Of a stretch of DNA of 33,397 nucleotides, positions 1-33,397 are shown piece after piece. This stretch comes from an uncultured Bacilli bacterium (GTDB lineage: Bacteria > Bacillota_I > Bacilli_A > ML615J-28 > CAG-313). Within the stretch, counting starts at the first letter, position 1. Each line of letters begins with the position of its first letter. Below the pieces are notes generated by a model. It saw only the letters and a list, made by a program, of their open reading frames with translations. It was not told the DNA's origin and searched no databases. The stretch spans positions 1-33,397 of the forward strand of contig CANQWZ010000003.1 of assembly GCA_947627685.1 (NCBI GenBank), read 5' to 3'. The position numbers and the translations under genes were made by a program.

Positions 1-36
1 TAATATACCGAAGTGTTGATAACTATTTTAAAACGC

Positions 37-75
37 AAAAAAAAGACTGTTAACATTTTAGTTTGTCAACAGTCT
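37..75 (-). terminator. Intrinsic terminator of the ABC/nuclease operon
   Basis: Minus strand reads AGACTGTTGACA-8 nt loop-TGTTAACAGTCT followed by a T run, about 50 bp after the stop at 123. Confidence 0.8.
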
Positions 76-122
76 AAAGAGCAAAACTAAAATATAGTTT
101 TACTCTTTTATATTAATTATTA

Positions 123-2909
123 CTAGAAGTTAATTGTAATGCTATCTACATATACTGCATTGCCTGCTCCAGCAATTTTAATGAAAAGACTTCCTGCTGG
201 TAATGTATATGTAACAGTAAAATCACGACAATCATATTTTGTGGTGGTACCATCTTTAGTAACAGTAACTTGAGTTCCTGTTAATACACCAGTATCTGCT
301 TGACCAGATACTTCTGTTAAATTAGTAGCTGTAGCGCCTGCTGATACAGTTAGTAATGTAGGAGTACTATAACTGCTCCATACATGCATTACAATTGTTT
401 TTGCTTCTTTAGCAAAACCATTTTTGTTAACAAGTAGAGCATCCTTTGCTTTAAATTGCATGCAATCAAGATATCCTTTTGCATCAGTAGATTGAGGCAT
501 TATAGCTGTTGTTGTAAAAGTTATATCTCCTACTGTATGATCACCATTATATTTAGCATAACCACTACTAGCACTATTAGTAACAGTAAGTAATGCTTCA
601 GTATCCAAAGTAATTGAATCGCCTTCTGCTTCTTTAGCCTTAATTGTTACTGTGAAAGTTTTAGTTTTTTCGGCACTATTTAATGTATAAGTTGCTGTTA
701 AACTAATAGTTACATCATCTTCACCAATTTCAGGACGAGTAACAGAAACAACATTTTGGCTTAATTCGGCAGATGTAGTTTGTGCTAAACTCCATACTAG
801 GCCTTCTGCTTCAGGAAGAGTAAAATCTTCAGTAACAGTTGTTGGAACATCTAAATTATCAAGGAATAATTGAGCTTTAGCTTCATCAGTTAATTGAGGA
901 AGAATGTATTCGCCTTCTCTTGCGCCAAAGATAACACGGTAAGTACCAGTCCAATCACTACCATCTTTACCGCCATTGCTATTAGAATAGAAATAGAAAT
1001 TCAATGTTACTACTTGATTTACATATACTTTAAGTTCTTCTGGGAATTCATTTTGTGAATTAAATAAGCAAACTTTTTTACTTGAATCAGTAGTATCTTC
1101 TAAATAATAGTAAGAATCCTTATTTGTTAATTTACCAGTTGCTTGTAAATATTCACTATGTTTAGCTGTTGAAGGTTGCCATGTACAAATTTCAGCAATT
1201 GTTGTTTGTACTGGTGTTCTCATAGTCCAAGTGCCAGATTCAATTAAAGTTACTTTTAAGCCATCTTTTTTGATTTGTGGCATGCCATAAAAATTATCAG
1301 TTGTACCTTCAATTCTTACTTTATCTCCAAGTTTAAACCCTTGAGGTAATGTAGCATATACTACTATACTACCCGTTTCATCAGCAATAAAGAAATCACG
1401 GAAACTACCTGACCAAATACAGTCAATAACACCTTCAATAATAACAGCTTGACCAGCAGCAAGTTTCTTAACTTCAGCTACTGTTTTTACTGGTAAATCT
1501 TTCTTGAAATTGAAAATTAAAACAGTTGAACTATCAGTTACATCACCACATGTAACAGTTGCTTTAGCAGATACCATAACATCTTCAGTTATAGAAACTT
1601 TACCATCAACTATTGCACTAGCAGGAGTTACTTCCCAAGTAACAGTTACATCACTTGCCCAAGTAAATGAAGTAGGTAATGTAATAGGATCACCATTATA
1701 ATAATTGCCTTCTTTTACTGTATCTTTAATTTCAGATATTGCTCTAGCAACTTTTTGAGCTGCATCTAAAGATGGAGCTTCTGCATCTTCTGGAGTAACA
1801 CCATTCCACATAACTCTAAATTGTGCACTTTTTGAATGTTTATCAAGAGTAATACATTCCATTTTTACATATTGACCTACTTTAGCATCAAGCACATCAG
1901 TTAAAGCACTTGTTGTATAGCCATAAATAGAAATTTTTTCACCTGTTAGTGGATCTTCTAATGAATAAGCATCACCACTAGTTTCTGAGCTATTTAATAA
2001 TTTACCATAAACTTTATATGTAGCACCAACATAATTTAAAAAGGCTTTTTTATCAACGATTAATTTTTTGATATCTAATGCAGCTGCAAGTTTTTCTGTA
2101 TATTCAGAAATTGTTGTTTCTTCATATGCACAAGCAACAATTGAAGAATGAGAATCACTTTCATCTAATTTAGTAACTGTAGGACTAGAGATTTGAGGAG
2201 CACCATAATAAGCTGTAGCTGTACCTTCTACATGAACTAAATCATTAATAGTATAAACTTCACTTACACCTCTTACTACGATAGCGCCTGTACTATCAGC
2301 TACGATTGCGACTTTTGTTTCTTTTTGTGTATATTGATAAATAACACGTCCATATATTTCACTAGGAATGCTTATAGCGTTGCCTTGATTGTCACCTGTT
2401 CCCCAACCGCCATCTACTAATGCATTAATGACAGCTGTTTTTACACCAGCAATAGTTGATGTATCAACTACTTCTTCGCATACAACTTTGTATTCAAAGT
2501 TTTTACTAGCAGTTGCTTCTTTACCACTTGCAGTAGTTTGTTTTGCGACTACTGTTAATGTTACAGGAACAACACCATCTACAGCTCTAGGATCTGTAGG
2601 AACTGGTCTTGTAACTTTAGCTGTAGCAATACTACCTTCTACAACGACATTAATTACGTCAGTTTCACTACTTGTCCAAGTAAATGTAACATCAGGATGA
2701 TTTGAGTTACTATTAACTACTATGAAATCAGCAGTAGTTTTGTATGCATCTTCTTGAACATAAAGAATTTCATCTAAAGCAGCATTAACATGATTTTGCG
2801 CTTCAGTTAATTCAGCATCACCACAGTTAGTACAACTAGCAAAGGTAAGGCCTAAGAAAACTATTGCAAAAAATGCAATTAATTTTTTACCAAATCCGGT
2901 AAGTTTCAT
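123..2909 (-). CDS. Large surface lipoprotein with repeated Ig-like and OB-fold-like modules (putative nucleic-acid binding)
   Basis: Start moved to ATG 2909 (SD AGGAGGAA at 2914-2921). Signal peptide with lipobox FAS-C. Duplicated OB-like unit (IVADSTGAIVV..VHVEGTATAYYGAPQI / FIADETGSIVV..VRIEGTTDNFYGMPQI) and Ig-like units (VTFTWTSS..VTRP..VTLTV; FTLP..VWS..VTRP..ISLTAT). Function inferred. Confidence 0.7.
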   Translation of the reverse strand: MKLTGFGKKLIAFFAIVFLGLTFASCTNCGDAELTEAQNHVNAALDEILYVQEDAYKTTADFIVVNSNSNHPDVTFTWTSSETDVINVVVEGSIATAKVTRPVPTDPRAVDGVVPVTLTVVAKQTTASGKEATASKNFEYKVVCEEVVDTSTIAGVKTAVINALVDGGWGTGDNQGNAISIPSEIYGRVIYQYTQKETKVAIVADSTGAIVVRGVSEVYTINDLVHVEGTATAYYGAPQISSPTVTKLDESDSHSSIVACAYEETTISEYTEKLAAALDIKKLIVDKKAFLNYVGATYKVYGKLLNSSETSGDAYSLEDPLTGEKISIYGYTTSALTDVLDAKVGQYVKMECITLDKHSKSAQFRVMWNGVTPEDAEAPSLDAAQKVARAISEIKDTVKEGNYYNGDPITLPTSFTWASDVTVTWEVTPASAIVDGKVSITEDVMVSAKATVTCGDVTDSSTVLIFNFKKDLPVKTVAEVKKLAAGQAVIIEGVIDCIWSGSFRDFFIADETGSIVVYATLPQGFKLGDKVRIEGTTDNFYGMPQIKKDGLKVTLIESGTWTMRTPVQTTIAEICTWQPSTAKHSEYLQATGKLTNKDSYYYLEDTTDSSKKVCLFNSQNEFPEELKVYVNQVVTLNFYFYSNSNGGKDGSDWTGTYRVIFGAREGEYILPQLTDEAKAQLFLDNLDVPTTVTEDFTLPEAEGLVWSLAQTTSAELSQNVVSVTRPEIGEDDVTISLTATYTLNSAEKTKTFTVTIKAKEAEGDSITLDTEALLTVTNSASSGYAKYNGDHTVGDITFTTTAIMPQSTDAKGYLDCMQFKAKDALLVNKNGFAKEAKTIVMHVWSSYSTPTLLTVSAGATATNLTEVSGQADTGVLTGTQVTVTKDGTTTKYDCRDFTVTYTLPAGSLFIKIAGAGNAVYVDSITINF

Positions 2910-2987
2910 TTTTTTCCTCCTAATTTTTTTAAAATAAGTTTTTATATTTAATTTCTTCAAATGAAGAAGTTAAACCAAAGTTAATAA

Positions 2988-4553
2988 TTATTCTGCAAAT
3001 TCGATATCATCCATCGAGAATAACGCAAGTTGTATATGTCCATTTGCATAATCATTTTCAGGTTCTGATGTTGCACCATTATAATAAGCAACAACAGCAG
3101 TTATATTTTTAATTGTTTTACTATTAAAATATGCACCTGTTATGATTTGTTCACCTGTAACAGGATCTTTTAAAAGAACGTTTTGACTAACACGAACGTT
3201 AAGACGTTTGCTAGTACCATTTGCATCAGTATATTCACAATATAAGGTTATAGCTGAATTGTTATCACCATCGTTATAACCTGTAACTTTTAAGTTAGCA
3301 TTTTCAATATGTATTAAATTACCTATTTTTTCATAAGCATAAATATCATTAACACTATCGCACGTTTCTTCTACAACACCTATTTCATCAGAAGCATCTG
3401 ATGTAAGAAGTTGTACTTTGTTATTTGTTGAAACGTCTGTTATTTGTAAAGAGCCAAAGTAGTAACCAATTTTAGCTGTAACAGTAACTTTAGCACCTTC
3501 AATTAATCTTCTAATATCGTTATAACCACCATATACATATATACCATAATATGAATTGGTTTCTTCGTTATATTGTTGGATATAAGCATTTGTTCTTCCA
3601 TCGTTTTTAACAACGACACCTGTTACTTCAATTAATGGTGAAGTAAATTCGTTTCGAGCATTATCTATAGCTTCAGCTGTACCATATTGTTCTCTGATTT
3701 CTTTAATTGACATAACGGTTGCTGTTTTAGAATAATCATAATTAGGATCTTTTTCACCATATATACGTAAGCCATAAACTACAAGATCTTTTATAGCATC
3801 ATTTAAATATGTTTCATATTTTGTACCTGTTGCTGATTTAACTTGTGCATATGCAAGTTCAGCAAGTTCTAAGTTTAATAATTTAGAATCACCATTTGGA
3901 TAAACGAACCAAACCCAAGCAAGATACCTACCATTGCTATCGGTTTCACCTGGTTTTTCGGCTTCTAAAACAATTTTTGCACCATCTGCTTTAGCTTGTT
4001 TAAATTGACTTTTGTTATATTGTGATGCAGCAAAACCCCATGCTTCAATTCGATATGTTGATTCAGGGGTATTAATACCATTGTAACGTACTGTAAATGA
4101 TGAACCACCTGATGTAAACATTGTTGTATCACCATCTACATATCTTACAGCTTCAACTACACCAATACCATCAGTTTCAAATTTTTTACCTTCATAACTA
4201 CTTTTTAGTTTTAAAGTATCAGTTTGAGGGGTTTTAAAGTCATAAGTTTCACTAGTATATGTACCCCATTTTGCAAAAAGGGTAATATCTTTATCAACTA
4301 CATCTTTTCCGAAATCCCAAGCATTTTTAGTTGTTTTTTCTTTATACCAACCTTGGAATATATATCCTCCTGCACGAACAGGATCAGAAGGTTTTAAGAC
4401 TTGCTTTGATGTTTTTACTTTTTGGGTTATTATTAAATCGCCGCCTTCAAAGTTACCACCATTAGCATCAAAAGTAACAACACATTTTTTAACACAACCC
4501 GTCAAAATAACACCTAACACAAAAGCAGTAATAAATAATAATATTTTTTTCAT
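2988..4553 (-). CDS. Thermonuclease (SNase-like) lipoprotein with InlB B-repeat and C-terminal OB-fold
   Basis: Lipobox LTG-C; VTFDANGG..P.R.GY.FQGWY..WDF..DITLFAKW B-repeat; SNase motifs VDGDT, VRYNGINTPE, DSNGRYLAWVW, LNLELAELAYA. Confidence 0.85.
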   Translation of the reverse strand: MKKILLFITAFVLGVILTGCVKKCVVTFDANGGNFEGGDLIITQKVKTSKQVLKPSDPVRAGGYIFQGWYKEKTTKNAWDFGKDVVDKDITLFAKWGTYTSETYDFKTPQTDTLKLKSSYEGKKFETDGIGVVEAVRYVDGDTTMFTSGGSSFTVRYNGINTPESTYRIEAWGFAASQYNKSQFKQAKADGAKIVLEAEKPGETDSNGRYLAWVWFVYPNGDSKLLNLELAELAYAQVKSATGTKYETYLNDAIKDLVVYGLRIYGEKDPNYDYSKTATVMSIKEIREQYGTAEAIDNARNEFTSPLIEVTGVVVKNDGRTNAYIQQYNEETNSYYGIYVYGGYNDIRRLIEGAKVTVTAKIGYYFGSLQITDVSTNNKVQLLTSDASDEIGVVEETCDSVNDIYAYEKIGNLIHIENANLKVTGYNDGDNNSAITLYCEYTDANGTSKRLNVRVSQNVLLKDPVTGEQIITGAYFNSKTIKNITAVVAYYNGATSEPENDYANGHIQLALFSMDDIEFAE

Positions 4554-4580
4554 TTCTAATACCTATCATTAAAAAGATTT

Positions 4581-6032
4581 TTAGTTATTAAGAGCATTAT
4601 AAGATTCTTTATAAGCGGCATCTATTGATTTGTTACCATATAAGATTTGTTGTATTATAAGTTCACCTTCTTCACGTGCTTTAGCTGAGTTAGGGAAAGC
4701 AACATTTGTGAAGAACCAATTTTGTTGTGAAAGACCTGCTTGTTTTGCTTTAGCTGCAAGTGATTGAACACCTTCAATAATTGTTCCATCGGCAGCAACT
4801 TCATTACCTAAAATATGATTTTGATATTCAGCAGAATTTAAAACATCTTTTCTAATTGGGAAATATGAAGTATCAATTGCCCATTTAAGTGCTGATTCAT
4901 AACTGATTAAATATTTTATCCAAAGCCATGCAACAAGTTCTTCTTCTGGATCTTTTGATTTGAATAATGAAACGTTTGTACCTTGTTGAATTACTTGACC
5001 ATGATTTATATCTTTTTGTGGAACGGCTGCAACACCTGTTTCAAATTTAATTGTTGCTTGTGAGCCATCATTGTAACTAGAACCAGCAGATGATCCTAGT
5101 GTCATAATGCATTGACCATTTTTAAAAGCATCTGAGCAATAATCGGTAGCAAAAGCTTGTGAAGTTGCGATGTTACCGTTTTTAAAATTAGTTAATAAGA
5201 AATTAGCAGCTTCTTTTGATTTTCTAGTATCTTCAGCGTTTGCACCAAAAGCATTAAAGACACCTTTATTATTTGTAAAAGAAGTAAATGTAGCATCCCA
5301 TTGTTGCGTTAAAGTAATAAAGGCGTTAGCTTCTGAGTCAATACCAAAAGCAAATACTTGACCAGGATACTTAGCAGCAATAGCTTGATATTCAGAAGTA
5401 GCTTTCCATGCTTCTGCGATTGTTACTACTTCGTCCCAAGTTTTAGGAACACTCCAACCATATTTTTCAAATAATGTTTTATTGTAATACATAAGTTCGG
5501 TTGATTTGTTAAATGGTACAGCATATCTTGTACCTTTAGCATCGTAAATAGTACCTTCATTCCAGAAACCTTCAATGAATTGTTCTTGTTCTTCAGCAGA
5601 AATTCCATATTCAGGATGTTCTATATATTTATCTAATGCACGCACTTTATGTGATTGGTTATAAAGAGCAACGTGGTCTGGATAAGTTTGGGCAGCGTGA
5701 GGTTGAATTTCACCTGAAAGAGCAGCTCTAAGTTGTGTTCTTAAAGTTTCGTAATCACCTAATGAACGTTGTTCTACTTTATAAGTTACACCTAATTTTT
5801 CTTCATAATAAGCTGTGAAACTTTCAGCGATTTCTTCTAATACAGCTGTTAATGCTTGACCATTAGCATGCCAGTAATTAATTGTGATGTTTCTTTGTGG
5901 ATAATCTTCAGGAATATTCGTAGGGTCATCGTTTACATCAACTACATTTGGTTTACATGATTTGCATGAAGCTAACATCATAATAAAGACTGTAGTTATT
6001 AATACAAGCAAAATCTTATTAGTTCTTTTCAT
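4581..6032 (-). CDS. ABC transporter solute-binding lipoprotein (UgpB/MalE-like)
   Basis: Lipobox LAS-C; ITINYWH, YAVPFNKSTELMYYNKTLFEKYG..VPKTWDE, YFPIRK family-1 SBP motifs; next to permeases. Confidence 0.9.
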   Translation of the reverse strand: MKRTNKILLVLITTVFIMMLASCKSCKPNVVDVNDDPTNIPEDYPQRNITINYWHANGQALTAVLEEIAESFTAYYEEKLGVTYKVEQRSLGDYETLRTQLRAALSGEIQPHAAQTYPDHVALYNQSHKVRALDKYIEHPEYGISAEEQEQFIEGFWNEGTIYDAKGTRYAVPFNKSTELMYYNKTLFEKYGWSVPKTWDEVVTIAEAWKATSEYQAIAAKYPGQVFAFGIDSEANAFITLTQQWDATFTSFTNNKGVFNAFGANAEDTRKSKEAANFLLTNFKNGNIATSQAFATDYCSDAFKNGQCIMTLGSSAGSSYNDGSQATIKFETGVAAVPQKDINHGQVIQQGTNVSLFKSKDPEEELVAWLWIKYLISYESALKWAIDTSYFPIRKDVLNSAEYQNHILGNEVAADGTIIEGVQSLAAKAKQAGLSQQNWFFTNVAFPNSAKAREEGELIIQQILYGNKSIDAAYKESYNALNN

Positions 6033-6088
6033 CTTTTTTTAAGTTCTCCTTTTTTTATTTTTTATATCTTCTAAAACAAATGTTTGTT

Positions 6089-7120
6089 TTAGCCTTTTAT
6101 ACCACTACGTGATACACCACGCATAATGTATTTACGTAAGCACACAAATACAATAAGTAGTGGAGCAAGTACCGCAGCAGCAGCAGCCATTTGTCTACCT
6201 TGATGTGAACGGCCTTCACTATCAGTAAATGATTGTCTTAAACCATTACTAATAAGTCGCATGTCGTCACGTGAGGTAATCATCATTGGCCAAACATAAG
6301 CATTCCATGAACCCATCAATTTCAAAATTGAAATAGTTATTAAGGTTGGCATGGCAATTGGAATCATTATTTTAAACAAGTATTTAAGATTACTTGTACC
6401 ATCAACTTTCGCAGCATAATATAATTCATCAGGAATTTGTCTAAAGTTTTGTCTTAATAAGTAGATATAATATACACTTATTAAGAATGGTACAATCATT
6501 GCCCAGTAAGTATTTTCACCATGTAAATATTTAACAACAACAATGTAGTTAGGAATTATCATCATTTCACCAGGAATCATCATTGTCGCAAGGAAAATAG
6601 TAAAAATAATTTCACGACCAGGGAATTTAATTCTTGAAAAGGCAAAAGCAGCCATAACCGTTGTTACAAGTGTTCCAATTGTGGAAAATACACCAACAAC
6701 TAAAGTGTTATACATTAATCTAAATAAATCAAATTGTAATTTTCCTGAAGTAGTTAAAGACATTTGATATTTTGCGTCTAAGATATATCTAAAATTGCTC
6801 CAAGTAATTACTTTAGGGAAAAGTGTTGGTTTAACTAATTCGATTTCTGCTTCTGTTTTAAGAGCTGTAACAATCATCCAATAAAATGGTACTAACATAA
6901 AGATAGCTAGTAAAACCAAAAAGGTATAACATACGATATATCTAATTGTTTTTAAAGTTTTTTCACGACGAATAATTTCGTCAGCATTTTCAACATAATA
7001 TTTATTTTCAGGACATCTTCTTGCATTTTCAAAAGCTTGTTCTTTTTTAGTAACAATCAATTTAGAAATTAGTAGTGCTATTATGATAATAGCAGTAATT
7101 ATTATAATTGCTAAAAGCAT
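6089..7120 (-). CDS. ABC transporter permease (UgpE/MalG-like) with extra N-terminal TM segment
   Basis: PFYWM, AAFAFSR..FPGR, EAA-loop IPDELYYAAKVDG, WN.Y.WP. Start ATG 7120 chosen from SD GAGGTG spacing (7126/7129 are alternatives). Confidence 0.9.
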   Translation of the reverse strand: MLLAIIIITAIIIIALLISKLIVTKKEQAFENARRCPENKYYVENADEIIRREKTLKTIRYIVCYTFLVLLAIFMLVPFYWMIVTALKTEAEIELVKPTLFPKVITWSNFRYILDAKYQMSLTTSGKLQFDLFRLMYNTLVVGVFSTIGTLVTTVMAAFAFSRIKFPGREIIFTIFLATMMIPGEMMIIPNYIVVVKYLHGENTYWAMIVPFLISVYYIYLLRQNFRQIPDELYYAAKVDGTSNLKYLFKIMIPIAMPTLITISILKLMGSWNAYVWPMMITSRDDMRLISNGLRQSFTDSEGRSHQGRQMAAAAAVLAPLLIVFVCLRKYIMRGVSRSGIKG

Positions 7121-7131
7121 AATCATCACCT

Positions 7132-8106
7132 CTAATAATGGACACGTTTTTTACCAACATAACCATTGATGGCGGTAAAAAACATGATTATGGCAAACAG
7201 TACAACTGCCCCTGCTGCCGCAAGTCCCATTTCGGTGGCATCACTACTGCCTATTTTATCATAAATATACCATACTACTGTTGCCATGTTGTGACGATGA
7301 CCAACTGATTGTGCTCCTTCGCCAAAAATAGCAACAACTGATGTATATTCTTTGAAAGCACCAATAAACGAAGTTATAAGTAAATAAAAGATTTGTGGAG
7401 AAAGTAGAGGTACTGTTATTCTTGAAAATATTCTAAATTTAGATGTACCATCTATTTGTGCAGCTTGATAATATTGTTTATCTATACTTTGTAAAGCGCT
7501 AAGTAAAATTAAAATTTTAAATGGAAGAGAATTCCATATGATATAAACCATTAAAACAATCATTGATGTAAACCATTGTGGTGTAAAAAGGGCATTATCA
7601 GGATTGAAAAGATTATTGCCAAGAGTAACACCTTGAATGTTACCACCAAGCCAGTTTACATTAGATCCTCCAAGTGAAGTAATTATGGTATTAGCAAGAC
7701 CTTGATGACTTTCAAAAACAATTGAGAATACCATACCTATAGCAATTGTATTAGTTACATATGGTAGGAAAAAAACTGTTTGGAAAAATCTTTGTAATGG
7801 TTTAATTGAATTTAAAGCAACAGCAATTAAAAGTGATAAAAGAATCGATACAGGTACTGATGCAAAAACAATAACCATTGTATTGCATAAGCAAAGAACA
7901 AATTGATTACCGGCTGAAAAGATTCTTTGATAATTTTCAAAGCCAATACTTGAATAAGCACCGGTAACATTATCATATTGTTCTTTAAAAGATATAATGA
8001 AAGTATCGATTAATGGGTAAAAAGTAAATATCGCCATTAGTACAAGAGCTGGCAATAAGTAAAGCATTGCTTTTAAGAAATTGATACTCTTTTTACCTTC
8101 AACCAT
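7132..8106 (-). CDS. ABC transporter permease (UgpA/MalF-like)
   Basis: YLLPAL..FYP, GFENY, FFLPYVT, EAA-loop YYQAAQIDG, ITVPLLSP. Confidence 0.9.
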   Translation of the reverse strand: MVEGKKSINFLKAMLYLLPALVLMAIFTFYPLIDTFIISFKEQYDNVTGAYSSIGFENYQRIFSAGNQFVLCLCNTMVIVFASVPVSILLSLLIAVALNSIKPLQRFFQTVFFLPYVTNTIAIGMVFSIVFESHQGLANTIITSLGGSNVNWLGGNIQGVTLGNNLFNPDNALFTPQWFTSMIVLMVYIIWNSLPFKILILLSALQSIDKQYYQAAQIDGTSKFRIFSRITVPLLSPQIFYLLITSFIGAFKEYTSVVAIFGEGAQSVGHRHNMATVVWYIYDKIGSSDATEMGLAAAGAVVLFAIIMFFTAINGYVGKKRVHY

Positions 8107-8107
8107 A

Positions 8108-9169
8108 TTACTGTACTCTCTTTTCTTCTATTTTATCAAACACATAACATTTGTTAGGTTTTACAGCAACTTTGATGGTGGTGTGTTCTTTTACTTCAAC
8201 ACCCGATTCTACAATGAAACGGAAAGTTTCTTTTTCGGTATTTTTGTTACTAGCAACAACAGAAGTATCTCTACCAATATGTTCTACTTGTTTTACTTCA
8301 ACACTAAGTGTTCCGTCTTCACTAATTTCAAAGCCTTCTGGTCTAATACCAATATTTACTTCTTGGTCTTCTAAGTTGCTAGAGCCGATTAATTCATCAC
8401 CGATATATAAACCACCTTTTTCAACTTTACCATAAAAAATGTTAATAGGTGGTGTTCCTAAAAATTTTGCGACAAATTGATTAACTGGTTGTTCATAAAC
8501 ATCTTGTGGCTTGCCACGTTGTTGTTCAACTCCTGCTTTCATAACAACAATTTCATCAGAAATACTCATTGCTTCTTCTTGGTCATGTGTAACGAATACA
8601 GTTGTTATACCTGTTTCACGTTGAATTCTTTTAATTTCTTCACGTGTTTGTAAACGTAGTCTTGCGTCTAAATTAGAAAGTGGTTCATCTAGCAATAATA
8701 CTTTTGGCTCTTTTACAAGGGCTCTAGCAATTGCTACACGTTGTTGTTGACCACCTGATAGTTGCTTTGGCTTACGATCTAATAAATCTTCAATACCAAC
8801 AAGTCTTGCATATTTTTGTGTTCTTGCTAGTATTTCTGCCTTTGGCATTCTCATGTTTTGAAGGGGAAACATAATGTTTTGTTTAACGGTTAAATGAGGG
8901 TAAAGGGCATAATTTTGGAAAACTAAACCTATACCTCTTTTTTCGGCCGATAAATTAGTTACATCTTCATCTCCAAAAAAAATTTGGCCCATAGTAGGTT
9001 CTAACAATCCGGCTATCATATAAAGCGTTGTTGATTTACCACATCCTGAAGGGCCAAGTAGGCCGATTAACTTACCTGAAGGTATAACAATATCCAAATT
9101 GTCTACTGCTCTAACTTCAGAGTTTTTATCGGCAAATATTTTAGTTAAATTAACTAAACGAATGTCCAT
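8108..9169 (-). CDS. ABC transporter ATPase (MalK/UgpC family)
   Basis: Walker A GPSGCGKST, FQNYALYPH, LSGGQQQRVA, LLLDEPLSNLD, VTHDQEEAM, GIRPE with C-terminal TOBE-like region; SD AGGAGG. Confidence 0.95.
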   Translation of the reverse strand: MDIRLVNLTKIFADKNSEVRAVDNLDIVIPSGKLIGLLGPSGCGKSTTLYMIAGLLEPTMGQIFFGDEDVTNLSAEKRGIGLVFQNYALYPHLTVKQNIMFPLQNMRMPKAEILARTQKYARLVGIEDLLDRKPKQLSGGQQQRVAIARALVKEPKVLLLDEPLSNLDARLRLQTREEIKRIQRETGITTVFVTHDQEEAMSISDEIVVMKAGVEQQRGKPQDVYEQPVNQFVAKFLGTPPINIFYGKVEKGGLYIGDELIGSSNLEDQEVNIGIRPEGFEISEDGTLSVEVKQVEHIGRDTSVVASNKNTEKETFRFIVESGVEVKEHTTIKVAVKPNKCYVFDKIEEKRVQ

Positions 9170-9244
9170 AAAATTATCCTCCTAATTTAGAATATCTAAT
9201 CGCAAAAATTAACAATTTTCATCAATTATTTAATATTCTATTAT

Positions 9245-9273
9245 ATTTTACTATATATAACTTTTTTTTGCAA
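9245..9273 (-). promoter_or_regulatory. SigmaA-type promoter of ABC/nuclease operon
   Basis: TTGCAA (9273-9268), 17 bp, TAAAAT (9250-9245). AT-rich context lowers specificity. Confidence 0.55.
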
Positions 9274-9369
9274 ATTATATAAACTTTTTTTTGAATTACT
9301 AAAAAATATATTTGTTTACTTGCTTTTTTTTAGCAATTATCATTTTTCTTTTTTTTACCAAAAATACCT

Positions 9370-9410
9370 AAAAAAAGAAAAGAAGAAAAAGTCATTTTTT
9401 CCTCTTTTCT
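9370..9410 (-). terminator. Probable terminator after dnaX-ybaB-recR-small gene
   Basis: AGAAAAGAGGAAAAA..TTTTTCTTCTTTTCT plus T run, 13 bp after the stop at 9424. Confidence 0.55.
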
Positions 9411-9423
9411 AAACAAATATTTC

Positions 9424-9654
9424 CTATTTTATAAATATTAACCACACAATTAGTAAGATAACAAAAGCAGCTGCAATACCTATTACAACTTTAAGCGCTT
9501 TTCTAGCTACTCTGATAAGACCTATGACAGCTAGAAAAATAACTCCTATAAGTAATAATAATTTTAAAAATCCGGGAAGACTGTTGAAAGGCGCAAGTAT
9601 AAAATCAGAAGCTTTATTGGTTGCATCGTTTATCCATTCAATAACACTTAACAT
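9424..9654 (-). CDS. Small two-TM membrane protein, unknown function
   Basis: SD AGGAGG, 12 bp after recR stop; two hydrophobic helices separated by basic loop RVARKALK. Confidence 0.75.
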   Translation of the reverse strand: MLSVIEWINDATNKASDFILAPFNSLPGFLKLLLLIGVIFLAVIGLIRVARKALKVVIGIAAAFVILLIVWLIFIK

Positions 9655-9666
9655 AATTTTTTCCTC

Positions 9667-10263
9667 CTAATTGTTAATTTTTCTAGCATCGATTGCTCTT
9701 CTTAATGTAAGTTCATCAACATATTCGATGTCACCACCTGCCGGAAGTCCGTAGCCAATTCTTGATACAACAAGGCCATCCTTTTTGATTATTTTTTCTA
9801 GATATAAAGCAGTCGTTTCACCATTTGGGGTAAAGCTTGTCGCAATAATGACTTCTTTTATCCCGTCAAGCCTTTTTTCTAAACTATCTATGTTTAAGTC
9901 ATCAGGAGATATGCCATCAAGTGGTGAAATTAAACCACCAAGTACATGATATAAGCCATTATATTGGTTGGTTTTTTCAATGGCTATTACGTCTTTGGTA
10001 TCTCTTACAACCATGATTTGATCTTTTGTTCTATAACTACTAGCACAAATTGGGCAGGTCTCTTGATCGGTTAACATACCACAAACCTTACAATGTTTAA
10101 CATCTTTTTTGGTAGTAACTAATTCTTTTGCGAAAGCCTCAACCTCATCAATTGTCATTTTTTCGGCTATATGGTAAGCATAACGTTCAGCGGTTTTTTT
10201 ACCAACTCCTGGTAATTTTTCAAAATGTTTAGATAGCTTATCAATAAATTTAATTTCGCTCAT
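9667..10263 (-). CDS. recR: Recombination mediator RecR
   Basis: LPGVGKKTAER HhH, C4 zinc finger CKVC..CPIC, YHVLGGLISPLDGI, SRIGYGLPAGGDIEYVD. Confidence 0.97.
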   Translation of the reverse strand: MSEIKFIDKLSKHFEKLPGVGKKTAERYAYHIAEKMTIDEVEAFAKELVTTKKDVKHCKVCGMLTDQETCPICASSYRTKDQIMVVRDTKDVIAIEKTNQYNGLYHVLGGLISPLDGISPDDLNIDSLEKRLDGIKEVIIATSFTPNGETTALYLEKIIKKDGLVVSRIGYGLPAGGDIEYVDELTLRRAIDARKINN

Positions 10264-10298
10264 TTTTTGCTACTCCTTATTATATAGTAAAAAATTTT

Positions 10299-10595
10299 TT
10301 AAAAGCCACCTAGTAAAGCTTGATATTTAGACATTTTTTCAGCGGTAAATTTTTCGATTTCATCTGATGCTTGACGGCTTGCCGCAACTATCATATCACC
10401 TAACATTTCTAAATCTTCATCGCTAGTTGCTTCAAATCCTTTTTCGAAGTTAACTTGTTTTAAGGTATGGTCACCCATCATTATAATTGTTACTACACCA
10501 CATGTTGTTGTAAACTCAGTGTTAATAATTTCTTCTTGGGTTTTTTCCATATCTCTTTTCATTTGTTGCATTTTTCTAATCATTGCTTGATTCAT
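10299..10595 (-). CDS. ybaB: YbaB/EbfC nucleoid-associated protein
   Basis: MQQMKRDMEKTQEE..GVVTI..G..DLEMLGDMIVAA; conserved position between dnaX and recR. Confidence 0.9.
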   Translation of the reverse strand: MNQAMIRKMQQMKRDMEKTQEEIINTEFTTTCGVVTIIMMGDHTLKQVNFEKGFEATSDEDLEMLGDMIVAASRQASDEIEKFTAEKMSKYQALLGGF

Positions 10596-10599
10596 ATCA

Positions 10600-13434
10600 T
10601 TAATTCTCCTTTTCTACTAAACTTGCACCAAAGGCCTCTTTGGCAATTTGTGATGGTGTTTTAGCTGTTTGCATTTGACCATAATTTACACTTACAACAT
10701 TTAATTCGGGATTGTTAATTGGCGTTAATTTAGGGCGTTGTATACCAATTCCAAATTGGCCACGATATTCATTACGTTTTTCTTGCCATGTGTTTTCTGG
10801 TAAAGCAATAAAATCATAATCTTTACCTAGGTGTATTCGTAATATTTGTTTGGCCTCAGTGTAATTTTTAGGTTCCATCAAATGATTACAAATAGCGGCG
10901 CTTTTGTATACAATAAGTAATGCTGTTTTGCCATTTGCAACCATTAAGCCATCAACTAACATTTTCGCAATTTGTGCATATGCATAACCTACTTTATCTT
11001 CTAGTTTAGGCCATAGACTTGTAATTCTAAGCTTTTCTTCACGACATTCTCTTTCTCTTGCTTCATGTAAGATGTTTTCAATAACGCGAATATCATATAC
11101 ATTTTTAATTGTTTGTAAGGTTTTAGACGCATTAGTTTGAATAGTTCTTTGAATTTCTGGCTTTTTTACATCTTCAGTCTTAGGTATGTCTACCACTGGT
11201 TTTACAGGCTCTACTTTTTCAGTAGTAGGTGCTTGTTTTCTTGTATCTTGCATTACTTGTTTGATTTTGCTAACTTCACTATTTAAGTTGCTTGCTTTTA
11301 TTTCAAGATTATTAATACGACCATCTACATCTTTAAACTTTTCATCATATATATCATTTTTATTATTATTAGCTATTTTATTAATGTCATCAATAATTTT
11401 AGATATATTTTGTTTTTGTTCTTGGCTTTCTATGCTGATATTACTAACTTCTTCGTTAATTTTAGATATGTTAGTTTCGTTTGCTTGGATTTTGTCCGAA
11501 AGCCTATTAATATTAGCAATCATTTGATCCATCATAACAATTGAATTAGCATCAGTATTAACACTTCTATTTGCTTCTAAATCATCAGTATCAAAATCTA
11601 AATTATCGCTTGTAGTATCTGGGGCTTTTATTGCCTTAACTAGTACAAAATAATTTTCTTTTAATTCTTCTATTTCTTTTAAAAGAGCCTCATCTTGACT
11701 AGTAGTTGTTTGATTAATTAAGCCATTCATTGCGTCTTCTAGTTTTTTTAGACGTTCACTAACATTAGTGTTTACGACACTTTCACCACTAGATAACTCT
11801 AAATTTTTAAAAGTATTACTAACTTTTTCTTCGAGATTTTTAACTCTTTCTTCTAATAATATATATGTATTATTATCAAAGGTAGCATCATTTTTAGCAT
11901 CAACTGTTATATTTTTATTTAATTCAGCTATTTCTTCTTTAATTGATGTATATTTATTGCTACTAGTTAAGTTATCTGAATTATTGTTAATAGTATTTTC
12001 TATCTTTTCTAAACGTTCACTAAGTTTGGTTAAAGATGTTTGATCAGCTTGCATGGCAGTAGTATTTATAACTCTAATTTTATCTTCAATATCATCAAGA
12101 CGATAACTTAAATCCGTAGGTAGGGCTGCATTTTTAGAAGATATATCTTCTAACATATCTAATTTTGATTCCATTTTTTCTTTGAATTCATCAATTTTGG
12201 CCTTTGCGAATTCATCTGTTAATTTTTTTATTTTGTTATCAATGGTATTTATCTTACTATTATAATCTTGATTATCAGTAATATTTATACCAAACTTTTC
12301 ATCAAGAGTATTTTCTAACTTTTGAATTTTACCAAGTACATCGATATCTTCGTTTGCGGAATTAATAATTTTCATAATGCCAACTTCTAAATAAATTTTA
12401 GATGAGCTAGTATATCTGATTTTGTTTTGAATATCTACTAATACATCGATATAATAAAATAGTTCTTTAGTATCTAAAGTTTTAGTAAGACTAATAAAAT
12501 CTTCGCTATCATATATATATTTGTAGTTATCTTTTATATTAACGTTTTTATATAGTAAGATATCACGACAAAATTGGATAATGCTTGCAACAAGACGATT
12601 TACTTCTTTTCCCATATCAACAAGTTCATCAATGATACATATACTTTTAGTTGCATCTTTTTCCTTAAAAGCTTTTACAAGTTCAATAAGCTTGTAGTTT
12701 GAGATTCTGCCTGTTACACTATTGATATCTTCTACTGTTATTTTGCCTGTTGCGTATGCACTTGCTTGATCAAGGATACTTAAAGCATCACGCATACCAC
12801 CTTCTGATGCTTCCGCAATAGCACTGATAGCATCTTTTTCAATCTCGATGTTTTCTTTTTGACTAACAAAAAGAAGTTCTTCTTTTAATTCGTCTAAACT
12901 AAATTGTTTAAAATCAAATCTTTGACATCTTGATAAAATGGTTGCAGGAATCTTGTGTGGCTCTGTAGTTGCTAAAATGAACATTATGTGTTTAGGTGGT
13001 TCTTCTAAGGTTTTTAAAAGGGCATTAAAAGCAGCCGTGCTAAGCATATGTGCTTCATCAATGATATATACTTTTTTATTTAATAAACTTGGAGGAAAGT
13101 TAACTTTTTCTAAAATATCACGTATTTCATCAACACCATTATTACTTGCGGCATCGAGTTCTATGATATCGGTTGTTTCATTATTAATAATTGCTTTACA
13201 GTTTTTACAACAATTACAAGGTTCACCATCAATTGGGTTTTCACAATTAACTGCTTTTGCAAAAATTCTTGCAATCGTTGTTTTTCCAATTCCTCTTAAA
13301 CCACTAAATATATATGCATGTGAAGTTTTCCCTTCCATTATCGCATTTTTTAGGGTTTGAACTACATGTTTTTGACCTATTACTTCTTTAAAAGTTGTTG
13401 GTCTATAACTTCTATATAGGGCAACATAAGCCAT
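10600..13434 (-). CDS. dnaX: DNA polymerase III subunit gamma/tau, unusually long (944 aa)
   Basis: ALYRSYRP, GLRGIGKTT, zinc module, ELDAASNNGVD, IIDEAHML, ATTEPHKI, SRC; about 400-aa coiled-coil insert before the C-terminal domain. Confidence 0.95.
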   Translation of the reverse strand: MAYVALYRSYRPTTFKEVIGQKHVVQTLKNAIMEGKTSHAYIFSGLRGIGKTTIARIFAKAVNCENPIDGEPCNCCKNCKAIINNETTDIIELDAASNNGVDEIRDILEKVNFPPSLLNKKVYIIDEAHMLSTAAFNALLKTLEEPPKHIMFILATTEPHKIPATILSRCQRFDFKQFSLDELKEELLFVSQKENIEIEKDAISAIAEASEGGMRDALSILDQASAYATGKITVEDINSVTGRISNYKLIELVKAFKEKDATKSICIIDELVDMGKEVNRLVASIIQFCRDILLYKNVNIKDNYKYIYDSEDFISLTKTLDTKELFYYIDVLVDIQNKIRYTSSSKIYLEVGIMKIINSANEDIDVLGKIQKLENTLDEKFGINITDNQDYNSKINTIDNKIKKLTDEFAKAKIDEFKEKMESKLDMLEDISSKNAALPTDLSYRLDDIEDKIRVINTTAMQADQTSLTKLSERLEKIENTINNNSDNLTSSNKYTSIKEEIAELNKNITVDAKNDATFDNNTYILLEERVKNLEEKVSNTFKNLELSSGESVVNTNVSERLKKLEDAMNGLINQTTTSQDEALLKEIEELKENYFVLVKAIKAPDTTSDNLDFDTDDLEANRSVNTDANSIVMMDQMIANINRLSDKIQANETNISKINEEVSNISIESQEQKQNISKIIDDINKIANNNKNDIYDEKFKDVDGRINNLEIKASNLNSEVSKIKQVMQDTRKQAPTTEKVEPVKPVVDIPKTEDVKKPEIQRTIQTNASKTLQTIKNVYDIRVIENILHEARERECREEKLRITSLWPKLEDKVGYAYAQIAKMLVDGLMVANGKTALLIVYKSAAICNHLMEPKNYTEAKQILRIHLGKDYDFIALPENTWQEKRNEYRGQFGIGIQRPKLTPINNPELNVVSVNYGQMQTAKTPSQIAKEAFGASLVEKEN

Positions 13435-13484
13435 AATTTTTTCCCTTCCTCTTTTTTTATTATTTTACCTAATTATTTATATTT

Positions 13485-13513
13485 ATTATATCATAAGATT
13501 AAAAAAAAGGCAA
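13485..13513 (-). promoter_or_regulatory. dnaX promoter (extended -10)
   Basis: TTGCCT (13513-13508), 17 bp, TG-A-TATAAT (-10 at 13490-13485). Confidence 0.6.
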
Positions 13514-13572
13514 ACCATTTATATAAAAAGAAAAGCGATTAATTATATTTGCTATATATATCTTTAACTATT

Positions 13573-13612
13573 AAAAAAAGAAAAGTTTTTGCTCGTTTGA
13601 ACAAAAACTTTT
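13573..13612 (-). terminator. Intrinsic terminator after SPFH gene
   Basis: AAAAGTTTTTGTTC-AAAC-GAGCAAAAACTTTT then CTTTTTTT. Confidence 0.7.
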
Positions 13613-13623
13613 TTAAAACCTTT

Positions 13624-14667
13624 TTATTCAGAAAGATCTTTTTTACCTTCTTTAAAAACTTCACTTGCAGAAAGGGTAAGACCTGCTAGGCCTTGAAGTT
13701 CTGATGGGATAATAATTTTTGTTGCTTTACCATCAGCTACTTTTTCAAGTGATTCATATGCTTTTAAGGTTAAAACACCTTTATTAACATCAACATCTTT
13801 TATCATCTTTAAGCCTTGTGCTTGAGCTTCGTTAATTTTAAGTATGGCTTCTGCGTTACCTTCGGCTTTTTTGATTGTTGCTTCTTTTTCAGCCTCAGCT
13901 CTTAAAATAGCAGCTTCTTTTTCAGCTTGTGCACGTAAAATTTCTGATTCTTTTATACCTTGTGCTTTTAAAATAGCCGCGTTTTTTTCACCTTCTGCTA
14001 GCAATATTGCTTCACGTCTTTCGCGTTCCGCACGCATTTGTTTTTCCATTGCTTCACGAATATCTTTAGGAGGCATAATGTTTTTAACTTCTACTCTAAA
14101 TACTTTGATACCCCAAGGATCGGTTGCTTCATCAAGAATTTCACGCATTTGTGCGTTTATTATGTTTCTACTTGTTAATGATTGGTCAAGATCTAAGGAA
14201 CCAATTATATTACGAATAGTCGTGGTTGTTAAATTATCAAGTGCTCTTAATGGTTTTGCAACACCATATACATATGATTTTGGATCACTTATTTGATAAT
14301 AGATAACAGTATCTATTTGCATTGTAACGTTATCTTTTGTAATAACAGGTTGTGGATCAAAATCGATAACTTGTTCTTTTAGACTAACTTTACCAATTAC
14401 TCTTGGCGTATCAAGTTTACCACCAATAGTTGGTGCATTTGTATCACACGCAATACGATCGATAAAAGGCATTAAAAAGTGCATGCCTGTTCCCCAAGTC
14501 TTATAGTATTTACCAAGTCTTTCAATTACATATACTTGTGTTTGAGGAACGATTTTTATACAGCTGATAATAACAGCTATCACAACAATTAAAATTACAC
14601 CCAAAGCAATAGCAAGTATAGCTAGGCCTCCTGCGTTTGCTTCTAAAAAATTAAATAAATTTTTCAT
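13624..14667 (-). CDS. SPFH/band 7 stomatin-like protein (QmcA/YbbK-type)
   Basis: N-terminal TM, IVPQ..VIERLGKY, QPVITKDNV, EATDPWGIKV, AMEKQMRAERERR, AEA-rich coiled coil. Confidence 0.93.
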   Translation of the reverse strand: MKNLFNFLEANAGGLAILAIALGVILIVVIAVIISCIKIVPQTQVYVIERLGKYYKTWGTGMHFLMPFIDRIACDTNAPTIGGKLDTPRVIGKVSLKEQVIDFDPQPVITKDNVTMQIDTVIYYQISDPKSYVYGVAKPLRALDNLTTTTIRNIIGSLDLDQSLTSRNIINAQMREILDEATDPWGIKVFRVEVKNIMPPKDIREAMEKQMRAERERREAILLAEGEKNAAILKAQGIKESEILRAQAEKEAAILRAEAEKEATIKKAEGNAEAILKINEAQAQGLKMIKDVDVNKGVLTLKAYESLEKVADGKATKIIIPSELQGLAGLTLSASEVFKEGKKDLSE

Positions 14668-14692
14668 TTTTTTATTCCTTTCTTTCTTTTTA

Positions 14693-15169
14693 TTAATCTA
14701 TTTTAATTTCTTCTATAGCATCTACAATCATTTTATTACCAACTATACCAATAATTACCGCTTTTTCACCTACTTCAAAAGCTCTTTCATTTTTTGATAT
14801 GGCTGGCCAATCTTGAAATTCGATTCTAATTTCCCCTTTTTCACCGGGTTTTATGGCTTTGGTTATTACACCTTGCATACCTACATACCTATCAGCATTA
14901 GTTAAGATGGTTTGATTGTCACTGATTTTTTTAACAAAAGGTCTTGTCGCAATCACGAAAATTAAGGTTATACCCACAAAAACAATAAACTGAATCCAAA
15001 TAGGTACCTCAAAAATTGCACAAAGTAGTCCCGCAAGCCCTCCTGCTGAAAACCAAATTGATACTAAGTTAGCTGTTTCAAATTCAATTATAATGGCCCC
15101 AATTACTACCATTGCCCAAACGACAATCATAACAATAAATTGTGGTGCTAAAGCTAAGATGTTAAACAT
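14693..15169 (-). CDS. NfeD-like (short form) membrane protein
   Basis: Start moved to ATG 15169 (SD AAGGAGGTGG); TM helices, TNADRYVG, G.I.I..W.A OB domain; adjacent to SPFH gene. Confidence 0.88.
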   Translation of the reverse strand: MFNILALAPQFIVMIVVWAMVVIGAIIIEFETANLVSIWFSAGGLAGLLCAIFEVPIWIQFIVFVGITLIFVIATRPFVKKISDNQTILTNADRYVGMQGVITKAIKPGEKGEIRIEFQDWPAISKNERAFEVGEKAVIIGIVGNKMIVDAIEEIKID

Positions 15170-15548
15170 TTCTTGCCACCTCCTTTGTATCAACAATTAG
15201 CATTTTTAATCCTGTATTCCAACAAGCCGAAAATTTGTAGGAAACTTGATTTGTAAAATCTAAATCAAGATGTTTTGTAAGTTCAGTAATCAATTTTTTG
15301 GAGTTGATTCTACCAAAACTAGGTTTTATTGTAAGTTCATATATATCTTCTTTATTGATTTCTTTTTTTAAGATATCTTCTTTAGTAATCTTTTTCATAA
15401 CAACCGTTTTGTTTTGTTTATCATATCCAATAGCTATACCATAAGGATTTTCAAAACATAGCGTTGCTTGTTTACTTAAGGTTATATTGTTGCTATATAT
15501 GGTTACTGCACTACTGTTTTTTTCTTTGCTAATCCACTCTATATTCAT
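15162..15548 (-). CDS. Hypothetical soluble protein, first gene of nfeD-SPFH operon
   Basis: SD AAGGAGGT, overlaps the nfeD start, consensus promoter upstream; family not recognised. Confidence 0.8.
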   Translation of the reverse strand: MNIEWISKEKNSSAVTIYSNNITLSKQATLCFENPYGIAIGYDKQNKTVVMKKITKEDILKKEINKEDIYELTIKPSFGRINSKKLITELTKHLDLDFTNQVSYKFSACWNTGLKMLIVDTKEVARNV

Positions 15549-15567
15549 TTTTTACCTCCTTGGTTAT

Positions 15568-15596
15568 ATTATATTATACTCTATGTATTTTGTCAA
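15568..15596 (-). promoter_or_regulatory. Consensus sigmaA promoter
   Basis: TTGACA (15596-15591), 17 bp, TATAAT (15573-15568). Confidence 0.8.
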
Positions 15597-15668
15597 CAAA
15601 AATGTATAAATATGTATTTAATGTATTGAGTATATAAACTGATATTTGTGTGAAGTAAATGTTTTTAA

Positions 15669-15697
15669 TTGATATTTTGCCATGTTTTTGTTATAAT
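15669..15697 (+). promoter_or_regulatory. SigmaA promoter with extended -10
   Basis: TTGATA (15669-15674), 17 bp, TG-T-TATAAT (-10 at 15692-15697). Confidence 0.75.
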
Positions 15698-15716
15698 ATT
15701 AACAATGGAGGTTTTT

Positions 15717-16850
15717 ATGAATAATAAAAAAGCAAAATCAATAAGAACTTTAATTGTCATACTAATATGTCTATTTGTTACAATCCTTGCAACTGTAGGT
15801 ATTTGTTGCTACAATTATTATGGATATGTAAATTATAAAGTAAAATATTTAGATGATTATTTCGAAGATGCTAACGAAAAAACTACTTCCACCAAAGAAC
15901 GTATTGAAAAAATATTAAAATGGGATGCTAAAGGTTATTCAGATAAACTTAATGTTACTTACCGTGATCCAATAACAAAAGAAGTTATTACCGATGTTAA
16001 AGTATCAAGTGATAGAGCTGAAAACGTTAATGCTTATTATGAAAACTATACTCTACATCTTCCTAAATATTTTGATATAAATCTTTATCGTGTGGTTGGT
16101 GAAGAAGAAGACTCTGATGGGGTAAAAAAATATACAGATTCTTATTATTTTTATCTTTCAAATATTAACTACAATCAAATCCCTGATTTTGAGCCTCGTA
16201 ATCTTTATATGACTTTCGTTGAAGGTATTGGTGAAGAAAGTGATCAAGCATTAAGTGATGTTGTCGAAGAATTAAAAGCAGCCGATGTAAATACCGGTTT
16301 TCCACCTGCTACATATTCATATTCAATTACTAGTGAAGATGGCTCAAGTTTTTTAAAATCATATTTTTTACTTGATAATCCTGTTGATGAATTTAAAGAT
16401 GAAGAAACCGAAGATGGTACTACTAAGACATATTATATATATAGCAATGAATGTAGAAAAAGTTATGGTGATGAACCAGTTAACTTTTCCGAAACAAAAG
16501 CTTTAACTTTTGTCCTATATTATCAAAACGATACTGATCGTAGTTCTTTTAAAAATCTAGTTGAGGGTACGTTTGAGGCTAATTTAAAAGATAATAAGCT
16601 AATTACTCCTGAAGAATTCTTGGCTCTTGATACTACATATTCTGGATACAATAAAGCTTTTTATCAAGAAAGTTATCGTAAATTTATTATGCCAAAAATT
16701 ATTTTAACTGGTGTTATTACTTTCTTAATTGTTGGTGTTGTTTCTGGTGTGCTTGCAACACTTTGGATATATGATCCTACTAGCAAACAAAATGCAAGTA
16801 AAACAAACAATAAGACATCTAAAAAGAAAACTAAAAAACAAGCGAATTAA
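15717..16850 (+). CDS. Hypothetical membrane protein (N- and C-terminal TM, acidic Tyr-rich external domain, basic tail)
   Basis: Start moved to ATG 15717 (SD GGAGG 15707-15711; the ORF-track TTG is the -35 box). Hydrophobic segments at both ends. Confidence 0.8.
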   Translation: MNNKKAKSIRTLIVILICLFVTILATVGICCYNYYGYVNYKVKYLDDYFEDANEKTTSTKERIEKILKWDAKGYSDKLNVTYRDPITKEVITDVKVSSDRAENVNAYYENYTLHLPKYFDINLYRVVGEEEDSDGVKKYTDSYYFYLSNINYNQIPDFEPRNLYMTFVEGIGEESDQALSDVVEELKAADVNTGFPPATYSYSITSEDGSSFLKSYFLLDNPVDEFKDEETEDGTTKTYYIYSNECRKSYGDEPVNFSETKALTFVLYYQNDTDRSSFKNLVEGTFEANLKDNKLITPEEFLALDTTYSGYNKAFYQESYRKFIMPKIILTGVITFLIVGVVSGVLATLWIYDPTSKQNASKTNNKTSKKKTKKQAN

Positions 16851-16867
16851 ACGCTTGTTTTTGTTTT
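16834..16867. terminator. Bidirectional terminator between convergent genes
   Basis: AAAAACAAGCG-7 nt-CGCTTGTTTTT spanning the stop at 16850, next to the asnS stop. Confidence 0.75.
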
Positions 16868-18256
16868 TTAAAATTCACAATTTTTAGGTGTTCTAGGAAA
16901 TGGTATAACATCTCTAATATTTTCTATTCCTGTCAAATACATAATAAGTCTTTCAAAGCCCATTCCAAAACCAGAATGTACACATCCGCCATAGCGCCTT
17001 GTATCTAAGTACCAATCAATGCCTTCTTTATCAACATGAAGAGTATCCATTCTTTCAATTAGTTTATCTAAGTTTTCTTCTCTTTGTGATCCACCCATAA
17101 GTTCACCAGCACCAGGAACTACTAAGTCTACTGCCGCAACCGTTTTGTTATCAGGATTTACTTTCATATAATATGCTTTGATATCTTTTGGCCAGTTAGT
17201 GATAAAAACAGGACCATTAAAATATTCAGTTATATATTTTTCGTGTTCTTTAGCAATATCATCATCATAGCTTGGTGTAAATTCCCAATTTATTTTAGCT
17301 TTTTTTAAGATATCAATTACATCATGATGGGTAATTCTTACAAATTTACTATTTAATAAGTTATTGATTCTATCCTTTAGGCCTTTTTCAACAAATGCAT
17401 CAAAGAAAGCTATTTCTTCAGGACAATTATCCATTACAAATTTAACTACAAATTTTAACATTTCTTCTTCAATATCCATAAGTCCTTCTAAATCACAAAA
17501 AGCCATTTCGGGTTCTATCATCCAAAATTCATTAGCATGTGTTTTAGTATTGGAATTTTCGGTTCTAAAAGTAGGGCCAAAAGTATATATATCAGAAAAT
17601 GCCATCGCAAAAGTTTCACCTTGTAATTGCCCAGAACCAGTAATAAAGGCTTGTTTACCAAATAAGTCTTTATTATAATCAATACTGCCATCTTGATTAA
17701 GTGGTAAGTTTTTTAAATCAAGTGTAGTAATTTTAAACATTTGATCAGAACCTTCACAATCAGCACAAGTAATTAATGGCGTATGAACATAAACATACCC
17801 ATTTTTTTGAAAGTATGTATGAATGGCGTATGCTGCAACGCTTCTTACTCTAAATACAGCTGAAAACAAATTTGTTCTTGGTCTTAAATGAGCCACTTCT
17901 CTTAAAAATTCTCTTGTATGTCTTTTGGGCTGTATTGGATAGTTTTCGGGGCAATCACCCAACATTTCAATATGTGTTGCATGGAGTTCTAGTGCTTGCT
18001 TCATTGAAGGAGTAAGTTTTACAATTCCTTTGACAAGTAAAGACATACCTACTCTAAACTTAGAGACGCTTGCAAAATTACTCATTTCATCACTATATAC
18101 TACTTGTATTGATGAAAAACATGAGCCATCGTTAACATTTAAAAAGCCAAATTGGGCTTGTGAACGATTGCTTCTAACCCATCCACATATGGTAACTTCT
18201 TTTTCTGAATAGCAATCTTTTTCTTCGAAAATGGTTTTTATTTTAATTCTTTTCAT
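16868..18256 (-). CDS. asnS: Asparagine--tRNA ligase
   Basis: GWVR..NDGS OB domain, HLRPRTN, FGPTFRTENSNT, EFWMIEPEMAF, GGSQREE, HSGFGMGFER, IPFPRTP. Confidence 0.97.
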   Translation of the reverse strand: MKRIKIKTIFEEKDCYSEKEVTICGWVRSNRSQAQFGFLNVNDGSCFSSIQVVYSDEMSNFASVSKFRVGMSLLVKGIVKLTPSMKQALELHATHIEMLGDCPENYPIQPKRHTREFLREVAHLRPRTNLFSAVFRVRSVAAYAIHTYFQKNGYVYVHTPLITCADCEGSDQMFKITTLDLKNLPLNQDGSIDYNKDLFGKQAFITGSGQLQGETFAMAFSDIYTFGPTFRTENSNTKTHANEFWMIEPEMAFCDLEGLMDIEEEMLKFVVKFVMDNCPEEIAFFDAFVEKGLKDRINNLLNSKFVRITHHDVIDILKKAKINWEFTPSYDDDIAKEHEKYITEYFNGPVFITNWPKDIKAYYMKVNPDNKTVAAVDLVVPGAGELMGGSQREENLDKLIERMDTLHVDKEGIDWYLDTRRYGGCVHSGFGMGFERLIMYLTGIENIRDVIPFPRTPKNCEF

Positions 18257-18267
18257 AAAATCCTCCT

Positions 18268-18530
18268 AAAAAAAGTCCCTAGGCTTTTTGCCTAAGGACG
18301 AATAAACCGCGGTACCACCTTAGTTCAAAGATTATCAAAATCAAATCTTTGCTCTTTTTTGCTTTTTGTCGTAAAAGCCAACGAGTAGTTCTACTAAAAT
18401 AAAAGTATTCTTTCTTCTACTTGCTAAGAAGTGTTCTTTCAAAAGTGCCTTTTCCTATCTTTTCACTATCAATAGGTCACTTATCTAAAAAGCAAGCTTT
18501 TTACTTTTCTTCCTCAAAACGCATTATTAT
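18268..18530 (-). promoter_or_regulatory. T-box riboswitch leader of asnS (Asn specifier AAC)
   Basis: T-box AAGGTGGTACCGCG (18321-18308); terminator GTCCTTAGGC-AAAAA-GCCTAGGGAC-T7 (18299-18268); specifier context GAAAG-AAC-A with AAC at 18435-18433; AGTA motifs in stems I/II. Confidence 0.92.
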
Positions 18531-18536
18531 GAAAAT

Positions 18537-18565
18537 ATTATATTATATTTTTTATCTTTTGTCAA
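18537..18565 (-). promoter_or_regulatory. asnS leader promoter
   Basis: TTGACA (18565-18560), 17 bp, TATAAT (18542-18537). Confidence 0.8.
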
Positions 18566-18575
18566 AATACATACG

Positions 18576-19937
18576 TTATTTGCCAAGGCAAAATTTTGAA
18601 AACAACTCATCTAAGAGGCTATCAGTTGAAGTTTCACCTATTATTTCACCTAAATAAAGCCAAGCTTTTCTAATATATATATCTACCATATCGATTTGAT
18701 AGCCATCATTTATGGTTTTTTTAGCCTCAATTAAAGCATCGTAAGCTTTTTTTAGTTTTTCGATTTGTCTTGCGTTACTAATATATGTAATATCTTTATT
18801 TTGAATGTTATTTATTTTTAGTTTTTCTAAAATAGCATCTTCTAAAACCATTAGGCTTTTTTCATCTTTAGTACTAATACTAATATAATCTATTTTAGGC
18901 ATATTGATTTGTTTTTTTAAATCAGCTTTATTGACGATTACTAAATGTTTTTTGTTTTTTATTAATTCATATATTTGTTGATCAGCTTCTTCAAATTTGC
19001 TGCTTCCATCTAAAACAAACAAAATAATATCTGCTTTTTTGGTTATTTCTTTAGCCCTTCTTACTCCTATTTGTTCAACTTCATCATAAGTATTTCTAAT
19101 ACCTGCTGTATCGATTAAGTTTAAAGTTACATGTTTTAAATTAACGCTTGCTTCGATAATATCTCTAGTTGTACCAGGTATATTAGTAACAATAGCCTTA
19201 TTTTCTTTTACTAATGCATTTAAAAGGCTACTTTTGCCAACATTAGGTTTGCCAACAATGGCACAGTTTATACCGTTTTTTAAAAGTTTGGCACTAAGTG
19301 AGTCTTCAATTGTTTTATGAATAAGTTTCATGCATTCATTTAAACTAGGAAGAATTTTTTCATTTGTTAATTCAACTACATCGTCGTATTCAGGATAATC
19401 GATATTAACCGATATCGTCGCAATAATATCTAGTAGTTTTTCTCTAAGTGATACAACATATGAGTTAATATTACCATTTAATGCGCTGGTTGCGATTTTT
19501 AGGGCTTCTTTATTTTGGGCATCTATTACATCCATTACTGCCTCTGCCTTAGTTAAATCGATTCTTCCGGCTAAGAATGCTCTTTTGGTAAATTCACCAG
19601 CTGTAGCAGGTCTTGCCCCTTGTAAAACGAGCAATTCATATATTTGATTTGTAACAAACAAGCCACCATGACAATTAACTTCTACGACATCTTCGGTTGT
19701 ATATGATTTAGGACTTTTAAAAATAGAAACTAAAACTTCATCGACTATTTGTAGATTAACAGGATCTATTATATGTCCATACGTAATGGTATGCGTTTTA
19801 ACTTTTGTTAAATCTTTGCCTTTAAAGACTTTATTTACTATTTCTATGCTTTTATCGCCACTTAGTCTAATAATCGCAATAGCACCTTCGCTTTGCGAGG
19901 TCGCAATTCCAATTATGGTATCATCAAAATATTTCAT
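18576..19937 (-). CDS. mnmE: tRNA modification GTPase MnmE (TrmE)
   Basis: DTI..IAT..G.IAIIRLSG, EVNCHGG, GEFTKRAF, GKPNVGKSS, PGTTRD, DTAG, NKAD, C-terminal FCLGK. Confidence 0.97.
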   Translation of the reverse strand: MKYFDDTIIGIATSQSEGAIAIIRLSGDKSIEIVNKVFKGKDLTKVKTHTITYGHIIDPVNLQIVDEVLVSIFKSPKSYTTEDVVEVNCHGGLFVTNQIYELLVLQGARPATAGEFTKRAFLAGRIDLTKAEAVMDVIDAQNKEALKIATSALNGNINSYVVSLREKLLDIIATISVNIDYPEYDDVVELTNEKILPSLNECMKLIHKTIEDSLSAKLLKNGINCAIVGKPNVGKSSLLNALVKENKAIVTNIPGTTRDIIEASVNLKHVTLNLIDTAGIRNTYDEVEQIGVRRAKEITKKADIILFVLDGSSKFEEADQQIYELIKNKKHLVIVNKADLKKQINMPKIDYISISTKDEKSLMVLEDAILEKLKINNIQNKDITYISNARQIEKLKKAYDALIEAKKTINDGYQIDMVDIYIRKAWLYLGEIIGETSTDSLLDELFSKFCLGK

Positions 19938-20186
19938 TATTACACCTTTTTTACTAACTTTTTTTCTTTATAAAATTATATCACAATTAATTATATTCTT
20001 AGTTTTTTTAACTTTAAAATGTTTTCAATATTAAAAATAATAGTTTCTAAAAAAGTGTAAACATTTTCAAAAGCAAAAAGAGCATTATTTTATCTTTAAA
20101 ATAATATAATAAAGGTGCTCTTTGTGATATTCCTACCATAATTACAAAGAGAATCCTTAATTTTTATTCAATTCTCGTTTCTTTTT

Positions 20187-20230
20187 AAAAGAAAATACTT
20201 ACCATTAATCCGTGGTAAGTATTTTCTTTT
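20187..20230. terminator. Terminator hairpin after jag (potentially bidirectional)
   Basis: Perfect 18-bp inverted repeat AAAAGAAAATACTTACCA / TGGTAAGTATTTTCTTTT. Confidence 0.8.
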
Positions 20231-20234
20231 TTAT

Positions 20235-20873
20235 TTATTCTTTAGTCTCACTTTGGGCATTTTTTGGTTCAATAACTAAATATCTTCTAGGTTCTACACC
20301 TTCAGAATGAGTAGTAACATCTTTCCAATTGGCAAGTTTAGTGTGAATAACTTTTCTTTCGTAAGCATTCATATATCTTAAATTAGCTGGTATTTTAGTT
20401 TTTGCAACTTCTCTTGCAATTCTAACTGCCATTTTTTCTAATTTTTCGTCTCTATTTTTACGATAGTCACCAATATCAACTTTAACAATTAAGCCACTTT
20501 CTTTTTCGTGATCAAAATATTGATTAACAATTACTGAGGTAATTTGTTGTAGTGCTGCAAGAGTTTGCGAATTGTGACCAATTAAAACGCCATTAGCATC
20601 AGCTGTTGTTATTGAATATTCAACAACATTATCACGCATTTTTCTTTCAACAAAACCATCAATTTGGGCTTCCTTTAAAAATGTTTCTAGGAAGTCCTTG
20701 CCTTTTTTTACGGGATTAGCATCAACAATTACTTGAACTTGAATTTCTTCTCTTGCTTCAACGTTATCACTTATTACATCAAAATACATATCATCTTTTG
20801 CAACACCAAGTTCTTTTACTGCTAAAGCTTCTACTTCTTGTAAATTTTTACCTATATACATTTTTTCTTTCAT
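20235..20873 (-). CDS. jag: Jag/KhpB (EloR) RNA-binding protein
   Basis: Jag_N-like start, KH-like LIG..QTL.ALQ, VDIGDYR, R3H motif MNAYERKVIH..SEG.EPRR; follows yidC. Confidence 0.9.
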   Translation of the reverse strand: MKEKMYIGKNLQEVEALAVKELGVAKDDMYFDVISDNVEAREEIQVQVIVDANPVKKGKDFLETFLKEAQIDGFVERKMRDNVVEYSITTADANGVLIGHNSQTLAALQQITSVIVNQYFDHEKESGLIVKVDIGDYRKNRDEKLEKMAVRIAREVAKTKIPANLRYMNAYERKVIHTKLANWKDVTTHSEGVEPRRYLVIEPKNAQSETKE

Positions 20874-20892
20874 ATTAAACGCTTCCTTTTAT

Positions 20893-22290
20893 TTAAATCT
20901 TTTTCTTTAATTTTTCTAATCTTTTAGCACTTGTTTTACTATTTATATACATTTGTGCCATTGAATAAAGGTTACCTATACACCAATAAACACCAAGACC
21001 TGCTTTACTTGTAAAAACAAATAAGCCCATCATTAACATCATCACATACATCATTATCTTCATAGAAGATTGTGAACTATTCTTTTCTTGATTGTATGCT
21101 TGTCTACGGTATAGAGGAATATCATCTTGAGCTTGTTGTTGCGACTTCTTTTGGCGTCTTTGTGCAAGCCACTGACTTAAAAATTGTGTACCAACTACGA
21201 TAATCATCAAAACAATAATACCAATTAATTGTCCCGTTCCGCCTTCACGGTCTAAAAATAAGTTTATACCTAAAAAGCGTGGATTAAGAATATTGGCCCA
21301 GTCGTTTTTAAAAATAGTATTAGCATATGCTTTAGTATATGGTATTCTAGAAACAGCTTGATAAACAGCCATAAAGATTGGGAATTGTAATAAAGGCATC
21401 AAACATCCACTAAGACCTATTTTATATTTTTTATAAAGCTGTGCCATTTCCATTTGTTGCATTTGTTTAGATCTTTCATCTTGACGATTGCCATATTTTT
21501 CTTGTATCTTTGTAAGTTCTGGTTGCATTAGTTGCATTTTAAGAGACATGTCGTTAGTTTTTGCATATATTGGCCAAGCAATTGTACGAACAAGAATGGT
21601 TGTTATAAACAAACCAATAATATAAAAGCCACCTAAAAAATGTGAAAGTTGGAAAATAATCCATGCAATAGGAAAAACCAACAAGTTGTTAAATAAATGG
21701 CTCCAAAATTCTTTACCTGTATAAAAGTGAATTGGTTCTGGACTAGTATAAATTTCATCTGTTTTTAAAACAAAAGCACATACTACATCATTTAAATTAA
21801 GATTTTGTTTATCTTCATAACTTTGATCAATTTGATTTATTACTTCACTTGCTTCTTTGTTAGATGCGGTAGTACAATTTTGGACATAGCTTGCGGCCTT
21901 AACCCATTTGCTATCATCTGATGTATCGGTATCTTTTGCTTCATTTACCAGACTACTATTAATAATATCGGTATAATGTGCAATCTCACTATTTGCAATG
22001 ATGTCATAGCGATATTGATACTTCTTTTTGCCATTTGTAATACCATCTTCAAGAGCATAACTTTTTATTAAATTTATTGCGTCATCTTTTTTCTGCTGTA
22101 AGGTTCTAGTTTCATCGGCACTGTTTAACTTTTTATTTACCCATTCTATTACGTTTTTAATGCCATCTTTATTTTCATCTTCTTGATACAAATTACGATT
22201 TCTAACTTTTCCACAAGAACATGATGTAATAAGAAGCATTAAAAACATAGCTACAGCTAGAAAAATTATTCTATAATTTTTGTTTTTCAT
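20893..22290 (-). CDS. yidC: Membrane protein insertase YidC (lipoprotein, enlarged N-terminal domain)
   Basis: TILVR..WP, KMQLMQPELTKIQEKY, GCLMPLLQFPIF, GLGVYW; follows rnpA. Confidence 0.93.
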   Translation of the reverse strand: MKNKNYRIIFLAVAMFLMLLITSCSCGKVRNRNLYQEDENKDGIKNVIEWVNKKLNSADETRTLQQKKDDAINLIKSYALEDGITNGKKKYQYRYDIIANSEIAHYTDIINSSLVNEAKDTDTSDDSKWVKAASYVQNCTTASNKEASEVINQIDQSYEDKQNLNLNDVVCAFVLKTDEIYTSPEPIHFYTGKEFWSHLFNNLLVFPIAWIIFQLSHFLGGFYIIGLFITTILVRTIAWPIYAKTNDMSLKMQLMQPELTKIQEKYGNRQDERSKQMQQMEMAQLYKKYKIGLSGCLMPLLQFPIFMAVYQAVSRIPYTKAYANTIFKNDWANILNPRFLGINLFLDREGGTGQLIGIIVLMIIVVGTQFLSQWLAQRRQKKSQQQAQDDIPLYRRQAYNQEKNSSQSSMKIMMYVMMLMMGLFVFTSKAGLGVYWCIGNLYSMAQMYINSKTSAKRLEKLKKKI

Positions 22291-22633
22291 TTATACCTCC
22301 GTTATTTTTTTTGCCAATTAATTTCATTAGAAACTCTGCTTCAGATTGTAACTCTAAATATTTTGCTTGTTTAGAAATTGGTTTAATTACCACAACTAAA
22401 TTATAACCTGGCTTTTCTTTAACATATTTTCTAAAAATATTTCTTGCAATTCTTTTAGCTTTATTTCTTTCAAAAGCTTTTCCGTATTTTTTAGACACTG
22501 AAAAAGCTATACGCATTTGGTTTTGATCACTCTTTTGATAATATATCAAAAAGTTTTTATTAGCAACTTTGTTTTTATTACTAACAATCGAGGCTATTTC
22601 TTGATTTTTCTTTATTCTATATTCTTTTTTCAT
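22271..22633 (-). CDS. rnpA: Ribonuclease P protein component
   Basis: YRIKKN.E, RIAFSVSKKYGKAFERNKAKR (RNR motif variant); follows rpmH. Confidence 0.93.
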   Translation of the reverse strand: MKKEYRIKKNQEIASIVSNKNKVANKNFLIYYQKSDQNQMRIAFSVSKKYGKAFERNKAKRIARNIFRKYVKEKPGYNLVVVIKPISKQAKYLELQSEAEFLMKLIGKKNNGGINEKQKL

Positions 22634-22658
22634 ATTTTACCTCAATTAAAAAATAAAT

Positions 22659-22688
22659 GACCACTTAAGTTGTTTGACTGAAGTGGTC
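22659..22688 (-). terminator. Hairpin (partial terminator) between rpmH and rnpA
   Basis: GACCACTT..AAGTGGTC inverted repeat followed on the minus strand by ATTTATTTTT. Confidence 0.55.
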
Positions 22689-22710
22689 CAAGTAATTTAT
22701 TTTATTGTTA

Positions 22711-22845
22711 TTAAGCTGATAATACAACTCTACCTTTAGAACGTCTACGTGCTAATACCTTTCTTCCGCCTACAGTTGCCATACGAGCACGGAAACCATG
22801 TGTTTTACTATGTTTACGTTTGTTAGGTTGGTATGTTCTTTTCAT
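22711..22845 (-). CDS. rpmH: 50S ribosomal protein L34 (absent from ORF track)
   Basis: Manual translation [44 protein letters not shown]; SD AGGAGGTG. Confidence 0.98.
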
Positions 22846-22877
22846 ATGAGCACCTCCTATTTAAACCATGCTTACTT

Positions 22878-22906
22878 ATTTTACTATAATTTTGCTATAT
22901 TGTCAA
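22878..22906 (-). promoter_or_regulatory. rpmH promoter
   Basis: TTGACA (22906-22901), 17 bp, TAAAAT (22883-22878). Confidence 0.75.
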
Positions 22907-22927
22907 GTAATAATACTTTTTTAAATT

Positions 22928-24121
22928 TTATTTATCTGCAAGTTCATTAACATTTATATAATAGTTAGCACTAAAACCAGTTAATTTATTAGCTGTATTT
23001 TCATCAGATGTCTTATAATTTTTACCATTTATAATATCGCCATTCATTGAAACATAAAATCTTTCAATATTTAAACATTCATCTATTTTGTAACTAGTTA
23101 AAATAGAAAGTGTTCTTTGTTTTGAATAAAATCCATATAAAGAATATACTTTAACGTATTCTGAAAAATCGCTATCCTGTGGTGTTATTTTAGCATAAAC
23201 AACTAACTCAATACGTTTTATTTCAGGATAAATATCCCAATCTTCTTCTTTTGTTCTAGCTGCTTTTTCGATAATTGTTAGTAATCTTTGATTTTCTGGC
23301 TTAGCTAAATCTTCTTTTAAATAATCTTCACTATGTTTATATTTGTGTAAATTTTCTCTATTTATTGTACATTCAATTCTAAATTCATCTTCAAAAACTT
23401 CTTTTAGTGAAGTTACCTCAGTTGCTAAATTTTTAGTTATTTTTAAATTAACAGGATCTTCTTTAGGATCAATAAAATTATAAACAGCACTATTAGTTTC
23501 TTTTACTATTTCTCTTTTTTCAGCATTTTTAAATTTCTTAAAATCAAATTCATTAACTTTTACTGAATATTTTATTGAATAAACAGGCTTTTCACCTTTC
23601 TTTTGATAGGTAAGTTCTACATAAAGAATATCTGGTGTTTCATCAAATAAAATATGTTCTGTTTTTTCGTCTTCACTAAATTCTTTGTATTCTTTTGTGG
23701 CAAAAGGTGTACTACTAGTTGTTCCTGCAAATTGATTATAATCATAATCTGAAAAAGTTCTACTACTGTTTGCGGTATCATAATAGCGATAACTTTTTCT
23801 AACCGTTCTTGCTGCAATATAAACTTTAACATTTTCCATTGGTTGGGCTGTAACTAGTTTAACCATTTGAACTTGAATTTCAAATGTTGCTTTTTCATGT
23901 TCACCTATTTGTGTTGTTGTTCCTGTTTGATATTTCGAATCTCTTTCTTCTACTTCTCTTACTAAGACTGCGAAATTATCATCATATGGTAAGTCTTGAT
24001 AATTTTCAAAACGTTTATCGACATTTCTATTAAAAACTAACAATATTATGCCAAATAAAACTAAAGTAAAAACAACAATTATTATTATTTTTAGTTTGGT
24101 TGCTATTTTTTTAGTTTCCAT
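22928..24121 (-). CDS. Hypothetical membrane-anchored protein between rpmH and dnaA
   Basis: Start moved to ATG 24121 (SD GAGGTGGA); basic N-terminus, one TM helix, about 365-aa soluble domain not recognised. Confidence 0.8.
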   Translation of the reverse strand: METKKIATKLKIIIIVVFTLVLFGIILLVFNRNVDKRFENYQDLPYDDNFAVLVREVEERDSKYQTGTTTQIGEHEKATFEIQVQMVKLVTAQPMENVKVYIAARTVRKSYRYYDTANSSRTFSDYDYNQFAGTTSSTPFATKEYKEFSEDEKTEHILFDETPDILYVELTYQKKGEKPVYSIKYSVKVNEFDFKKFKNAEKREIVKETNSAVYNFIDPKEDPVNLKITKNLATEVTSLKEVFEDEFRIECTINRENLHKYKHSEDYLKEDLAKPENQRLLTIIEKAARTKEEDWDIYPEIKRIELVVYAKITPQDSDFSEYVKVYSLYGFYSKQRTLSILTSYKIDECLNIERFYVSMNGDIINGKNYKTSDENTANKLTGFSANYYINVNELADK

Positions 24122-24141
24122 AATCCACCTCATTGTATTTT

Positions 24142-24170
24142 ATTTTATCATATTATTTGTTGTTTTGCAA
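24142..24170 (-). promoter_or_regulatory. Promoter of the hypothetical gene, divergent from dnaA
   Basis: TTGCAA (24170-24165), 17 bp, TG-A-TAAAAT (-10 at 24147-24142). Confidence 0.6.
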
Positions 24171-24195
24171 GTTAAATAACATTTTTATTATTTTT

Positions 24196-24280
24196 TTATC
24201 AACTTATCCAAAATGTGGATAAAATGTTTATTTTTTATCTATTTTTATTGTGGAAAAAATGTGGATAACTATGTGGAAAA
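24196..24280. other. oriC part 1: DnaA-box cluster upstream of dnaA
   Basis: TTATCCAAA 24204-24212, TGTGGATAA 24214-24222 and 24260-24268 (perfect), TGTGGAAAA 24249-24257 and 24272-24280, degenerate TTATCAACT 24196-24204. Confidence 0.88.
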
Positions 24281-24343
24281 GAAAATATACTAACTGCTTT
24301 AATTTTTTCGTAAAATATGTTATCATATTTTGGAGGTGATTTT

Positions 24344-25720
24344 ATGGAACAAGCATATGAATTACTATCTAAAGTAAAAAACGAACTTAAAGAATGTTAC
24401 CCTCCAGCACAATATAGCACTACTTTTGATAATTTAAAAGAAATATATTGTGTTGATAACGGATCAATTTACTTAATTGTCGCAAACGCTTTTGATAAAT
24501 TTAGAATTGAACAACTATATTTAAACAAATTAAATACTATTTTGAATAAATATACTAAAGAAAATATGCAATTTAAATTCATTCTTCCTGATGAAATAGA
24601 AAAAAAAGAAGCTCAAAAGGCTGCTATTTCATATCAAGAAGTTGATTATTCTGAAAAAACAATCGGTCAAAGAATTTTAAGGCCTGAATATACTTTTAAT
24701 AATTTTGTTACCGGTGAAGCCAATAGAGAAGCTTTTACTTTTGCGGTACAAGTTGCGCAGAACCCTAACATTTACAATCCATTTTATATTTTTGGTGATG
24801 TTGGACTTGGTAAAACTCATTTAATGATGGCAATAGGCCATTATATTTTAGATAATAACTTAAAAACTAATGTTATTTATACTACAGCACAACAATTTGT
24901 TGAAGATTATTTTAAATCTAAGAACAAAAATCAAAAATCAACCGATGCTTCTTTAAAATTCGATCAATATTATCGAAGTGCTGATGTTTTATTAGTTGAC
25001 GATATTCAGTATTTGGCAGATAGACTTGGATCCCAAGATGAATTTTTCAAATTATTTGAATATCTTACCGAAAACAAAAAGCAAATTATTGTTACATCTG
25101 ATCGTAATGCAGCCAAATTAAATATTATGGATAGATTAAAATCACGTTTTACTTGGGGAATCCAAGTTGATGTTCGTAAGCCTAACCAAGATTTAAGAAA
25201 AGCTATTTTAAAAAAGAAGCTTGCAACACTAATCGAAAACCCTAACCTTGTTTCTGAAGATGCCCTTGATTTCATAGCAAGCAATTTTGAAGAAAACGTA
25301 CGTGAACTTGAAGGCGCTTTACGTAGATTTGTAAGTTATTGTGTTGCATTCAACTTCGATTATACCTTAGAAAATGCTCAAACATCCCTAGAATCAATCA
25401 TTTCGTCTGATAAGTCTTTATCTTCTGCAACTTCAAATAATGCTGATAAAGTAAAAAATTTAGTTTCTTCTTACTTTAATATTCCTGTTAAAGATTTAAT
25501 CGGAAGTTCTAGAAAGCAAGAAATTGTCTACGCAAGAAGCGTTGCTATTTATTTACTTAGAACTAAATATGATATCGGTCTTAAAAAAATAGGCGAATTT
25601 TTAGGCGATAGAGATCATGCTACAGTTGCTCATGCCATAGATAAAATTGCAGATGGCATGAAATACGACGATTTTGTCAAACAAGATGTTAATAATTTAC
25701 TAGTTAAATTAGAAAATTAA
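24344..25720 (+). CDS. dnaA: Chromosomal replication initiator DnaA
   Basis: YTFNNFVTG..N, NPFYIFGDVGLGKTHL, LLVDDIQ, RLKSRF.WG, NVRELEGAL, RDHATV; start ATG 24344 with SD GGAGGTG. Confidence 0.98.
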   Translation: MEQAYELLSKVKNELKECYPPAQYSTTFDNLKEIYCVDNGSIYLIVANAFDKFRIEQLYLNKLNTILNKYTKENMQFKFILPDEIEKKEAQKAAISYQEVDYSEKTIGQRILRPEYTFNNFVTGEANREAFTFAVQVAQNPNIYNPFYIFGDVGLGKTHLMMAIGHYILDNNLKTNVIYTTAQQFVEDYFKSKNKNQKSTDASLKFDQYYRSADVLLVDDIQYLADRLGSQDEFFKLFEYLTENKKQIIVTSDRNAAKLNIMDRLKSRFTWGIQVDVRKPNQDLRKAILKKKLATLIENPNLVSEDALDFIASNFEENVRELEGALRRFVSYCVAFNFDYTLENAQTSLESIISSDKSLSSATSNNADKVKNLVSSYFNIPVKDLIGSSRKQEIVYARSVAIYLLRTKYDIGLKKIGEFLGDRDHATVAHAIDKIADGMKYDDFVKQDVNNLLVKLEN

Positions 25721-25754
25721 TTTTTTTCTATATAATAAGGACTATAACTAAAAG

Positions 25755-25810
25755 TTATCCACTTATCCACACTACTAATAATAAATAAAAAAATAAAAAA
25801 TTAATAATAA
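25755..25810 (+). other. oriC part 2: tandem DnaA boxes, DnaA-trios and AT-rich unwinding element
   Basis: TTATCCACT 25755-25763 overlapping TTATCCACA 25763-25771, then CTA CTA ATA ATA (25772-25783) and an A-rich tract, in the dnaA-dnaN spacer as in Bacillus subtilis. Confidence 0.88.
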
Positions 25811-25820
25811 GAGGTGAATT

Positions 25821-26957
25821 ATGAAATTTATAATCGAAAGAGAATTGCTACTTTCAACTTTACAAAACGTATCTAAAGGCCTATCGCAAAAAACACCAAT
25901 GCCTGTTCTTACTGGTATTTACATTTCAGTAAATGAAGATAAAATTACTTTTATTACCACAAATAAGGAGATTGCGGTAAAGATAGAACTTGAAAAAAGT
26001 GAAAAAGTTAGACTTTACGAAACAGGAGAATGTGTTGTTCCAGGCAAGTACTTTTTAGACATTGTAAGAAAAGTAGAAGGCAAAGATGTTGATTTTACTT
26101 TATTTGAAAAAAATTCTATTAAAATTTTATCTGATCGTTCGGACTTCACACTAGTAGCTTATGATAAAACAGATTATCCTAAAACCAATTTTTTAACCGA
26201 TGTAACGCCGATAATATTTGATAGTAAAGAGTTAAAACAAATTGTTAGAGAAACTTCGTTCGCTTGCGCATCAGCAGAAACAAGAATTGCCTTCACAAGA
26301 ATCGTTTTGTCTAGTTTGAATTTTAAAGCCAAAAATGGCCTATTAGAGATAGTTGCAACAGATAGCTTTAGACTTGCTAAGAAAGTTTCAAAAATCGCAA
26401 CAGATGTCGAAATTAACGTTAATATTCCAAGCAAATCATTAGATGAGTTTTGTAAGATTTTAGACGAAGAATCAACCGTTGTTAAAGTATATTTAGAAAA
26501 TAGCAAAGTTATTTTTGAATATAAAAATATTGTTTTTGTTACAAGATTAATAGAAGGAAATTATCCCGATACTTCAAGTTTGTTCCCTAACGAATCACTA
26601 TTTGTTGCTGAATTTGATCGTAACGAATTAATAAACGCTGTTGATAGAGCATCATTATTTAACAATTCAGAGAGTGTAAACATCGTCAAATTTAGTTTTA
26701 CAAGTGCAAACAAAGCTGAAATTTCTTCTAATTCAACTGAAATTGGTAAAGTTGTAGAAGAGATTTATTTAGAAAATAACTTAGAAAACGTTAATTTTCA
26801 AACAGCTTTTAGCACAAAATATCTTTTAGAGGCTCTAAGAGCGTTTGAAAAAGATAAAGTTAGTCTTTATTTTACTGGTGAAATTAAGCCAGCTTTAATA
26901 AAAGAGCAAGAAAATGATACACTTACTCAGTTGTTGCTTCCAGTAAGAGTTTTTTAA
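25821..26957 (+). CDS. dnaN: DNA polymerase III beta clamp
   Basis: MKF.I.R..L, PVLTGI, VPGKYF, VATDSFRLA, RLIEGNYPD, C-terminal QLLLPVR. Confidence 0.97.
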   Translation: MKFIIERELLLSTLQNVSKGLSQKTPMPVLTGIYISVNEDKITFITTNKEIAVKIELEKSEKVRLYETGECVVPGKYFLDIVRKVEGKDVDFTLFEKNSIKILSDRSDFTLVAYDKTDYPKTNFLTDVTPIIFDSKELKQIVRETSFACASAETRIAFTRIVLSSLNFKAKNGLLEIVATDSFRLAKKVSKIATDVEINVNIPSKSLDEFCKILDEESTVVKVYLENSKVIFEYKNIVFVTRLIEGNYPDTSSLFPNESLFVAEFDRNELINAVDRASLFNNSESVNIVKFSFTSANKAEISSNSTEIGKVVEEIYLENNLENVNFQTAFSTKYLLEALRAFEKDKVSLYFTGEIKPALIKEQENDTLTQLLLPVRVF

Positions 26958-26966
26958 TTGAAACAA

Positions 26967-26999
26967 ATAAAAAAAGCACCTTAATGGTGCTTTTTTTAT
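26967..26999. terminator. Bidirectional terminator between dnaN and parA-like gene
   Basis: ATAAAAAAAGCACC-TTAAT-GGTGCTTTTTTTAT perfect 14-bp stem. Confidence 0.85.
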
Positions 27000-27005
27000 G
27001 CTTTT

Positions 27006-27794
27006 TTAGTCTAAATTGATGTCTTTAAAGATAGAAATAAGGTCTTTTTTTATTTCATCGAAGTTCTTTTGATGGAATCTGTCCTTCATTGGCTTATTAT
27101 CGAAGACAGAAGTGCCTTCTGCTTGGATGTTTTTTATTTCGGCTTTATCCTTGACTGGAACCGTCATTTCGGCCTTTGGAAGCATCACTTTTGCTTGTTC
27201 TTTTAGCTCTTTCAAACAGTTCATCGGAGCACGTCTTCCTTTGATGTATCCGACCGGTACAATGTACCTAATTTTGTCCAAATCGATGTCAGTATCGACA
27301 AAATATTGAATTGTGTTCGAAAAACCTTGTAAACCAAGCGTGTCTAAACCGACAACAATTAAAATTGATTGACTGATGTCGAGCAAAATTTCGCTCAATC
27401 TGCTGCTTGAAGGCGGAAAATCGATAAAAATATAGTCGAAAAATTTGGTAAAACTCTCAATTATCTGCCTCAAATGCTTTTCTTCGGACCTTTTGAGCGT
27501 TAAATTCAAAGAAAGCCTATCTGTATTTAAGGTTTTCATTAAATACATATTTATTCTTGCTTCAAATGTGATGTCTTGAGGCTCTTTTTCACCCACAAGC
27601 AAATGTTCGAAGAAATCATCATCACGATCAGTAACAAAATGGTCAACGCCGAAAATTTTAAAAATACTATTTTGATCATCAGCGCTAATAACTAAAACGG
27701 TTTTTCCTTGAGTTGCGTAGTAATGAGCGAGATAGCCAAGGAATGTAGTCTTGCCAACTCCGCCCTTTTTACAGAATGCAGAAATGATTGGCAT
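27006..27794 (-). CDS. parA: ParA/MinD-family ATPase (short, type Ib-like)
   Basis: Deviant Walker A KKGGVGKTT at the N-terminus, A' VISADDQNS, Walker B YIFIDFPP; no N-terminal HTH and no MinD amphipathic tail evident. Confidence 0.88.
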   Translation of the reverse strand: MPIISAFCKKGGVGKTTFLGYLAHYYATQGKTVLVISADDQNSIFKIFGVDHFVTDRDDDFFEHLLVGEKEPQDITFEARINMYLMKTLNTDRLSLNLTLKRSEEKHLRQIIESFTKFFDYIFIDFPPSSSRLSEILLDISQSILIVVGLDTLGLQGFSNTIQYFVDTDIDLDKIRYIVPVGYIKGRRAPMNCLKELKEQAKVMLPKAEMTVPVKDKAEIKNIQAEGTSVFDNKPMKDRFHQKNFDEIKKDLISIFKDINLD

Positions 27795-28153
27795 TATCTA
27801 ACACCTTCTCTCGCTAATTTTTCACGGCAAGCATCCTCTACAAACTTAGCAAACATAATTCCACGTGTTGCACAAGCAATTTTTATTTGTCTTCTTAATG
27901 CAATATCCATTGTTGATGTGTATTTTTCTCTGTTTGCATCATCAGGTTGATAATATTGTTGTCTTTGCTGCTGTCTTACTGGTCTTTGCACCGTTTGTTT
28001 AGGTTGTTGTCTTACTACTGGAGCTACTTCTTCATAAAATTCTTGTTCTTCGACTACTTCGGGCTCAGTTTTTACAATCTCAGGCTCTTTTTCTTCCTCA
28101 GTTACTCTTGGAACGTCAAATGGGTTTCTTCTTTTAATTGGTTGATTATTCAT
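27794..28153 (-). CDS. Putative ribbon-helix-helix DNA-binding partner of ParA (ParG/omega-like)
   Basis: SD AGGAGGT; basic N-terminal peptide, low-complexity E/Q/P linker, C-terminal KYTSTMDIALRRQIKIACATRGIMFAKFVEDACREKL beta-helix-G-helix pattern; TAATG stop/start overlap with parA. Fold is inferred. Confidence 0.75.
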   Translation of the reverse strand: MNNQPIKRRNPFDVPRVTEEEKEPEIVKTEPEVVEEQEFYEEVAPVVRQQPKQTVQRPVRQQQRQQYYQPDDANREKYTSTMDIALRRQIKIACATRGIMFAKFVEDACREKLAREGVR

Positions 28154-28180
28154 AACTAACTACCTCCTATCAACAATTAA

Positions 28181-28209
28181 ATGATAACACAAACCCAAAA
28201 ATTATGCAA
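28181..28209 (-). promoter_or_regulatory. Promoter of RHH-parA operon
   Basis: TTGCAT (28209-28204), 17 bp, TG-T-TATCAT (-10 at 28186-28181). Confidence 0.65.
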
Positions 28210-28220
28210 TTTTTTTGCAA

Positions 28221-29466
28221 TATTTATTTACATAACTAATTAAATATAACCATATTTATTGTAATGAGTCAAAAAACTAAAAAATCTAAAAATAACGATT
28301 TTGTTAAAAAGAATGAGAAAAACATTTCAAAAAACTCTTTAAAAACAAAAAATGAAGTCAAAAAAAGCCTTAAAAATCGATTTTTCAAAAAAAAATGAAA
28401 AATTATTAACCCCCGGGGGGTCAAAGTCAAAAAAACCACGATTTTCAAAAAAGCTGTTTTCACTCGAAAAATTAGGATTTTCATCGTGTTGAACAAGATT
28501 TTTGTTTAATATGTAAATATGTAAATACATAAAAAGAAAGTCAAACAGTCTTAGTGCTTAGCAGTAACAATTTTGAAATCAAAACAAAAAAGTTTTAAAT
28601 ATGAATTCATCAATATTTTATTTTAAAATTAAAAGTAATTATTTTTATTGTAAACTAAAATTAATGTTTTTAGTTTTAATTTAAAAACAATTTTTGAGTA
28701 ATAATATCGATTTTCAAACTAAAAACTTTTTTGTTAAAACCAAAATAGTCGAATTTTTTACGATTGTTATTAAATTAAAACTAAAAACTTTTAAAATTAT
28801 TTAATTTAAAACATTAATTTTATTGGTATTTAAGTTTTAAACTAAAAGTTTTTAGTTTTAAAAGTATCATTTTATACATAAAAGAATAAAAAAATAATTA
28901 CTCTTTTATGTATAAGAATAAAATAATAAATATTTATAATTTAAAAACTTTTAAAATAAAATAAAAAATGACATCTCAAACTATAAAATGTAAATATGTT
29001 TATAAGTAATTATGTATAAAAATAATTATGTAGATAAATATCAAAAATTAAATATTTAAATAAATAAGTTTATATTTATTAACGTATTTAAATCAATAAT
29101 TAAAAAAACATTTAAAGTTTTATTTAAAATAATAAAAGAATAAATATTTTTTTATTATTTTAAATAAAATAATAATACTTATAATATCAAAGTATTAAAA
29201 AAAACGACGTTTTTTACAAAAAAATCTTAATTTTAAATGATTTTAAGAATGCTGTTATTTTTAAAAAATAAAAAATATTTTTATATTATATATAAAATAA
29301 GGAATATACATAAATACATAAAAATTAACAAAAAACAGCTTTAAAAGTTGCAAACGTCGTTTTTTTGATAGGAAAAAATCGAAAAACAAAAAGATTGGTT
29401 TAGGCGAAGTTTTTGGACGGGAAAACGACATTTTTTTGGAAATTTTTTAAGGTTAAAAAATCGAGG
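28221..29466. repeat. AT-rich non-coding region with several families of short direct and inverted repeats (candidate centromere-like region)
   Basis: 8-bp phased ATGT/ACAT arrays (28511-28535, 28988-29040, 29304-29324); inverted repeats 28666-28691/28763-28788, 28775-28792/28844-28861, 28872-28885/28902-28915, 29198-29212/29352-29366; no credible ORF. Confidence 0.6.
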
Positions 29467-29475
29467 TCAAAACCA

Positions 29476-29504
29476 TTGAAAAAAACTTAAAAATGTGATA
29501 TAAT
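29476..29504 (+). promoter_or_regulatory. Promoter of yaaA-recF-gyrB-gyrA
   Basis: TTGAAA (29476-29481), 17 bp, TG-A-TATAAT (-10 at 29499-29504). Confidence 0.75.
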
Positions 29505-29527
29505 TTAGATGTTAAATGAGGTGTTTT

Positions 29528-29738
29528 ATGGAAGTCGTAAAAATTTCAACTGAAAGCATAAAATTAGGTCAATTCTTAAAGCTAATTGGTGCTGTTTCTA
29601 CCGGTGGTGAAACTAGGGATTTTTTAATAAAAAACACAATAAAAATCAATCAAAAAGAAGAAAATCAGCGTGGAAAAAAGATATTTTTGGGGGATTTTTT
29701 AGAAATTAATGGTAAAAAATATCTTATTGAGGCTAAAA

Positions 29739-29752
<14 letters not shown>
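29528..29752 (+). CDS. yaaA: S4-domain RNA-binding protein YaaA
   Basis: IKLGQFLK..G..STGG, E.QRGKKI..GD; start ATG 29528 with SD GAGGTG; upstream of recF. Confidence 0.9.
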
Positions 29753-32760
<3,008 letters not shown>

Positions 32761-32770
32761 GAGGTAGAAA

Positions 32771-33397
32771 ATGCCAGATAATGATAAATATTTAGACGAA
32801 GAAAATAATGAAGCATTAGATGATGAAGAGTCTACTTATGACGAAGAAGATGAAGAATCATTAGAAAACAATCCTGACATTGATCCCGAATTAACTAAAA
32901 TTGATCAAAATTTATTAGATGAAAATAACGACTATGATAAAATTCAGCCCGTTAATTTATCTAATGAAATGCAAAATTCTTTCTTAAGTTATGCGATGAG
33001 TGTAATTGTATCAAGAGCACTACCAGATGTAAGAGATGGTATGAAACCAGTTCACCGAAGAATTTTATATGCAATGAATGAACTTGGTGTTTATAGTGAT
33101 AGACCACACAAAAAATCAGCTCGTATCGTTGGTGATGTTATTGGTAAATACCATCCTCATGGTGATACGGCTGTATATGAAGCAATGGTCAGAATGGCAC
33201 AAGACTTTAGTTATCGTTATCCTTTAGTTGATGGTCATGGTAATTTTGGCTCAGTCGATGGTGATGGCGCTGCCGCAATGCGTTATACTGAGGCTAGAAT
33301 GAGCAAGTTATCGAGCGAAATGTTACGTGATTTAAATAAAAACACAGTTGATTTCGTTGATAACTATGATGGAAGTGAAAGAGAACCAGCCGTTTTA
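32771..33397 (+). CDS. gyrA: DNA gyrase subunit A, 5' part (runs off window; absent from ORF track)
   Basis: SD AGGAGGT, ATG 32771; manual translation gives [52 protein letters not shown]. Confidence 0.96.

What the first reader, a model, noticed from the sequence alone, without database searches (positions are those of the whole stretch)
27006..29470. Plasmid-style RHH + ParA partition cassette embedded next to oriC: candidate ParB-independent chromosome segregation system
Seen: the usually contiguous dnaN-yaaA-recF block is split by two translationally coupled minus-strand genes (119-aa protein, then a short ParA ATPase) plus about 1.3 kb of repeat-rich non-coding DNA, starting about 1.2 kb from the unwinding site. 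No parB/spo0J, noc, gidA/gidB or parS palindrome is in the window, and mnmE is followed by asnS rather than gidA-gidB-soj-spo0J. No integrase, transposase or Rep gene flanks it, and it has tidy expression borders (shared terminator with dnaN, separate yaaA promoter). Known: short ParA plus RHH adaptor plus repeat centromere defines type Ib plasmid systems (TP228 ParFG, pSM19035 delta/omega), where the ATPase gene comes first; chromosomes normally use ParB-parS. Inference: a domesticated type Ib-like system with reversed gene order segregates the origin here.
Basis: partly seen in the sequence, partly recalled or inferred. Interest (0 to 1): 0.85.

Follow-up and report, generated by a model that had tools for sequence, protein, structure and literature searches.

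The report
Origin-side ParA with ribbon-helix-helix partner
An order of uncultured gut bacteria that lacks the usual chromosome-partition protein ParB keeps, right beside its replication origin, a plasmid-style gene pair (a small ribbon-helix-helix DNA binder plus a ParA ATPase) and a unique array of repeated DNA boxes, which probably does ParB's job.

Summary
Between dnaN and yaaA lie a 119-aa gene and a 262-aa ParA gene (minus strand, TAATG overlap), then 1.36 kb of 17% GC DNA without a conserved ORF. The small protein is a ribbon-helix-helix (RHH) protein with a conserved N-terminal K-R-x-N-P-F tail and a disordered linker. The pair was found in 40 of 41 genomes of the order, in the same slot in 20 of 20 loci examined, and is under purifying selection. 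New here: the gap carries TACATA boxes phased at exactly 8 bp (124 pairs against 4.8 expected). They are essentially unique to this locus genome-wide and form up to about 20 clusters in the sister family. Strong ParB_N matches occur in 1 of 48 genomes of the order against 255 of 351 elsewhere in the class, and no parS was found. Best reading (0.6): a type-Ib-like ParA/RHH/centromere system that partitions the origin region in place of ParB-parS. Function is inferred; no binding or segregation was tested. I found no report of such a system on a bacterial primary chromosome; archaeal SegAB is the nearest analogue.

The parts
26967..26999 (.). Bidirectional intrinsic terminator shared by dnaN (+) and the ParA gene (-)
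   Evidence: 14-pair stem with T-runs on both strands.
27006..27794 (-). ParA2: 262-aa deviant-Walker-A ATPase (CKKGGVGKT), no N-terminal DNA-binding domain
   Evidence: Pfam AAA_31 2.1e-23, 83.6 bits against a cut-off of 27. Invariant K10, G11-K15, D39/D40 and D125 in 21 orthologues. Best solved relatives are Soj of H. pylori, 1.2e-10. dN/dS 0.05-0.11.
27797..27931 (-). RHH DNA-binding domain of the small protein (residues 75-119): strand KYTSTM plus two helices
   Evidence: Profile against PDB: SvtR 2kel, E 2.3e-8. AF2 helices 84-97 and 101-116, pLDDT 85-95. VIA top rows are all RHH, Z 5.9-5.0. Pfam 56B_RHH in 8 of 21 orthologues.
27932..28117 (-). Variable acidic/Q/P-rich linker of the small protein (residues 13-74), predicted disordered
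   Evidence: Alignment A1; no secondary structure in the AF2 model.
28118..28153 (-). N-terminal tail of the small protein with the conserved K7 R8 x N10 P11 F/L motif; inferred ParA-activating peptide
   Evidence: K7, R8 and P11 invariant, N10 at 90% or more in 21 sequences. Complex prediction gives weak support: 0.60 against a best control of 0.01. The same motif occurs in the out-of-order modules.
28163..28209 (-). RBS (GGAGG, 28163-28167) and inferred promoter of the small-parA operon (extended -10 at 28181-28189, -35 at 28204-28209)
   Evidence: Conserved columns in the 9-genome alignment and the sequence read. Not listed by the consensus scan; inferred.
28154..29515 (.). AT-rich spacer holding the box clusters (candidate centromere region)
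   Evidence: 17.3% GC. Present at 1185-3088 nt and 11-29% GC in 21 of 21 loci. Most AT-rich 1.4-kb window of the genome.
28411..28423 (.). C5-G6 palindrome, unexplained (terminator-like on the minus strand)
   Evidence: Present in 10 of 21 gaps, 205-274 nt upstream of the small gene, with symmetric variation of the centre. One search lists 28424-28406 (-) as terminator-like.
28510..28531 (.). Box cluster 1: TATGTA-aa-TATGTA-aa-TACATA (three boxes, 8-bp phase)
   Evidence: The only three-box site in the 1.34-Mb genome. A cluster lies at a similar distance (314-399 nt) in 8 of 14 f1 loci.
28988..29031 (.). Box cluster 2: four ATGT boxes in 8-bp register (two adjacent, two after skipped units)
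29293..29330 (.). Block with box cluster 3 (TACATA-aa-TACATA at 29307-29320) preceded by AATAAGGAATA
   Evidence: Strongly conserved in 9 of 9 aligned genomes. The 12-mer ATAAGGAATATA occurs once in each of 13 of 21 loci.
29476..29504 (+). yaaA promoter (TTGAAA-17-TATAAT with TG), the right border of the element
   Evidence: conserved.

Best explanation
This is a chromosomal, origin-proximal ParA/RHH partition system of the type-Ib kind, and it has taken over the role of ParB-parS in this order of gut Bacilli. The order is probably GTDB ML615J-28; that name is inferred from record names.

Proposed mechanism:
1. Dimers of the 119-aa RHH protein bind TACATA boxes that are set 8 bp apart in clusters of 2-4. 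The window has three clusters; the sister family has about 15-20. They are spread over a 1.2-3 kb AT-rich spacer that starts 1.2 kb from the dnaA-dnaN DnaA boxes.
2. The long disordered linkers present the conserved N-terminal K-R-x-N-P-F tails to ATP-bound, nucleoid-bound ParA2 dimers and stimulate their ATPase. The origin-side nucleoprotein complex is then pulled apart or positioned by the usual ParA gradient (diffusion-ratchet) mechanism.
3. Where box clusters reach the operon promoter (11 of 21 loci), the same protein probably autoregulates the operon.

Shown: the genes, the RHH fold, the ATPase motifs, order-wide conservation, fixed position, purifying selection, the phased boxes and their uniqueness to the locus, and the lack of ParB and parS.

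Inferred: box binding by this protein, ATPase activation by the tail, and segregation as the output.
For: Anatomy.

RHH fold: the profile of 21 orthologues hits SvtR (2kel) at E 2.3e-8. The AF2 C-terminal domain has pLDDT 85-95. Foldseek's and VIA's top rows are RHH proteins, including omega Z 5.6, SvtR 5.5, ParG 4.3 and SegB 3.7. Pfam RHH families match many orthologues: 56B_RHH 8 of 21, RHH_10 7, RHH_3 4, Omega_Repress 4, ParG 1.

ATPase: the catalytic motifs of ParA2 are invariant in 21 orthologues.

Conservation:
- ParA2 and the small gene are each found in 40 of 41 genomes of the order. In a class-wide sample the count is 48 of 48 in the order against 3 of 350 outside it.
- The order dnaA-dnaN-[parA<-small]-gap-yaaA/recF-gyrB holds in 20 of 20 loci.
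- ParA2 identity is 48-90%, against DnaA 44-78%, DnaN 31-74% and RecF 31-66% in the same loci.
- dN/dS is 0.05-0.11 for parA2 and 0.11-0.26 for the small gene.

Centromere-like DNA:
- ACAT/ATGT boxes in 21 gaps give 124 pairs at 8 bp against 4.8 expected (z 57), 71 at 16 bp, 46 at 24, 37 at 32 and 29 at 40.
- The phasing holds in each family alone: f1 24 against 0-2 at neighbouring distances, f2 100 against 1-2.
- ACAT is the top tetramer for 8-bp phasing among all tetramers with at least 100 copies. The unit consensus is TACATA+WW.
- In G000, 4 of 26 two-box sites and the only three-box site lie in the gap, which is 0.1% of the genome.
- A 20-mer three-box pattern hits only this gap in G037 (8 of 8), G030 (12 of 12) and G029 (1 of 1), and 5 of 6 times in G025. 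The reversed control gave 1 hit in all.

ParB lost:
- None in G000. In the order, 19 of 106 genomes have any ParB_N hit; all but two of these are weak (E 1e-14 or worse), many in long ORFs of 180-450 aa.
- At E<=1e-15 the count is 1 of 48 in the order against 255 of 351 elsewhere in the class.
- There is no parS with 1 mismatch or fewer.
- The spo0J slot between soj and DUF951 is empty in G000 and in 11 of 11 relatives' loci.

Tail-ParA contact: weak support only. Score 0.60 (runs 0.60, 0.59, 0.61), best of 3 controls 0.01. The mark was reached by 58 of 80 solved complexes and 2 of 110 mismatched pairs, but at 0.60 or under by only 7 of those 80 and by both mismatches. The runs agree in at least 60% of contacts and the partner's pLDDT is at least 49.

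Precedent: the TP228 parH centromere is an array of tetramer boxes with AT-rich spacers bound by the RHH protein ParG (abstract of PMC3130281).
Against: - No experiment or expression data exist; no RNA run holds the locus.
- A canonical Soj is kept in 38 of 41 genomes of the order. A ParA motor without ParB also exists, so this cassette need not be the only or the main segregation device.
- ParA2 is not a member of the ParF or delta clades. Its best solved relatives are Soj proteins, and ParF and delta do not appear at E<=1e-3. NCBIfam ParA_partition scores 51 bits against a cut-off of 180.
- In the window's own genus the boxes are few: three clusters, 9 phased boxes plus 2 in the yaaA promoter that are probably chance. 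None overlaps the operon promoter, so autoregulation is not evident here.
- The 20-mer pattern found only one site in G000 and it lies outside the gap (C76, 2 mismatches); the window's clusters have other box orientations.
- The fold-search scores are middling (Foldseek E>1, VIA Z<6), as expected for a 45-residue domain. The RHH call rests mainly on the profile hit.
- The complex prediction is only 'weak support'.
- One of 41 relatives (G021, 94% complete) lacks both genes.
- Other ParB-less families of the class lack this module: f21 has 0 of 21 with ParB_N and 0 of 21 with ParA2. ParB loss therefore does not require it.
Confidence: 0.6

Rival explanations
1. Origin-region regulator rather than a segregation motor. 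The RHH protein is a repressor or architectural protein that sets transcription of its own operon and of yaaA-recF-gyrBA, or shapes the DNA next to oriC. ParA2 acts as its cofactor or, like B. subtilis Soj, as a regulator of DnaA and initiation.
For: The cassette lies between dnaN and yaaA, 1.2 kb from the DnaA boxes. Box cluster 3 and other conserved blocks sit 90-330 nt upstream of the yaaA promoter. Box arrays overlap the operon promoter region in 11 of 21 loci. RHH proteins are mostly repressors (hit lists). Soj is known to regulate initiation (PMC7614844, abstract start in the listing).
Against: A repressor needs one operator, not 15-20 clusters spread over 2-3 kb as in L047, L048 and L050. 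The conserved basic N-terminal tail on a long disordered linker and the translational coupling to a ParA are the hallmarks of a partition adaptor. A Soj that could serve DnaA control is already kept. The two roles are not exclusive: type Ib centromere-binding proteins are also repressors (recalled).
Confidence: 0.2
2. The AT-rich gap is part of an extended replication origin (unwinding or initiator-loading region). The phased boxes are bound by some other factor, and the ParA/RHH operon merely sits beside it.
For: It is the most AT-rich 1.4 kb of the genome. The cumulative GC skew has minima at about 24-25.5 kb (-5.35) and at about 28.5 kb (-5.40), which do not separate the two places. Gap length and composition are conserved.
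Against: DnaA boxes cluster upstream of dnaA and in the dnaA-dnaN spacer, with only one 1-mismatch box in the gap. An 8-bp register of short boxes in mixed orientation is the pattern of RHH arrays (abstract of PMC3130281; title of 2bnw). In 11 of 21 loci the arrays run up to the RHH gene's own promoter.
Confidence: 0.1
3. ParA2 positions a cargo other than the chromosome origin (a protein assembly, or the division site as MinD and MipZ do). The RHH protein is its DNA-anchored adaptor or only its regulator.
For: ParA-family ATPases position many cargos. McdA and MinD are among the solved relatives. The related modules in three other Bacilli genomes are not at the origin, and two of those genomes have ParB.
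Against: The adaptor has a sequence-specific DNA-binding fold. The only genome-wide concentration of its candidate sites is beside oriC.
Confidence: 0.06
4. A decaying or selfish remnant of an integrated plasmid or phage with no host function.
For: The gene pair is plasmid-like in style. It is transcribed against the direction of the neighbouring genes.
Against: It is found in 40 of 41 genomes, in the same slot in 20 of 20 loci, with dN/dS 0.05-0.26, and ParA2 is better conserved than DnaA and DnaN. No mobile-element genes flank it. There is no close plasmid or phage homologue.
Confidence: 0.02

Closest known systems
TP228 ParF-ParG-parH (type Ib plasmid partition)
   Same: Both have a small Walker-type ParA without an N-terminal DNA-binding domain. 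Both have a small dimeric RHH centromere-binding protein with a flexible N-terminal tail; the ParG tail enhances ParF ATP hydrolysis through an arginine-finger-like motif (title seen in the reference list). In both, the centromere lies upstream of the operon and is made of short boxes with AT-rich spacers (abstract of PMC3130281). Here the unit is TACATA+2, a period of 8 bp.
   Different: This system is on a primary chromosome beside oriC, not on a plasmid. The gene order is reversed, with the RHH gene first. The ParA is not in the ParF clade. The candidate centromere region is 1.2-3 kb against about 100 bp. The small protein has a 60-residue disordered linker. ParG matches only weakly (Pfam ParG 0.016 in 1 of 21; VIA Z 4.3).
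pSM19035 delta-omega-parS (Firmicutes plasmid)
   Same: Omega is an RHH protein that binds contiguous short repeats in direct and inverted orientation (title of 2bnw; abstracts of PMC9499535 and PMC4498918). Omega is among the best structural matches (Z 5.6) and Omega_Repress is hit by 4 of 21 orthologues. The host phylum is the same.
   Different: Omega repeats are heptads (7 bp) and here the period is 8 bp. Delta and omega are separate transcription units (recalled). Delta does not appear among the solved relatives of ParA2 at E<=1e-3. All Omega_Repress scores are below Pfam's cut-off (best 27.5 bits against 33.3).
Archaeal SegAB (Sulfolobus) and HpaAB (Haloferax pHV3)
   Same: These are chromosome-encoded ParA-type ATPases with a small, partly disordered RHH site-specific DNA binder whose sites lie next to the operon, working without a ParB-type CTPase (abstracts of PMC8682754 and PMC12139799; passages of PMC13722703).
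   Different: They are from a different domain of life. No sequence relationship is shown (SegB VIA Z 3.7, tied with unrelated rows). In those operons the ATPase gene comes first (recalled, as the names suggest). The system here is tied to the bacterial dnaA-dnaN origin.
Bacterial chromosomal Soj-Spo0J(ParB)-parS
   Same: Both are placed near the origin, and the ParA is of Soj size and nearest to Soj in sequence. The presumed task is origin partition.
   Different: The adaptor is an RHH protein, not an HTH/CTPase ParB. No ParB_N domain and no 16-bp parS are present. Reviews state that all bacterial chromosomal centromere-binding proteins are of the HTH class (PMC5002424, passages).

Membership tests
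ParA/MinD superfamily (deviant Walker A ATPases) | Deviant Walker A xKGGxGK[ST] with signature lysine, Walker A' aspartates and Walker B | tested here: met
   CKKGGVGKT, with K10, K15, D39/D40 and D125 invariant in 21 orthologues. AAA_31 scores 83.6 bits against a cut-off of 27.
Type Ib plasmid partition systems (ParF/ParG, delta/omega) | Short ParA lacking the N-terminal HTH domain of type Ia | tested here: met
   262 aa, with the Walker A at residues 8-16.
Type Ib plasmid partition systems (ParF/ParG, delta/omega) | ATPase belongs to the ParF, delta or plasmid ParA sequence clades | tested here: not met
   The best solved relatives are Soj proteins. ParF and delta are not among 18 hits at E<=1e-3. 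NCBIfam ParA_partition scores 51.4 bits against a cut-off of 180. Plasmid and phage matches are at or below 32% identity.
Type Ib plasmid partition systems (ParF/ParG, delta/omega) | Small centromere-binding protein with an RHH fold | tested here: met
   (E 2.3e-8 to SvtR). Dimerisation was not tested.
Type Ib plasmid partition systems (ParF/ParG, delta/omega) | Flexible N-terminal tail of the binding protein that contacts and activates the ATPase | tested here: inconclusive
   The conserved K7 R8 x N10 P11 motif sits on a disordered tail. The complex prediction gives weak support only, 0.60 against 0.01. ATPase activation is not testable here.
Type Ib plasmid partition systems (ParF/ParG, delta/omega) | Centromere of iterated short boxes upstream of the operon | tested here: met
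   8-bp-phased TACATA boxes upstream of the small gene, specific to the locus. Binding by the protein is not testable with these tools.
Type Ib plasmid partition systems (ParF/ParG, delta/omega) | Gene order ATPase first, binding protein second; carried on a plasmid | tested here: not met
   The RHH gene is first. The locus lies between dnaN and yaaA on the chromosome in 20 of 20 loci.
Chromosomal ParABS | ParB with the ParB_N (CTPase) domain | tested here: not met
   0 hits in G000, which is 91.6% complete. 1 of 48 genomes in the order at E<=1e-15. The spo0J slot is empty.
Chromosomal ParABS | 16-bp parS palindrome near the origin | tested here: not met
   No match with 1 mismatch or fewer in the genome, and 4 with 2 mismatches. 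The window has only 3-mismatch matches, at chance level.
RHH (Arc/MetJ/CopG) superfamily | Strand-helix-helix unit of about 45 residues | tested here: met
Archaeal SegB family | Sequence or close structural kinship to SegB | tested here: inconclusive
   VIA Z 3.7 with rmsd 5.5 over 50 residues. There was no sequence hit.

The most novel reading that the evidence does not exclude
A whole bacterial order has replaced the ParB-parS centromere of its primary chromosome with an RHH-based one. A ParG/omega-like adaptor loads on a kilobase-scale field of 8-bp-phased TACATA boxes beside oriC and drives a dedicated ParA. This would be the first RHH partition system of a bacterial main chromosome and a bacterial counterpart of archaeal SegAB. 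A bolder extension, with much lower odds of about 0.15, is that the same adaptor tail also serves the orphan Soj that the lineage kept after losing Spo0J.
Probability: 0.55. Interest if true: 0.85.

Novelty: new variant of a known kind. Interest (0 to 1): 0.78.

Why it matters
Reviews state that all bacterial chromosomal centromere-binding proteins are HTH ParB proteins (PMC5002424). ParB-less lineages are treated as lacking an active partition system (PMC7022226). If this reading is right, active chromosome partition can be rebuilt from a ParA plus an RHH adaptor in bacteria as well as in archaea. ParB, with its CTP-dependent clamp, would then be replaceable.

The system also offers a compact three-part unit (about 2.5 kb: two genes plus boxes) that could be tested in a heterologous host. 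The organisms themselves are uncultured gut bacteria.

It gives a concrete answer to how one reduced-genome Bacilli lineage that kept Soj but lost Spo0J may handle its origins. It also gives annotators a name for about 430 'hypothetical protein' clusters.

Tried and rejected
Known RNA in the gap: the Rfam scan of 26900-29600 gave only sub-threshold matches, the best 28.9 bits against a gathering score of 52.

Coding potential of the gap: stop-free stretches of 70 aa or more are absent in 7 of 21 gaps. Elsewhere they differ in frame and place.

Gap as the DnaA-box origin: only one 1-mismatch box.

Plasmid or phage origin: the best tblastn matches are 25-29% identity over the full length on plasmids, and up to 32% over 61% of the query in phages. 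No donor was identified.

Direct Pfam and NCBIfam naming of the window's own small protein failed, with only DUF3950 at 0.19 and YlcI/YnfO at 0.061. Single-sequence phmmer against PDB gave 2kel at 0.46. The RHH call needed the profile of orthologues.

Foldseek gave no match at E<=0.001.

My first guess for the taxon (order RF39) was wrong or at least unsupported. PMC10868615 (passages) places families CAG-698 and CAG-313 in order ML615J-28. This fits the record names and the two families of the order. It remains an inference; that paper's supplementary tables, which I could not see, may settle it.

Expression: no RNA holder was listed among the 4 runs of one study, and read laying was not used.

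Upstream regions of the three out-of-order modules (100-250 nt) showed no obvious TACATA array. This was looked at by eye only.

The protein atlas returned only 'hypothetical protein' clusters, plus one cluster with RHH_3 in 25% of members.

Literature: searches found no paper describing an RHH/ParA system on a bacterial primary chromosome or partition in ML615J-28 or RF39. The library lacks most subscription journals, so this is not proof of absence.

I did not build a ParA phylogeny, fold ParA2, or test Soj against the RHH tail.

Full report
WHAT IS THERE. The window is an origin region of a 1.34-Mb, 137-contig, 91.6%-complete genome.
- Left of dnaA all genes run leftward: yidC, an R3H/jag-like gene, mnmE and a class II aaRS.
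- Next come dnaA (24317-25720) and dnaN (25821-26957). DnaA boxes cluster at 24204-24280 and 25755-25771.
- After a bidirectional terminator (26967-26999) come two minus-strand genes: a 262-aa ParA-family ATPase (27006-27794) and, upstream of it, a 119-aa gene (27794-28153). They overlap by one base (TAATG).
- Then follow 1362 nt of 17% GC DNA up to the yaaA promoter (29476-29504) and yaaA-recF-gyrB-gyrA.

THE TWO PROTEINS. The ATPase has a deviant Walker A (CKKGGVGKT) and invariant catalytic residues across 21 orthologues. It passes Pfam AAA_31 but no curated NCBIfam equivalog. Its best solved relatives are Soj proteins (H. pylori Soj 1.2e-10), then McdA and MinD. ParF and delta are not among the 18 hits.

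The small protein alone matches nothing. An alignment of 21 orthologues shows three parts: an N-terminal tail with invariant K7, R8 and P11 (K-R-x-N-P-F/L), a variable acidic/Q/P-rich linker, and a conserved 45-residue C-terminus (KYT[S/A]TM plus two helices). The evidence that the C-terminus is a ribbon-helix-helix domain is:
- The profile hits the RHH regulator SvtR (2kel) at E 2.3e-8.
- AlphaFold2 gives two confident helices (84-97 and 101-116, pLDDT 85-95) after an extended segment, and a disordered N-terminal part.
- Foldseek's and VIA-align's top rows are RHH proteins: PutA Z 5.9, CopA_SO 5.8, omega 5.6, SvtR 5.5, ParG 4.3, pCXC100 ParB 3.8, SegB 3.7. The scores are middling, as expected for so short a domain.
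- Pfam RHH families match many orthologues below threshold: 56B_RHH 8 of 21, RHH_10 7, RHH_3 4, Omega_Repress 4, ParG 1.
Together these establish the fold.

NOT A STRAIN ODDITY. Both genes were found in 40 of 41 genomes of the order, which has two families and 26 genera. The one miss is G021. In a class-wide sample ParA2 was found in 48 of 48 genomes of the order and in 3 of 350 outside it.

I fetched 20 of the 39 relatives that have the pair, chosen for contig room and spread over genera. In 20 of 20 the order is dnaA-dnaN-[parA<-small]-gap-yaaA/recF-gyrB. recF was not detected in 2 and yaaA in 1.

ParA2 is 48-90% identical across these loci. That is better than DnaA (44-78%), DnaN (31-74%) and RecF (31-66%) and close to GyrB (63-93%). 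Within the genus dN/dS is 0.05-0.11 for parA2 and 0.11-0.26 for the small gene. The best plasmid and phage matches are at or below 32% identity.

Record names include 'Staphylococcus sp. CAG:324', 'Coprobacillus sp. CAG:698', 'uncultured Mollicutes' and 'Acholeplasmatales' MAGs. With PMC10868615 these suggest GTDB order ML615J-28 (families CAG-313 and CAG-698). This is an inference.

THE GAP IS THE INTERESTING PART. A gap of 1185-3088 nt at 11-29% GC is present in 21 of 21 loci. It has no conserved ORF, no Rfam match and no DnaA-box cluster.

An alignment of nine genomes shows conserved islands in otherwise free-drifting AT-rich DNA. A k-mer census led to the key finding: ACAT/ATGT boxes sit at exact multiples of 8 bp.
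- Over the 21 gaps there are 124 pairs at 8 bp against 4.8 expected from Markov controls (z 57). There are 71 at 16 bp, 46 at 24, 37 at 32 and 29 at 40, with background counts at other distances.
- The phasing holds in each family alone.
- ACAT is the top tetramer for 8-bp phasing; the next three all overlap it.
- The unit is TACATA plus two A/T bases.

The window has three clusters: 28510-28531 (three boxes), 28988-29031 (four) and 29307-29320 (two, inside a strongly conserved block). The sister family has far more: in L047, L048 and L050 there are 16-21 clusters of 2-8 boxes, mostly 40-200 bp apart. In 11 of 21 loci an array reaches the region just upstream of the small gene.

The boxes are specific to this locus.
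- In G000, 4 of 26 two-box sites and the only three-box site lie in the gap, which is 0.1% of the genome.
- A 20-mer three-box pattern with up to 2 mismatches hits only the gap in G037 (8 of 8), G030 (12 of 12) and G029 (1 of 1), and 5 of 6 times in G025. The reversed control gave 1 hit.
- In G000 the pattern's single hit is outside the gap, because the window's clusters have other orientations.

Short boxes in a fixed 7-9-bp register and mixed orientation are how RHH partition proteins read DNA. Examples are the parH tetramer boxes with AT-rich spacers for ParG (abstract of PMC3130281) and the heptads for omega (title of 2bnw).

ParB IS GONE, Soj IS NOT.
- ParB_N has no match in G000.
- In the order, 19 of 106 genomes have any match. 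All but two are weak (E 1e-14 or worse), many in long ORFs of 180-450 aa. The two strong ones lie in loci of under 3 kb, apparently short contigs.
- At E<=1e-15 the family is found in 256 of 400 genomes of the class: 1 of 48 in this order, but 10 of 10, 8 of 8, 38 of 38, 12 of 12, 49 of 49, 23 of 23 and 22 of 22 in several other families.
- No parS with 1 mismatch or fewer exists in the genome.

Contrary to what the window alone suggests, contig C18 carries mnmG-rsmG-soj. That Soj is canonical (AAA_31 2.5e-61). It is followed with a 4-nt overlap by a DUF951 gene. The same rsmG-soj-DUF951 run, with no room for spo0J, is seen in 11 of 11 relatives' loci, and Soj is kept in 38 of 41 genomes. The lineage is therefore ParB-less but has two ParAs.

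RELATIVES OUTSIDE THE ORDER. The three outside hits (43-45% identity) are also two-gene modules. Each has a coupled upstream 97-123-aa gene that starts MQKR(K/I)(S/N)PLE. They are not near dnaA or dnaN, and two of those genomes have ParB. The module therefore exists as a unit elsewhere. Whether the order acquired it or is its source is open.

HOW IT MOST LIKELY WORKS. RHH dimers occupy the TACATA clusters and build a large complex beside oriC. Their long tails present K-R-x-N-P-F to ATP-bound ParA2 on the nucleoid, and ATPase stimulation drives origin partition. Where boxes reach the promoter, the operon is autoregulated.

A complex prediction (ParA2 dimer, ATP, tail residues 1-40) gave weak support: 0.60 against a best control of 0.01. 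The tool's calibration warns that passes at this level are often wrong. All functional steps are inferred.

Rivals are a mainly regulatory role at the origin (0.2), an origin-architecture role of the gap with another binder (0.1), another cargo (0.06) and a selfish remnant (0.02).

COMPARISON AND NOVELTY. The system works like a type Ib plasmid system (ParF/ParG, delta/omega) and like archaeal SegAB and HpaAB. It is not a member of the ParF or delta clades, the gene order is reversed, and it is chromosomal.

Reviews say all bacterial chromosomal centromere-binding proteins are HTH proteins. My six literature searches found no report of an RHH system at a bacterial origin. About 430 clusters of the small protein carry only 'hypothetical protein' names where named.

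I rate it a new variant of a known kind, with interest 0.78.

LIMITS. The genomes are MAGs, and several contigs break inside the gap. Paper supplements were not seen.

Noticed in passing
G000 contig C18 (L002:780-2468): rsmG, then a canonical Soj (260 aa), then DUF951 with a 4-nt overlap. The spo0J slot is empty, and the same is true in 11 of 11 relatives' loci. Soj is kept in 38 of 41 genomes of the order although ParB is gone.
   Followed up: yes
window 28411-28423: A C5/G6 palindrome in 17% GC DNA, flanked by conserved TGAAAAATTATT and TAAAATCAAAAAAA. It is present in 10 of 21 gaps, 205-274 nt upstream of the small gene, with symmetric changes of its centre. It scans as a minus-strand terminator-like site. 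Its function is unexplained.
   Followed up: partly
window 29202-29217, 29352-29367, 29423-29438: Three copies of AAACG(A/T)C(G/A)TTTTTT upstream of the yaaA promoter. The middle one lies in a block conserved in 9 of 9 aligned genomes. It may be a site for another regulator.
   Followed up: no
window 29293-29306: AATAAGGAATA directly precedes box cluster 3. The 12-mer ATAAGGAATATA occurs exactly once in each of 13 of 21 gaps. It is more conserved than the boxes themselves and is unexplained.
   Followed up: partly
window 22928-24133 (-): A 401-aa ORF with a hydrophobic N-terminus and no Pfam match lies between rnpA and dnaA. It is weakly conserved (23-44%) in family f1 only.
   Followed up: no
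L120:6175-7332, L121:6028-7151, L122:6380-7466: Related two-gene modules (small protein with an MQKRxxPLE start, then a ParA at 43-45% identity) in three Bacilli genomes outside the order. They are away from dnaA, and two of these genomes also have ParB.
   Followed up: partly
G001:C14, G002:C23, G004:C8 (L003, L011, L008): The contigs begin 540-700 nt upstream of the small gene, so short-read assemblies tend to break inside the AT-rich box field. Its true length may be underestimated in MAGs.
   Followed up: no
window 28516-28544 (-) to 28406: A promoter-like site (TTGACT-17-CATATT) overlaps box cluster 1, about 100 nt upstream of the terminator-like palindrome on the same strand. A short minus-strand transcript is conceivable but untested.
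   Followed up: no
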